From Syntrophales bacterium (GTDB lineage: Bacteria > Desulfobacterota > Syntrophia > Syntrophales > PHBD01): a stretch of DNA of 64,000 nt. Within the stretch, counting starts at the first letter, position 1; each line of letters begins with the position of its first letter. Below, piece by piece: positions 1-64,000 of the stretch. A program made the translations under genes and the position numbers. The DNA lies in the NCBI GenBank assembly GCA_963668175.1, contig OY764159.1, forward strand, positions 512,001 to 576,000, read 5' to 3'. The notes under the pieces were generated by a model. It was not told the DNA's origin and did not search any database. It worked only from the letters and a program-made list of their open reading frames with translations.

Positions 1-327
1 ATCCATGTACCGTCAGGCGCCATACCCAAAGACGGGCCGTCCGCCGGCGTAACGATGCTCACGGCGCTGGCATCGCTTCTAACCAACCGCAAATTGAAGA
101 AAGACCTTGCCATGACAGGCGAAATCACCCTGCGGGGTGTCGTCCTGCCGGTAGGAGGCATCAAGGAAAAGGTCCTCGCGGCGCACCGCGCAGGAATCAA
201 GACCATCATTCTACCCAAATGGAACAAGAAGGACCTCGAGGATATTCCCGGCAATGTCAGAACGGATATCAACTTCTTGTTTGTCGACGAGATGCTCGAT
301 GTCCTGAAGATCGCCCTGGGCATCTGA
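1..327 (+). CDS. lon: Lon ATP-dependent protease, C-terminal part (truncated by window start)
   Basis: Frame 1 from base 1 reads [16 protein letters not shown]...[21 protein letters not shown] (Lon Ser-Lys dyad motifs). Confidence 0.95.
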
Positions 328-621
328 TCCGAACCTCAACAGCGATGTCCCTGCGGACGGCACGCGTCAGCGGGGACATCGAACATGCCAAGGGATCTGT
401 GGGTGAATCCGCAGACTGAAATTTTGACGGCAAGCCTTTTCAGGCTGCGGCTTCCCTGTACCGACGGCGGATCACCACGATCATCATTAGTCTGCTTGTT
501 CTAGGGCGCCTCCTTTCTTAATATCATTCCGGATCATCGATTGCACTTCCCGCAAACATATGGTAGAGGCTTCGAGAATTAGCGCATAGCTCGTCTATCT
601 ATCGAAATCGAGGTAATTCCA

Positions 622-2823
622 GTGGAAATCAGCGAAATCTTAGAACATGCCGCCAGGCATGGGCGTCATAATCTTACGGAAGTGGAATCGAAACTGCTCC
701 TCAAGGCATACGATATTCCCGTGGTTGAGGATATCGTCGTCGGAAACGGCGAAGAGGCCGCATCCGAGGCCGAACGGCTGGGATTTCCGGTCGCGCTCAA
801 GGGCCACGGTGCCAGATTGATGCATAAGACCGAAAAGGGACTGGTCAGGCTCAACCTGAAAAGCGCGGGCGAAGTCCGCGACGCCGCCGCGGCCATGAAC
901 AACGCGGCTGCTGACGACCTGGAAGGGTTTATCGTTCAGCCGATGCTGACGGGACGGCGGGAATTGGTGGCCGGCCTGTTCCGCGACGACCAGTTCGGGC
1001 CGGTGGTCATGTTCGGCCTGGGAGGCGTTCTTACGGAGGCTTTGGAGGATATCGTTTTCCGGCTTGCTCCGCTGACGGAGGATGAAGCGGCGTCGATGGT
1101 GGAGGAAATCCGCGCCGCCAAACTTCTGGGGTCTTTCCGCGGTGAAGGGGCGATAAACCGCCATCAGCTCGCCAAGGCGCTTGCGGGACTTTCCCGCTTG
1201 GCTCTGGACCAGCCGCAAATCAAAGAAATCGACATCAACCCTCTCCTGGTACAGCCGAACGGGAATATTGTCGCGGTCGATGCTTTGATCGTGTTTGCCG
1301 AAAACGGCATTCAAAAGTCGGCCGAGAAGCCGATGGTTGACCCGGGCATCATCGGTTCCATGTTTTACCCCGAATCTATCGCTTTCGTCGGTGCATCGGC
1401 GACCTTCGGCAAGTGGGGCTATCTCCTTTTTACGAATGTGCTGGCAGGCCATTACAGGGGTAATATTTACCTCGTCAACGTCAAGGAAAAGGAGATCGCC
1501 GGGCGGCCCGTCTATCCGTCTGTCCTGGATATTCCCGACCCTGTCGATCTGGCCGTCGTGACCGTACCGGCGTCAATGGTTCCGGATCTTATCCCTCAAC
1601 TTCAGGCCAAGGGAATACGAAAAATGATCTTGATTTCTTCCGGATTCAGCGAAACGGGAGAAGATGGGCGCCTCCTTGAAGAGGAACTGGTAAAGAAGGC
1701 TGAAGAAGCAGGCATTCTCGTTTTGGGACCGAATACGATGGGCGTCTGCAACCCCGATATCAACTTCTTTTGCATGGCACCTCACATGAGGCCGAAATTC
1801 GGCACCACGTCGCTGATCGCGCAATCGGGAAACCTGGGAACGCAGCTTCTCGCATTTGCCGCCGAGGAAGACATCGGCATCCGGGTATTCAGCGGCTCCG
1901 GCAACGAAGCGATGATCACGATTGAAGATTACATGAACTGTCTGGAAGAGGACGACTTGACGCGAACGGTTGTCCTGTACCTCGAAAGCATCAAGGATGG
2001 GCGGAGATTTTTCGAACTGGCCAGGCGTGTGGGCCACAAGAAGCCGGTCATCGTCCTCAAGGGGGGACGCACGGAAGCAGGCAGCCGCGCGGCGGCCAGC
2101 CACACAGGCGCCATGGCCTCCAACACAAAAATATTCAATGCTGCGTGCCGTCAGGCTGGCGTTATTCTCGCCGATCAGCCCATGGACCTGCTCGATCTCT
2201 CGGCCGCCTTCTCATCCATGCCCCTGCCTGCCGGTAACCGCGTGGCGATCATGACGCTCGGCGGCGGCTGGGGGGTCGTGGCCACGGACCTCTGTGCGGA
2301 AAGCGGCCTGGTTGTGCCTCATCTGTCCCAGGATATTATCGCAAGGATCGACAAGGTTCTGCCTCCGTACTGGAGCCGTTCCAATCCCATCGACCTCGTT
2401 GGCGAACTGGACCCGCAAATTCCCATGCTCGTCATGGAGGAAATGGCGAAGTGGGATGGATGCGACGCGATCATGCATCTGGGGTGTGTCGGGCGCATGA
2501 TCTTTGTGCAGAAGACCGTTGAATCGGCGCTGGCGACCGACCCCAACCAAAAACCGCAGATCAAGGATTTTGTAACCGCACAATTGACGGCGTACGAGAA
2601 GAAGTTCACCGAATTCACCGTACAGCTCATGGAAACCTACAAGAAGCCCATCGTGGGTGTCTATCTCATCGCCGACGATACGAACCGGATGATCAAGGAC
2701 ATCGAGGGCCGGAACTATAAGGGTGTCACGTTCCTGTCTCCGGAGCGCGCGGTCAAGGCCCTAGCGAAGATGTTTGGCTACCGATCGTGGCTGAAACGCG
2801 AAGAAACCATGGGGTCACACTGA
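622..2823 (+). CDS. ADP-forming acyl-CoA synthetase (acetate-CoA ligase family), fused, with ATP-grasp domain N-terminal to the CoA-binding domain
   Basis: N-terminal ATP-grasp (GFPVALK, FGPVVMFGLGG, EIDINPL); then GAS/LGPN/QSG/GNEA and ASHTGA phospho-His motif. Confidence 0.9.
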   Translation: MEISEILEHAARHGRHNLTEVESKLLLKAYDIPVVEDIVVGNGEEAASEAERLGFPVALKGHGARLMHKTEKGLVRLNLKSAGEVRDAAAAMNNAAADDLEGFIVQPMLTGRRELVAGLFRDDQFGPVVMFGLGGVLTEALEDIVFRLAPLTEDEAASMVEEIRAAKLLGSFRGEGAINRHQLAKALAGLSRLALDQPQIKEIDINPLLVQPNGNIVAVDALIVFAENGIQKSAEKPMVDPGIIGSMFYPESIAFVGASATFGKWGYLLFTNVLAGHYRGNIYLVNVKEKEIAGRPVYPSVLDIPDPVDLAVVTVPASMVPDLIPQLQAKGIRKMILISSGFSETGEDGRLLEEELVKKAEEAGILVLGPNTMGVCNPDINFFCMAPHMRPKFGTTSLIAQSGNLGTQLLAFAAEEDIGIRVFSGSGNEAMITIEDYMNCLEEDDLTRTVVLYLESIKDGRRFFELARRVGHKKPVIVLKGGRTEAGSRAAASHTGAMASNTKIFNAACRQAGVILADQPMDLLDLSAAFSSMPLPAGNRVAIMTLGGGWGVVATDLCAESGLVVPHLSQDIIARIDKVLPPYWSRSNPIDLVGELDPQIPMLVMEEMAKWDGCDAIMHLGCVGRMIFVQKTVESALATDPNQKPQIKDFVTAQLTAYEKKFTEFTVQLMETYKKPIVGVYLIADDTNRMIKDIEGRNYKGVTFLSPERAVKALAKMFGYRSWLKREETMGSH

Positions 2824-2889
2824 GAATAAAGGAGGGATCTCACCTTCCCTCCGGGCCGATAACCCACGGCCGGAGGCAGAGGCGGGTTA

Positions 2890-3579
2890 TCAGCCGCACA
2901 AAAGGTTGGACCAACCCCATCGCCTGTCTTCCGCTTCCTGGGTTTCCCTGATGATCGCCTCCACGTGTTGCCGCACGGATTCGAAATGCTCATCGCCGAG
3001 GTCGGCGGGAATACATATGGGATCAGCGAAGCGCACCCGGACCGTGCTGAAGGGTTTGGGAATGAGGAACCCGTCCCAGCTGCGCAGCTGCCAGAAACGG
3101 CTGCATGATATGTAAACCGGTACGATGGAGGCCCCGGAAAGCTGGGCCATCCGGATGAGGCCCGCCTTCACCACGCCCCTGGGCCCCGTGGGTCCATCAA
3201 GCGCATGGACGGCAAAGGGATGCTCCTTCAGATCATTCACCATAACGGCCAGGGCTTCCCGCCCGTGAGACGAGCTTGAGCCCCTGACCGGACGGAAGTT
3301 GAGTCTCTCCATCAGTTGGGCGATCAGTTCCCCGTCGCGGCTGCGGCTGATCATAACCGACGGCTTGTAGCTGCCGAAGCGGCCCGCATAATTGAGAACG
3401 CCCAGAATCCGCTGATGCCAGATACCGGCAATAATTCTGTTGCCGTCCTGCAGGAATTTCCGCAATCCATCCTCGTTGACGGGCTCGATCTTGACCAGGG
3501 ACAGGTAGACCTTGAGCACGACGTGTCCCCAGGGAATGAGTCCGTATGTGATGATAAGCGCGCCCAGCTTCTTGAACAT
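2890..3579 (-). CDS. DUF374 / lysophospholipid acyltransferase-family protein
   Basis: WH, SRSRDGE, VRGSS, DGPTGP, SWDGFLIPKPFS motifs; start placed at MFKKL to avoid overlapping the upstream gene. Confidence 0.85.
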   Translation of the reverse strand: MFKKLGALIITYGLIPWGHVVLKVYLSLVKIEPVNEDGLRKFLQDGNRIIAGIWHQRILGVLNYAGRFGSYKPSVMISRSRDGELIAQLMERLNFRPVRGSSSSHGREALAVMVNDLKEHPFAVHALDGPTGPRGVVKAGLIRMAQLSGASIVPVYISCSRFWQLRSWDGFLIPKPFSTVRVRFADPICIPADLGDEHFESVRQHVEAIIRETQEAEDRRWGWSNLLCG

Positions 3580-3602
3580 CGCAGCTGACTCCGGTCGCGG
3601 GT

Positions 3603-4667
3603 TTAATGGCCGCGAATATAGATAGGATTGGAAAAAATCCAGGGGCGGAACCGGCCCCAGGACTTCAAATAGGCCTCGATCCGATAAACCCCGGGATCCG
3701 TAACTTCCAGGGTACACGTTTGCGCATACTTCTCGCAGATGGACCGTCCGTCGGCGATCACCCGGATTTTCGCCGGGGCCGGCAACTCGGCGGATATTTT
3801 CATGGCCGCCTGCGAATTGACTAAATCGCCCATATGGTAGACCTGCCGGCCGTCGGACAGCGAGAAGGAGAAACCTGTCGCGGGCTTGAGATAATCGTGC
3901 GCCACATAGACGCGTCCTTTTCTCAGAGCATCGTACAGCGCCCCGATATCACTCTCCTGCTCCTTCCGCAGGGGGGCGTTTAACAGGACATGGGTACGCA
4001 GATACCTGAAAGCCTTCCGAAAAGGAAAGACTTCCAGGTTAAAACCAAAGACTCTTTTCTTGGTATTGTGGTTGTCGCACTCGCCGATGCCTACGATCTG
4101 TCTCGACTGATTCAGTTGATCCCAGCGCCGGAGCGTTTCCGCCTTGGGACCGCGAAGAAAAAGAAACGGCAAAAAATAGCTGGTCAGGGCCTGCGGGTAC
4201 CCGGACAACGATTCCTGCCAGTCCGTCATGAAATCCCATATCCCTATACCGTCGTATTTTTCCACGTTCCAGTCCAGCCAGGGGTAATGTTTCACGTGAA
4301 ACTTGGCCGCTCCCTGATGGTCCGGATGGGCGATGAACCCGATTCCTCCCTGTTCCGATACCCGATTGATATAGGCTTGCGGGGGCGCGTCCGCGGTATC
4401 TTTCGGCATTTCGACAGCCCGCTCGATCCGAAACGCCAGATAATGATTGAAACGCGGCGCTATTTCCTGTCCGACGACCAGAAGCGTTTCTCCGTGCCAG
4501 CCTTCCCATCCCCTGTCCCGCGCCATCAGGTTATCGTGATCCGTCAGCATCAGAAAATCGATGCGATTTTCTTCCGCCGCAGCGATGATGTCCGCAATCG
4601 GCGTTGAACCGTCAAAGGAATATTCAGAATGGAGATGGATGACACCGGCATAGTCGAACAGCTTCAC
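3603..4667 (-). CDS. PHP-domain metallohydrolase (CehA/McbA-like)
   Basis: HLHSEYSFDG, LTDH, FIAHP, DNH, FSNPI; GTG start overlaps the upstream stop (GTGA). Confidence 0.85.
   Translation of the reverse strand: MKLFDYAGVIHLHSEYSFDGSTPIADIIAAAEENRIDFLMLTDHDNLMARDRGWEGWHGETLLVVGQEIAPRFNHYLAFRIERAVEMPKDTADAPPQAYINRVSEQGGIGFIAHPDHQGAAKFHVKHYPWLDWNVEKYDGIGIWDFMTDWQESLSGYPQALTSYFLPFLFLRGPKAETLRRWDQLNQSRQIVGIGECDNHNTKKRVFGFNLEVFPFRKAFRYLRTHVLLNAPLRKEQESDIGALYDALRKGRVYVAHDYLKPATGFSFSLSDGRQVYHMGDLVNSQAAMKISAELPAPAKIRVIADGRSICEKYAQTCTLEVTDPGVYRIEAYLKSWGRFRPWIFSNPIYIRGH
4288..4303. promoter_or_regulatory. Candidate parS centromere site
   Basis: TGTTTCACGTGAAACT, 15/16 match to parS consensus TGTTTCACGTGAAACA; parAB and oriC lie in the same window. 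Confidence 0.65.
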
Positions 4668-5356
4668 GCTCGCCTCTTCCCGAACTTCATTCCCTTCAGC
4701 GGACACATTTGACAGCGCGGCGCTTTCTTCCGGCAATATTCTTTCCCTGTGTTTACGATGAGCGCATGGTACTGATTGTACAAACCGCTATCCTTGGGCA
4801 AGTTTTTCATGAACAACGCTTGAATCTCGTCATAATCTGCATCTTCCGCGATAATGCCGTGTCGCGATAATATCCTCTTCGTGTAGGCATCGACAACAAA
4901 CACCGGCTTCCCGCCGGCATACAGGAGGATGCTGTCCGCTGTTTCCCGTCCTATACCGTGTATATTCAGAAGCGATTTGCGGAGTCCTCGCCATTCTTCG
5001 GCAAACATCCTTTTCAAATCTCCGCCGTAATTTTCTTTCAGGTAGCCTGCAAACGCTTTCAACCGCCGCGTTTTTATCCGATAGTATCCCGAGGGCCTGA
5101 TCAAATCCGCCAAGGTCTCGTCGTCCGTTTCCAGGATTCCCGCCAACGACATCAGTCCTTCCTGTTTCATATTGCCGATGGCCGCCGTCACATTTCGCCA
5201 TGCCGTATTTTGCGTAAGAATCGCCCCGACGATGACTTCGAACGGCGTTTCCGCCGGCCACCAGCCGAGATCACCGAAGTGGCCGTTCATGGCGTCATAC
5301 GCAGCCCGGAGGTATCTCTTTTCTCCGGCGGTATTCTTTCCGTTTCCCCTTTCCAT
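4664..5356 (-). CDS. HhH-GPD endonuclease III-related DNA glycosylase with FeS cluster
   Basis: WWPAETPFEV..GAILTQNT, GIGRETAD, VVDAY, C-terminal CRKKAPRCQMCPL. Confidence 0.9.
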   Translation of the reverse strand: MERGNGKNTAGEKRYLRAAYDAMNGHFGDLGWWPAETPFEVIVGAILTQNTAWRNVTAAIGNMKQEGLMSLAGILETDDETLADLIRPSGYYRIKTRRLKAFAGYLKENYGGDLKRMFAEEWRGLRKSLLNIHGIGRETADSILLYAGGKPVFVVDAYTKRILSRHGIIAEDADYDEIQALFMKNLPKDSGLYNQYHALIVNTGKEYCRKKAPRCQMCPLKGMKFGKRRA

Positions 5357-6832
5357 TTATCGGATCGCCACGTAAAACGTCGTCCTGCCCCGCTTCACCA
5401 AAAACAGGATGCTTTCCTTCGGCTTCCGCTTGGACATTTCCCTGACATATTCCTTCATCGAAGAAATCTTGACCTTGTTCACTTCCAGGATGATATCCTT
5501 TGGCTGAATGCCTACATCGTCCGCGATTCCTCCGTCTTTGACATCGACGACGATGACTCCTCCCCTTTTCTGCAGCCCCAGATACTTCGCAACGTCCGGC
5601 GTTATATCCTGCAGCACCATACCCAGATCGTCCGCACCATCGGATCGTTTCTCAGCTGCCATTTCCGCCTGTTCCGTTCGCTCGGCGACCGTGATCTCAA
5701 ATATTTTCTCCGCCCCGTCCCGTATCGCCTTTACCGTGATCTTCTCTCCAACCCGAAGCGCCGCGATTTTCAGCAACAGTTCATGCGTATCCTTGATGGC
5801 CTGACCGTTGACCTCGACGACGACATCGCCCGCCCTGATTCCCGCTTTATCGGCAGGGTCTCCCTTGAAGACATCCGATATGACGGCGCCGCTGCGATTT
5901 TTTAACTTCATCGTCTTGACCATCTCCTCCGATACGTCCTGAACCGAAATGCCCAACCATCCCCTTGTCACCTTGCCTTTCGATTTCAGGTCCGCCAGGA
6001 CCGCTTTGGCCATATCTATCGGAATCGCGAATCCGATCCCCTGCCCCTGCGCAACGATGGCCGTATTGATACCCACGACCTTCCCCTCCATGTTGAAAAG
6101 CGGCCCGCCGCTGTTTCCCGGATTGATGGAGGCATCCGTCTGTATAAAATTATCGTACGGTCCCGCGCCGATAACGCGTCCCTTCGCACTTACGATACCC
6201 GCCGTCACCGTCTGCTCGAGACCGAAGGGATTTCCTATCGCAATAACCCAGTCGCCGACCCTCAGTTTCTCCGAATCGCCTATTTCCACCACGGGCAGAC
6301 TTTCCGTGGGTTTGATCTTGATCAGCGCCAGGTCCGTCTTCGCGTCTTTACCTATCACTTTCGCTTCATATTCACGGCCGTCGGAAATTCTGACGATGAT
6401 TTTCTCTGCCTGCTCAACGACATGGTTATTCGTAAAGATATACCCGTCATGACTGATGATGAACCCCGAGCCGAGGCTCTTCTGCTTGAATTCGCGACGC
6501 GGTGTTCTACCGAAAAACCGATCGAAGAATTCATCGCCGCCGAAGGGTGCATCTTCGCCGAACGGGGCTCGCAACATGCCCCTTCCCGGCCGTATGAGCT
6601 TCGTTGTGCTGATATTGACCACCGCCGGCTTGACTTTATCTGTCAGGTCGGCGAACGAAGCCGGCGCACGGACCGATTCGCCCAGCGATACGGCCCCTGC
6701 TGGCCTCATGCCCCCGGACGACGGTGCATAGGACGATCGTAATACTTCGACAAAAGAAACGACGAAAAAGCCGATCAGAAAAGCCAACAGAAACATGATG
6801 AACGTTCTTTTGTCGTTACCCGCAATGCCCAT
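5357..6832 (-). CDS. degP: DegP/HtrA (Do-family) serine protease with two PDZ domains
   Basis: GSGFII, TNNHV, DLAL, QTDASINPGNSGGPL; two PDZ domains. Confidence 0.9.
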   Translation of the reverse strand: MGIAGNDKRTFIMFLLAFLIGFFVVSFVEVLRSSYAPSSGGMRPAGAVSLGESVRAPASFADLTDKVKPAVVNISTTKLIRPGRGMLRAPFGEDAPFGGDEFFDRFFGRTPRREFKQKSLGSGFIISHDGYIFTNNHVVEQAEKIIVRISDGREYEAKVIGKDAKTDLALIKIKPTESLPVVEIGDSEKLRVGDWVIAIGNPFGLEQTVTAGIVSAKGRVIGAGPYDNFIQTDASINPGNSGGPLFNMEGKVVGINTAIVAQGQGIGFAIPIDMAKAVLADLKSKGKVTRGWLGISVQDVSEEMVKTMKLKNRSGAVISDVFKGDPADKAGIRAGDVVVEVNGQAIKDTHELLLKIAALRVGEKITVKAIRDGAEKIFEITVAERTEQAEMAAEKRSDGADDLGMVLQDITPDVAKYLGLQKRGGVIVVDVKDGGIADDVGIQPKDIILEVNKVKISSMKEYVREMSKRKPKESILFLVKRGRTTFYVAIR

Positions 6833-6859
6833 ACATCGCCCCCTTCTAATCCAATTCTT

Positions 6860-7669
6860 TTAGAGTCTTTCCACGACCACCGGATTGCTCAATTTGCCGA
6901 TCATTTCGACCTCGATCGTAACGCTGTCACCGTCCTTGAGGAATATCGGCGGGGTCCTTGTAAACCCCACGCCTTCCGGCGTCCCCGTCAGGATCACCGT
7001 CCCCGGAAGCAGCGTTAGCGATTGACTTAAGTTACTGACGATTTCACGAACAGGGAAGATCATGTCGGATGTTACGGCCTCCTGAAGAACCTGACCGTTC
7101 AGGATTGTCCGGATTGCGAGATTGTCCGGATCTTCAATCTCGTCTTTTGTTACAATCCATGGTCCCAACGGACAGAACGTATCAAAGCTCTTTCCTCGCG
7201 CCCACTGCTTCTTCTGTTTCCTGATCTGCCAGTCCCTGGCGCTGACATCGTTGGCGCATGTGTAACCCATGACGTATTCCATGGCCTTTTCCGCGGGGAT
7301 GTTCTTCGCGGTTTTGCCGATAATGACAACCATTTCAGCCTCGTAGTCCACTTCCGAACCTCCTGCGGCGGGCAACATGATAGGTTCTCCCGGCCCGATG
7401 ACGCTCGTTGTCGCCTTCAGAAAGAGGACCGGCTGGTCCGGAGCGGAAAGCGACGTTTCCTCGCCGTGCTTCTTATAATTGATTCCCAAGGCCAGGATAT
7501 TGACCGGCGCCAACGGCGCCATTATCCGCCGCACTGCAACCTTCTTTCCACTCACCCTATAGTCGCCGAATAGGTTCCCTTCTATGATATATGCCCCGCC
7601 GGGCTCGCCCGGATCGAACGCACCGTAGGCCACGCTATGATCCTCTGTCTCAAATCGGATGATCTTCAT
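6860..7669 (-). CDS. Fumarylacetoacetate hydrolase-family protein
   Basis: GINY, DYEAE, NDVSARDWQ, GKSFDTFCPLGP, TGTPEGVG. Confidence 0.92.
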   Translation of the reverse strand: MKIIRFETEDHSVAYGAFDPGEPGGAYIIEGNLFGDYRVSGKKVAVRRIMAPLAPVNILALGINYKKHGEETSLSAPDQPVLFLKATTSVIGPGEPIMLPAAGGSEVDYEAEMVVIIGKTAKNIPAEKAMEYVMGYTCANDVSARDWQIRKQKKQWARGKSFDTFCPLGPWIVTKDEIEDPDNLAIRTILNGQVLQEAVTSDMIFPVREIVSNLSQSLTLLPGTVILTGTPEGVGFTRTPPIFLKDGDSVTIEVEMIGKLSNPVVVERL

Positions 7670-7805
7670 ATGCTCCTCCTCGTTCAATACGCTTTATCAA
7701 TAATGATACGCATCCTTGATTGAAAATCCCGCAATCGCCGTTTGCTCTGTATCTCATTATATGTTAAATCTCTCAACGCTTCTAGATTTCTTCGGAAACG
7801 ATACC

Positions 7806-8609
7806 ATGCTGTCGACGGCAATTGAACAATTAGGGCGTGTCAGCACAGACGCGGCGAGAAGCCTCCGCGAAGTGCTCTCCTTTTCTTTCAGCATCTTCGT
7901 CAAGATGTTTCAGCGTCGGTCTTACAACAGCGCCACGCGCATGGTTCTCATCAACCAGATATACTTTACCTCCGTCCAACTGCTGCCCCTGTTTCTCACG
8001 GTATCCCTCATATTCGGCTCAACACTGGTCGCGATTACCGTCAAGTTTTCCCTTGATTTCAACCTGATGGAACACCTCGGGCGATTCCTCATGGGCTTTG
8101 TCGTCTCGGAGTTGTCTCCTTTCATTACGGTTTTGTTGATCGCCCTGCGCTCCTCTTCGGCCATCAATACGGAAATTGCCGTCATGAAAGTCAACAATGA
8201 GTTGAAAACCCTGGATGTCTTTAATATCGATACCATAAACTATCTTTTTCTGCCACGCATTATCAGCGGGATTATCTCGATTATTCTACTGAGCGGCCTC
8301 TTTTCCATCATGGTTCTTTTCAGCGGGGCATTCTTTTCCAAACTTATCGTCGGTATGAGTATGGAAGCATACGCAGATGTCCTGTTACAATCCGCCACGT
8401 TTTCTGGTATAATTATACTTATCATCAAGTGTGCCGCTTTCGGTTTTTTTATTACGCTGATCCCTATCAGGTTCGGCCTCCGGGCTTCTCATGAATTTAC
8501 GAGCATTCCCATTGCCGTGTTGAACGGCATGGTGAATGTCTTTATTGCCATTGTCATGATTGAGGTATTGTCATTATTCGCGATATCGATCTTCACAAAG
8601 TTCACTTGA
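7806..8609 (+). CDS. MlaE-family ABC permease
   Basis: Hydrophobic; ELSPFIT, RSSSAINTEIAVMKVNNEL, PRI motifs typical of MlaE; start uncertain (7716 possible). Confidence 0.85.
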   Translation: MLSTAIEQLGRVSTDAARSLREVLSFSFSIFVKMFQRRSYNSATRMVLINQIYFTSVQLLPLFLTVSLIFGSTLVAITVKFSLDFNLMEHLGRFLMGFVVSELSPFITVLLIALRSSSAINTEIAVMKVNNELKTLDVFNIDTINYLFLPRIISGIISIILLSGLFSIMVLFSGAFFSKLIVGMSMEAYADVLLQSATFSGIIILIIKCAAFGFFITLIPIRFGLRASHEFTSIPIAVLNGMVNVFIAIVMIEVLSLFAISIFTKFT

Positions 8610-9073
8610 TGCTTTTCGACAGCGAAGATGCGCTGGAGAGAGACCTCGAGATACGAATAAACCGCGACAGGAATCACGTCGGACTTGTCTCGGTCGATGT
8701 CCCTTTGATATCGAATCTCGACGTCAGCGCCAATATCTCTTTAATTATCCAGTACCATCGTAATCTGCCCGAAGGAGAGGCTGAAGAACTTGTCATGGCT
8801 CACCTGAAGCGTTTCAATCTCGAGCGTATTGCGAAGAAAAGAAATCCCGGTCTCTCGGATCGTGAACGTTTTTGCGTCATGCTGCTTCGGTCAGCCATGG
8901 TCGCCGATGCCGTCATCATCATCGACAGGCCGTTGAAGCTTCTTCCCGATATGGAAGACCCTGCTTTCTTTTATAACACATTGACGACGATATACGATTT
9001 ATTCAATGATTGCCAAATCCTTGATTACAGATGGAACCGTCATCATTACGAGATGATCTATGAAACTGAATAA
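8606..9073 (+). CDS. Truncated, degenerate ABC-ATPase-like protein
   Basis: PLISNLDVSANI, LSDRER (degenerate signature), IIIDRP (degenerate Walker B); no Walker A; overlaps both neighbours. Confidence 0.65.
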   Translation: MMLFDSEDALERDLEIRINRDRNHVGLVSVDVPLISNLDVSANISLIIQYHRNLPEGEAEELVMAHLKRFNLERIAKKRNPGLSDRERFCVMLLRSAMVADAVIIIDRPLKLLPDMEDPAFFYNTLTTIYDLFNDCQILDYRWNRHHYEMIYETE

Positions 9074-9983
9074 CAATCTCAAAGTCGGCCTCTTCGTCTC
9101 CGTTACCTCGCTTTTGATCATCGTCGCCATACTATTCGGGGCTTATAAAAAAGGCTTCTTTGAGCGTGAACAGTCCTATACTCTCGCTTCCAAGACCGGC
9201 GAGGGCATCAAGGAGGGTATGCCCGTCATCTTTTCCGGTTTCAATATCGGTAAAGTGGCCTCATCGGACCTCGACGACAAGGGTGTCGTTCTCGTCAAGA
9301 TCACCGTTCTCAGGCGTCATACGCAATGGATCCATGCCGACAGCAAATTTACCCTGGAAAAGCCCCTTTTCTCCGCCCCGCGTATCGTCATCACCACGGC
9401 TAATTTGCAGAGCCCCCCTTTATCGGCCAAGGAAACGCCCGTTTTGACCGAAGTGAGCGACATCAATGAACTCATCAAACGCGGACAGCCCATCCTCGAT
9501 CAAGTGAAGCGCATCGTCGAGCACGTCGAGACGATCGCCCAGAATCTCGCCGACCCCCAGGGCGATTTGAACAGAATTCTCAACAATACACAGAGGCTAA
9601 CATCAAGAAATTCTCTGCTGGAAATGGCCGTCAGCGACCCCAAGAGTGTTCAGTCCGTCAACGAATCCCTCGTCAAGCTCAAGGATATCATGACGAAACT
9701 CGATTCCCTGGCGGGCAAAACCGACGAACAGCTATACGGCAATGAAGGAGCCCTTCCCCTCGTCAGAAACATTCTCAAGGATATCCTCATCAAGCTGAGA
9801 AAACTCAACGTCACGGTCGATAATATCAATAAAATCAGCACAAACGCTTCGGATTCCACCAAGGACCTGAAATATCTGCGGGGCGAGTTGGACAACACGG
9901 TCAATACGGTCGGCGAACTGGTTAATAAACTGGATAAAATACTGTCATCCTTTAAGAAAGAGCCTGAGTTCGATCTGCCATGA
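9060..9983 (+). CDS. MlaD/MCE-domain protein with long helical tail
   Basis: KVGLF N-terminal TM, GIKEGMPVIFSGFNIGKV MCE motif, coiled-coil C-terminus. Confidence 0.88.
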   Translation: MKLNNNLKVGLFVSVTSLLIIVAILFGAYKKGFFEREQSYTLASKTGEGIKEGMPVIFSGFNIGKVASSDLDDKGVVLVKITVLRRHTQWIHADSKFTLEKPLFSAPRIVITTANLQSPPLSAKETPVLTEVSDINELIKRGQPILDQVKRIVEHVETIAQNLADPQGDLNRILNNTQRLTSRNSLLEMAVSDPKSVQSVNESLVKLKDIMTKLDSLAGKTDEQLYGNEGALPLVRNILKDILIKLRKLNVTVDNINKISTNASDSTKDLKYLRGELDNTVNTVGELVNKLDKILSSFKKEPEFDLP

Positions 9984-10639
9984 AAAGAACGCTGTCGATT
10001 TTTGCCTTTATAATGGTCATAACCGGCTGCTCGTCTCACTCGGTGCCGGACTGGAAGAATATCGGTTACAACCAGTTGGAGAATTACAAGAAGAACTACC
10101 TGACCGGCAGGGACTTCATAGCAGAGACCAACTTCCGGAAGGCCACCGACGAGATCAAGAACAGCGGCGATCTGGATACTTTGGCCAAGGCTTATCTGAC
10201 CAAATTCGGCGTCCAGACCGCTGTACTGGAAACATTTCGTGACGATGAATATCTTGACATTGAAGAGATTTTACCCAATCCCGACTATCTGAATTTCTTC
10301 AACTTCCTTCGCGGCATCATCGCGTATGTAGACGGCGGCCGCCTGCCCTCCCGTTATCGCGGCGTCTATCGCGCCATCCAGGCGAAAGACACCGCAGAGC
10401 TTGAAAGACAGATCAACGGCATCGATGATCCGTTGTCGCGATTAATCGCCACAGGCGTCGCCGTCAAACAGCAATGTTATAACGAATCGATCCTCAAGGT
10501 CGCTGTGGATACGGCTTCAGCCAACGGATGGCGAAAGCCCCTTCTGGTCTACCTGGCCCAGCTCCAATTGCTTTATGAAAAAGATAAATCCGCGGAAAAG
10601 GCGGACAAGACCCGCAAGACGATCCTGCTCCTTAAATAA
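9980..10639 (+). CDS. Hypothetical lipoprotein in the MCE operon
   Basis: Lipobox ITGC; ATGA overlap with the MlaD-like gene. Confidence 0.75.
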   Translation: MKRTLSIFAFIMVITGCSSHSVPDWKNIGYNQLENYKKNYLTGRDFIAETNFRKATDEIKNSGDLDTLAKAYLTKFGVQTAVLETFRDDEYLDIEEILPNPDYLNFFNFLRGIIAYVDGGRLPSRYRGVYRAIQAKDTAELERQINGIDDPLSRLIATGVAVKQQCYNESILKVAVDTASANGWRKPLLVYLAQLQLLYEKDKSAEKADKTRKTILLLK

Positions 10640-10721
10640 CGCGGGTCCGGTAACGTCAGCGAATGACCATTGACATAAGCGCTTAAACCGTGTTAGGCCT
10701 CGCCGGTAAGTTTCAGGATAT

Positions 10722-10798
10722 GCCCCCGTAGCTCAGTAGGATAGAGCAACGGATTCCTAATCCGTGTGCCGGGCGTTCGAATCGCCCCGGGGGCACCA
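10722..10798 (+). tRNA. tRNA-Arg (anticodon CCT)
   Basis: GCCCCCG/CGGGGGC acceptor stem, D arm, ACGGA-TTCCTAA-TCCGT anticodon arm, GTTCGAATC, encoded CCA. Confidence 0.97.
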
Positions 10799-10846
10799 AT
10801 TATATCAATAAGTTATACGAACACTCCTTACTTCTTCGGCTGCTTC

Positions 10847-10866
10847 TTCTACCCTATTTCTACCCC
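10847..10866 (+). repeat. Putative integrase arm-type site, left
   Basis: TTCTACCCTATTTCTACCCC, identical to 23455-23474; tandem TTCTACCC units. Confidence 0.75.
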
Positions 10867-11057
10867 ATATTCATTTCCCGCAGTATCGGGCATTCTATTG
10901 ATTTTTGTAGATAAATATTTTATTTATTTGCTATCCATTTCTTCATGCTATACAACTAGCCGATTGGATAATGCTTCATGTGTATGTGCTTTAATTGTCC
11001 TTGGTTTCCAGAAGACCTAGTCATTGATTCGATTTTGCCTTTAATGGAGGGAACAAG

Positions 11058-12674
11058 ATGGCAGATGCAGCAATTAAACCATCGGAATCGCTCACGCTAA
11101 TAGAATCAGATAAACCGAAAAAAGCGAAAGTTTTTGAGGAAATAAAGGCTCGTCAAACAGATGAATTGGTAATCGCTTTCTGCGGACCTCTCGGTAGTGG
11201 CGTCAGCACTGTGGCTAAAGAATTTGAAAAGAAAATTCGATCATATACCTATGGAACTCATTATTTAAAAGTTAGCAATTTGATTCGTCAGCATATCGAC
11301 TTGGTTCCTGGACATCCACCTATTCCTACAAGTGATAATCCTGCTGAGGTAATTGAGGCTCTACAAGATGCCGGCAATGCCCTAAGAAGAAAATATGGCA
11401 ATGATATTTTATCGCAGTTCGCGATTAATGAGATTGCTATAAAACGAGAAGACCTTGAAAAATCAGAAAATGCTAAAAAAGTAGAGGGGATAGAAAAAGC
11501 GGCAGAAGTTAAAGAAGAAGACTCAACTGTGAAATCAAAACCGCGACGGCATGTGACAGTCATTGACAGCATAAAACATCCCGAGGAAGTTGGACTGCTC
11601 AAAGCTGTTTATGGTAACATGTTTTATCTATTCGCGATATTATGCCCCGAACAGATTCGAAAACACCGCCTAAACGAACATAAGGACATTCCTGATGGTC
11701 AAGAAGTTGCTTTGATGAAAAGAGATAAGTCCGAATCGGAAGGCTTTGGACAGCAGTTACTAGACACCCTCCACTATGCTGATTTCTATATTCGTAACGC
11801 CGATGTGAATGTCACTTTACTGCAAGACAGCGTTAAGCGTTATATCGATCTAATACTTGGAGACCAATTTATCACGCCTTCCACTGATGAATACGCCATG
11901 TATTGCGCACAGTCGGCAGCGCTGAAATCATCTTGCCTTTCACGGCAGGTTGGTGCTGCGATTATGAGTGAAGACGGGGAATTAATATCAACGGGATGTA
12001 ATGACGTTCCGAAATGTGGTGGCGGATATTATTCCGAAAGAGACAAGGAAAATGATGGCAGATGCATGAAGTTATATGGTCAGCAATGCAAAAACCAAGA
12101 ATTCAAGGATAAAATTATTCAAGCTATCGAAAATGCTCTTTTGCCTTATCTCAGCGATGTCACAAAAAGAACGGAAGCTATGGATAAAATTAAAGAGATC
12201 GAAAGACTGAAAAATATTTTAGAATTCTCAAGGTCTGTCCACGCGGAAATGGACGCTATAGTCAACATCGCCCGTCTTGGCAACGCATCCTTAAGAAACG
12301 CGGCTCTCTATTGTACGACTTTTCCATGTCATCATTGTTCGCGCCATATAGTTGCATCTGGAATAACAAAAGTCTACTACATAGAACCTTACGAAAAAAG
12401 CTTGGCTCGACAATTACATAACGATGCTATTGATTTTGATCCTAAAGTTAATGGCTCCCCTGGAAATAAAGTCATTTTTATCCCCTTTGAGGGGGTCGCC
12501 CCGAGACAGTATATGAATCTTTTCAAAGCAGGTGAAAGAAAGGTAGGTGGTAAAAAAGTCGAACAAGATTTGACTCAATCCAAACCACGGGTTGTACAAC
12601 TTCTCGACACACACGTTGATTATGAGACAAAAGTTGTCAAACATGTTAAATTAATTATACAAAATAAGACTTGA
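11058..12674 (+). CDS. Anti-phage dCTP deaminase (P-loop kinase plus deoxycytidylate deaminase; AvcD/Dcd type)
   Basis: GPLGSGVST P-loop, IDSIKHPEEV, SSCLSRQVGAAI, HAE and PCHHC Zn motifs, FEGVAPRQY. Confidence 0.92.
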   Translation: MADAAIKPSESLTLIESDKPKKAKVFEEIKARQTDELVIAFCGPLGSGVSTVAKEFEKKIRSYTYGTHYLKVSNLIRQHIDLVPGHPPIPTSDNPAEVIEALQDAGNALRRKYGNDILSQFAINEIAIKREDLEKSENAKKVEGIEKAAEVKEEDSTVKSKPRRHVTVIDSIKHPEEVGLLKAVYGNMFYLFAILCPEQIRKHRLNEHKDIPDGQEVALMKRDKSESEGFGQQLLDTLHYADFYIRNADVNVTLLQDSVKRYIDLILGDQFITPSTDEYAMYCAQSAALKSSCLSRQVGAAIMSEDGELISTGCNDVPKCGGGYYSERDKENDGRCMKLYGQQCKNQEFKDKIIQAIENALLPYLSDVTKRTEAMDKIKEIERLKNILEFSRSVHAEMDAIVNIARLGNASLRNAALYCTTFPCHHCSRHIVASGITKVYYIEPYEKSLARQLHNDAIDFDPKVNGSPGNKVIFIPFEGVAPRQYMNLFKAGERKVGGKKVEQDLTQSKPRVVQLLDTHVDYETKVVKHVKLIIQNKT

Positions 12675-12772
12675 ATTTTTTTATCATCTGCTTTATCCAT
12701 TAGTGGATAGTAAATCTTATTATTTAAGGGGGAAGCTCATTTAATTTATTGCCTTGCTGAGAGGAGATAATT

Positions 12773-12988
12773 ATGAGCACTAAAATGAAAAAGAACACTA
12801 TGGCAGAACAGTTATCATTACCTCTCTTAGACATGACTTCAGATCATGTCCAGCTTACCATTACTCAGAATAATGTCGTAATGTTTGGTCACCATCATTC
12901 AAAATGTGAATTTTCGAAGCGCGATCTTCAAAAGCGAGAATTGATAATCAATAAGCTCATTGCGCACGCAGATAAATTAGGATGGTAG
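12773..12988 (+). CDS. 71-aa microprotein with QLSLPL clamp-binding-like motif
   Basis: GAGGAG RBS upstream; co-oriented 98 bp after the deaminase; ends IINKLIAHADKLGW. Confidence 0.7.
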   Translation: MSTKMKKNTMAEQLSLPLLDMTSDHVQLTITQNNVVMFGHHHSKCEFSKRDLQKRELIINKLIAHADKLGW

Positions 12989-13265
12989 ATACTCCCTAAG
13001 TTATTTTAGACCGATTCATCTTGCTACTGAACAACTTGTGGCAACTGTTGGATAGACAGCCTTGATTTCTTAAATTCAGACGTTATGGTCGTTGTTCTGT
13101 TTGACCGATGACTGAATATCTGTGATTGTTTTCTTGTTCTTTAGTCGATAAATTCATTCGCGGTCCAGCCAGCCCTGCCTCTAGATTTTCCCGTCTTGAC
13201 CCGGACCTTCAAGATCGTCCAACTCTTCTCAATAACAAGCACTCGTGTGCCTTTTGGAGTTGCCC

Positions 13266-14114
13266 CTATTTCACCGGACACTGTTCTAACTTATTTTGAT
13301 GTCTCCTATACTCCCTGGGCGACATCATTTTCAATCCCTTGTGCGGATGGTTTTCATTGTAGTCTAAGAACCATCCGGGCAGTTGCTTCATGACCGTTTC
13401 GGCATCAGTCAGGATATTCAGATGAATATAATCCCTCTTGAAGGTCTTGACAAAGGATTCGGCCATTCCGTTCGATTCCGGGCTATAGAACGGGGTCGTG
13501 CAAACCTCAAGCCCCATCATCTGCCCAAAGCTTTTCGTTTCCCTGGCGGTGTACGCAGGACCATTATCGCTCAGCCACTGGATTCTGTGAGGCAGCCGAT
13601 TGATCATACCGAAACGGGCCTCAATGGCTTCCGCCATCAAGTCCCTGACCATGTCGCCGGATACGCCCCCTGTCGTGGCTACATAACTCATGATTTCCCT
13701 GTCGCAACAATCCATGCTGAACGCTACCCGGAGACGGTCCCCATTCCAGCAGGCAATCTCAAACGCATCGGAACACCAACGAAGATCGCTCCGTCTCGTC
13801 GTGACCTTGCCCTCGTGAAGCCTTGCCGGCCTACCCGTATGCCGCTGAAGAAGCAGATTGTGCATCTTCATGAGACGATAAATCCGTTTGGGGTTAACTC
13901 CCGGATGCCCCTGACGTTCCAGAAACCTGTTGATTCTTGCCGTTACTCTCCGATAGCCGTAACTGGGACGATTATCAATAACCTGCCTGATCAGAAGAAG
14001 ATATCTGCCATCGTCGCCTCTCCTGTAATGGCGGCTTCTCGAATCGGCTTCCTTCCCTTGCCTTTCGTACTGCCGGGAACGGGAAACGTCCAGCGTATCG
14101 ACAACCGTCTTCAT
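13266..14114 (-). CDS. IS3-family transposase OrfB (DDE)
   Basis: YGYRRV, WCSD, LSDNG, SPESNGMAESFVKTFK. Confidence 0.95.
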   Translation of the reverse strand: MKTVVDTLDVSRSRQYERQGKEADSRSRHYRRGDDGRYLLLIRQVIDNRPSYGYRRVTARINRFLERQGHPGVNPKRIYRLMKMHNLLLQRHTGRPARLHEGKVTTRRSDLRWCSDAFEIACWNGDRLRVAFSMDCCDREIMSYVATTGGVSGDMVRDLMAEAIEARFGMINRLPHRIQWLSDNGPAYTARETKSFGQMMGLEVCTTPFYSPESNGMAESFVKTFKRDYIHLNILTDAETVMKQLPGWFLDYNENHPHKGLKMMSPREYRRHQNKLEQCPVK

Positions 14115-14488
14115 CGGGAATCGTCCTCCGGCAACAACGGCAACCGCGAGATCAGTTTTTTTTCACGGGCAATCCGGACAGCCTCTCTTAATATCTCCAC
14201 CTCCATTGTCTTTTTGCCCAGAAGACGCTCCAACTCCCGGATCTGCTTCTTCAGTTCTCTGGCTTCCGATGCAGGAACGACGCCTTCATCTGCACCAACC
14301 GCCGACAGAGCCCCTTCTTCGGCAAGCCTGCGCCAGTGGAACAACTGGTTCGGATGGATGTCATACTTCCGGGCTACAGCCGAGATGCTCATTCCCGGCT
14401 GCTCCGCCTCCCGCACCATCGACTTCTTCTCGGCAGCCGACCAGCGACGTCGCCTCTGTACACCGACGATCACTTCTACAGGAACCAT
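14111..14488 (-). CDS. IS3-family OrfA (HTH); A8 frameshift site at 14156-14163
   Basis: RRRRWSAAEK, SISAVARKYDI, LERLLGKKTMEVEIL; GAAAAAAAAC slippery run. Confidence 0.92.
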   Translation of the reverse strand: MVPVEVIVGVQRRRRWSAAEKKSMVREAEQPGMSISAVARKYDIHPNQLFHWRRLAEEGALSAVGADEGVVPASEARELKKQIRELERLLGKKTMEVEILREAVRIAREKKLISRLPLLPEDDSR

Positions 14489-15036
14489 AAACACCTTCTT
14501 TCTGGTTGTAGTAATATCTCTATATCTATTCCTACAACTTATTTCCAGATTCAAAGTGTCCGGTTCAATTGGGGGCTACTTCACTTTTTCGGCGAAGAAA
14601 CACTGTTGGATCAGGACCAGCTCTATCATTCCATCCCTGTCGTTCGCGACGGAAGCCTTAATCCAGTTGTCATAGGCATCTTGAGATACGCATAAGGCGA
14701 TCAGCTTGGGTTTGACAGTGCCTTCGGTTCCGACCATCGGCGCTGCTTGGGCAGTCGAGCAACAAATGAGAAGACATAATGCTGTGATGATTTTGTACAT
14801 GATAAGCTCCTTTCTGTATGGGGTGTTGTTATCCGCCTTCTCTGTTTCAAGGAAGATTCGTCGGCTTTCAGGATTTTGGGGATTGATGTTTGTGCGGGTG
14901 TTGAATTTAGGAACGGGTGTTTTTCGCCCATAATATCCGCGCGAAGGGCTCTGTCGTGCGGCAAGGTCATTTCTGAGGAAGCCACCCGGGGGTGGGTACC
15001 AGTCACTGGGGCAATCGTTCATCCGTTCCGCTTACG

Positions 15037-15723
15037 TTAGTTCCAGAGCCCTTTTATCTGTGATTGAATCGCTTCGTCCGTAACATCAGCGTAAACAAGA
15101 GTTGATTGTATCGACATATGCCGGAGCTGCTTCTGTACTGCCCGGAGGTCCTTCTCTTTGGAATACAGTTCGACGGCGTAGCTATGGCGCAGGGCATGAA
15201 CAGATTTTCCTTTCTCGTATAGATCAAGCTCCCGCAGATATTTTTTGACGATCTGCTGAATAGCTTGGGGCGTCCATGCCCCTCGCTGCCCGACAAAGAG
15301 ATGATCGTCATCGCCTACGGGCTCGCCCTGACTGATTTTCCACGCTTTAAACGCTTTAAAATGACGTTTAAGCGCTTCCGTAATAACGACATGCCCCGAT
15401 ATAGCCCCCTTACCTTTACGGACATGTATTTTGCTGTCGGCGTAGCCGATCTTTAAATCCCCGCAGCGGAGATCGGCTGCTTCGGATACCCGGAGACCCG
15501 CCGATGTCAATAAGTCGATCACCATCCATTCACGGATCGCCGTGACCTTGTTCTTCTGCACGTCAAGCTCTGCCTCTTCCCTTGCTCGTCGTCGGAGCAT
15601 CTTGATCTGCTGTGCGCTAAAGTACTTGATGCCGTCGACGCTTCGCCCTTGTTTGACTCGCGCCCTGCTTCTCGTTGTGACAGCAGGGAATCGAACGATA
15701 CTTGCCGTCTGATCCATGTTCAT
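15037..15723 (-). CDS. Short tyrosine recombinase (catalytic domain only)
   Basis: GLRVSE, KG, HALRH, LRH, VYA catalytic set in 228 aa; no N-terminal SAM/arm domain. Confidence 0.9.
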   Translation of the reverse strand: MNMDQTASIVRFPAVTTRSRARVKQGRSVDGIKYFSAQQIKMLRRRAREEAELDVQKNKVTAIREWMVIDLLTSAGLRVSEAADLRCGDLKIGYADSKIHVRKGKGAISGHVVITEALKRHFKAFKAWKISQGEPVGDDDHLFVGQRGAWTPQAIQQIVKKYLRELDLYEKGKSVHALRHSYAVELYSKEKDLRAVQKQLRHMSIQSTLVYADVTDEAIQSQIKGLWN

Positions 15724-15946
15724 GTGCTGGCTCCTTTCTGTGCTGATAAGTTTTCTGTTGAGTTTTTGCCCCCGATTGAGACGATAAAATCACGCTTTTC
15801 TGCTCCTAAGTGTTGGATACTCAATAGAAAAGAGTAATTTTATGTTGTCTTTCTCACAGATAGGAACGGGCTGTCAACCGGATTATTCCACAATATTGAA
15901 TAGATGGAGGTTATTCTGGGAGTGACTGGTTGATTAGTTGAAAATT

Positions 15947-15978
15947 AGCGGGAGGGTCAATATATCAACCCTCCCGCT
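15947..15978 (-). terminator. Hairpin terminator after the DUF2188 gene
   Basis: AGCGGGAGGGT-N10-ACCCTCCCGCT, 9 bp past the stop. Confidence 0.7.
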
Positions 15979-15987
15979 TGTTGAAGT

Positions 15988-16218
15988 TTACCCTTTAGGG
16001 GGATATGGATCGTGACCGTGACTATCTCGCCAAGCTATTTTGCCGTCTTTGTTATGAACGATCATTTCGGTTTCCTGATGTTGGCTAATTTCTCGTGCAC
16101 GATCAACGGCATCCTGTTTATGATCAAAATGCCCAGAAGAGCGTTCCGATCCGCCTTTTCTTATATCCCAACCACCCTTGTCAGAGTTTGGCACAACGTG
16201 ATGAGAACCTTTTCCCAT
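15988..16218 (-). CDS. DUF2188-family small protein
   Basis: HHVVP..GGW.I, KQDAVDRARE, IVHNKDGKI, DSHGHDP; GGAGG RBS. Confidence 0.88.
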   Translation of the reverse strand: MGKGSHHVVPNSDKGGWDIRKGGSERSSGHFDHKQDAVDRAREISQHQETEMIVHNKDGKIAWRDSHGHDPYPPKG

Positions 16219-16310
16219 GGTGAATCCTCCGTTAGTTATTTGTGTCCCCTCTTTTGGAACCAGGCAGGGGACAAACCTGGGCCATGAGATCATGGCATAT
16301 TTTCAGCTAA

Positions 16311-16460
16311 TCACTTCTCGTAAACCGGAATTTTCCATGCCTTCAAACCATGATCCCTTGCGTAATCTCGGCGTCCATCTCTGCGGGTAACCCATATTCG
16401 ATAAATGAAGTATAGGATCCGGCGTCGCCTACTGTAATGATCGCTATGATCTCGATCCAT
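16311..16460 (-). CDS. 49-aa micro-ORF absent from the ORF track
   Basis: MDRDHSDHYSRRRRILYFIYRIWVTRRDGRRDYARDHGLKAWKIPVYEK; co-oriented between ImmA-like and DUF2188 genes. Confidence 0.6.
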   Translation of the reverse strand: MDRDHSDHYSRRRRILYFIYRIWVTRRDGRRDYARDHGLKAWKIPVYEK

Positions 16461-16668
16461 GGAGACCTTGCCTTTCTCTGGAAAAGTAAAATATTGCTTG
16501 ACAAATTCGGCCCCGGTGATCTACTGAGAGACGGCTAAAAATAAATAAGGGTCGGCGGTCCGTGTCTCTGACACGATCAGAGAATTTCCCACACCGAAGA
16601 GGCTTCCAGAACCTTTGAATGTGGTCCGCTGATGACGAAAAATAAGGGGTCGGCAAACCCCTTATTTT

Positions 16669-17253
16669 TTATCGTAATTTTAACGTCTTAAGTCGTGTTC
16701 TCACAAAAGCAGGATTTACATCGAACATCTCCGCGAAATCCTTATCAGAAAACCCCCTTTCATATCCTTTAACGACTAAATGCCTTGGCATAAGACATGA
16801 TCGTGCGAATTCCCAAGCCTGCCACTCAGGATCTTGGTACGTTTTAATCTGACTTTTCTCCACTCGATAAAGAATGTTCGTTTCCTCTTTCGATACAGCT
16901 CGGAAATAACTGAGAATTGGCACATGATGAATGCAATGAAATGATTCATGAGCAACCGTTGTTCTAAACCGCCGTAAGCCAGGTTTATGAGTTGCGTCGC
17001 TCAACGTTTTATCAACTATACTGATACGATTCACTGAGTCAGTATAACCGATAATCCCTGCCCCCAGATTCGAGAGATCAGTGTAGCCAGTCCTGACCTC
17101 ATGTTGTTCCGGGATGATGCACTCATAGAAGTATTCAATATCAACCGGTTCTTTTCCCTCCAATGCTCGCGGCTGAATCTCTTTGAGGACATCGATCACC
17201 ATTTTTTCTATATCGCGTCTGCGTAATCCCGGAACAACGGTAACCTTTTTCAT
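16669..17253 (-). CDS. ImmA/IrrE-family Zn metallopeptidase
   Basis: RFRTTVAHESFH (HExxH), EWQAWEFARSCLMP. Confidence 0.9.
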   Translation of the reverse strand: MKKVTVVPGLRRRDIEKMVIDVLKEIQPRALEGKEPVDIEYFYECIIPEQHEVRTGYTDLSNLGAGIIGYTDSVNRISIVDKTLSDATHKPGLRRFRTTVAHESFHCIHHVPILSYFRAVSKEETNILYRVEKSQIKTYQDPEWQAWEFARSCLMPRHLVVKGYERGFSDKDFAEMFDVNPAFVRTRLKTLKLR

Positions 17254-17624
17254 TCTCGTTTCCTCGTGAGCGTTTCAAGAGCAGTCGTAAATGCTTTCTT
17301 CAATATCGCGTCATCAGAGGTATCTTCAACGGCGCGGCAAAATCCCCATGCTAAATCAGGATCAGAATTGTAAATCTTATCGATGATTGGCGAATTTTTT
17401 CTCATACGTTCCATCTGAGCCGATTCCTTTATCTTTTCGGAATCCAATCCTAAAACACTTGCCAGATTTTTTAGAATCTCCTCATTTTTCGGTGGTAATC
17501 GTCTTCCTGATTCGATCTCTGACCAAAAGCTTGGCTGCCCTCCTATCTCTTTACTGAGTTGCCGTAATGTCATTCCTTTTTGACGTCTCGCTTTTGCCAT
17601 GAGTTCACCGAAATTAATCTTCAT
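17250..17624 (-). CDS. XRE-family HTH repressor (ImmR-like)
   Basis: FGELMAKARRQKGMTLRQLS..SEIESGRRLP; ATGA coupling to the peptidase gene. Confidence 0.9.
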   Translation of the reverse strand: MKINFGELMAKARRQKGMTLRQLSKEIGGQPSFWSEIESGRRLPPKNEEILKNLASVLGLDSEKIKESAQMERMRKNSPIIDKIYNSDPDLAWGFCRAVEDTSDDAILKKAFTTALETLTRKRE

Positions 17625-17659
17625 GAACTGACCTCCCTTCGATTTCGGTTTAGTTATTC

Positions 17660-17734
17660 ATTCACCTCCTTTGTGAATATCCTTATATTCCTTTTGAAAT
17701 TTCTTGTCAAGAAAAAATTCACATCGAATGTGAA
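17660..17734 (-). promoter_or_regulatory. sigma70 promoter flanked by two TTCAC-N7-GTGAA operators
   Basis: Minus strand TTGACA-N17-TATAAG; palindromes at 17661-17677 and 17718-17734. Confidence 0.7.
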
Positions 17735-18227
17735 CGGCCTGTCAAGGTGAGCTTTCTTGGACGATCAGTTTTCCTCGGAGTCTTAATAACAGCCGTGATT
17801 TTCAGGGCTTTAGAAAGAAGGCGATGGGGTATGCTTTAGAATCCAGAAAATACTATTTGAAAAGAAAACCCTGGCGGCAAAAGAGGTCGATCTGGCAGGC
17901 TTCCATGTATCGGGGACAATCATAATCCGTCGCACTTTCAGTGATGGAATCATCCAGACACTGAATCCCTGCGAGGCAGTCTCCGACAGCATTCCTGCGA
18001 GAACACTCCTTCCCATTAGCTTATACTGATCGAGCATACTATTCGAAGCTACCCGGATTTTGGTCAGAATCCACTGGGGTGCCTCGTCTGAAACATACAG
18101 TGAATTACCCCGCCCCTTGGGGCGGGGTTTCTTAAACAATTTAACCTTAAGGGATTGCAACTCAAGCTTCGAATGCATCCCGGTCCATACGTTAATGTGT
18201 TCAATGAGTGGGCTTTAATAAGCATCA

Positions 18228-18626
18228 TTATAAATTTTTCTTTCGATTTTTTATTTCCCATTCAATGCTATCGCTAAAAGCCTGTTCTAGTTTTTTGTAT
18301 TTCCTTACCGGCGGATTTCCTTGCATGAGGAATATTTGACCTTCCGGACCAAGCACCACCCATCCTACTGCTTGAAAAAATAGCCCACTTTTAAATTCAA
18401 ATGTATCGTATGCTAGGCGCTCGTTTGTGCGCATATCATCGACCATAACCGGCAATGTCATCGACGTAGGAAAGAACACACCGACTGAAATAAAGATATT
18501 TTTAATAGTTCCATCATGCTCTGGAGGATAATCATGGCTCCAATCGTGCGCCGCATTATCTTGCACGGTAACTCTGATGTTATAGCAGGAGAGATTTTTA
18601 ACCCATAAGCTTCCTAAAACTGACAT
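18228..18626 (-). CDS. Hypothetical protein
   Basis: 132-aa ORF with AGGAGG RBS; no recognised motif. Confidence 0.6.
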   Translation of the reverse strand: MSVLGSLWVKNLSCYNIRVTVQDNAAHDWSHDYPPEHDGTIKNIFISVGVFFPTSMTLPVMVDDMRTNERLAYDTFEFKSGLFFQAVGWVVLGPEGQIFLMQGNPPVRKYKKLEQAFSDSIEWEIKNRKKNL

Positions 18627-18978
18627 TTCTTATTCCTCCTTTCTCATTTTTATTCATATTAATTCGACTCACGAGAATTAGTATTCTCAGAACCTACCTT
18701 TGAAAGCTATACGCAAATCTTTTTAAAAGAATATGCCGGGGGCAAGAGGGCCTTCTTGCCCATTTTTTCCATGTCGTTGATAATCATCGTCCAGCGCGTT
18801 AATATCCATGTAATCGATAACACATATAACCCCTATCAGTTCCCATCCATCAGCGTTCCAGTTAACGGCATACTTCCGGATAGTATGCCATGATCTCGGA
18901 ACATCAATGCCTCTGCCTTACTTCTACCTCCTTTCTACCATGGCGGTTGTCTAACGCATTATGAATGCCTTCAATAAA

Positions 18979-19464
18979 TCAAAGTAGCCAGAGGATCGTC
19001 ATCCTAAGCCTGACTTCAAATTTTTTCCTCTCTTCTCCTTTCAGAGTGAACCTCAATGAAGTCTCCGATCCTTTATGCGAATGTCCGGGAAGGGCATCGA
19101 TATTGTCGTCGTTGTCAGTATTATCATGCTGCACTTCAGTAAGGAGCTTATGCGCAGCATCTAGCACCCCCCTATGCCCTTCGCGACCTTCTGCTTTGTA
19201 GTCCAAGATGAAACGTTCCATTTTCCTGATGCGGTCGATAGGCACTTTGACGATGTCATCGCCAATAGTGCCGGATTTTAGAAAGCCAAGATACAGCGCA
19301 GCGAGCAAGAAGGGGCGGATATTGCCTTCCAAGGTTTTGCCTTTTAGCGTAAAGCGGACTTCCGGCATATGGAGCTGCGGGTTTTTACGACGACTGATCT
19401 TGATGTCGGGCAGATGCCGTATTATTTCCTTTTCGCTCGTGAATTGTCGGATCGGCTTATTCAT
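18979..19464 (-). CDS. Hypothetical protein
   Basis: 161-aa ORF, AAGGAGG upstream, co-oriented with the island core. Confidence 0.55.
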   Translation of the reverse strand: MNKPIRQFTSEKEIIRHLPDIKISRRKNPQLHMPEVRFTLKGKTLEGNIRPFLLAALYLGFLKSGTIGDDIVKVPIDRIRKMERFILDYKAEGREGHRGVLDAAHKLLTEVQHDNTDNDDNIDALPGHSHKGSETSLRFTLKGEERKKFEVRLRMTILWLL

Positions 19465-19909
19465 CCTGCTGGGTGCCTCCTTATCCCTGAATCATCCTGC
19501 CTATTCCGTTGTTGTCCTAGATTATCCGTATCGATCCTTTTTATACCCCGACTCAAATAAATCGTTTTTAAAGCAATACCAGAAGTCAGGTGGCTATCAT
19601 CACCAACCTTGAGTTTGGGAAATCGCGTATAAGCGATATTTGAGCGTCAAAAGTCGGGTTTTACAGAGAGGCAGGGCACTGCGAAAGTGACATGCTCTCA
19701 AATGCGCCACAATCCTAATTTACAGAGGAATCGATTGAATTATTTCCATCTCTGTCTGACACACTGAGAAAGCAGCGTTCCATCCAGCGTAGAACGATAT
19801 ATCAGCAGCATGTGCCAGATATGCATACGTCCTGATTGCTCATTGAGAGGAGATATCCTGTGAGAAGTCTTGTCCAAAGGCTGCCTGCTGTATTCTGTCA
19901 AGGGAGTTC

Positions 19910-20956
19910 TCATATACTTTTGCGGCAGATTCTAGCCCACTCAGAATCAGCCTGCATCATCACTTCCATCAGCGCCGCTTTGAAGCCCTCGAATCTTGCC
20001 ATGTCCTTAACATACTGATTCAAACCCTTGATGAACCCTCTGTGATTGATATGCTCTAGTTGAAAACAATCACCGTTTCCGTAGTTATCAGTCGCTCGAT
20101 AATCCTTATGGAAAACTGGAAGTTCCGTTGACCCCTCAAAGCATTTGAAGTGATAAATATCCTTATTCATTTCGTAAAAGCTTATACCCGTGATAAGATC
20201 GCCGATCCGACTGATTCCGTGTTTTCGGAGCCTATGTCTGGGAGCAGAATACTCTAGTCTGACTCTATCGATATCCTTGATGTCCCAATAATCGCCTGTC
20301 CTGTTGCCGTCTGAGCCTCTTTCATAAATTTTCGTATCCCCGACTCGATATACAGTATTCATCCTATTGCAATTCCCTGTCATTGTCAGTTGACCGCCGT
20401 ATATTTGTGCCCCCCGTCGATAAGGAATGTAGAGACATTTTTTCAACGCCCAGAACAGATTTTCGGCACATCGGGAGTTCCATGCGGGAAGATCAATCGT
20501 GTAGTCGATTGATGACACGCCGGCTTTCGGAAGGTCTTTCCTGATTTTAATCAACAACTCCTTCAGATTCGCCAAGGAACAGCTCTCTTTCGTATGTATT
20601 TCAATCCAGAATGGAGCTTGACGACCAATCGGGAACGTAAAGATGTAGATGTCGCAGGCGGGGAGGTGTTTAATCCATCTTTCTTGATAGTAATCCATTC
20701 TCCTTTGTTGCGGTGGCACCTTGTCGATGAAATAAGGATCAAACAACCTATGAATCGTCCCACGATCTCTGGCAATGTTCTGGCTTCCTACAGTCAATAC
20801 GATCTTGTGGATGAACGCATGTATCATTAACGGTGAATATGGGTCTTCCCCGTCGAGAGATTCGTTCTTTATCCCTTCCAAGCAGTGGCTGACGTATTGC
20901 AATGCCGTTGTTTCCTTTAACCCCCGACTCATTCCTACCCGATCAACCGTCATCAT
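19910..20956 (-). CDS. Putative Rep_trans/MOBT-like replication initiator or relaxase
   Basis: SSIDYTIDL, YRVG, KIYERG, RLEY resemble Rep_trans motifs; lies directly downstream of the xis-like gene. Confidence 0.5.
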   Translation of the reverse strand: MMTVDRVGMSRGLKETTALQYVSHCLEGIKNESLDGEDPYSPLMIHAFIHKIVLTVGSQNIARDRGTIHRLFDPYFIDKVPPQQRRMDYYQERWIKHLPACDIYIFTFPIGRQAPFWIEIHTKESCSLANLKELLIKIRKDLPKAGVSSIDYTIDLPAWNSRCAENLFWALKKCLYIPYRRGAQIYGGQLTMTGNCNRMNTVYRVGDTKIYERGSDGNRTGDYWDIKDIDRVRLEYSAPRHRLRKHGISRIGDLITGISFYEMNKDIYHFKCFEGSTELPVFHKDYRATDNYGNGDCFQLEHINHRGFIKGLNQYVKDMARFEGFKAALMEVMMQADSEWARICRKSI

Positions 20957-21036
20957 CCATTTCCTTCCTGCTAAATGATCTCAACATAAGAGGCAAGGCA
21001 TCCGTTTCTTGCCAATGCGACACAAATGAGATTGGG

Positions 21037-21258
21037 CTATTCCTTCGGGAAAGAATCCACAGTCAATACAGGATTCTGTTTCAGCCATGCCTCGAAGTCT
21101 TCTACCATGTATCTTATGCCCCCACGACTGTTGGTACGGTAAAATCTGGGTCCTTGTTTGCGATATCGCATCGTGCAAAGTTGCCCGACGGTGAATCCAT
21201 AAAGAGCTGCTGCCTGACGAGGTGTTATCGCTTTTGGTGTTATTTTTTCGTTATTCAT
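21037..21258 (-). CDS. Excisionase/AlpA-like winged HTH
   Basis: ITPRQAAALYG..TMRYRKQGPRFY..IRY..EDFEAWL. Confidence 0.85.
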   Translation of the reverse strand: MNNEKITPKAITPRQAAALYGFTVGQLCTMRYRKQGPRFYRTNSRGGIRYMVEDFEAWLKQNPVLTVDSFPKE

Positions 21259-21337
21259 TGATGACCTCCATGCTGGTTTGCATGGAGACGATTATAGATG
21301 AGGATTAGCGGACGTCAAATGAAGGTAAGGGGTGCTG

Positions 21338-22204
21338 CTAAACTTCGAAATCGCCAGGTTGATATGGGCCAGGGAATGTGAATCGTTCGACATTTTTTAT
21401 GATCTTTTCCGCTCGCTTCACATCAGGACTAGGTTTTTTGCGATTGCCGCTCGCATTCGGCTCTCGTATGAACTGATCATATGCCTCTAGATATCTTGCA
21501 AGTTCATCTTCGTGTATTCTATTGATCGAGGCGGAGCTTCGACTCCTGTACGCCCCCTTCGTCTCCAAGAACTGCCTTCTTTCTTTTCTGATACTGTTGA
21601 GTTCCTTGCCGACTTGTTTGCCCGTCAGCTTGCGAAGGGGTACAGCCACGAAGACATATTCATTGTCTGACGTGATCAGTTCCAAGATTTCTTTCGAAGT
21701 GGGACATCGATTGTCTTTAAGCTTTCTAAATCTGCGCAACGAAGCCTCCAATAAGGGTAAGGCCTGAACGGCTTCTGGATCGCTTAAATCGATCATAAAA
21801 TCATCTCGCAGCCTGCTGCCATTTTCGCTCCACCATTTTTCGAATCCATCTTCATCTTCGTGGACATCGCCAAAGAATTCCCAACTATCCAAAAGTTCCC
21901 ATGGGTCAGAATAATCTCGCCCTTCTACCGATTCGTGTTTTTCTTTCCATTTGTCACGATAAAGCTCTTCAACCCTATCAAATATACGGGCGTCTCTACT
22001 AAGCTCTGTGATTTTTTTCAAACGGTATAAGTCTCTACCGGAAAGCGCTTTGCCCTTATCAGTTGTGGTAGATTCGGTGACGGCAATTTCTTCCTCTGCT
22101 TGCTGTATGGTTTCGCAGAATTCCCTATATCGTGTGCTCCGCTTAAGATATTTCCACCACAACTCGTATATTGTTTTCGGCTCTATGGGTTTGCTTCTGG
22201 GCAT
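21338..22204 (-). CDS. Hypothetical protein between int and xis (possible activator)
   Basis: 288 aa; N-terminal WWKYLKRSTRY loosely resembles the WEFLRRNxxY motif. Confidence 0.6.
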   Translation of the reverse strand: MPRSKPIEPKTIYELWWKYLKRSTRYREFCETIQQAEEEIAVTESTTTDKGKALSGRDLYRLKKITELSRDARIFDRVEELYRDKWKEKHESVEGRDYSDPWELLDSWEFFGDVHEDEDGFEKWWSENGSRLRDDFMIDLSDPEAVQALPLLEASLRRFRKLKDNRCPTSKEILELITSDNEYVFVAVPLRKLTGKQVGKELNSIRKERRQFLETKGAYRSRSSASINRIHEDELARYLEAYDQFIREPNASGNRKKPSPDVKRAEKIIKNVERFTFPGPYQPGDFEV

Positions 22205-22248
22205 GGATAGTTCCTTTCCGTGGAGGCCCTTCGGATCAGTCCCATTTC

Positions 22249-23403
22249 TTATGATTGCTCGGCTTGAGCGTTGGCATTTGTATCTCGTTTTTCTTTGAAG
22301 ATATTCTCAAGCTTCGCAGTCGCCTGCCTTTTTTGATCGGGCATCAGGTGTGCATAGCGAGCAGTCATGGCAAGTGTTTTGTGCCCCAGAAGTTCCTTAA
22401 TCGTTAAAATCGTTTCGCCTTGTGATGCGAGCCAGGAGGCGAATGTGTGCCTTAAACTGTGGAATGTAATGATGTGGCGAGGGTCTTCTATCCCGTCGTT
22501 GAATTTCAGCTTGTTAACTGTTCTGGCATATGCGTTCGATACCCGCTGGATTTTACCCCCATGGCTCCTAGCTTTGAAAACATATTCGTCAGGCAAATCA
22601 GGTTTTCTGGCAAGAAGCGTCTCTTTAACAGCTTCTGTCATATAGGCTTTGCGGCTTTCCTTGTTTTTCGGGTCGGCAATGTTGATTATACTGTTTTCGA
22701 AGTTCAAATCCTGCCCCTTGAGATTGAAAATCTCTCCCGCCCTCAATCCACAATGCAGGCTGATCAATGCCATATCATGCACCGTTTTTGAGGTCTTTTC
22801 TAATTCCGTCAACAAAGTATCTGCCTCATCATATGATAGGAATCGATCCCTCTGATTTTTGATAACGGGCATCTTCACCCCTTTGATCGGGTTATCGCCT
22901 TTATACAAACCCCAGGTGATTGCTTTGTTTACTATCTGGCGGAACACGACAAGGCAATGCTTTATACTGGCGGGAGACATTTCTCTCTTGGTCAGATCAG
23001 TTTTCAATCTCTCAAGATCGAACGACGAAATATCGCTGATTCTCTTTTCGCCAAACAGAGGGGCAAGGTGTTTTCGGTATCTACTTTCATCATCCCGTCC
23101 ATACCTCGCCCTGTTGTCTTTCGCCCATTCAATATACGCCTGCGCGGCATCTTTGAAGTACGGGGCTTTGGGTTTTTGCTTAGGTAATTGTTCGCCATGT
23201 CTCAGGCTCCTTATGCGTTCAGCCCGGAGCTGAGATGCAACCCTGACTGAATACCCCTCACTCAACCAGCCGATCTTTTCCCATATTTTCTTCCTGTCCT
23301 TCTTGTAAGTGACGTAGAAACACACGTCGGGCTTGCCAAGAAAATTCCTATGCTCGGATTTTCTTTCGTAGACACCTGGTTGTTTTCGGGTTATATTTCT
23401 CAT
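22249..23403 (-). CDS. int: Tyrosine integrase of the island
   Basis: Arm-binding-like N-terminus, SAM-like core, GLRAGE, KN, HSLRH, LGH, RYAH. Confidence 0.95.
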   Translation of the reverse strand: MRNITRKQPGVYERKSEHRNFLGKPDVCFYVTYKKDRKKIWEKIGWLSEGYSVRVASQLRAERIRSLRHGEQLPKQKPKAPYFKDAAQAYIEWAKDNRARYGRDDESRYRKHLAPLFGEKRISDISSFDLERLKTDLTKREMSPASIKHCLVVFRQIVNKAITWGLYKGDNPIKGVKMPVIKNQRDRFLSYDEADTLLTELEKTSKTVHDMALISLHCGLRAGEIFNLKGQDLNFENSIINIADPKNKESRKAYMTEAVKETLLARKPDLPDEYVFKARSHGGKIQRVSNAYARTVNKLKFNDGIEDPRHIITFHSLRHTFASWLASQGETILTIKELLGHKTLAMTARYAHLMPDQKRQATAKLENIFKEKRDTNANAQAEQS

Positions 23404-23454
23404 TAAGTTCTACGTGAGGGGCACGGGTTATATCGCGTAGGGGTATGATTCTTT

Positions 23455-23474
23455 TTCTACCCTATTTCTACCCC
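23455..23474 (+). repeat. Putative integrase arm-type site, right
   Basis: Identical to 10847-10866. Confidence 0.75.
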
Positions 23475-23602
23475 TATACGTCATTTATTGTGATTCCTTG
23501 AGAATAGGATCGTCTATCGTTAACATGTTAAGTTGTTTATATTATAAGATATGTGATGTCAAGCGATTTTCTGTGACGAGGATGATTTGCCGTATTAATC
23601 GT

Positions 23603-23648
23603 ATTCCTAATCCGTGTGCCGGGCGTTCGAATCGCCCCGGGGGCACCA
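23603..23648 (+). repeat. att site: duplicated 3' 46 bp of tRNA-Arg
   Basis: ATTCCTAATCCGTGTGCCGGGCGTTCGAATCGCCCCGGGGGCACCA, identical to 10753-10798. Confidence 0.97.
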
Positions 23649-23978
23649 TTTCAATCATCACATCATGCTCAACCATGATTTTTCTTTTCCCCTTATCCTT
23701 ATTTTTTACAAAAATGCGCAGACGCTGACTTTCAAAAGTCTCTTTGAAAGTCGCTCATAATGTAACTCCTCGCGAAATTGTCGTTGCTCCGGAAACCTTT
23801 CAGACAAGGTGCGTTGCACCCCCATTAACCCCTATGTATCTGAATAGAAAGGCAAACATCTTTTCAATGCGGGACAAGGTTAAGTGAATCGATTTTCCTC
23901 TATTCTTTTTCCCCAAAAAAAAGTATATATATACTATTCATCGTTACATACAGTACTGATCTCGTTTGAGCTCCATAC

Positions 23979-26051
23979 ATGAAAGTCTCAGGCATCATTA
24001 GATACGTTGAGTCTTTGTCGCCTGTCGATACCATCGGCCAGGCCTTGTATCTTATGTATTCAAACAACGTGGATATCGTTCCCGTTGCCGGTTTGCGTAA
24101 TCGTCCCGTCGCAGCCGTTACCCATAAGGATCTCATGCAGGCCCTGCAAAGCGGCAACTCTTTGGCCGAACCGGTCGGGAATCATTTATCCATCTCTGCC
24201 GGCCGCGTATCCCTCGACATCGAAGTTGACAGAATCCCCGGCGGTACGGCTATTCCCTCCCTTGTTGTAGATAAAGATGGTACGGTCCTCGGCGTTGTCA
24301 CCCTGGCGGATTACGCTGCAGCGCTCAAGAGCGCCATCAAGGAATTTCGAAGACAGATTTATTCGATCATGGATTCCGCAGAAAGCGGTATCGTAGCAAT
24401 TAACGAAAGCGGCACTATTGTAACGGCCAATCGCAAGGCTGAAGAGTTATTTGGTCATGAACCCGGCAGCTTCATCGGACGCAAGGTTCTCGAGGCGATA
24501 CCCAACAGCCGTCTCATGGATATCATGAAATCCGGAAAACCGCTCACGGGGCAGAAATTTGAGGGGACAAACATGTCTTTCGTGGCCAATTATGCTCCCG
24601 TCATCAGAGACGGCAAAGTCGTGGGCGCCGTCAGCGTCTTTCAGGATATTTCCCACTTGGAGGAAATCTCCAACGAACTGGGCGTCGTCAAGGGCCTGAA
24701 CCGCGAACTTGGCGCCATTATCCATTCCTCGTACGACGGTATCTGGGTCACCGACGGCGAGGGGCGTGTTCTCGACATCAACGAAGCGTATGAAAGGATT
24801 ACCGGCATCAAAGCCAGCGAAGTCATCGGCCGAACGATGTATGAGCTCGTAGATGAGGGGTACTTCAACCAGTCCGTAACGCTCGTCGTCATGAAAGAGC
24901 TCAGGAGCGTCACCATCAGCCAAACCGTGAAGGGAAAGAAGCAGATTCTCGTCACCGGCAATCCCATTTTCGACGAAAACGGCAAACTCTTCCGTGTTGT
25001 TACCAACGTCCGGGATGTCTCGGAACTGGCAAACCTTCAGGAACAGCTCTGCCATGAAAAAGCGCGCGCCCTTAAATACAAGACCGAGTTGACCCATCTG
25101 CGGTCCCTGCAGATTCGCAGCGCCGAGTTGATCTTTCGGAGTAGTGTGATGATGCAGGTTGTCGACCTCGCCATCAAGATGGCCGATGTGGATTCCACCC
25201 TGCTCATTACGGGCGAATCGGGAACCGGCAAAGAAGTCATTGCTAAACTCGTTCACAGACAGGGCAAAGGCGATGCGAGTCCCTTCATCGGCATCAATTG
25301 CGCCGCTATTCCGGAGCAACTCCTAGAGTCGGAGCTATTCGGCTACGAAGGCGGTTCCTTTACGGGCGCCAAGAAAGAAGGAAAGCCGGGCCTCTTCGAA
25401 CTCGCCCACAAAGGCACGCTTTTTCTCGATGAAGTGGCGGAACTGCCTCTTCCCTTACAGGTTAAGATTCTTCGCGTTATTCAGGAAAGGCATATTACCC
25501 GCGTCGGGGGAACAGTTGCCAAGCCTGTCACCGTTCGGATCATCACCGCCACGAACCGGAATCTCTCCAAGCTGATCACGGAAGGTTCTTTCCGCGAAGA
25601 CCTCTATTACCGCCTGATGGTTGTTCCGATCAACGTGCCTCCGCTACGCAACCGCAAAGAAGACATTCCTCTCTTGGTACGCCATTTTCTGGACGAATTG
25701 AACCGTCATTTCGGATACAACAAGGCCATCTCCCCTCAAGTTCTTGATAAGCTTATTAATTATGCCTGGCCGGGTAATGTCCGGGAACTGAGGAACGTGA
25801 TCGAACGGATGATCGTCATGTCACAGGGAGATGAAATCACCGTCAACGACCTGCCCGGATTCATCCATGTCAGGCATCCGCTTCACCGTCACGGCGCCCG
25901 CCTGCGGGACGCGGTTATCGAAACGGAAACCCATCTTTTGTCCGATACGTTTAAGGAATGCGGATCATGGCAAAAGACGGCAAAGATCCTCGGAGTGGAC
26001 AGGGCCACTGTCTTTCGCAAGGCATCGAGGTACGGCCTCCTGAACAAATAG
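23979..26051 (+). CDS. sigma54-dependent activator (CBS pair, two PAS, AAA+, HTH)
   Basis: GESGTGKE, ESELFG, GSFTGA, FLDE, WPGNVREL, C-terminal HTH. Confidence 0.93.
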   Translation: MKVSGIIRYVESLSPVDTIGQALYLMYSNNVDIVPVAGLRNRPVAAVTHKDLMQALQSGNSLAEPVGNHLSISAGRVSLDIEVDRIPGGTAIPSLVVDKDGTVLGVVTLADYAAALKSAIKEFRRQIYSIMDSAESGIVAINESGTIVTANRKAEELFGHEPGSFIGRKVLEAIPNSRLMDIMKSGKPLTGQKFEGTNMSFVANYAPVIRDGKVVGAVSVFQDISHLEEISNELGVVKGLNRELGAIIHSSYDGIWVTDGEGRVLDINEAYERITGIKASEVIGRTMYELVDEGYFNQSVTLVVMKELRSVTISQTVKGKKQILVTGNPIFDENGKLFRVVTNVRDVSELANLQEQLCHEKARALKYKTELTHLRSLQIRSAELIFRSSVMMQVVDLAIKMADVDSTLLITGESGTGKEVIAKLVHRQGKGDASPFIGINCAAIPEQLLESELFGYEGGSFTGAKKEGKPGLFELAHKGTLFLDEVAELPLPLQVKILRVIQERHITRVGGTVAKPVTVRIITATNRNLSKLITEGSFREDLYYRLMVVPINVPPLRNRKEDIPLLVRHFLDELNRHFGYNKAISPQVLDKLINYAWPGNVRELRNVIERMIVMSQGDEITVNDLPGFIHVRHPLHRHGARLRDAVIETETHLLSDTFKECGSWQKTAKILGVDRATVFRKASRYGLLNK

Positions 26052-26084
26052 TCGCATGTCTGCGACTCGCAGCATTTCTGCGAC
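26051..26084. promoter_or_regulatory. Putative enhancer (UAS) pair
   Basis: GTCGCA-N4-TGCGAC followed by GCAGCA-N4-TGCGAC, about 160-190 bp upstream of the sigma54 promoter. Confidence 0.6.
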
Positions 26085-26240
26085 TTCTTGTATTTTCAAT
26101 TCGATATACACGATACATGCCATTATCTATGCATTTCTGCATCGTCACCGGATTATCCTATCCCACGCCGCTTGCGCCACCACCCTGTAACATCCTAATT
26201 AGATAGTCGAATTCCCCTCCCCCCCCTAAGTCATTCGTAA

Positions 26241-26255
26241 CGGCATACAAATTGC
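26241..26255 (+). promoter_or_regulatory. sigma54 -24/-12 promoter
   Basis: CGGCATACAAATTGC (GG-N10-GC) upstream of the SBP gene. Confidence 0.8.
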
Positions 26256-26323
26256 CTATCTGATGATTATCAACGCAATAATTTTTTAATAAACAGTCCA
26301 ACCAAACCACATGAGGAGGGATT

Positions 26324-27529
26324 ATGTTTGCCAAGATATTGTCCAGCGTTCTGTTCTTCGTATTTCTATTCTCCCAGGTTGCATATGGTGCGGGCACATT
26401 CGTGATAGGCTGCCCCGCACCCATGACTGGACCAGGAGCCAATTTCGGCGAGAAATTCAAAAAAGCCTACACCATGGCCGTGGACGAAATCAACGCCAGA
26501 GGCGGTGTGAATGGAAACAAGCTTCAGCTTGTCTTCGAAGACACCCAGGCGAAACCGGCCCTGGCAGTTTCCTCCGCCAAGAAGCTCATCTCTTCTGATA
26601 ATGTCATCGCGTTGCTTGGCGGCTGGAGCAGCGGCGTTGCGTTTGCGGTTGCACCTGTGGCCCTCGACAACAAGACGCCTTACCTGCTCGAACATCCGGC
26701 CCTTGATGATATCACCCGCAAGAACAACGACTATGTGTTCCGCTTTCAGCCGACGACAGGCATGTACAGCGCCGCCCTTGAGGATTTCGTTTTGAAAGTC
26801 GTCTATCCCAAAGAAAACAAGAAACAGTTGAAGGTTGCCTATCTCTATGTGGACAATGCCTTCGGCCAGGGCGTTGCAAAGTACGGCATTCTGCCTTTCT
26901 TAAAGAAAAATCCTGACAAGTTTAATCTCGTCGTTTCGGAAGCATATAATGAAAACTCCATGGATTACAAGCCGCTGCTGCTTAAAGTCGTGCACGCCGC
27001 ACCCGATATGGTTGTGCTCACTTCCTATCTGACAGACGGGATTCTTCTTGCAAAGCAGATCAAAGAAGTCGGGCTTAAAGCGAAGATGTTCTCCGGGACC
27101 GGTGCCGGTCACAGCATGCAGGACATCTATGAAAAGAGCGGCAAGGCGACGGAGAAATATTTCAGCTCCGGACCGTGGCACGGTGAAATAAAGGACCCGA
27201 ACTGGAAGAAATGGCATGCCGCTTGGGAAAAGAAGTACAAATATGCTCCCGGTGAACATGAGGTCGAAGGCTATGTGGCCGTTCAAGTCCTTGCCGAAGC
27301 GCTCAAGGGCGTGAAATCTACCAACATTGCGAAGCAACGAGAAGAGCTGAAAGCAAGTCTTAAAGCCCTTAATATGAAAACCATTTTCGGCACCGTCAAA
27401 TTTGAGAATTTCGATGGATATACCAACCAGAACAAAGCCTACAAGATGACTGCCGTAGCGCAATGGATCGACGGCAAGCTTATCCAGGTCTGGCCGAAAG
27501 AGGCCGCGGAACGTCAACCCGTATATTAA
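26324..27529 (+). CDS. Liv-type ABC substrate-binding protein
   Basis: Signal peptide; AVDEINARGGVNG, EDTQAKP. Confidence 0.9.
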   Translation: MFAKILSSVLFFVFLFSQVAYGAGTFVIGCPAPMTGPGANFGEKFKKAYTMAVDEINARGGVNGNKLQLVFEDTQAKPALAVSSAKKLISSDNVIALLGGWSSGVAFAVAPVALDNKTPYLLEHPALDDITRKNNDYVFRFQPTTGMYSAALEDFVLKVVYPKENKKQLKVAYLYVDNAFGQGVAKYGILPFLKKNPDKFNLVVSEAYNENSMDYKPLLLKVVHAAPDMVVLTSYLTDGILLAKQIKEVGLKAKMFSGTGAGHSMQDIYEKSGKATEKYFSSGPWHGEIKDPNWKKWHAAWEKKYKYAPGEHEVEGYVAVQVLAEALKGVKSTNIAKQREELKASLKALNMKTIFGTVKFENFDGYTNQNKAYKMTAVAQWIDGKLIQVWPKEAAERQPVY

Positions 27530-27594
27530 CTAATGAACGGAAGCGGGTTGCCGTCCGTCGGCACCCTCACCCACGAAACTGCGGTATATAGACT

Positions 27595-28461
27595 ATGATA
27601 ACTTCGATCATTATAAACGGCATCCTGATCGGGCTCATCTATGCTCTTCTCGCCATAGGACTAACCATGATCTTCGGTGTCATGCGGATCATCAATATGT
27701 TCCATGGCGATGCAGTGATGCTCGGCATGTATGCCGCCTATGTTCTGTTTGACAGGTTCGGGATCAGTCCTTATGTCAGTGTGTTTTTGACAGCCCCGGT
27801 CTTCTTTATCCTCGGCGCGGTCATTTACAAATTCCTGATCGACCCCATACCCGTCAGGGAAAGGGAGATAACATCCCTTATCATTACCCTCGGTATCTCG
27901 TTTATTTTCGCTACGTCGGCAATGTACATCTGGTCGGCCGATTACCGTACCGTTACGCTCCCCTTTTCCCAGGACGTCATGGTTTTTCTTGAGACAAGAA
28001 TCGGTTACCCGGCACTGATCTCGTCATGCATGTCCGCCGTCCTGATCGTGGCATTCTATCTCTTCATGTCCAAGACCTATATAGGGAGGGCCATAAGGGC
28101 CACTGAACTGGACAAGGATACGGCATCGGTCATGGGAGTCAATGTGAAATGGATTTCGATCGCGACCTTCGGTATCGGCGTCGTACTGGCGGCCATGGCC
28201 GGAGGCGTCCTTTCACCCATTTTCTACATCTATCCCTTTGTCGGCGGCAACTTCGTGATCAAGGCATTCACCATCGTCGTGCTGGGCGGAATGGGTTCCG
28301 TGACCGGCGCTCTGGTGGGGGGTGTCGTCCTTGGCGTGGCGGAAGCCTTAGCGAGTACTTTTTTAGAATACAGTATGAAAGATATCATGGCTTTCATCCT
28401 CTTCCTGGGGATACTGCTCTTCAAGCCATCCGGTTTACTTGGAGGAAAGACGAGGCTATAG
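27595..28461 (+). CDS. livH: Liv-type ABC permease
   Basis: GLTMIFGVMRIINMFHG, VVLGGMGS. Confidence 0.88.
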   Translation: MITSIIINGILIGLIYALLAIGLTMIFGVMRIINMFHGDAVMLGMYAAYVLFDRFGISPYVSVFLTAPVFFILGAVIYKFLIDPIPVREREITSLIITLGISFIFATSAMYIWSADYRTVTLPFSQDVMVFLETRIGYPALISSCMSAVLIVAFYLFMSKTYIGRAIRATELDKDTASVMGVNVKWISIATFGIGVVLAAMAGGVLSPIFYIYPFVGGNFVIKAFTIVVLGGMGSVTGALVGGVVLGVAEALASTFLEYSMKDIMAFILFLGILLFKPSGLLGGKTRL

Positions 28462-28464
28462 ATT

Positions 28465-29406
28465 ATGCAAAACAGGTCTGTCAAGCCAATCCTAATGCTC
28501 TTTATCTGCCTGGTTGTACTCTCGTTCATTCCGTGTGTCATTGATCCGGAATCGTACAAGTATCTTTACAACATTTTCTTCATCGTGAATATCACGATAC
28601 TCCTGGCTACTTCGTGGAACATACTGGGTGGATTCGCGGGTCAGATATCCTTCGGTCATGCTGGCTTTGTCGGAATCGGCGCCTACACGGTATCGCTTCT
28701 GCATTTCCACCTGGAGTGGTCTCCATGGCTGGCGTTGCCTTTCTCGGGCGCCGTCACACTCGTTGCCGGGGTTATTATAGGTTCCATAGCCCTCAGACTG
28801 AGGGGTCCCTATTTTGCGCTTTCGACACTCGCCTTGGCTGAGGTGACCAAGCTCATCATTGAGGGATGGAGGTCTTTCACCCAGGGCACCCAGGGTATCG
28901 TCGTGAACCCAAGTCCGCTTTGGGTGTTCCCCAGCGGCGGAGGGCTCTATTTCGTCATCTCCCTTTGGCTTGCGGGCTTCGGCGTATTATGCGCTCTCCT
29001 TATAAAACTCTCCAAGACACATTATTTCTTTCTTGCCGTGGGAGAAAATGAGGACGCCGCTCTTGCCTTGGGAATCAATTCCAAGAAATACAAAATGATT
29101 GCCCTGTATATAAGCTCCTTTCTGGCCGGAATCACGGGCGGCATCCTGTCCATCCATACCGGTTTTGTCGATCCTTCGAGCGTATTTGACATGGTCCATA
29201 CCGTGGAGCCCATCTTTCTGACTATGGTCGGCGGTATCGGCACGGTATTCGGACCCGTCATCGGTACGGTCCTGCTTGTTCCGTTAGGCGAGGTTTTCAG
29301 GGCACATTTCCCAACAGCGCACCTTTTGCTTTACGGCATCGTTCTCGTCGTTTTTGCGAGATTTATCCCTAAAGGCATTATGGGCTTATTCAGGAAAAAG
29401 CTATGA
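28465..29406 (+). CDS. livM: Liv-type ABC permease
   Basis: GFAGQISFGHAGF, LRGPYFALSTL, VGGIGT. Confidence 0.88.
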   Translation: MQNRSVKPILMLFICLVVLSFIPCVIDPESYKYLYNIFFIVNITILLATSWNILGGFAGQISFGHAGFVGIGAYTVSLLHFHLEWSPWLALPFSGAVTLVAGVIIGSIALRLRGPYFALSTLALAEVTKLIIEGWRSFTQGTQGIVVNPSPLWVFPSGGGLYFVISLWLAGFGVLCALLIKLSKTHYFFLAVGENEDAALALGINSKKYKMIALYISSFLAGITGGILSIHTGFVDPSSVFDMVHTVEPIFLTMVGGIGTVFGPVIGTVLLVPLGEVFRAHFPTAHLLLYGIVLVVFARFIPKGIMGLFRKKL

Positions 29407-30119
29407 ATATACTGGAGATCAAAGATCTGACAAAGGCTTTCGGCGGCGTAGTCGCGGTTTCCGACCTCAATCTTTCGATTCGCGAAGGCATCATTTTCGG
29501 CGTTGTCGGTCCCAACGGCGCCGGCAAGACGACGCTTATCAATGTCATCACCGGTGTCGAGAAGATGACCAAGGGAACTATTCTGTTTAAGAACAAGGAT
29601 ATCGGGAACTATCCCACCTTCAAGCGTTCACTGGAGGGCATCACGCGCACGTTCCAGATTCCCCAATGCTTTACGGGTTTCACCGTTTTTGAGAATATTA
29701 TGATCCCTCTTCTTCTGAGAATGCCGCAACAAGAAGCGCAGAAGGAAACGGAAAGAATAGCGGAACGCATGTTCCTCAAAGAAGATCTTCATAAGCAGGC
29801 ACAGATGCTGTCAGTGGGGCGCCTGAAACTTCTCGAGTTGGCCAAGGCATACGCCACCGCGCCCAAGTTGCTGCTGGTTGACGAACCCATGGGCGGTGTG
29901 AGCCTCGACATGATGGATTCCCTGATCGATCTTATCAAGAGCCTCAGGGATGAAGGGATTACGATCCTGCTCGTGGAACATGTCATGAAGGTCGTCGTTG
30001 CGCTTGCCGATGAACTTGTCGTTTTGAACTTCGGGAAGGAGATCGCTCTTGGGGCCCCTAAAGATGTTATGACCCGGAAAGAGGTCATCGAAGCTTATTT
30101 GGGAGACGAATATGCTTGA
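29403..30119 (+). CDS. livG: Liv-type ABC ATPase
   Basis: FGGVVAV, GPNGAGKTT, LLVDEP, VEH. Confidence 0.88.
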   Translation: MNILEIKDLTKAFGGVVAVSDLNLSIREGIIFGVVGPNGAGKTTLINVITGVEKMTKGTILFKNKDIGNYPTFKRSLEGITRTFQIPQCFTGFTVFENIMIPLLLRMPQQEAQKETERIAERMFLKEDLHKQAQMLSVGRLKLLELAKAYATAPKLLLVDEPMGGVSLDMMDSLIDLIKSLRDEGITILLVEHVMKVVVALADELVVLNFGKEIALGAPKDVMTRKEVIEAYLGDEYA

Positions 30120-30816
30120 AATAAAGGAAATCGACTCGGGACATGGGAAGATCAAGGTCTTGAAAAGCATTTCGCTGAGCATAGAAAAAGGCGAAATGGT
30201 CGCACTTGTCGGTCCCAACGGCGCCGGTAAAACAACGCTTTTGAAAACGATAGCGGGAATGATTACTCCGTCGAAGGGAGATATTCTGCTGGAAAACAGT
30301 TCCATTTCCGGTGTTCCGCCGCACAAGACTTCAGCAAAAGGCATTGCCTACGTGCCGGAAGGACGGAAGGTTTTTTCCGCCATGAGCGTGGAGGAAAACC
30401 TTCTTATGGGCGCTTATTTGAAAGCCAACCGCCCTCACAAAGCGGATAATCTTCAAATGGTCTATGACCTCTTCCCTCGTTTAAAAGAACGCAGAAAACA
30501 GATCGCCGGGACCTTGTCGGGCGGCGAACAACAGATGCTGGCCATTGGACGCGGTTTGATGATGAGACCTAAACTCATTCTCCTCGACGAACCTTCCCTC
30601 GGGCTCGCGCCGCTTCTGATCAGTTCCATTTACAAGGTTCTCGAAAGGCTGAATCATGAGGGCATGACCACCTTGCTTGTCGAGCAAAATGTCAAGAAAG
30701 CCCTGACCCTCTGCAAACGGGCGTATGTAATAGAGAATGGCGAAATCGTGATGAAGGGCCTCAGCGAAACCATCTTATGCGACGACAATATCAAATGTAC
30801 GTACCTCGGCATTTGA
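30112..30816 (+). CDS. livF: Liv-type ABC ATPase
   Basis: GPNGAGKTT, LSGGEQQM, LDEPSLGLAP. Confidence 0.9.
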   Translation: MLEIKEIDSGHGKIKVLKSISLSIEKGEMVALVGPNGAGKTTLLKTIAGMITPSKGDILLENSSISGVPPHKTSAKGIAYVPEGRKVFSAMSVEENLLMGAYLKANRPHKADNLQMVYDLFPRLKERRKQIAGTLSGGEQQMLAIGRGLMMRPKLILLDEPSLGLAPLLISSIYKVLERLNHEGMTTLLVEQNVKKALTLCKRAYVIENGEIVMKGLSETILCDDNIKCTYLGI

Positions 30817-30861
30817 CGGTCCATGAGGTCTCTCCACCAAGAGCATTAGAAGGAGGTCGGA

Positions 30862-32034
30862 ATGAATATCTATGATCCTGAGAAGAGTTGTACCTTTCTT
30901 GCTCCGAATAAACATCTCTTGGGCAAGGGTGTGGCCCGCCAGCTTGGGAACGAGATTAAGACCCTGGGCGGCAGCAAAGTGTTTGTTGTCACTGACCCCG
31001 GCGTCGTGAAAGCGGGCCTCGTCCCCGCCATTACCGAGCCTTTGAAATCGGAGGGCATCAAGGTCGGTGTTTACGACAAGGTGCAGCCGGAACCCTCCTC
31101 GGGAATCGTGGGCGAGGCAGCAAGAATGGCACAACAAGGCCGTTACGACTTTGTCATCGGCATCGGCGGGGGCAGTTCCCTCGATGTTGCGAAAGGCGTT
31201 GCCATGATGGTGACGAATAAAGGGACCATTCTGGACTATGTGGGCCTTAATATGTTCCCCAAGAGGGGGATTCCCAAAATTCTCATACCGACAACAGCAG
31301 GAACCGGAAGCGAGGCCTCCTGGGTTTGCGTGGTAACCGACGAGAAGAAGAACGAAAAGAAATCACTTTACGGATTCATGCTGCTTCCGGACGTGGCCAT
31401 CCTCGATCCCGAACTGACCGTAACCATGCCGCCATCCGTCACGGCCGATACCGGTTTCGATGCCCTGGTCCACGCCGTTGAGTCATACGTCTCCGTCAAC
31501 AGGACGCCTTATACGGAAATCATGGCGGCTGAAGCGATACAGCTTATATCTAAATATCTGCCTGTTGCCTATGCAAAAGGTAAAGATATCAAGGCCCGGT
31601 ACAATATGCTGCTTGCCGCCAATCTTGCGGGAATGGCGTTTACCAGCGGCGGCCTTGGCGCAACCCATGGACTGGCCTACCCTCTCGGAACGCAGTTCCA
31701 TATGTCCCATGGTCGGTCGAATGCCATCATGCTTCCTCATGTCATGCGTTTCAACCTGACCGGCAGTCTCGAGCGTTACGGTATCGTCGCCCGGATGATG
31801 GGGGAACACGTCGACGGTCTCTCCCCTTACGATGCCGCCGTGAAGGCCGTGGATGCCGTCTTGAAATTGCTCAGCGCCGTCAGGATTTCGTGCCGGCTCT
31901 CCGACTATGGCGTGCAGAAGAAGAAAATACCCCTTCTCACGAAAGAGGCTCTCCAGCAGTCGCGCTTTTTTGTGCCGAACCCGAAAGACATTACGGAGAA
32001 AGATATCCAGGCGGTTTACGAAGACGCTTATTAG
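30862..32034 (+). CDS. Iron-containing alcohol dehydrogenase (possibly 4-hydroxybutyrate dehydrogenase)
   Basis: GGGSSLD, PTTAGTGSE, DALVH, HG metal ligands; substrate inferred from context. Confidence 0.88.
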   Translation: MNIYDPEKSCTFLAPNKHLLGKGVARQLGNEIKTLGGSKVFVVTDPGVVKAGLVPAITEPLKSEGIKVGVYDKVQPEPSSGIVGEAARMAQQGRYDFVIGIGGGSSLDVAKGVAMMVTNKGTILDYVGLNMFPKRGIPKILIPTTAGTGSEASWVCVVTDEKKNEKKSLYGFMLLPDVAILDPELTVTMPPSVTADTGFDALVHAVESYVSVNRTPYTEIMAAEAIQLISKYLPVAYAKGKDIKARYNMLLAANLAGMAFTSGGLGATHGLAYPLGTQFHMSHGRSNAIMLPHVMRFNLTGSLERYGIVARMMGEHVDGLSPYDAAVKAVDAVLKLLSAVRISCRLSDYGVQKKKIPLLTKEALQQSRFFVPNPKDITEKDIQAVYEDAY

Positions 32035-32342
32035 GGTTCTTTCCTATTGCGCCTATGTTGCGTGCGCGGGCATTCCCGGGGATTTGGATCAATATCTTGC
32101 GTGACACAGGTCAAACCGGTTCTGCTTACCGCTCTGTCCCCGACCTCACTTGCCCGGGGGTTCGTCTCCGTGCTTCCTGAATGATGGCAAGACTTCGTCA
32201 TCAAAGGCTACACCGTCGAGGAAGTGATTGTGGAAGTAAAAATGAATTTTTCTAAGGTTAGAACATATCCATCAGCATCAGGAATGGCGCTGCTATCAGG
32301 CACCGCCCCGCCTCCAACCAGCATGTGAATGAGGTATAGATT

Positions 32343-33794
32343 ATGCCGTTGAAAACACCCGAAGCGTATGAAGAAAGTCTGCGTAAGATGAATCTGAAGG
32401 TCTATCTGTTGGGTGAAGAGATCAAGAATGTCGTCGATCACCCCATCATCAGGCCGTCCATGAATTCCGTGAAAATGACCTATGCGCTCGCGCAGGACCC
32501 GGAGTACGCCGAGCTGATGACGGCCACGTCCTCCTTGACGGGAAAGAAGATCAACCGTTTCTGCCACCTGCACCAGAGCCCCGAGGACCTGATCAAGAAA
32601 GTCAAGATGCAGCGACTCTTGGGCCAAAAGACGGCCGCATGCTTCCAACGCTGTGTCGGCATGGACGCCATCAACGCCATGGACTCGACCACCTTCGAAA
32701 TGGACCAGAAACTGGGAACCGAGTACCACAAGCGCTTCCGGAACTTCCTGCTGAAGATGCAAGAGGAGGACTGGACGGTCGACGGCGCCATGACGGACGT
32801 CAAGGGTGACCGGGGACTTAATCCCGGCAAGCAGGCCGACCCGGACCTGTTCTGCCGCGTCGTCGAAAAGCGCACGGATGGCATCATCGTCCGGGGGTGC
32901 AAGGCCCACCAGACGGGGGCCGTTAATTCCCATTGGATTCTCGTCATGCCCACCCTGACGATGACAAAGGAGGATGCCGATTTTGCCCTGTCGTTTGTGG
33001 CACCGGCCGACGCCGAGGGCATCTTCTATATTTACGGCCGCCAATCCTGCGATACGCGCAAGCTCGAGGGCGGTCAGTTCGACGTGGGCAACAAGGAATT
33101 CGGCGGACACGAAGCCATGATGATATTCGACGACTTGTTTGTTCCGTGGGAGAACGTCCTGATGTGCGGCGAGTATGAATTCAGCGGCACCCTGGTGGAG
33201 CGCTTCGCCGGCTACCACCGTCAGAGTTACGGCGGCTGCAAGGTCGGTGTGGGCGACGTCCTGATCGGCGCGGCGGCTCTCGCGGCGGATTACAACGGCG
33301 CCAACAAGGCTTCCCATGTGAATGATAAACTGATCGAGATGATGCATCTGAATGAAACGCTCTATTCCTGCGGGATCGCCTGCTCGGCGGAAGGCCACAG
33401 AACCGCGTCGGGGAACTTCCTCATTGACCTGCTGCTGGCGAATGTCTGCAAGCAGAACGTCACCCGATTCCCTTACGAAATAGTCCGTCTGGCCGAGGAC
33501 ATTGCCGGCGGGCTTATGGTAACCATGCCTTCCGAGAAAGACCTCCGGCATCCGGTCGCGGGCAAATATGTGGAGAAATTTCTCCGCGGCGTTCCTTCGG
33601 TTCCCACGGAGTATCGCATGCGGATCCTGCGACTTATCGAGAACATCACGCTCGGAACGGCGGCCGTCGGTTACCGTACGGAGTCGATGCACGGCGCCGG
33701 ATCGCCCCAAGCACAGCGCATCATGATCTCGCGCCAGGGCAACCTGGAGCAGAAGAAGGCGCTCGCGAAAAGGATCGCCGGCATCCCCAAATGA
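32343..33794 (+). CDS. abfD: 4-hydroxybutyryl-CoA dehydratase / vinylacetyl-CoA isomerase
   Basis: CFQRCVGMD, AMTDVKGDR, YHRQSYGGCK, ESMHGAGSPQAQR. Confidence 0.93.
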   Translation: MPLKTPEAYEESLRKMNLKVYLLGEEIKNVVDHPIIRPSMNSVKMTYALAQDPEYAELMTATSSLTGKKINRFCHLHQSPEDLIKKVKMQRLLGQKTAACFQRCVGMDAINAMDSTTFEMDQKLGTEYHKRFRNFLLKMQEEDWTVDGAMTDVKGDRGLNPGKQADPDLFCRVVEKRTDGIIVRGCKAHQTGAVNSHWILVMPTLTMTKEDADFALSFVAPADAEGIFYIYGRQSCDTRKLEGGQFDVGNKEFGGHEAMMIFDDLFVPWENVLMCGEYEFSGTLVERFAGYHRQSYGGCKVGVGDVLIGAAALAADYNGANKASHVNDKLIEMMHLNETLYSCGIACSAEGHRTASGNFLIDLLLANVCKQNVTRFPYEIVRLAEDIAGGLMVTMPSEKDLRHPVAGKYVEKFLRGVPSVPTEYRMRILRLIENITLGTAAVGYRTESMHGAGSPQAQRIMISRQGNLEQKKALAKRIAGIPK

Positions 33795-33906
33795 GCACCA
33801 GGCCGGTTAAGCAATAGCGGCCGATCCCGGCGGGACGTCCGGGACGCAGGAACATAAGGATCCGGTCGCTGATATGCAAGCAGCATCTTTCGGAGAGCAA
33901 AAGGGC

Positions 33907-34209
33907 ATGGAGGCCAAAGACCGGGAAATCGAAATACTGGCGGTCCTGGACAGGCAGGTCAGGCCGATACTCGCCGCGCATCAGGGAGGCATTGAACTCA
34001 CCAAGATCGAAGCAGGGGTCGTTCATCTGCGGATCCTCGGAGCCTGTGCTGCCTGTATCGGAGCCGAACAGACCATCAGAGACGTTATCGTGGCCGGCAT
34101 CCGCGAATCTTGTCCCTGGATCACCGATGTGTGCGTCGCGGCGGGTGTCAGCGATGATTTCGCCAGGGAAGCCATCAATTTCCTTAAGAAACGACGGGAT
34201 AGCCGATGA
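33907..34209 (+). CDS. NifU C-terminal domain protein
   Basis: VRPILAAHQGGIEL, GACAAC; start uncertain. Confidence 0.85.
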   Translation: MEAKDREIEILAVLDRQVRPILAAHQGGIELTKIEAGVVHLRILGACAACIGAEQTIRDVIVAGIRESCPWITDVCVAAGVSDDFAREAINFLKKRRDSR

Positions 34210-34550
34210 AATTATCCATCCAGTTCTGCGGAGGCTGCAATCCCAGGATAGACAGAGGCAATATAGCCCGTGAATTGCAGAAGGCTGGTACCGACATAGG
34301 GTTGGATGTCGTCCTCAACAGTCCTGATGCCGATATCACGGTCTTCTTGAGCGGTTGTTTGTCGGGATGCGCTCTCAAGTACAATCCTCACGATCCTCCT
34401 TATGTAGAAGTCGCAGCAGCTACTGTGGACGGCATTGACGTGCCTGAGGAGAGGATCGTTGCAGAAGTGATGATGAAAGTGAGGCAAATGCATGATCGAT
34501 TGGAAGCAGAAATATGTCAAAAAAATCGTGAGCGCCGAGACGGCGCTTAA
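34206..34550 (+). CDS. Small Cys-rich (CGGC-like) protein
   Basis: FCGGCNPRIDR and GCLSGCA. Confidence 0.75.
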   Translation: MKLSIQFCGGCNPRIDRGNIARELQKAGTDIGLDVVLNSPDADITVFLSGCLSGCALKYNPHDPPYVEVAAATVDGIDVPEERIVAEVMMKVRQMHDRLEAEICQKNRERRDGA

Positions 34551-35787
34551 GCACGTGAAGAGCGGCGATCGTGTCGTTATCGGTCATGCCTGCGGCGAAC
34601 CGCCCACGCTGGTCGAAGCCTTGGTGGCCCGTGCACCGGAGATCAAAGGAGTGGAAGTGGTCCACATGGTGGCCATGGGACCGGCGAAGTATGCCCAACC
34701 GGGAATGGAGGGAAGTTTCCGTCATAATTCTCTCTTTGTCGGGGCGACAAGCCGTAAGGCCGTCGCCGAAGGCCGTGCTCTCCATACTCCCTGTTTTTTT
34801 TCCGAAATTCCCCGGCTCTTCACCTGGCGAATCCTTCCTGTCGACGTAACGCTCATGCAAGTCACGCCTCCTGATGCCGACGGTTATTGCAGCCTTGGGG
34901 TTTCCGTGGACTATACGCTCGCCGCGGCTCGTTCGGACCGTGTGACCATCGTCCAAATGAACAGGTTCTTGCCCCGAACCCTCGGAGACAAAATACATTT
35001 GGACGAAATAGACTGTATCGTGGAGAAAGACGAGCCTCTGATTGAACTCAAACCCCCGGCCATCGGCGATGTTGAGAAGGCCATCGGAGAGAACGTGGCC
35101 AAGCTCATAGAGGACGGCTCGACACTGCAGATGGGTATCGGTGCAATCCCCGATGCGGTGCTGCTTTTCCTGAAAGAGAAAAAGGAGCTTGGCGTCCATA
35201 CCGAAATGTTTTCGGACGGGATCGTGGCCCTGGCAGAAGCAGGCGTGGTCACGAACAAAAAGAAGACGATCAACACCGGCAAGTTTGTCGCGACGTTTCT
35301 GATGGGCACACGTAAGCTATACGATTTCGTCGACAATAATCCCGATGTGATCATGCGCCCGGTTGATTATACCAATGACCCATTCATCATCGGACAGCAC
35401 GACCGGATGGTTTCCATTAATGCCGCTCTCCAGGTCGACCTGATGGGTCAGGTCAATGCCGAGATGATCGGCCGCAGCCAATTCAGCGGTGTCGGCGGAC
35501 AGGTTGATTTCGTCCGCGGGGCGAGCCGCTCCAAGGGCGGGAAATCCATTATCGCCTTGCCCGCCACGGCAGCTAAAGGCACCGTGTCAAGGATTACGTG
35601 TGAACTCGACAGGGGCTCCGCCGTGACCACCTCTCGCAATGATATCCACTTCATCGTGACCCAGTACGGTACAGCCGACCTCCGCGGACAAAGCATCCGC
35701 GAGCGGGCCCGTGCGCTCATCGCCATTGCGGACCCGGCGTTCCGGGATTCACTCTCTGTGCAAGCCAAAGAGGCAGGCATTCTTTAA
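34492..35787 (+). CDS. cat2: 4-hydroxybutyrate CoA-transferase (acetyl-CoA hydrolase/transferase family)
   Basis: LQMGIGAIP, HTEMFSDG, SGVGGQVDFVRGA; next to abfD. Confidence 0.85.
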   Translation: MIDWKQKYVKKIVSAETALKHVKSGDRVVIGHACGEPPTLVEALVARAPEIKGVEVVHMVAMGPAKYAQPGMEGSFRHNSLFVGATSRKAVAEGRALHTPCFFSEIPRLFTWRILPVDVTLMQVTPPDADGYCSLGVSVDYTLAAARSDRVTIVQMNRFLPRTLGDKIHLDEIDCIVEKDEPLIELKPPAIGDVEKAIGENVAKLIEDGSTLQMGIGAIPDAVLLFLKEKKELGVHTEMFSDGIVALAEAGVVTNKKKTINTGKFVATFLMGTRKLYDFVDNNPDVIMRPVDYTNDPFIIGQHDRMVSINAALQVDLMGQVNAEMIGRSQFSGVGGQVDFVRGASRSKGGKSIIALPATAAKGTVSRITCELDRGSAVTTSRNDIHFIVTQYGTADLRGQSIRERARALIAIADPAFRDSLSVQAKEAGIL

Positions 35788-36326
35788 CGGCTTCGTCAGG
35801 CTCAATTGCGTGGTCTTTGCGTCCGGATAAAAACGCAGCTATCGCTCGAGAGTGCGGCGCTTGTTAACCGGCTCCATGTTCAAGAAAGGAAAATCCATAC
35901 ACACCGTTTTCCGCGTTTACATCGGGAAGAGCTGACTTCTTCCTCCACATGCCTCTCTACTAGACGTCTTCGCGTCGATCCAAGGTCCCATAAATGTTTC
36001 CTGCACTTCATACCCGGAGATTCTGCTCCGACTCTGCGCGCCGCACGAAGAACAACCGAGGGCAAAAAAGGATAGGGTTCTTTTCCATCATCGCGGCAGA
36101 CGAATTCATCGCTACGATGGCCGGCCTTGAAAAAAGACGCGGGTTGGAAAACCGGGCCGGACGGCAAATCCGCACCGACGTCGCCCGCAAAGTAATCTGA
36201 CGGCTCCGCAAGCACACCGATCCGGTTTCAGCCGGATATTCGCTTCGGCAAAGAGGAAAGCTCCGCCATTCAACCTGTTCATCTCAGGCCATGCGGATTA
36301 TGCTGCTTTTTTCCGGATACGGAGGC

Positions 36327-36623
36327 TTACGAAAAGATGAACTTCTTGATACATCGGGTGACGGCAACTGATTTCAAGTATTTGATCCTTCTTCGATTAT
36401 ACTCCATGTGGCGTACGCGGCTCGGCTTATCGTCCTCTTGGCCCGGCCAGTAGATGATATTCCGTCCGCGCTCATCCTTCTGGCGGCATTCATTAAAAAG
36501 ACGTTGTTCATCCGCCGTTAAATGCCTTTGAACCGAATAGTCCACAACTTTCTCTCGTACGAGTAAAATCAATATGATGAGCAAGATAATCAATAAGGAT
36601 ATGTCGATCAAGGCATACGTCAT
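36327..36623 (-). CDS. Hypothetical small membrane-anchored protein
   Basis: N-terminal hydrophobic helix, 98 aa. Confidence 0.5.
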   Translation of the reverse strand: MTYALIDISLLIILLIILILLVREKVVDYSVQRHLTADEQRLFNECRQKDERGRNIIYWPGQEDDKPSRVRHMEYNRRRIKYLKSVAVTRCIKKFIFS

Positions 36624-37107
36624 GTTTATTCTGCGGCGACATCCCGATTTGTAATCGCAGGGTAGCGGCTAGACAATTCCTTATCCTCCCGAAAAGGCGA
36701 TGCCTTTTCGTAAGCCGCTCCCTGAATAATATTTGTCCGGTTTTGCCGTTCCCTATAGCATAAAAATCCCTGCATCGGTATTAAAATCGCCCCGCCAACC
36801 GTTGTTTCGTGCCCGCCGCTCATGCCGATGCAATCCGGCAATAAAGACGAGCCATATGGTCATAGGCGTAATTTTACCTTATAAATGAAAGCGTTTGACC
36901 TGTGGATGAAAATCAAGTACCGTATTGTCATATATTTCGGGATATACAGGCATTGTTTGGCAGCTTGACCGCGTGCACAAGCGAAGAGCATGGGACTTGC
37001 CTACCATGAACATATGGCCTGTCAGCGTGATGCGAATTTATATGTATTAATAACGGGTAAGATATGTTATCAATCTTATAACATTCGTTCAGGGAAGAGG
37101 TTTTCTG

Positions 37108-37968
37108 ATGGAACAAACGGGCGAAAGCGTCAGCAAGCTATTCCGAAAATTCCATATGTGCGAATCTTATGTCCGGCAGGGTAAAATCGCCGCCTGTATT
37201 ATCCTGTTCCTGGAGGTGATGGAGAAGATTCCGCAGGCACCGTTGCTCACCAAAGAAAGAAAGCTCCTCATGGACGGCATTTTTGATTTGCAGCGCAATC
37301 TTGCCGCCCATAAAAACTTTAAAGAAATATTCGGCCCGGTCACTTTTGACGACACCGATTTGAAAACGACCTATGAATTCCTTAAACAGCTCCAACTCGC
37401 CCATGAAGAAGAATTGCGGGAGAGAATGGTGAAAGAAACGGCATCCAACGAAGCGGAACGCCTGGACGTCGATACCCTGGAAGAATTGGATGACGAATCC
37501 ACCCGGGAGCGGGCCACACTGGCCATCGAACATATCGACAAAGGCGACATGAACAAGGCCATCGAGATCATCGACGGCATGGATGGGGTCATTTCCTATA
37601 TCATTCACCATTACAATACCCTGGGGATACAGTTTCGGGAATCTGCGTCATACCCCGAGGCCATCACCAATTACCAAAAGGCCCTGGCGGTATACGATCA
37701 GGATGAAGGTCTCTATTACAATATGGCCAGGAGCTATTATGAGTTGGGCGAATATGATAAATCGCGCGAATCTCTTGGCCGCGCCCTCGCGATCAATCCG
37801 CAATTCAACGATGCCAGGATATTGAACAATCATTTAAAGACATCCCCGCCGCCTAAAAAAGGGTCCGCAAAAAAAAGAAGGGGGTTGATAACGCTTGTTA
37901 AACAACTGCTCGCAAGAAAAAAATCCCATCCCGTGGATGAAATCAGCGATACCACACCGGATCAGTAA
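37108..37968 (+). CDS. TPR protein
   Basis: YNTLGI..EAITNYQKAL..YYNMAR..LAINPQF. Confidence 0.85.
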   Translation: MEQTGESVSKLFRKFHMCESYVRQGKIAACIILFLEVMEKIPQAPLLTKERKLLMDGIFDLQRNLAAHKNFKEIFGPVTFDDTDLKTTYEFLKQLQLAHEEELRERMVKETASNEAERLDVDTLEELDDESTRERATLAIEHIDKGDMNKAIEIIDGMDGVISYIIHHYNTLGIQFRESASYPEAITNYQKALAVYDQDEGLYYNMARSYYELGEYDKSRESLGRALAINPQFNDARILNNHLKTSPPPKKGSAKKRRGLITLVKQLLARKKSHPVDEISDTTPDQ

Positions 37969-37985
37969 CCTTTCCGGGGGCCTCC

Positions 37986-39641
37986 ATGTCAACCTTTTAC
38001 ATGCATAAAGATTCCACGAAATCGGAAAGCTCCGTCAATCTGTCTTACAAGAGAGTATTGGTCGTAGAGGATTTCTTCAGCTTTCGCCTGACGTTGAAGA
38101 ACATGCTCCGATCCTTCAATATCACCGATATCGATGAAGCGGCCAGCGGAGAGGAGGCCATCCGGAAAATCGCCGTCCGACGTTACGATATCATCCTGTG
38201 TGATTACAACCTGGGGCCAGGAAAGGACGGGCAGCAGGTCCTGGAAGAAGCCAAGCACCGTGAATACATCAATTATACGACGATCTTTATGATGGTAACG
38301 GCGGAAAACACCCTGGATATGTTCATGGGAGCATTGGAATACCAGCCGGACCATTATTTGATGAAACCTTTCACCAAGGACGTCCTGGAAAAGAAGATCG
38401 TCGATTTGATCCGCAAGAAAGAGAATCTCAAGGACATCGACCAAGCCATCGAAAAGAGGGATCACTCCACGGTTGTGAAACTCTGCGAGGAACTGATCGA
38501 AAAAAACGTAAAAAATCTCTCCGAACTGCTCAAACTCAAGGGCGAGTTTCTCATCAAGGCGGAACGTTATCAGGAAGCGGAGGCCTTCTACACCAAGGTC
38601 CTGGGTATGGGAAATCTTCCCTGGGCTTCCCTGGGCTTGGGGCGGGTCAAATTCGATACCGGTCACTACGAAGAATCGAAAAATATCTTCGAGAAGATCA
38701 TCGCCAAAAACAATAAATTAATGCCGGCGTATGACTGGCTGGCTAAAGCCCATGAAAAAATGGGGCAGTTCCAGGAAGCTCAGCAGATTTTGATGCAGGC
38801 CACGGAGCTCTCCCCCCGGGCCATTCTCCGTCAAAAGGCCCTCGGCAACCTGGCGTATGTCAATAACGATCTCGCAACCGCTGAAAAGGCATTCAAAGAG
38901 ACGATCAAGCAAGGCAAGTACTCCTATTTCAAGAGCCCGACCGATTACACGACGCTGGCCAAGGTCTTGACAGACAAAGGAGTAGGCGAAGACGGCATCA
39001 AGGTTTTGAGCGAGGCTCAGAAGGAATTTCCCGACAGCCCCGAGGCGGCGATGCAGATCGCCCTGGTGGAATGCTTCACGTACAGCACGATGAACAAACA
39101 GGCGGAAGCGGCCGCCGCCGCCAAGAAGGCATTAGACGCTTCACTGGCGTTTGAAGGACGGCTCCCTTCGGAAATGGAACTGGACATGGCCAAGGCCTTT
39201 TTCCTGACGGGCGATTCGACGAAAGGCACCGATCTTGTCCGCCGGATCGTACAAAGTAATCACGAAGATCACGAGAAGATCGGCCAGGTGCAAAAAATGT
39301 TCAAAGATCTCCATATGGAATCGCAGGGAGACGAGATCGTCTCCATCGCTCGCGACGAGATCATCTCCTTGAACAACGAAGGCGTGCGTCTCGTCCGGGA
39401 AGGCAATCTCCATCAGGCCATCGACTACTTCAGACGGGCTGCCCATAAACTTCCCGAAAACAAGATCATCAATGCCAATGCCGCCCAGGCCCTCATCCTC
39501 TACATGAAAAAATTCGGCGAAAAAGAACGGCTTCTGGAAAGCGTAAAGCAGTATCTGGACCGGGTCAGCGAAATCGACCCGTCGTACCGCGATCTCGCCA
39601 GGCTCACTGAGATGTACCATGAACTTCTGGGGCAAGGATAA
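37986..39641 (+). CDS. Response regulator with TPR output
   Basis: VVED, CDYNLG, VTA, KPF receiver motifs plus TPR repeats. Confidence 0.9.
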   Translation: MSTFYMHKDSTKSESSVNLSYKRVLVVEDFFSFRLTLKNMLRSFNITDIDEAASGEEAIRKIAVRRYDIILCDYNLGPGKDGQQVLEEAKHREYINYTTIFMMVTAENTLDMFMGALEYQPDHYLMKPFTKDVLEKKIVDLIRKKENLKDIDQAIEKRDHSTVVKLCEELIEKNVKNLSELLKLKGEFLIKAERYQEAEAFYTKVLGMGNLPWASLGLGRVKFDTGHYEESKNIFEKIIAKNNKLMPAYDWLAKAHEKMGQFQEAQQILMQATELSPRAILRQKALGNLAYVNNDLATAEKAFKETIKQGKYSYFKSPTDYTTLAKVLTDKGVGEDGIKVLSEAQKEFPDSPEAAMQIALVECFTYSTMNKQAEAAAAAKKALDASLAFEGRLPSEMELDMAKAFFLTGDSTKGTDLVRRIVQSNHEDHEKIGQVQKMFKDLHMESQGDEIVSIARDEIISLNNEGVRLVREGNLHQAIDYFRRAAHKLPENKIINANAAQALILYMKKFGEKERLLESVKQYLDRVSEIDPSYRDLARLTEMYHELLGQG

Positions 39642-39643
39642 CT

Positions 39644-40339
39644 ATGGCTGCCAAAATTGAATTTGCGGATGTTCTCGCGTCGACCCTCCATGATACAAAA
39701 AATTCTCTGGGCATGCTGTTCAACACGATGGAGAGACTGATCGGCCAATGTCAGGACCAGCCCTGCGGTCTGTATCACGAATTCTATATGCTCCAGTACG
39801 AGATCAAGCGTCTCAATCACAGCCTCATCAGATTGCTGACGCTCTACAAAGCCGAAAAAGCTCAGCTTGCAATAGATATCGATTATCACTCGGTCTATGA
39901 GTTCATCGACGACATCATCCTGCAAAATCAGCCTATCTTGAACTCGCGGGGAATCGACATCGAACTGGAATGTCCCGACACCCTCTTTAAGGCTTTCGAC
40001 AGGACACTGGTTGCAGGGGTCCTCGACAACGTTCTCAACAACGCTTTCCGTTATACCAAGGACAAGTTGAGGGTTTTCGCCAGAGAAAGCGACGGCTATC
40101 TGGCATTGAGCGTTGAAGACAACGGCCCCGGTTACCCCGAAGCTATGATCGTGCACGACAGCCGTGAAGCCGATCCAACCAAGAAAACCGTCGATTTCGA
40201 ATCGGGCAGCACCGGCCTCGGGCTTTATTTCTCCATGCTTATCGCCCATTCGCACCGTAACAATGACCTTGAAGGCTACATCTCCATGGTCAACGGCGGT
40301 ACATACGGCGGCGGCGTCTTTACCATCTTTCTGCCGTAG
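39644..40339 (+). CDS. Sensor-less histidine kinase
   Basis: HDTKNSL, NAFRY, DNGPG, GLGL; no sensor or TM region. Confidence 0.9.
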   Translation: MAAKIEFADVLASTLHDTKNSLGMLFNTMERLIGQCQDQPCGLYHEFYMLQYEIKRLNHSLIRLLTLYKAEKAQLAIDIDYHSVYEFIDDIILQNQPILNSRGIDIELECPDTLFKAFDRTLVAGVLDNVLNNAFRYTKDKLRVFARESDGYLALSVEDNGPGYPEAMIVHDSREADPTKKTVDFESGSTGLGLYFSMLIAHSHRNNDLEGYISMVNGGTYGGGVFTIFLP

Positions 40340-40387
40340 CCGCCGGCATTCCGCCCCATCCCGGGATGGCCCGGTTTATTGCAACGG

Positions 40388-41833
40388 TCAGCCCTTGATG
40401 CACCCCATGGCCTTCAGTCTCGCCACTTTCTTCGAGATGCCGGCGCAATGGGCAACCTCAACGACTTGATCCAGGTCCTTGTAAGCCTCAGGCATTTCTT
40501 CATGCAGGGTCCCCCGGCTGCTTGCCATGACGAGAATTCCGCGTTCCGCCAGTTCCCGGGCAATGGACCTGCCCCTGCCCGCTTTTATGGCCTTGCTCCT
40601 GCTCATGACCCTGCCGGCCCCGTGGCACGTACTGCCGAACGTGTCGGTGAACGCTTTATCCGTGCCCGTCAGGACGTAAGAACCGGATCCCATGTCGCCG
40701 GGAATTAATACCGGTTGACCGGTCTCCCGGTAACGGTCCGGCAAGGCCGGATGTCCCGGCGGAAAGGCCCTGGTGGCCCCCTTGCGATGGACGCAGAGAT
40801 CAACCTCCCGGTTGTCGAGAGGAAACGTCTCTATCTTGGCAATGTTATGGCATACATCATACAAAAGACGCATCTTCAGTGCAGACGGCCCTTTCCGTAG
40901 CGTCTTTTCAAAGATATCCCTGGTCCAGTGCATCAAGAGCTGCCGGTTGGCCCAGGCATAGTTCGCGGCACAGGCCATAGCCGCCATATAATCCCGTCCT
41001 TCCTTTGAGTCTATCCAGGCGCAGGCCAGCTGCCGGTCAGGAAGGGCAAAGCCCAGGCCTCCAACCTTCTTCATCATGGCCGCCAGATAATCGTCGCAGA
41101 TCTGGTATCCCAGGCCGCGGGACCCGCTATGAATGAGAACGGCGACCTGTCCTTTTTCCAAACCGAAAGCGGCGGCGGCGCGCTCGTCGTATATCTCCTC
41201 GACCGCTTCAATCTCCAGAAAATGGTTCCCTGAACCGAGGGTGCCCAATTGCTGTTTTCCCCTTTCCATGGCCCGGTCGCTGACGTGATCGGGGTCTGCA
41301 TGGGTCATGCATCCTCCGTCTTCCGTGGTTTCCAGGTCGGATGACAGACCATATCCCCTGTTGACGGCCCATACGGAGCCCTCCCGGAGAACGGCCTTCT
41401 CTTCCTTCTCGGTCAGTTTGAGACTCCCCTTGGATCCGACACCGGACGGAATTGCTTGAAAAAGCGCGACGATCAGTTCCCGGAGGATGGGTTGAATTTC
41501 ATCTTGATGCAAGGATGTCGTCATCAGGCGGCAACCGCAGTTGATATCATATCCGACACCTCCCGGGGAGACGACCCCCTGCTTAAGATCGAACGCCGCC
41601 ACTCCGCCGATGGGGAAGCCGTAGCCCCAATGCATATCCGGCATGGCAAGGGCGTACTTGACGATGCCCGGCAGTTGGGCCACATTGGCTACCTGTTTCG
41701 GGCTCTCGTCTGCACCGATGTCCTTCATCAGGCGCTCGCTGGCATAGACGAGACCCGGCACCCTCATCCCGCCCCGGGCCGGAATTCTCCACCGATATTC
41801 GTCCAACCGTTCCAGGCATATATCAGACGTCAC
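40388..41833 (-). CDS. rtcB: RNA ligase RtcB
   Basis: MPDMHWGYGFPIGG, GYDINCG, GTLGSGNHF, HRKGATRA, HGAGR. Confidence 0.96.
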   Translation of the reverse strand: MTSDICLERLDEYRWRIPARGGMRVPGLVYASERLMKDIGADESPKQVANVAQLPGIVKYALAMPDMHWGYGFPIGGVAAFDLKQGVVSPGGVGYDINCGCRLMTTSLHQDEIQPILRELIVALFQAIPSGVGSKGSLKLTEKEEKAVLREGSVWAVNRGYGLSSDLETTEDGGCMTHADPDHVSDRAMERGKQQLGTLGSGNHFLEIEAVEEIYDERAAAAFGLEKGQVAVLIHSGSRGLGYQICDDYLAAMMKKVGGLGFALPDRQLACAWIDSKEGRDYMAAMACAANYAWANRQLLMHWTRDIFEKTLRKGPSALKMRLLYDVCHNIAKIETFPLDNREVDLCVHRKGATRAFPPGHPALPDRYRETGQPVLIPGDMGSGSYVLTGTDKAFTDTFGSTCHGAGRVMSRSKAIKAGRGRSIARELAERGILVMASSRGTLHEEMPEAYKDLDQVVEVAHCAGISKKVARLKAMGCIKG

Positions 41834-42245
41834 AAATCACCCTCCCTTTCCAGCCGGTGGCGGTCTCCAAAATGGCAGCCTGGTGGTATGTAACGGCCTT
41901 GATCTCCGTTGCAACCGCATGCCGGGATGGATCGAAACCCTCACCGCCGACAACCGCCGTCACAACATAGGGTTTTATGGCATCGATGCGGCAGCTCTGT
42001 ACGAGCCATCCTTCGCCGTTAAAGAGGTACAGTATCTCCCGGAGAAAATTCACCAGCAGGTCCGCCCAGTCCGCACCCTCTGCGTGAATCCTTCGTTCCT
42101 CACGCTCATCAACGTGCCGCATGTCGCACATGACATCGTACAGGGCAAACGAGGCGTTGGCGAACAATTGATCAATGGTTCTGCCGTAGACCTCGATACC
42201 AAGGTCGGCCGTATGGTCGAAAATCCGGTATTTTTTCATACGCAC
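41823..42245 (-). CDS. Archease
   Basis: DHTADLG, EIKAVTYH, C-terminal DV. Confidence 0.94.
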   Translation of the reverse strand: MRMKKYRIFDHTADLGIEVYGRTIDQLFANASFALYDVMCDMRHVDEREERRIHAEGADWADLLVNFLREILYLFNGEGWLVQSCRIDAIKPYVVTAVVGGEGFDPSRHAVATEIKAVTYHQAAILETATGWKGRVICDV

Positions 42246-42378
42246 ATTTCCGCGAATGTATCTTATGGATATCCGGTGAAAAAATGACGGCGCGCCGCAC
42301 AGAATTCATTTTCTCGCCCCGGAAACCCGGAATGCGACGCACAACCGCAAGGGATAGAGGCCATGATGGCCGGTATTC

Positions 42379-42915
42379 TCAATAGAAAAGCCAGATGGCA
42401 TCCAGGAAGAAAAAAATCCACCCGGAAACCGAGGCCAGGCCGAAGTAGAAAAGCGACTTCTTCTTGGTCAAGACCGAGATTGACGACAGCATGATGGCAA
42501 TCTGCAGAAATATCAGCCCGTAGCTGTAATTACCGGCCCGGTGTTGGGCCTCTTCCTTATCCTTGGCCAGCTTCTCGGCCTTGGCTTTAATGTCGTCCTT
42601 CTCCTGTTCGTAACGTTTGATCTTGGCATCATAATCGCGGATGGTTTTCTGATAACGGGCCAGCGCTTCCCCGCTTATTTTACCCTTCCCGGCCGCGGTT
42701 TCCAATTCCATATTCTGTTTCTGAACTTCATAGAGATAGGATTTGATGCTCTTCGCCTGGTAGAAGGCCCATTGATCCGTTTCCTGGGCCTGCGACAGGA
42801 TCGTTCGCGATGAATACTTTCCCACGTATAATGTCGTAACCGCCGCAAATACGGCCAGGATGGCCGTTGTCAATGCAACCCACGACGTCCAGGTGTCCTT
42901 CTTTTCTTCCGCCAT
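42379..42915 (-). CDS. DUF4337-family membrane protein
   Basis: VALTTAILAV, DQWAFYQAKSIK, LQIAIMLSS. Confidence 0.8.
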   Translation of the reverse strand: MAEEKKDTWTSWVALTTAILAVFAAVTTLYVGKYSSRTILSQAQETDQWAFYQAKSIKSYLYEVQKQNMELETAAGKGKISGEALARYQKTIRDYDAKIKRYEQEKDDIKAKAEKLAKDKEEAQHRAGNYSYGLIFLQIAIMLSSISVLTKKKSLFYFGLASVSGWIFFFLDAIWLFY

Positions 42916-42947
42916 ATGTTGTTCGTCCTATTCCCGATGTTCTGACG

Positions 42948-45452
42948 CTATTCCTCGTTATTTTCTTCCGTCCCGTTGCCATTCAGGCCTTCATCCGACA
43001 GGGTCATGTCGTCCTTGTCGTCCGATTCTTTCTCCGCCCGGGCCACGCCCACCAGCTTTTCGTCTTCCTGCAGTTCGATCAGCTTGACCCCCTGGGTGCT
43101 GCGGTGGATAAGGGGGACTTCCGCCAGCTTGAACCGGATAATATTGCCCGAGCTGCTGATCATGATGATATCCTCATCGCCGCTGACCTGCAGGATACCG
43201 GAAACCCACCCCACTTTCGCGACGGTCTTCAGATTAATCGTACCCTTGCCTCCCCGGCTTTGGAGACGGTATTCGGCAATGCTCGTCCTCTTTCCGTATC
43301 CTTTTTCGGATATCGTCAGGAGCGTACATCCCTCCGCGGGGATCTCCATGCCGACGACGGCGTCGTCATCATCCATCATAATTCCCCTGACGCCCCGGGA
43401 CGTCCGGCCTGTTTCTCTGACCTCCGATTCCTTAAAACGGATTGACTTGCCTTTTCTGGTGCCCAAGAAGACATCCTGGTCGCCCTGTGTCAGTTGAACA
43501 TCGATCAATTCGTCGCCGTCGTCGACGCTGATGGCGATGATCCCGGTAGATCGCGGATTCGAGTACGCCTCGATACCCGTCTTCTTGATCGTGCCCTTCC
43601 GGGTGACCATGACCACTGACTTGCCGTCTTCGAACGACCGGACGGGCAGGATGGCGGCCAGTCTCTCTCCGTTCACCATGTTGACAAGGTTGATGATGGC
43701 CTTCCCCTTGGCCGTTCTTCCGGCCTGTGGAATCTGGTAGACCTTCAACCAGTACAACCGTCCCTTGTTCGTAAAAATCAGGATATATTGATGCGTGTTG
43801 GCAATAAAGATTTTCTCGACAAAATCCTCTTCCTTCGTGCCCATGCCCAGCTTACCCTTGCCTCCCCGCCGCTGGCTTTTGTAAAGGCTGACCGGATTGC
43901 GTTTGACATAACCCGAATGGGAAACGGTGACGACCATGTCTTCTTCGACAATCATGTCTTCGATATTGATATCTTCCGAATTCAACACGATCTCCGTCCT
44001 GCGCTCATCGCCGTAGCGGGATTTGATATCTTCGAGTTCCGTAATGATCACCGCATCTACTTTCTGCGGATCATCGAGAATACCCTGCAACTCTATTATT
44101 TGGAGCGATATTTCACGATATTCATCGTCGATTTTCTCCCGTTCCAGGCCTGTTAATCTTTGCAACCTCATTTCTAGGATGGCCTTGGCCTGGACTTCGG
44201 AAAGGCCGAATGTTGTACATAGCACCGATGCGGCTTCCTGTGGATTGGCCGCTCGTTTGATTTCCGCAATGACGGCATCGATGTTGTTGAGGGCAATGAT
44301 GAGGCCTTCCAGAATATGGGCTCTTTCCTTGACTTTGTTCAAGTCAAAGATCGTCCGGCGGACCACCACCTGCCTCCGGAATTGCAGGAATCCCTGTAGG
44401 ATTTCCTTCAGATTGAAGACACGGGGTTGTCCGTTGTCGATGGCGATCATGATGATGCCGAAACTGGTTTCCATCTGCGTGTGTTTATAAAGCTGGTTCA
44501 GGATGACGCTTGAGATCTCGTCACGTTTCAGATCGATGACGATGCGCATACCTTCCCGGTCCGACTCATCTCTCAGGTCGGAAATACCGGTAAGCTTTTT
44601 CTCTTTGACTAGCTCGGATATTTTTTCGATCAGGGATGACTTATTGACCTGGTACGGCAATTCCGTGATAATAATGCTTTCCCTGTCCGTCCGCGCATTC
44701 TTTTCAATGTTGGCCCTGGCCCGAACCCTGATAATTCCCCGTCCGGTTTTATAGGCAGATACGATACCATCGATACCGTTGATGAATCCCGCCGTCGGGA
44801 AATCCGGGCCCTTGATGTGCCTCATCAGGGCTTCGATCGTAATATCCGGGTTCTTGATCAGGGCTACCGTGCCGTTGATGACCTCAGTCAGGTTATGTGG
44901 AGGGATGTTTGTGGCGACACCGACGGCGATCCCGGCCGATCCGTTCAGAAGGATCAACGGGATGCGTGCAGGCAGCACCACCGGCTCTTCTGCGGATTCA
45001 TCATAAGTCGGGACAAAGTCAACCGTCTGCTTTTCCAGGTCGGCCAGGAGTTCCTCGGCAATTCGCGCCATCCGTACTTCGGTATAACGCTGAGCCGCCG
45101 GCGGGTCGCCGTCGATGGAGCCGAAGTTACCCTGGCCGTCAACAAGCATGTACCGCATGGCGAAATCCTGGGCCATCCGGACGATCGTATCATACGCGGC
45201 ACTTTCACCATGAGGATGATATTTACCGATGATATCGCCGACGATTCTCGCCGATTTTTTATGGGGTTTGTTCCAGCGGTTACCCAGCTCATGCATGGCA
45301 AAAAGGGCGCGGCGGTGTACCGGCTTTAATCCGTCCCGTACATCCGGGATCGCTCGGCCGATAATGACGCTCATGGCATAGTCCATGTAGGATTTGGTCA
45401 TCTCGTCTTCGATATTGATAGCAACATTTTTTTGGGGCACTTGCTGATCCAT
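42948..45452 (-). CDS. gyrA: DNA gyrase subunit A
   Basis: DGLKPVHRR, GKYHPHG, AAQRYTE, GyrA-box QRRGGKG. Confidence 0.98.
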   Translation of the reverse strand: MDQQVPQKNVAINIEDEMTKSYMDYAMSVIIGRAIPDVRDGLKPVHRRALFAMHELGNRWNKPHKKSARIVGDIIGKYHPHGESAAYDTIVRMAQDFAMRYMLVDGQGNFGSIDGDPPAAQRYTEVRMARIAEELLADLEKQTVDFVPTYDESAEEPVVLPARIPLILLNGSAGIAVGVATNIPPHNLTEVINGTVALIKNPDITIEALMRHIKGPDFPTAGFINGIDGIVSAYKTGRGIIRVRARANIEKNARTDRESIIITELPYQVNKSSLIEKISELVKEKKLTGISDLRDESDREGMRIVIDLKRDEISSVILNQLYKHTQMETSFGIIMIAIDNGQPRVFNLKEILQGFLQFRRQVVVRRTIFDLNKVKERAHILEGLIIALNNIDAVIAEIKRAANPQEAASVLCTTFGLSEVQAKAILEMRLQRLTGLEREKIDDEYREISLQIIELQGILDDPQKVDAVIITELEDIKSRYGDERRTEIVLNSEDINIEDMIVEEDMVVTVSHSGYVKRNPVSLYKSQRRGGKGKLGMGTKEEDFVEKIFIANTHQYILIFTNKGRLYWLKVYQIPQAGRTAKGKAIINLVNMVNGERLAAILPVRSFEDGKSVVMVTRKGTIKKTGIEAYSNPRSTGIIAISVDDGDELIDVQLTQGDQDVFLGTRKGKSIRFKESEVRETGRTSRGVRGIMMDDDDAVVGMEIPAEGCTLLTISEKGYGKRTSIAEYRLQSRGGKGTINLKTVAKVGWVSGILQVSGDEDIIMISSSGNIIRFKLAEVPLIHRSTQGVKLIELQEDEKLVGVARAEKESDDKDDMTLSDEGLNGNGTEENNEE

Positions 45453-45487
45453 GTGATTTAAACCTATTCTAAAATGATTATGGGATA

Positions 45488-47902
<2,415 letters not shown>

Positions 47903-48020
47903 TCACATATTAAAATACGGTAAACCTGGCCTATCCTTCAGCATGAATTCGTGAGATAAACGGCGGGATGATAAACGACATCGGCACCGATTTGAATTTC
48001 AAAAAGGATACAAAGCCGGC

Positions 48021-49139
48021 CTAATACTTAAGCGGCATAATAATACAATAATAGTCATTACTTGATGATGATTTCACCAATGCCGGTTTCTTCGCCCCTC
48101 CAATTTCCAAAACAATCTCTTTCGTATCGATGACCTCGATCGCATCGATCAAGAAATTGACATTATAGGCAATCTCAACCTCCTTGCCTTTGTACTGTAC
48201 ATCAATCTCGTCGTTCGCCTCGCCGACATCGGGATTGGTCGAATTCAGAACCATTCTGTCTTCAGCCAGTTTTACGATCACCCCTTGATAATTATCGCTG
48301 GAAATGACGCTCATTCTTCTTAAGGCATGGAGCACCTTATCCTTTTCAAAAACAATCTCCAGTCCTCTTTCGGACGGAATGACCCGTTTGTAGTCGGGAT
48401 AGTCGGCATCAATGAGACTGACTTTAAGCATGAGATGATCCGCCTTTATAATACACATCCCACCGTGAAGACCTATAGAAACGCTATTTTCCAGACCATC
48501 GATGTTTTTGCGGATCTCATTTAAACCCTTTTTAGGAACGATAACCCCTTTATCCATCCCGAAAAAATCCTGAATATCTACCACCGCGTCGGCCACCGCC
48601 ATGCGATGTCCGTCCGTTGCAACCATTCTCAGACTTTTTTTGTCACCTTCCCGGTTGGCTTCAAAAAAGACTCCCGTCAGATTCTTTCGCATAGGATCAT
48701 TGGATACGGCAAAAGATGTTTTACGGATCAAATCGGATAGTTTGACCGCATCGACACTGAAATACTGAACCCCTTGATCCGAAATAACCTCTGGGAATTC
48801 ATCTGCTTCCAATCCCTGGATTTTATAGATAGCCTTCTGGCAGGTCATGGTAATCATGTTCCGTTCGTTCATGGAAACATGAATATCGTCACCCTGCATT
48901 TCCCTGATCATCTCATGCAGCTTCCTTGAAGATACCGTGATTTTTCCCTCTTTGGCCACATCCGCCTCATATTCGGCTATAAGTCCGACTTCCAAGTCGG
49001 TTGCGCTGACGGTAATCTTACCTGCTTCAGCTTTAATCAGGACATTGTTCAGTATGGGAATGGTGGTCTTCTTTTCAACGATGCCGACCGTTTTTTGAAT
49101 CCCCCATAAAAAAGTGTCTCTTTTGATCTTGAATTCCAT
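48021..49139 (-). CDS. dnaN: DNA polymerase III beta clamp
   Basis: PILNNV, ATDLE, ATDGHR, YPDY, IMP; start placed at MEFK after the RBS. Confidence 0.96.
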   Translation of the reverse strand: MEFKIKRDTFLWGIQKTVGIVEKKTTIPILNNVLIKAEAGKITVSATDLEVGLIAEYEADVAKEGKITVSSRKLHEMIREMQGDDIHVSMNERNMITMTCQKAIYKIQGLEADEFPEVISDQGVQYFSVDAVKLSDLIRKTSFAVSNDPMRKNLTGVFFEANREGDKKSLRMVATDGHRMAVADAVVDIQDFFGMDKGVIVPKKGLNEIRKNIDGLENSVSIGLHGGMCIIKADHLMLKVSLIDADYPDYKRVIPSERGLEIVFEKDKVLHALRRMSVISSDNYQGVIVKLAEDRMVLNSTNPDVGEANDEIDVQYKGKEVEIAYNVNFLIDAIEVIDTKEIVLEIGGAKKPALVKSSSSNDYYCIIMPLKY

Positions 49140-49160
49140 CTTTGTCATCCTTTCATTCAA

Positions 49161-49295
49161 TGATCTTATTTTAAATATTATATAATCAACTAGATTTAGT
49201 AGTAGGGAGTGTTGATAAGTGCATAATTAAAATAACATGATTATAATTAATCACTTGACTACATTCATCCTGTTGATGGTCGATGGATTTTTATG
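49161..49295. other. oriC unwinding region (AT-rich tract, DnaA-trios, DnaA boxes)
   Basis: AT-rich run, then TAGATTTAGTAGTAG, GGAG, TGTTGATAA and an overlapping AGTGCATAA. Confidence 0.8.
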
Positions 49296-50648
49296 TTAAG
49301 ATTTGTTGATCAAGGCATTTTCGATCTCCTGAACGCACTTCTTCATTTTAACATCTTCATCAAGACCCTTCTTGATTTTGTTATAGGCGTAAATCACGGT
49401 GGAGTGGTCCCTGCCGCCGATCTTATCCCCAATATCCGGGTACGAGGTCGATGTCAGTTTCCTGGACAGGTACATGGCGACCTGTCGTGACAAAGAGATA
49501 TTTTTATTCTTCTTTTGTGATTTTATATCCGATATCTTAACCCCGTAGTGGCTGGCCACCGTTTTGATCACTTCATCAATCGTGATATTTTCCTTCTCAA
49601 CGTTTTTAAGAAATTTCTTCAACACTTCCTTCACCAGGTCCATATCGATGGGACGGTTGGTCACGGAAGAGTAAGCGCTGATTCTGACGAGAAAGCCTTC
49701 CAGTTCCCGAATGTTCGATTCCGCGTTCGAGGCAATATAATGGGCAACGTTTAAGGGAAGGATAATATTGTTTTCATGGGCTTTCTTTTCTAGAATAGCG
49801 ACCTTGGTTTCGATTTCCGGGGACTGGATGTCGGCAATTAGCCCCCATTCAAAACGCGATCGCAGCCTGTCCTCAAGATTGGGAATGTCCTTGGGAAATT
49901 TATCGCTGGTAACGACAATTTGCTTACCCGAGTCGTGCAGGGTGTTAAACGTATGAAAAAATTCTTCCTGGGTGCGTTCTTTGCCGGCAATAAACTGGAC
50001 ATCGTCTATCAACAAACAGTCTATCTTCCTGTATTTTTCCCTGAATTTCGGCATCTTGTCGTAACGGATGGCGTTGATCAACTCGTTCATGAACTCCTCT
50101 GCCGATACGTACAGTACGTTCAATTCAGGGAAGGTTGACTGGGTGAGAAGTCCGATGGCATTCAGAAGGTGCGTCTTGCCCAGACCGACATCGCTGTAAA
50201 TGAACAGAGGATTGTAATTCTTGGCCGGTTGTTCCGATACGGCAATCGATGCGGCATGGGCAAACTGGTTGGAAGGGCCTACGACGAAACGGTCAAAACT
50301 ATAATTCGGATTCAGCGACGGATGGGGCTGAACCCGCTGCCCTTTCTTCGGGAGAGACGTATCTTTCTTCTTCGCCGCCGCCTCTATGGAAAAAGGATTC
50401 TTTCCACTCTCCTGATTGATGACGAACGAGATATTCATTTCCACGTCCGTCACTTCGTATAGGCAGTTCTTGATCACCGTAAAGTAGTTGTCGACCACCC
50501 AATCCCGGAAAAACTTGTTGGGAACGGCTAATTGCACATTTCCCTCTTCTTTGGAAACGATCTTGATCGGAGTGATCCACGTTTCAAAGTTCTGCTGACT
50601 GACCTTTTCCTTGATCTTGCTGATCGTTTTTTCCCAAATAATATCCAA
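49296..50648 (-). CDS. dnaA: Chromosomal replication initiator DnaA (TTG start)
   Basis: YNPLFIY, GLGKTHL, IDDVQF, RSRFEWGL, GGRDHSTV. Confidence 0.98.
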   Translation of the reverse strand: MDIIWEKTISKIKEKVSQQNFETWITPIKIVSKEEGNVQLAVPNKFFRDWVVDNYFTVIKNCLYEVTDVEMNISFVINQESGKNPFSIEAAAKKKDTSLPKKGQRVQPHPSLNPNYSFDRFVVGPSNQFAHAASIAVSEQPAKNYNPLFIYSDVGLGKTHLLNAIGLLTQSTFPELNVLYVSAEEFMNELINAIRYDKMPKFREKYRKIDCLLIDDVQFIAGKERTQEEFFHTFNTLHDSGKQIVVTSDKFPKDIPNLEDRLRSRFEWGLIADIQSPEIETKVAILEKKAHENNIILPLNVAHYIASNAESNIRELEGFLVRISAYSSVTNRPIDMDLVKEVLKKFLKNVEKENITIDEVIKTVASHYGVKISDIKSQKKNKNISLSRQVAMYLSRKLTSTSYPDIGDKIGGRDHSTVIYAYNKIKKGLDEDVKMKKCVQEIENALINKS

Positions 50649-50660
50649 GCGTACCCTTCC

Positions 50661-50692
50661 TTATAAACAACCTTATAAACAGCTGTTGATAA
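50661..50692. promoter_or_regulatory. Three DnaA-box variants upstream of dnaA
   Basis: TTATAAACA (50661), TTATAAACA (50673), TGTTGATAA (50684). Confidence 0.7.
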
Positions 50693-50707
50693 AAATCGTG
50701 CAGTCTG

Positions 50708-51559
50708 TCAGACCTTTAACAGCGATGTGATTAAGCGGTTCAATTCGTCCAAGGACGAAAATTTGATGACGATGTTGCCACGCTTTGCGTTCTTGCTGAT
50801 TCTCACGGATGTCATAAGTTTTGACGAAAGTCTCTTTTCCAAATCCGTCATGACAACGTCGTTCTTTGACTTCTTGCTAACAGGGGCTGGCAGTTTGATT
50901 TTTTTTGCAAGTTCTTCCGCCTGACGGACATTCAGATTTTGTGCAACTATTTTATGCAGAAGAAGAACCTGCTCTTTATTCGCACCTAGAGCGAGCAATG
51001 CCCGGGCATGGCCCGCCGATATTTTCTTGTCGACCAGGGCGGTTTTGGCCTCCGGCGGCAATTTCAGCAAACGAAGCGTATTTGTAACGGTTGTCCGGTC
51101 CTTTCCGACCTTGGCGGCTATCTCTTCCTGGGCAAATCCGAATTTATCGATTAATGTTTGATAGGCTTCCCCTTCCTCAATGGGATTGAGATCCTGCCGC
51201 TGTATATTTTCGATGAGGGACCACTCGGCGATATCTAAATCCTTGGCCTCCCGGATAATCACCGGAACGTCCCTCAACCCTGCCTCCTGCGCTGCACGCC
51301 ATCGCCTTTCACCCGTGATGATTTCATAACCGCCGGCTTCCGCTCTCCTCACCACAATAGGCTGGATAATGCCGCTTTTCCTGATGGAATCCGCCAGGCT
51401 TTTCAGCTCCTCGGCGTCGAAATCCTTCCGGGGCTGGAATCTGTTGGGCGACAACTCTTCGACACCGCAGGTGACGTAAGTCTTACCCTCCGGCGCGCCG
51501 CTCAGGAGGTCCGGGAAAATGGCCCCCAGGCCCTTGCCAAGAGATTGTTTAGGCGGCAT
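50708..51559 (-). CDS. parB: Chromosome partition protein ParB
   Basis: LGKGLGA, QPRKDF, GERRWRA, ENIQRQDL. Confidence 0.96.
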   Translation of the reverse strand: MPPKQSLGKGLGAIFPDLLSGAPEGKTYVTCGVEELSPNRFQPRKDFDAEELKSLADSIRKSGIIQPIVVRRAEAGGYEIITGERRWRAAQEAGLRDVPVIIREAKDLDIAEWSLIENIQRQDLNPIEEGEAYQTLIDKFGFAQEEIAAKVGKDRTTVTNTLRLLKLPPEAKTALVDKKISAGHARALLALGANKEQVLLLHKIVAQNLNVRQAEELAKKIKLPAPVSKKSKNDVVMTDLEKRLSSKLMTSVRISKNAKRGNIVIKFSSLDELNRLITSLLKV

Positions 51560-51561
51560 CC

Positions 51562-52335
51562 TTATAGACCTCCGTTATGGCTGATGATTTCCTGGGCCAG
51601 TTCCAGGTAGGAGACGGCGCCCCGGGATTTGATATCGTAGAGAATAATGGGAAGGCCATGGCTGGGGCTTTCCGATAGCCTGACGTTCCTGGGAATGACG
51701 GTTTGAAACACTTTCTTGTTGAAATGTTTGCGAACTTCCTCGCTTACCTGATGGCAAAGGAGGTTCCTCGTATCAAACATGGTGAGTAAAATCCCCCCCA
51801 GTGTCAGGGATGGGTTGAGTTTGGACTGAATAAGCCTGATCGTATTCAAAAGATGCCCGAGACCCTCCAGGGCAAAATATTCACACTGCATGGGGACAAT
51901 GACGTAATCGGCCGCCACCAGGGCGTTTAGTGTAAGAAACCCCAGGGACGGCGGGCAGTCGATGATGATATAATCATAGACAATCTCGAGGTCCTGAAGG
52001 AGGAAACGAAGTCTTTTTTCACGCTCTTCCAGGTTGACGAATTCGATCTCGATGCCGATCAGATTCTGATCCGCCGGCACCACGTCGAGATGAGGTATCT
52101 GCGTCTTCATAATGGCGTCGGCCAGAGGCATGCGGTCCGTGAAACTGAGATAAAGGTTCCTATCCTTGATGGCCGTGCGATCAATGCCGATACCGCTGCT
52201 GGCGTTGCCCTGCGCATCGCAGTCGATCAGGAGGGTCTTCTTCTCGGCTGCCGCCAGAGAGGCCGACAGATTAATGGCCGTCGTCGTTTTGCCGACCCCG
52301 CCTTTCTGGTTTGCTATGCAGAAGATTTTTCTCAT
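51562..52335 (-). CDS. parA: Chromosome partition ATPase ParA/Soj
   Basis: NQKGGVGKTT, DCPPSLG, IPRNVRLSESPSHG. Confidence 0.96.
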   Translation of the reverse strand: MRKIFCIANQKGGVGKTTTAINLSASLAAAEKKTLLIDCDAQGNASSGIGIDRTAIKDRNLYLSFTDRMPLADAIMKTQIPHLDVVPADQNLIGIEIEFVNLEEREKRLRFLLQDLEIVYDYIIIDCPPSLGFLTLNALVAADYVIVPMQCEYFALEGLGHLLNTIRLIQSKLNPSLTLGGILLTMFDTRNLLCHQVSEEVRKHFNKKVFQTVIPRNVRLSESPSHGLPIILYDIKSRGAVSYLELAQEIISHNGGL

Positions 52336-52439
52336 GATTTCCTTAAGATGCCCTCTATTGATACCTACGATGCGAGTGGGCAAAACTAACACAAAATCAT
52401 TTTTTTTTGAAGGGTTATTTTTTAGAACAACAGTCTGAT

Positions 52440-53132
52440 TTAACTCTGTTTTTTATAAATTAGAATTTTTCGGGGATCCCCCGTAACGGGGAGAGAAAAA
52501 TCGTGACTCGCGAGACGGACCAGTGTAGCTGAAACCCTTGCCGGTTCCGCATCGGCCAATTCATCATGGACGTCCGGACCCTTCATGGCGATGAGCAGAC
52601 CCTGATCGGCGAGAAAATAACCCGCATAGATCATCAGCTCCGATAATTTAAAAACGGCCCTTGAAATAACGACATCGAAGTAGTGCTCGTAAGCCATCGT
52701 CTTCAGACATGACTCCGCCCTGCGGTTTAAGACATCAATATTCTTCAGATGCAGTGTCCGCACAACGTGTTTCAGGAAAGACGATCTCTTGCGGGATGCC
52801 TCCAGCAACGTCACCTGTAAAGACGGTGAAGCGATCTTCAAGGGGATTCCTGGAAAACCTCCGCCCGATCCTATATCCAGCAGGCGGGCCGAAGGATTGG
52901 GCAGGAATCGTAACGGGACGAGAGAGTCGATGACATGCTTAATCAGGATATCCTGGGAGGATTTCATGGACACCAGGTTGATTTTTTCATTCCATATGCT
53001 TATGGTGTCAAGATAGGACAAGAAAAGAACGATTTGATCCGGTTCCAACTTGGCCCCGACGGCGGCAGCCGCTGCGGCGATCTGTGAGGATATTGGTGAA
53101 TGTGCTGCTGGAATATCGGATAAATCGTTCAC
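52440..53132 (-). CDS. rsmG: 16S rRNA m7G527 methyltransferase
   Basis: WNEKINL, HVIDSL, DIGSGGGFPG, SRAV. Confidence 0.93.
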   Translation of the reverse strand: MNDLSDIPAAHSPISSQIAAAAAAVGAKLEPDQIVLFLSYLDTISIWNEKINLVSMKSSQDILIKHVIDSLVPLRFLPNPSARLLDIGSGGGFPGIPLKIASPSLQVTLLEASRKRSSFLKHVVRTLHLKNIDVLNRRAESCLKTMAYEHYFDVVISRAVFKLSELMIYAGYFLADQGLLIAMKGPDVHDELADAEPARVSATLVRLASHDFSLPVTGDPRKILIYKKQS

Positions 53133-53161
53133 GTTTCTTAAATTCCTTTAAAGGAGCGGAT

Positions 53162-53929
53162 GTGCATCACAAGGTTAATGTAAATAACGTTACGGTCGTT
53201 TTGAGCAAACCGAAATATTCCGGCAATGTCGGTTCCGTTGCGCGTTGCGCCAAAAATATGGGCGTCGAAAGAATCATGGTTGTCAACGGCCAAAACCTCC
53301 TCGAACAGGACATACTGCAGATGTCCACCCATTGTGCAGCCGATGTCGTATCGCAAATACAATACTTCGGGAACCTGGGCGACGCCCTGGCCCCGTTCCA
53401 TTACATCGTGGGCACTACGTCCCGCAAGGGTTCGGCACGGGGTCCAGTCATCTCGCCCCGCGAACTGGCTGAACAACTGGTCCAGCTCTCGCATGAAAAC
53501 GAGATCGCCCTGCTGTTCGGGTCGGAAGACAAGGGGCTGGCGAACGAAGAACTGCGTTATTGTAACGCCATCGTGACCATCCCCACGGCAGGCGATTTCA
53601 AGTCCATCAACCTCTCCCACGCCGTCATGATTTTATGTTACGAAATTCTGACGGCCCGGCTGGACAAGACGGCAGCTTTCGTGCCCAGAATGGCCACCTC
53701 CGGAGAGGTCGAAGGGATGTACGCCCACCTGAAAGCGATACTCACCAGGATCGGCTTCCTCAATCCGGAAAATCCCGACTATTGGATGATGCATATTCGC
53801 CGTTTCCTGTCAAGAACCAAGCTTTATTCCCGGGATGTGAAGATCGTCAGGGGGATATGCCGTCAAATCGACTGGTCGATTGATAACTGTGGAGCCGGGT
53901 CCGATCAGGCAAAACCCCGGGAGTTCTAG
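53162..53929 (+). CDS. trmJ: TrmJ/LasT-family SPOUT RNA methyltransferase
   Basis: GNVGSVARCAKNMG, FGSEDKGL, SINLSHAV; GTG start after AGGAG. Confidence 0.85.
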   Translation: MHHKVNVNNVTVVLSKPKYSGNVGSVARCAKNMGVERIMVVNGQNLLEQDILQMSTHCAADVVSQIQYFGNLGDALAPFHYIVGTTSRKGSARGPVISPRELAEQLVQLSHENEIALLFGSEDKGLANEELRYCNAIVTIPTAGDFKSINLSHAVMILCYEILTARLDKTAAFVPRMATSGEVEGMYAHLKAILTRIGFLNPENPDYWMMHIRRFLSRTKLYSRDVKIVRGICRQIDWSIDNCGAGSDQAKPREF

Positions 53930-54017
53930 GTTGCGCCATAAATAGTGATGGCAATTTGGCATAAAACAGTGTATTCCTTTTATGTTTATCATTTTACGAC
54001 GCACGCGGAGGGCGGCA

Positions 54018-55313
54018 ATGAAGAAAGTCTTTCAAAATCCCTGGTTCGTTCGGATCGTCGTTCTAGCGGTCTTAATCCTGCCCAGTCCTTTTCGGGGGAG
54101 CCAGGTTTACGCCTTGGACCGCAGCACCTATCAGAGCCTGAAATCATTCAATGAAATACTGGATATTATAGACAAGCAGTATGTGGAAACGGTCGAAAAG
54201 AAAGCCCTGATCCAGGGGGCCATCAACGGCATGATGAAAACCCTCGATCCCCACAGCGCGTACATGACCGCGGACATGTACAAGGAGCTCGATGTCGAGA
54301 CCAAGGGCAGTTTCGGCGGGATAGGCATTGAGATTACCGTAAAGAAGGATATCCTGACCGTCGTTTCTCCCATCGAAGATACGCCGGCCTTTAACGCCGG
54401 AATCAAGGCGGGAGACCAGATCGTCCGTATCGACGGGAAATCCACCAAGGACATTACCATTATCGAGGCCGTCAATAAACTCCGCGGTCCCAAGGATACC
54501 AAGGTCACTTTGACGATCATGCGCGAAAACGTTGCTAAGCCTTTCGATGTCGTGCTGACGCGCGCCATCATTAAAATCAAAAGCGTTCGTGCGAGAATGC
54601 TGAACGGAAATATCGGCTACATCCGCATGACGACATTCGCGGAAAGGGCCGGGGAAGACGTTAAGGGGGCTGTGCGGGATCTCGGCAAGACGGCGCCGCT
54701 CCAGGGCCTCGTGTTGGATTTGCGCAACAATCCGGGAGGTCTTTTGAATCAGGCCGTCGAGGTGTCCGATATTTTCCTGAAGTCCGGGGTTATCGTTTCC
54801 ACCCGCGGCCGGGTTAAAATGATGGAAAGCAAATCCATTGCCAAGGATGACGGTGATGAACCGACGTGTCCCATGATTATTCTCGTCAATGAAGGGACGG
54901 CAAGTGCATCGGAAATTGTGGCCGGCGCCCTCCAGGATAACGGCCGCGCCTTGATCCTGGGCACACAGACATTCGGCAAGGGATCCGTTCAGACGGTCAT
55001 ACCGCTGGATGACGGGTCGGCCTTGAAGTTGACGACGGCGAAATTCTATACTCCCAATGGCCGTTCCATTCAGGCCGACGGTATCCTTCCCGACGTCCTG
55101 ATCAAGGTCGACAGGACACCTGGCGAGAAAGAGGTCCCTGAAGATGCGGTAAGGGAAAAAGACCTGAAAGGGCATATCAAATCGCCCAAGGAACGCGAAG
55201 GGAGACCGGAAGATACTCCTCACAAGGAACTGGGTGAGATCAGTCAGGACAGTCAGCTGAAGGCGGCCGTAGACATCTTAAAGAGCTGGGAGATCTTCAG
55301 GAAAAGCAGATAA
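54018..55313 (+). CDS. ctpA: Carboxyl-terminal protease (S41)
   Basis: LDPHS, PDZ, DLRNNPGG, ASASEI, TFGKGSVQ. Confidence 0.92.
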   Translation: MKKVFQNPWFVRIVVLAVLILPSPFRGSQVYALDRSTYQSLKSFNEILDIIDKQYVETVEKKALIQGAINGMMKTLDPHSAYMTADMYKELDVETKGSFGGIGIEITVKKDILTVVSPIEDTPAFNAGIKAGDQIVRIDGKSTKDITIIEAVNKLRGPKDTKVTLTIMRENVAKPFDVVLTRAIIKIKSVRARMLNGNIGYIRMTTFAERAGEDVKGAVRDLGKTAPLQGLVLDLRNNPGGLLNQAVEVSDIFLKSGVIVSTRGRVKMMESKSIAKDDGDEPTCPMIILVNEGTASASEIVAGALQDNGRALILGTQTFGKGSVQTVIPLDDGSALKLTTAKFYTPNGRSIQADGILPDVLIKVDRTPGEKEVPEDAVREKDLKGHIKSPKEREGRPEDTPHKELGEISQDSQLKAAVDILKSWEIFRKSR

Positions 55314-55318
55314 ATTTT

Positions 55319-56311
55319 ATGGGACGACGGGGAGGAAAATCGGGAAAGCGGCGCAACATTTACGCTGTACTCATCGCGGTTGTTGCGATGATTGCCATTG
55401 CAGTTATTGCCTATGTGATCCACACGGAGCGCCGTTCCGGAACCGAGCGTCCCGTGCCGGCCGAGAAAGGCAGGCCGCTGTCCAGACAGCCCGAGATACC
55501 TCCACAACCTGCCCCCGAGCAAAAGAAGGTCGTCCAGGAACCAGAAGGGACGGAAGAGAAGCCGCCTAAGGAAAAAGAGAAACGTCCGGACGTCAAGAAA
55601 GTGGCCATCATCATCGACGACATCGGTTACGATCTTGCGCCCGTCAGGGAATTGGTCCAAATCGAGGCCCCAGTAACCTTCGCCGTCTTCCCGTTCGGGC
55701 CGCATTCCGTCGAGGCGGCCAAGACCCTGCACAGACACGGAAAACAAATCCTGTTGCATTTGCCCATGGAGCCCCGCCTGTATCCGAAAATCAAAGTGGA
55801 CAAAGGCGCTCTCCTTACGGCGATGGACCGTGAGCAAGTGCGGAGTCAGCTTGACGCAGACCTTAAGGCCGTGCCCCATATCGCAGGGGTTAACAACCAT
55901 ATGGGGTCCCGTTTCATGGAGGATCCGGAAAAACTGTCCGTTGTCATGCAGGAGATTAAAAACAAGGGCCTCTTTTTTATCGACAGCCGGACGACGCCTC
56001 TCTCCAGAGGACGGCAAGTGGCCGCCTCGGTCGGTGTCCCTTTTGCGGCGAGAAAAATCTTTCTCGATAACGATAAGAGTTACCATGAAACCCGAAAAAG
56101 TCTTATGATGATTATCCAGCAGAAAAAGAACGGGGATTTGAACGATGTCATCCTGATCGGTCACCCCCGCAGCAGCACGATTGAAGCCCTCAAAAGTGTC
56201 CTGCCTTTGTTTAAGGAACAAGGTATTGAAGTCGTTTCCGCTTCCGGGATGGTCCGGCAAGTGCAGGAACGTAATATAAGCCGCAGGTCGTCCTCACATG
56301 CCGCCGATTAA
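55319..56311 (+). CDS. Divergent polysaccharide deacetylase
   Basis: IIIDDIG, HLPMEP, NNHMGS, DSRT, IGHP. Confidence 0.9.
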   Translation: MGRRGGKSGKRRNIYAVLIAVVAMIAIAVIAYVIHTERRSGTERPVPAEKGRPLSRQPEIPPQPAPEQKKVVQEPEGTEEKPPKEKEKRPDVKKVAIIIDDIGYDLAPVRELVQIEAPVTFAVFPFGPHSVEAAKTLHRHGKQILLHLPMEPRLYPKIKVDKGALLTAMDREQVRSQLDADLKAVPHIAGVNNHMGSRFMEDPEKLSVVMQEIKNKGLFFIDSRTTPLSRGRQVAASVGVPFAARKIFLDNDKSYHETRKSLMMIIQQKKNGDLNDVILIGHPRSSTIEALKSVLPLFKEQGIEVVSASGMVRQVQERNISRRSSSHAAD

Positions 56312-58010
56312 AATCCGTTTGAGCGCAGTTCTGGTTGCCAGTTGCCTCTTGCTTACGGCAGGATGCGTATCGTTGCGCACTCAGGATGCCGCCCTTTGGG
56401 ATGATCGTCATTCCGATTCGAGCAATGCGGCGTTCCACTATTCATTGGGTGTGCTCAACAGTGTGAACGACAATGCCGACGAGGCTATGGCCGAGTTCGA
56501 AAAGGCTTTAAGTTTCGACCCCCAATCCGCTTTTCTGGCGACGGAACTGGCCGGTCTCTATGTCGAGAACGGCCACAACAATAAAGCCCTGTCGGTCCTC
56601 AAAACAGGCCTGGCCTACAATCCCCAGGATCTGGACATCCACCTCCTCCTGGGGCGGGTTTATGTCCATCTCAAAGATTATAAGAATGCCATCAAGGAGC
56701 ACAAATGGGTTATCCGGAAGGACCCCAAAAACCTTACGGCCTATCTTTATCTGGCAAGTCTCTATGGAGAAACGAAGAAATACGACATGGCCTTGGAAGT
56801 CGTCGACAAGCTTGTCGAGTTGGACCCGGATCATTTGCTGGGCAACTATTACCGGGCCAAGATCTTAAGCGAAACGGGTCGCTACGAGGACGCTGAAAAA
56901 GCCCTGAAAAAGACGCTGATCCTAAGGCCGGGATTTGAATCGGCTTTGATTGATCTCGTGGTCCTTTACGAAAAGCAGAAAAAGTTCGATAAGGCGATTG
57001 AAACATATCGGAGCTTCATCGCGTTTTATCCTGTCCGCATCAATATCCGCGCAAAACTGGCCGACTTGCTGATTCGCGAGCAGAAATTCGATGAGGCGGA
57101 AGTTGTTCTTAAAGAAGCCCTGAGCCTCGACAGCCGCAATAAGGATATCCGCATTACGTTGGCTATCCTGTATATGGATCGCAAGAAGTATCAGGAAGCG
57201 ATGGCCGTGTTCAGCGCCCTGCTCCAGGAGGACCCCGCGGATCATCGAGCCCGCTTCTTGCTGGCATCCGTGTACGAGGAAATGAAGGATAACGACCGGG
57301 CGCTGGCCGAATTCGGACGCATTCCCGAAAGCTCTGAACTTTACGGCAATGCCAGGATTCACATGGGCGTCCTCTTGAAAAAAGAAGGAAAAGTGGATCA
57401 GGCTATTGAACATTTAAAAAGCGCCTTGGAGCAGAAACCAGACCAGGCGAGCCTGTACGTCTTTATGTCTTCTCTTTACGAGGACAAGAACAACGTTGCA
57501 GAAGCGGAAGCGGTTTTAAAGAAAGGACGCTCCCGGCTGCCCGAGAACACGGATATACTTTACAGCCTCGGCGTCCTTTATGAAAAAACGAACCGATTCG
57601 AAGAAAGCATCGTCCTGATGGAATCCATTCTGAAAATAGATGCCAACTATGCCGATGCCCTCAATTTTATCGGTTACAGCTATGCCGACAGGGGCATGCA
57701 TCTTGAAAAAGCGGAACAGATGATCATCAAGGCCCTCAAAATAAAACCCGGAAACGGATACATCATCGACAGCCTGGGTTGGGTTTATTTCAAGATGAAC
57801 AAAATCGACAAAGCCATCAAATACTTGAAAGAGGCTTTGGAGTTGCAGCCCGAGGACGCATCCATTGCGGAACATTTGGGCGATGTTTATGCGAAAGCAG
57901 GCCGGATCAAAGAGGCGCTGGATGTGTATCGGCGTGCCTTAAAGATAAACCCTGGCAACGGTGTCTTACAGAAGAAAATCAACGAATTGACGAAGGTGAA
58001 AAATTCTTAG
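56298..58010 (+). CDS. TPR lipoprotein
   Basis: Lipobox TAGC; many TPRs; LNFIGYSYA, DSLGWVYF, EHLGD. Confidence 0.88.
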   Translation: MPPIKIRLSAVLVASCLLLTAGCVSLRTQDAALWDDRHSDSSNAAFHYSLGVLNSVNDNADEAMAEFEKALSFDPQSAFLATELAGLYVENGHNNKALSVLKTGLAYNPQDLDIHLLLGRVYVHLKDYKNAIKEHKWVIRKDPKNLTAYLYLASLYGETKKYDMALEVVDKLVELDPDHLLGNYYRAKILSETGRYEDAEKALKKTLILRPGFESALIDLVVLYEKQKKFDKAIETYRSFIAFYPVRINIRAKLADLLIREQKFDEAEVVLKEALSLDSRNKDIRITLAILYMDRKKYQEAMAVFSALLQEDPADHRARFLLASVYEEMKDNDRALAEFGRIPESSELYGNARIHMGVLLKKEGKVDQAIEHLKSALEQKPDQASLYVFMSSLYEDKNNVAEAEAVLKKGRSRLPENTDILYSLGVLYEKTNRFEESIVLMESILKIDANYADALNFIGYSYADRGMHLEKAEQMIIKALKIKPGNGYIIDSLGWVYFKMNKIDKAIKYLKEALELQPEDASIAEHLGDVYAKAGRIKEALDVYRRALKINPGNGVLQKKINELTKVKNS

Positions 58011-58156
58011 TCGATCCCTGCCACAGGGAACTCGTTTTCCGGTTACGCGACGCCCTTCCTCATATAGCTGCGGCATATGGCTTCGTGACCGGCGGAGAAA
58101 CCGCTGTGCGCCCGGGTTTCAAGCGAGTAAGGTGCATGATTTAAGAAAGATATCCC

Positions 58157-58981
58157 ATGAAATGGACGTTCACGCTTGCACTTGCGAGAAAGTGCTGGAT
58201 TTCCGCGGTCATTATGCTGTGCATCGGGTGCGGGACGATGACAGTCAAAAACGGCGGTAACGTCAACGATTTGCATTCGCCTGAGGCCGCATGGCAAGCC
58301 GTTGCTCAACAGGACATGGACGCAAAGACCCTCAAAGCCATTGTCCGCATCAGGGTAAGCGAAGACGGTCGTCAGCAGTTCTCTTTGAAAGGGGCGGTGA
58401 TGGCCAGAAAACCGCAGTATTTGCGATTTGAGGATCTCCCTTTAATCGGTCTCCCGGACTTCTTCCTGACGATCAACGATGAAAAGATCAAGGTGTTTAT
58501 ACCTGACCGGGCTTCGTTTTACATCGGAGAAGCATCCCGGGAGAACCTGGCTGCCTTTTTCCCCCTGCCGCTGGCCCCGGAAGCAGTTGTTGCCCTGCTC
58601 ATGGGAACTTACCCCCAAACGGTGAAAACAGCATTCTTCAATATGCAAGGCAGGCGTGAGGATAACAACTACCGCCTGGACCTGTTGCACAACGACCGTA
58701 TCCGCCATTCCTTTTTAATCGCACCTGATGACCATCGTCTCGTCCGCTACGAGTCGTTCAACGAGTCGGGAGTGCTGCAATATCGGGCAATATACGATCA
58801 ATTCACCCGGGAACAGGGCTTTTCCGTGCCTGCGGAAATTACCTTAACGACGGGAGGCCGTGATTCCAAAGAGGTGATTATCAAGTTGTCGGATATCCAG
58901 CTGGTTCAGGACGGCGACCTTGCACCTTATGATCTTTCAACGCCGCCGGATGCCCGCATTATTCCGCTGAACGGTCGTTGA
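58157..58981 (+). CDS. Lipoprotein, LolA/LolB-like fold (tentative)
   Basis: Lipobox CIGC; beta-rich; follows the TPR lipoprotein. Confidence 0.6.
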   Translation: MKWTFTLALARKCWISAVIMLCIGCGTMTVKNGGNVNDLHSPEAAWQAVAQQDMDAKTLKAIVRIRVSEDGRQQFSLKGAVMARKPQYLRFEDLPLIGLPDFFLTINDEKIKVFIPDRASFYIGEASRENLAAFFPLPLAPEAVVALLMGTYPQTVKTAFFNMQGRREDNNYRLDLLHNDRIRHSFLIAPDDHRLVRYESFNESGVLQYRAIYDQFTREQGFSVPAEITLTTGGRDSKEVIIKLSDIQLVQDGDLAPYDLSTPPDARIIPLNGR

Positions 58982-59003
58982 TAACATACATGCCTTAAAA
59001 ATA

Positions 59004-59035
59004 AAAACCCTGAGAGGAATTCCCCTCAGGGTTTT
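59004..59035. terminator. Bidirectional terminator
   Basis: AAAACCCTGAG-N10-CTCAGGGTTTT between convergent genes. Confidence 0.8.
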
Positions 59036-59068
59036 GTAGTTTCTTGACGATAAAGGGCGGCGGGTCCC

Positions 59069-59908
59069 CTACTTCAGATCGCCGAGCTTTTGCCGCGCAA
59101 TGCGGGCCTGGTTCGTGTTGGGATAATCCTTGATTACCTGTTGCAGAATCAGCCTAGCGCTGGATTTATCCCCCAATTTTTGAAAAGAGAGCCCTTGTTT
59201 TAATAGAGCACTTGATACTTTATTGCCTTCCGGATAGTTCTTGACGACTTTCTCATATTCGATGATGGCTTTTTCGAATTTATTTTCAAAGTAATAGCAC
59301 TCACCGATCCAGAACTGAGCGTTGCCCGCCTGCTCTGCATCGGGATACTGCTTCAGGAAACTTTGAAAATCGGATCTCGATTTTGCATACTTGCCGTCTT
59401 TGAAAGCGGCATAAGCCGCCTCATAGGCGGCCTCCTTGTCCGACTTTCCCCGGGCAGCAGGTTTGTTGGGCACCATTCCTGTTTTGTTGTTCTTATCGTC
59501 CGAGACTTCCTTGCCGATGCCAAGATAATTCTCCAAGAAAGTTACCTTGAAGGCAAGACTTTCCAACTTGTCTTTGACTTCCTTAAGTGCTGCAGAGTCG
59601 TCCTTTTTCAGAATATCGATCTGGCCTCTCAGCTGTTGAATGCTGTCCTTCAGTTCCGTGATGTCCGTACCGGAATCGGCCTGGTTCTTCTGGATGGCGC
59701 TGATGGCCTCTCTGTTCTTTGCCAGAGAAGAGGTACTATCAGCCTTCAGGCTTTGCATGGTTTGTTCCTGGGCCTTCGTCTTCTCTTCCAGGGTATAGAT
59801 CTTCTGGTCCAACTCCGAGCGCATGCGCCTCAAGTCCTGAGGCGTGGCGCACCCTCCGATCAGAACAGCGACGATCGTCACACTAAGGAACGCATAAAAG
59901 GATTTCAA
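59069..59908 (-). CDS. cpoB: Tol-Pal protein CpoB/YbgF
   Basis: Lipobox, coiled coil, NAQFWIGECYY, ALLKQG; downstream of pal. Confidence 0.88.
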   Translation of the reverse strand: MKSFYAFLSVTIVAVLIGGCATPQDLRRMRSELDQKIYTLEEKTKAQEQTMQSLKADSTSSLAKNREAISAIQKNQADSGTDITELKDSIQQLRGQIDILKKDDSAALKEVKDKLESLAFKVTFLENYLGIGKEVSDDKNNKTGMVPNKPAARGKSDKEAAYEAAYAAFKDGKYAKSRSDFQSFLKQYPDAEQAGNAQFWIGECYYFENKFEKAIIEYEKVVKNYPEGNKVSSALLKQGLSFQKLGDKSSARLILQQVIKDYPNTNQARIARQKLGDLK

Positions 59909-59932
59909 CTCCTCTTCTCCCTGCTTCAGCTA

Positions 59933-60466
59933 TTATTGAATGGCAAACTCGTCTCTTCTATTTTTGGCCCAGGCTTCTTCATTATGACCGGGGTCCAGCG
60001 GTTTCTCTTTGCCATAGCTAACCGTTTTAATGCGATTTTTTGCAACACCCAGGTTGGTGAGGTATTTGGCCGCGGCATCGGCTCGTCTTTGACCCAAGGC
60101 CAAGTTGTATTCCGCAGTGCCCCGTTCGTCACAGTTGCCCGCGATCGTGATGTTGACGGCATTGTTGGCCTTCAGCCAGTCGGCATGTTTCTTCAATGTG
60201 TCCTTGCTGTTGTCCTTAAGAAGCGCTTTGTCGAAATCAAAATATATGTTTGCAAATTCATAGGCTTCCGGAGCGGCCTGGGCCTGGGGGGCCTGTTCCT
60301 GCTCCACCTTCGGTGCCGGTTTGGCTTCCGGAGCGGCCTGGGCTGCCACTTTCTGCTCGCCTGCGGCCTCATCCTTGACGGCGGCTTTCTGACTGCATCC
60401 TACAAAGGCGACAAGAGTCAAACAAAAAAACAAGGTCATTATTTTAACTAAAAAGTGTTTCATCAT
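59933..60466 (-). CDS. pal: Peptidoglycan-associated lipoprotein
   Basis: IYFDFD, GNCDERGTAEYNLALGQRRA, SYGKEKP, NRR. Confidence 0.95.
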   Translation of the reverse strand: MMKHFLVKIMTLFFCLTLVAFVGCSQKAAVKDEAAGEQKVAAQAAPEAKPAPKVEQEQAPQAQAAPEAYEFANIYFDFDKALLKDNSKDTLKKHADWLKANNAVNITIAGNCDERGTAEYNLALGQRRADAAAKYLTNLGVAKNRIKTVSYGKEKPLDPGHNEEAWAKNRRDEFAIQ

Positions 60467-60631
60467 GCCTTCTCCTTTCTTTGGGCGGTGAATTGATGTA
60501 TCACTTGATGCACTTGACAAGTACACTAACCACAATATGGCGGACAGGTCAACAGAATAATCGCCATGAGTTCTCGAATCTTCCGGCGGTCGCCCTTGTT
60601 ATACAACCCATGGCGATGCTGTCTTGGGCAT

Positions 60632-62044
60632 TCATTTGCTTTGAGCGGCGTATGCAATAGCTCTTTCGATTCGCTTGGCAACCCGGTCCTTACCCAGGGT
60701 GATCATGATTTCATCGAGACCGGGACTGACTGTTTTCCCCGTTAGTGCAACGCGCAAAGGCTGGGCGATCACCTTGAGTTTGATGTCTCTCTGTTCGCTG
60801 ATCTGTTTCAAGAAACGTTCTATACCCTCCCGGGAATAATCATCGAGGGCGGCCAATTGGTTCACGATGGCTTCAAGATGGCCGGCATTGTCTGCGGTCA
60901 GGAATTTCTCGGCCGCTTCCGTCTGGTAAGGGAAGTCGTCGGCGAAGTAGAACAGACCGGCGTCGGCAAGTTCTGCGAGGGTTTTGACCCTTGTTTTGAG
61001 GTCGTTGACCACTTGCTCCAAGAAATGTGTATCCTCCACGGCGATGTTCATCTTCTTCCAGAAGGGGATCATTTCCTGTCCGAGCCGGTCGCCGGGCCGG
61101 TCTTTTAAATAGTGCTGATTGAGCCACAAAAGCTTGTCGGGATTGAAAACCGCTGCGGATTTGCCGATTGCATCGAGCGAAAAAAGCGAGATCAGCTCTT
61201 CCAGCGTGAAGATTTCCTGGTCGCCGTGCGACCACCCGAGCCTGACAAGGTAGTTCACCAAAGCCTCCGGGAGATACCCCATATCCTTGTAAGCCATCAC
61301 GGAGGTGGCGCCGTGGCGCTTGCTGAGCCGCGCCTTGTCGGCTCCCAGAATCATCGGCACATGGCCGAATTGCGGGACATCGTATTTCAGGGCTTGATAA
61401 AGCAAGATCTGTCTCGGTGTGTTGTTCACATGGTCGTCGCCGCGGATGACATGGGTGATGCCCATCTCGGCGTCGTCAACGACGACGGCAAAATTGTACG
61501 TGGGGTAACCGTCGCTCCGTTCGATGATCAAGTCATCCAACTCTTCGTTGTTAAAGGTAATATTGCCCTTGATGAGATCGCGTACGACGGTTGTTCCGAC
61601 ATCGGGGCAGCGGAATCTGACGACGGCATTGGGAGACCGGGGCAGGTCCTTGTCGCGGCAGGTTCCGTCATACTTCGGCTTGCGTCCTTCGGCCAGGGCT
61701 TTTTTGCGTTTTGCTTCCAGTTCTTCCGGGGTGCAGATGCACCGGTAGGCCTTGCCTTCATCGAGAAGCTGCTGAATTTTCTGTCGGTGCAGATCGACGC
61801 GCTGTGCCTGGAATATGGGACCCTCGTCCCAGTCCAGTCCCAGCCATTCCATGGCATCGAGAATTGCCTTGGTCGACTCCTCCGTGGAACGCAGCTGGTC
61901 CGTATCCTCTACTCTTAAAACAAAAGTTCCTCGGTTGTGCCTGGTGAACAACCAGTTGAATAACGCCGTTCTCGCCCCGCCGATATGGAGAAAACCCGTC
62001 GGGGAAGGGGCAAAGCGCGTTCTGACGTTTGATTTGTCTGACAT
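60632..62044 (-). CDS. gltX: Glutamate-tRNA ligase
   Basis: [22 protein letters not shown]. Confidence 0.96.
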
Positions 62045-62118
62045 ATGGTATCCTTGGTATGTAAAGGTTGAAACGGTCATCTTGTACTTCAAGCAAGACG
62101 CTTACGCTGCAGGCGGTA

Positions 62119-63162
<1,044 letters not shown>

Positions 63163-63243
63163 TCAGTCCGGCCAGGGCTTTTCCCTGTTGCAAATTCGTG
63201 AGCTCTGATATAGTTATGGCCCATCACGCGGAGGTATGACAGC

Positions 63244-64000
63244 ATGGGTAAATTGTTCGGTACGGACGGAATAAGAGGCATAGCCAATCAATATCCCATG
63301 ACGGCCGAAATGGCCTTGAATGTAGGGAGGGCCATTGCCCATTTGTTCAAACGGCCCGGGCACACAGCGAAGATCATCATCGGCAAAGACACGCGCCTTT
63401 CAGGGTATATGCTGGAAAATGCCCTTGTTTCCGGTATCTGTTCCATGGGTGCCCATGCCATTCTGGCCGGTGTTTGTCCGACGCCCGGCATTGCTTTCCT
63501 GACCGGCAGCATGCGCGCCGATGCCGGCATTGTGATTTCCGCCTCCCATAACCCCTTTCAAGACAATGGTATCAAGATCTTCTCGGGCGAAGGCGCCAAG
63601 CTCCCCGATGACACGGAGAAATCGCTGGAGGAACTGATTCTGTCGGGGAAGATGGACGATCTGTTTCCTGCGCCGACGGAGCTCGGCAAGGCGTACCGGA
63701 TGGAAGATGCCCGGGGCCGTTACATTGTCTTTCTAAAGCATACTTTTCCCAAGGAATTGACCCTGGAAGGCACGAAAGTCGTCATCGATTGTTCGCAAGG
63801 AGCGACATACCGGGTGGCTCCGGAGACGTTCTCCGAACTGGGTGCCGATGTCAAGTCGATATTCGACGCGCCGACAGGCCGCAACATCAATGTCGATTGC
63901 GGTTCCCAGCATCCCGAAACCCTCGCCCAAGAGGTTGTTAAAAGAAAAGCCGATGTCGGTTTCGCTTTTGACGGCGACGGCGATCGCGTCATCGCCGTCG
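63244..64000 (+). CDS. glmM: Phosphoglucosamine mutase (truncated by window end; not in the ORF track)
   Basis: [44 protein letters not shown]. Confidence 0.95.

Follow-up and report, generated by a model that had tools for sequence, protein, structure and literature searches.

A small-protein family adjacent to anti-phage dCTP deaminases, with a putative beta-clamp-binding motif

Does an anti-phage dCTP deaminase operate with a small protein partner and, if so, could that partner connect the enzyme to the replication machinery? The question is raised by a locus within a 64,000-nucleotide stretch of DNA from a Syntrophales bacterium (GenBank assembly GCA_963668175.1, contig OY764159.1, positions 512,001 to 576,000 of the forward strand; hereafter the window, in which positions are counted from the first letter), where a deaminase gene is followed by a small open reading frame (ORF) encoding a hexapeptide of the type that binds the beta sliding clamp, DnaN. 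An earlier note, made from the sequence alone, had proposed a two-gene variant of deaminase defence at this locus. Defence by dCTP deaminases has so far been treated as the work of a single gene or of a toxin with an RNA antitoxin, and a conserved partner with a clamp motif would mean that the state of the replication machinery also feeds into the defence, as a second input that had not been foreseen.

The deaminase gene, the small gene and their island

The deaminase gene (11058..12674, forward strand) encodes a protein of 538 aa, which matches NCBIfam NF041025 ('anti-phage dCTP deaminase') with 469.8 bits, above the curated equivalog cut-off of 400, and the dCTPase model of PADLOC with an E-value of 1.6e-165. 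Its layout is that of an N-terminal P-loop kinase-like domain, with a weak Pfam match to AAA_18 at residues 39-207, and a C-terminal zinc dCMP-deaminase domain (Pfam PF00383, dCMP_cyt_deam_1, residues 275-442); the matches of a PDB sequence search with this protein were limited to dCMP-deaminase domains. The residues G43, P44, G46 and S47, the HAE segment (H395-A396-E397) and the PCxxC segment (P423-C424...C427) are invariant in the deaminase alignment (A4). The intact kinase-deaminase gene read from the letters in the earlier note is borne out by these matches, and the product is assigned by sequence to the anti-phage dCTP deaminases of the AvcD/DcdV type, with the corresponding activity predicted. 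In such enzymes, according to the accessible part of 10.1101/2021.04.26.441389, the deaminase is activated by phage infection and dCTP is depleted.

The small gene (12773..12988, forward strand), which encodes a microprotein of 71 aa ending in KLGW, follows after an AT-rich spacer of 98 nt (12675..12772, forward strand). A Shine-Dalgarno-like AGAGGAG is located at 12760-12766, 6 nt 5' of the ATG, and the layout as first described, with the 98-nt gap, the AGAGGAG, QLSLPL at residues 13-18 and the terminal Trp, is exact to the base. No terminator-like site was found between the two genes, the promoter and terminator scan returning nothing above shuffled sequences, and an alignment of six related spacers contained no conserved element.

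Both genes belong to an island of 12.9 kb whose integration site is a tRNA-Arg(CCT) gene (10722..10798, forward strand; ARAGORN; Rfam tRNA, 68.6 bits), the 3' part of which (10750-10807) is repeated at 23600-23657 with 93% identity. An IS3-family insertion sequence lies about 275 nt 3' of the microprotein gene (13263..14574, reverse strand; inverted repeats 13263-13282 and 14555-14574), with ORFs at 14111..14554 (HTH_Tnp_1) and 13266..14114 (rve), and a tyrosine recombinase of the Phage_integrase family (Pfam PF00589, 1.1e-21) is encoded within the island at 15037..15723 on the reverse strand.

A family of small proteins beside the deaminases

The microprotein matches no Pfam, NCBIfam or PHROG family and has no homology to any toxin family that could be found. 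HTH, RHH and AbrB DNA-binding domains are absent from it, as judged from Pfam, NCBIfam and a structural model consisting of one helix and a disordered N-terminus. A PDB sequence search returned nothing (best E = 0.29), the ESM Atlas gave no usable match, tblastn against plasmids and phages remained at chance level (best E = 0.5 and 3, respectively), and a search among the genomes of 40 relatives gave weak matches within long frames only. A word-indexed search at near lengths retrieved only the ORF itself, and five proteins when alignment A1 was used; the reading of the ORF as an orphan was overturned by an index-free profile search and by synteny.

The profile search, covering 1.84 billion representatives, yielded 41 small full-length relatives of the microprotein, so the family exists independently of the deaminase loci examined. 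At the closest deaminase loci a homologous small ORF lies directly downstream in three of three cases. The iterated family profile, which the microprotein itself matches with E = 5e-18, gave 30 matches at E <= 1e-3 among the 8198 six-frame ORFs of 98 loci. Twenty-nine of these are adjacent to and co-oriented with the deaminase, the thirtieth (L094) also being a downstream neighbour whose binning was affected by an overlap, against a background of 1090 of the 8198 ORFs that fall in the same deaminase-adjacent zones.

A census of 92 non-redundant deaminase loci placed a candidate small ORF downstream of the enzyme in 41 and upstream in 27, with none in 18 and flanks too short in 6; 21 of these 68 candidates were recognised by the motif described below or by a terminal Trp without profile support, a few of them being expected by chance at rates per control ORF of 3.4% for the loose motif and 1.9% for the terminal Trp. 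The sample is non-random, with 80 metagenome loci that are the best 80 of at least 492 confirmed deaminase matches and nine plasmid and phage records hand-picked from 54. All census candidates have the same orientation as the deaminase, and the downstream and upstream types follow the deaminase tree, forming clades, with the upstream small ORFs of the enterobacterial plasmid copies in a single clade. In a sample of 401 genomes of the phylum, matches to the small-protein profile were confined to the present genome, apart from a marginal one (E = 0.007) inside a 474-aa frame, so that no copy unaccompanied by a deaminase was seen. The alignment of the microprotein subclade (A3) had no match among viral contigs, and no fused or longer forms were detected at E <= 0.01, which is weak evidence.

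Conservation of a small ORF beside deaminase homologs was accordingly found both at the closest loci and across the census. In the proposal of a two-gene variant, the pairing stood and the implied rarity did not, as related small ORFs flank most of the loci examined. The partner family is previously undescribed and its members are widespread.

Several features show that the product of the small gene is under selection. Conserved positions of the family are spelled with all the synonymous codons (all six for Leu, both for Gln, all four for Ala, and all three stops), indicating that selection acts on the protein; dN/dS is 0.26-0.43 in three close microprotein pairs; and Shine-Dalgarno-like cores precede 29 of the 68 candidate small ORFs as against 66 of 373 controls.

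These observations bear on the best surviving alternative, that the small-ORF region works as a type III antitoxin, an RNA like AvcI, with the clamp-motif peptide secondary or dispensable. The restraint of AvcD by an upstream sRNA, AvcI, which the earlier note had stated, agrees with the accessible text of 10.1101/2021.03.31.437871 and PMC10511110, where AvcI is presented as an sRNA that is not translated and that lies 5' of the gene for the enzyme. In Vibrio cholerae, DifV/AvcI coincides with an ORF region of 174 nt that still inhibits when the start codon is changed to a stop or the ribosome-binding site is removed (10.1101/2021.03.31.437871, in its accessible part), so that RNA alone can serve as the antitoxin in at least one system, and loss of AvcI RNA after transcription shut-off renders AvcD active (PMC10511110, likewise). 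Small ORFs 5' of dcdV homologs had also been noted as 'hypothetical proteins' without mutual similarity in the same part of 10.1101/2021.03.31.437871, which describes tests of the upstream ORF of ETEC H10407 as a cognate inhibitor; that ORF has no detectable membership in the present family (hhalign probability 4% against the family profile).

The evidence from the loci studied here argues against an RNA antitoxin. What is conserved is the amino-acid sequence, as seen from the codon usage and dN/dS values given above, and a terminal Trp and a short N-terminal motif are kept despite nucleotide divergence. Folding of the RNA is no more stable than that of shuffled sequences (z = -0.57 for the window and +0.59 for the ORF region of a Klebsiella plasmid), the Rfam scan matched tRNA only and nothing at the small-ORF region, and the microprotein gene is downstream of the enzyme rather than upstream. 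An RNA antitoxin with a dispensable peptide is therefore considered unlikely by us, although the region may be a dual-function RNA. On the comparative evidence, 12773..12988 is almost certainly a real gene, and its 71-aa product is very probably the cognate partner of the deaminase.

The two parts of the microprotein and predicted docking on DnaN

In the monomer model, residues 1-48 of the microprotein are disordered (pLDDT 50-69) and residues 49-69 form an amphipathic helix (pLDDT 96-98), which together with the terminal Gly-Trp is encoded at 12917..12985 on the forward strand. A central segment, NNVVMF (residues 33-38; 12869..12886, forward strand), corresponds to the NVIxF consensus of alignment A2. 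In the same alignment no variation is seen at L69 or W71 and hardly any at A66, and a C-terminal Trp is present in 42 of 43 family members as against 16 of 826 control ORFs. Many upstream-type relatives begin directly at the NVIxF-like segment, and the C-terminal 21 residues of the microprotein align with the small ORF of a Klebsiella plasmid (hhalign probability 81%). The predicted C-terminal amphipathic helix, usually Trp-ended, is the core that the family shares and its most conserved module.

The disordered N-terminus carries QLSLPL (residues 13-18; 12809..12826, forward strand), which is identical to the hexamer that the earlier note gives as the DnaN-binding one of E. coli Hda. The hexamer itself was not found in the accessible part of the review PMC11139829, which defines the clamp-binding motif as Q-phi-x-[L/M]-[F/L] or Q-phi-x-[L/M]-x-[F/L]; QLSLPL fits the second form. 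Of 43 family members, 32 have a Q-aliphatic-x-[LM]-(x)-[FL] pattern within the first 45 residues, as do 15 of 826 control ORFs, the latter being ORFs of 45-110 aa from the same loci, which is more than chance would give, and a looser pattern occurs in 40 of 43 and 28 of 826, respectively. Retention of a clamp-type motif in the relatives was thereby confirmed, and its variation is confined to the published classes QLxLF and QLxLxF, with the pentamer QLxLF in eight unique proteins.

The predicted docking target, dnaN, is encoded at 48021..49139 on the reverse strand (PF02768; PDB clamp matches down to 2.1e-59). That dnaN, together with dnaA and gyrB, falls in the window along with the deaminase locus is a coincidence.

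Residues 1-35 of the microprotein were co-folded with the DnaN of the same genome, giving an ipSAE of 0.74 over three runs compared with 0.01 for the best of three controls; of 157 solved complexes 116 attain that level, as do 2 of 215 mismatched pairs, counts that are only rough since own alignments were used. Agreement of the contacts is 94% or more, with a partner pLDDT of 64 or above. In the co-fold, microprotein residues 6, 8-9 and 11-19 touch the DnaN cleft, with 11-19 placed in the canonical clamp cleft, and the DnaN contacts are residues 175, 177-180, 248-253, 326 and 366-372 (segments T175-M180, P248-V253, N326 and M368-Y372). Conserved sequence context, mapped by offset, suggests that these segments are the counterparts of the residues that PMC11139829 gives for subsites I and II of the E. 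coli clamp. The cleft docking that was to be looked for by co-folding was therefore predicted; it indicates that the motif resembles a clamp ligand, and the pass may stem from likeness to solved clamp-peptide complexes.

That last consideration also favours a different target for the QLxLxF motif, such as the deaminase, a protease adaptor or a phage protein, the likeness to clamp ligands being convergent; short hydrophobic motifs are, moreover, promiscuous. However, the family varies within the two published clamp-motif classes, including a switch from hexamer to pentamer, the motif is rare among control ORFs, and its position within a disordered N-terminus matches that of the Hda motif (PMC11139829, in its accessible part). 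A target other than DnaN is on these grounds quite improbable, and the co-fold and motif evidence suggest that the microprotein motif probably binds DnaN.

The clamp-type motif is not uniformly distributed in the family. It was found by the review definition in 4 of 27 upstream forms, and the Klebsiella and E. coli plasmid forms are among those that lack it. The N-terminal clamp motif is an add-on, in most downstream forms, to the more widely shared C-terminal helix-Trp module. A link to the clamp is not essential to the enzyme family because 18 of the 92 loci are partnerless and most upstream forms are without the motif; the deaminases of the partnerless clade have no canonical terminal clamp motif of their own.

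This distribution is relevant to a further alternative, in which the microprotein is a second effector that blocks DnaN in competition with polymerases and halts replication alongside dCTP depletion, in effect like the Caulobacter toxin SocB. The SocB precedent speaks for such a blocker, as does a motif of the high-affinity class QLxLxF/L with predicted docking in the polymerase-binding cleft. On the other hand, the most conserved part of the family is the C-terminal helix-Trp, whose retention in the clamp-less upstream forms speaks for some role besides the blocking of clamps; constitutive co-transcription of a blocker would be costly, and the searches revealed no homologous toxin family. We regard a clamp blocker as very unlikely. 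The weakest reading, a 71-aa frame open by chance, could appeal to the word-indexed search that retrieves the ORF alone and to the lack of a Pfam, NCBIfam or PHROG family, but is refuted by the homologs beside deaminases, the profile family, dN/dS, Shine-Dalgarno enrichment and codon use, and may be practically dismissed.

A proposed clamp-coupled regulator and its relation to known systems

The reading preferred here, by a modest balance of judgement, is that of a two-gene nucleotide-depletion defence module in which the microprotein is a clamp-coupled regulator of the deaminase. The C-terminal helix-Trp module would dock on the deaminase and keep the enzyme in check, a binding suggested by conserved synteny, and the disordered N-terminus with QLSLPL would dock on the host DnaN, in its hydrophobic cleft. 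In this way the microprotein could make the deaminase, or its own stability or its availability for inhibition, dependent on the state of the replication clamps. During phage infection, host expression may be shut off, or clamps may be taken over, displaced or multiplied; either event would free the deaminase, dCTP would be converted and phage DNA synthesis would be starved. We place regulation of the deaminase by direct binding of the microprotein at about even chances, and both the trigger and the direction of regulation (inhibitor or tether) are put forward conditionally.

A more specific version is advanced only tentatively and is, in our view, rather doubtful: a clamp-coupled immune switch in which the deaminase is held off via the host clamp cleft and released when clamp occupancy changes, with the corollary that the 'sRNA' antitoxin genes of AvcID are, or descend from, members of the same protein-coding family. 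If such a switch exists, the microprotein would be found in, stabilised by or turned over through the clamp cleft, and phage replication or clamp-binding proteins would trigger release; if the corollary holds, AvcID would not be purely type III.

A literature search found no clamp-linked dCTP-deaminase defence, in keeping with the statement in the earlier note that none was described, and the present system would be the first link found between nucleotide-depletion defence and the beta clamp. The known clients of the clamp would then include a widespread family of microproteins, and the 'no similarity' small ORFs beside avcD homologs deserve a second look, also where they are carried by common plasmids of Klebsiella and E. 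coli.

Comparison with known systems places the module among several precedents. The single-gene dCTP deaminase of 10.1101/2021.04.26.441389 is the same enzyme as here and was cloned as one gene 'with native promoters'; neither a partner protein nor a clamp link was found in the accessible part of that report. AvcID (DcdV-DifV) shares with the present locus the P-loop kinase-like and dCMP-deaminase enzyme and the organisation as a two-gene, co-oriented, toxin-antitoxin-like and mobile unit with a partner of about 55-75 codons, and the Klebsiella upstream small ORF has the C-terminal helix-Trp in common with the microprotein of the window. The AvcID partner, however, lies 5' of the enzyme, whereas the microprotein gene lies 3', 98 nt downstream on the same strand; and AvcI homologs are reported to be mutually dissimilar, whereas the partner here is a recognisable protein family with protein-level selection and a clamp motif.

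Hda and other beta-clamp ligands occupy the same cleft as that predicted for the microprotein motif, and the motif of Hda is likewise in a disordered N-terminus (PMC11139829, in its accessible part). The microprotein nevertheless has no homology to Hda and no AAA+ or polymerase domain, its remainder being a single helix, and its genomic partner is a nucleotide deaminase, whereas clamp ligands like Hda are replication or repair factors. SocAB of Caulobacter, in which the toxin SocB binds the beta clamp and the antitoxin is a protease adaptor, is also a toxin-antitoxin-type module with one clamp-binding component, but there the clamp binder is the toxin, no nucleotide enzyme is involved and the microprotein is unrelated in sequence. 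To our knowledge, clamp-dependent degradation has no known example in bacteria.

The closest analogue in logic is Spd1 of fission yeast, a small disordered protein that controls ribonucleotide reductase, an enzyme of the dNTP pool, binds the sliding clamp PCNA and is removed by CRL4-Cdt2 in S phase, as described in the accessible parts of PMC10939359 and PMC5448002. Spd1 is eukaryotic and unrelated in sequence, and its target raises dNTPs whereas the deaminase destroys one; if the clamp-coupled switch proves true, bacteria would have in it an equivalent of the control that Spd1 and PCNA exert on ribonucleotide reductase.

The deaminase, its downstream neighbour and the genomic island

The intact deaminase ORF (538 aa; 11058..12674, + strand) is followed, after a spacer of 98 nt, by an ORF of 71 aa on the same strand (12773..12988) with AGAGGAG located 6 nt ahead of its ATG, QLSLPL at residues 13-18 (nt 12809-12826) and Gly-Trp at the C-terminal end of its product. 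This layout, described in an earlier note on the sequence together with the ribosome binding site, the motif and the terminal Trp, was confirmed in the sequence at the same coordinates. On sequence similarity, all the libraries tried identify the 538-aa ORF as an anti-phage dCTP deaminase: NCBIfam NF041025 (469.8 bits against a cut-off of 400), the PADLOC dCTPase model (1.6e-165), Pfam dCMP_cyt_deam_1 with a weak P-loop match, and PHROG phrog_9198. No family for the 71-aa ORF was found in Pfam, NCBIfam or PHROG, and a word-indexed protein search with it retrieved only itself.

A tRNA-Arg(CCT) island of ~12.9 kb carries the two genes as cargo at its left end; it is bounded by a 58-nt direct repeat (10750-10807 and 23600-23657; 93% identity) that spans the 3' part of the tRNA gene, with a further repeat pair at 10843-10866 and 23451-23474. 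The island also holds an IS3 element, a tyrosine recombinase and an HTH/IrrE-like pair (16669-17624). A deaminase match was present in two of 41 related genomes, namely the source genome and one with a partial match of 32% identity (L006). The gyrB-dnaN-dnaA-parB-parA cluster (45488-52392), probably the replication origin region, lies ~35 kb from the island; the dnaN used for co-folding below apparently shares the window with the deaminase by coincidence.

A microprotein family conserved at the amino-acid level

The species-genome collection contains only three close relatives of this deaminase locus (Desulfobacteria-type MAGs, 49-55% identity). Directly downstream and on the same strand, each carries a small ORF of 60-88 aa that aligns with that of the window, so that the conservation beside homologs on which the earlier note had made its proposal depend was observed. 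A profile of the four small ORFs, that of the window included, searched without a word index against 1.84 billion representatives, gave 42 matches at E <= 1e-3, 41 of them full-length proteins of 60-89 aa; the 42nd, of 1338 aa, was rejected as a spurious repeat protein. In the alignment of the 43 family sequences, the terminal Trp and the Leu at -3 are invariant and the Ala at -6 nearly so, with an N-V-I-x-F segment in the centre and a Q-L-x-L-P-F block at the N-terminus.

Whether protein or RNA is the product of this region is of consequence because the Vibrio cholerae antitoxin DifV (renamed AvcI), which occupies the corresponding position and coincides with a 174-nt ORF 5' of the enzyme gene, is reported to stay functional with a stop in place of its start codon or with its RBS deleted (10.1101/2021.03.31.437871), and the enzyme to be activated once AvcI RNA is lost upon transcription shut-off (PMC10511110). 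An RNA-only antitoxin in place of a regulatory protein is one alternative. Within the family, all the synonymous codons are found at conserved positions for Leu (6/6), Gln (2/2), Ala (4/4) and stop (3/3); dN/dS is 0.26-0.43 for three close pairs of small ORFs and ~0.3 among the Klebsiella-type upstream ORFs; and Shine-Dalgarno-like cores are enriched (29/68 small ORFs versus 66/373 controls). RNA folding gave stabilities no greater than those of shuffled sequences. Judged from these sequence data, the microprotein family is conserved at the amino-acid level; a dual-function RNA is possible. In the cited account of DifV, three further homologs are also noted to have small ORFs on their 5' side, labelled 'hypothetical protein' and dissimilar to one another (10.1101/2021.03.31.437871). 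Comparison of the ETEC ORF tested there with the family profile detected no membership, and the ORF of a Klebsiella plasmid has the C-terminal helix-Trp in common with the family (hhalign probability 81%).

Association with the deaminase

Association was examined in 98 loci including that of the window: 80 metagenome loci found by deaminase alignment (the best 80 of at least 492 confirmed matches), five from a 401-genome phylum sample, the three MAG loci and nine plasmid or phage records hand-picked from 54 found, the distant partial homolog L006 being excluded. Among the 8198 six-frame ORFs of this set, with its best 80 of at least 492, the iterated family profile gave 30 matches at E <= 1e-3, of which 29 were binned as adjacent to and co-oriented with the deaminase; the 30th (locus L094) is likewise a downstream neighbour, mis-binned through overlap. 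Of the weaker matches (E up to 1), 21/25 were binned as adjacent.

When the same set was collapsed to 92 clusters at 95% identity, a candidate small ORF was present downstream in 41 and upstream in 27, while 18 had none despite flanks of at least 300 nt on both sides and six had flanks too short for judgement. The motif or the terminal Trp alone supports 21 of the 68 candidates; since the control rates per ORF are 3.4% and 1.9%, respectively, chance should account for a few of them. In a deaminase tree of 91 of the 92 loci, the partner types group as clades. The window's clade has downstream, Trp-ending, mostly motif-bearing ORFs; a large clade has downstream ORFs with the motif and no terminal Trp; a small clade has upstream ORFs with both; a further clade, including Klebsiella, E. 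coli, Vibrio and Photobacterium plasmid copies, has upstream Trp-ending ORFs without the motif; and one clade lacks a partner ORF. Seen from the small-protein side, evidence for the link is thinner than from the deaminase side: in the 401-genome sample, the family profile matched the source genome alone, plus one marginal match inside a long frame, and the deaminase matched in six genomes.

The large clade is exemplified by L012, whose 70-aa downstream ORF, 20 nt past the deaminase stop, has QMSFQF at residues 8-13 and no terminal Trp; C-termini in this clade vary (for example His-Ile-Gly, His-Leu-Tyr or His-Phe-Ile). In a MAG locus (L008, 3001-4611), the deaminase frame is in three pieces beside an intact downstream microprotein ORF, and the enzyme of the near-identical L018 is intact; either misassembly or a decaying toxin gene could account for the break. 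Two 4.6-kb ColE1-type plasmids, of Klebsiella pneumoniae (L098) and E. coli (L105), consist mostly of the deaminase and an upstream 60-aa 'hypothetical protein' (124-306 and 422-604, respectively) that ends in Leu-Lys-Trp and has the family's C-terminal helix, the canonical clamp motif being absent. The temperate Burkholderia phage phiE094 encodes, after its deaminase gp47, a 73-aa hypothetical protein (gp46; L100, 2783-3004) with QLSLNF near the N-terminus and Trp-Tyr-Phe at the C-terminal end; the clamp-motif partner is therefore also phage-borne.

The clamp motif and a probable mode of action

Canonical clamp motifs are given as Q-phi-x-[L/M]-[F/L] and Q-phi-x-[L/M]-x-[F/L], the strongest being QLxLF and QLxLxF, and that of Hda is located in a disordered N-terminus (PMC11139829). 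Motifs of this type occur within the first 45 residues of 32/43 family members against 15/826 control ORFs, bearing out their expected conservation in orthologs, and in 25/41 downstream and 4/27 upstream census candidates. The 108 unique small proteins contain 51 hexamer motifs (Leu at position 2 in 49, Phe at position 6 in 43) and eight pentamers, starting at a median residue of 14. Several 'motif-less' downstream forms (for example L022, L023 and L037) retain a Gln-less L-x-L-F or P-L-F. Among deaminases of the partner-less clade (L078, L084, L059, L089, L015), some tails resemble clamp motifs, with Gln-Gly/Ala-Arg-Leu-Leu at the extreme C-terminus or Arg-Leu-Pro/Ser-Phe or Leu-Pro-Leu-Phe close to it; these are too few and too degenerate for a call; if real, they would point independently to a connection with the clamp.

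In the monomer model, residues 1-48 of the microprotein are disordered and a helix at 49-69 is confident. Co-folding of residues 1-35 (alignment of 43) with DnaN of the source genome (48021..49139, minus strand; alignment of 30), a check proposed in the earlier note, gave an ipSAE of 0.74 in all three runs, the best of three controls reaching 0.01, with contact agreement >= 94% and partner pLDDT >= 64. This mark is reached by 116/157 solved complexes and 2/215 mismatched pairs, counts that are only approximate here because custom alignments were supplied. Microprotein residues 6, 8-9 and 11-19 contact DnaN residues 175, 177-180, 248-250, 252-253, 286, 301, 303, 324, 326, 350, 352, 366 and 368-372, which, mapped by offsets anchored at ATDGHR, PDYxRV and the C-terminal MPLK, would correspond to the residues that PMC11139829 lists for subsites I and II in E. 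coli. The model supports binding to DnaN, short of demonstration, and its score may reflect likeness to the many clamp-peptide complexes already solved.

The deaminase and the two-gene layout are already known; what is new, as far as seen, is the microprotein family together with its clamp motif. A full-text literature search found nothing linking dCTP-deaminase defence to the clamp or describing a partner protein, in keeping with the earlier note, to which a clamp-linked nucleotide-depletion defence appeared undescribed; in the preprint of Tal et al. (10.1101/2021.04.26.441389), the enzyme is handled as a single gene cloned with its native promoter.

The C-terminal helix-Trp is shared by motif-bearing and motif-less forms in either gene order, and is taken to be the deaminase-facing module of the antitoxin-position gene product, on which the clamp motif would be an N-terminal extension coupling the regulator to DnaN. 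A clamp-coupled inhibitor or tether of the deaminase is the favoured reading. Alternatively, the microprotein may be a second effector that blocks the clamp, a role with which the modelled DnaN contacts would also agree and which leaves aside the helix-Trp shared with motif-less forms; or the motif may address a receptor other than DnaN. For the clamp-coupled regulator, the nearest analogy in logic is Spd1 of fission yeast, described as a small disordered ribonucleotide reductase inhibitor and PCNA binder, subject to degradation during S phase (PMC10939359, PMC5448002).
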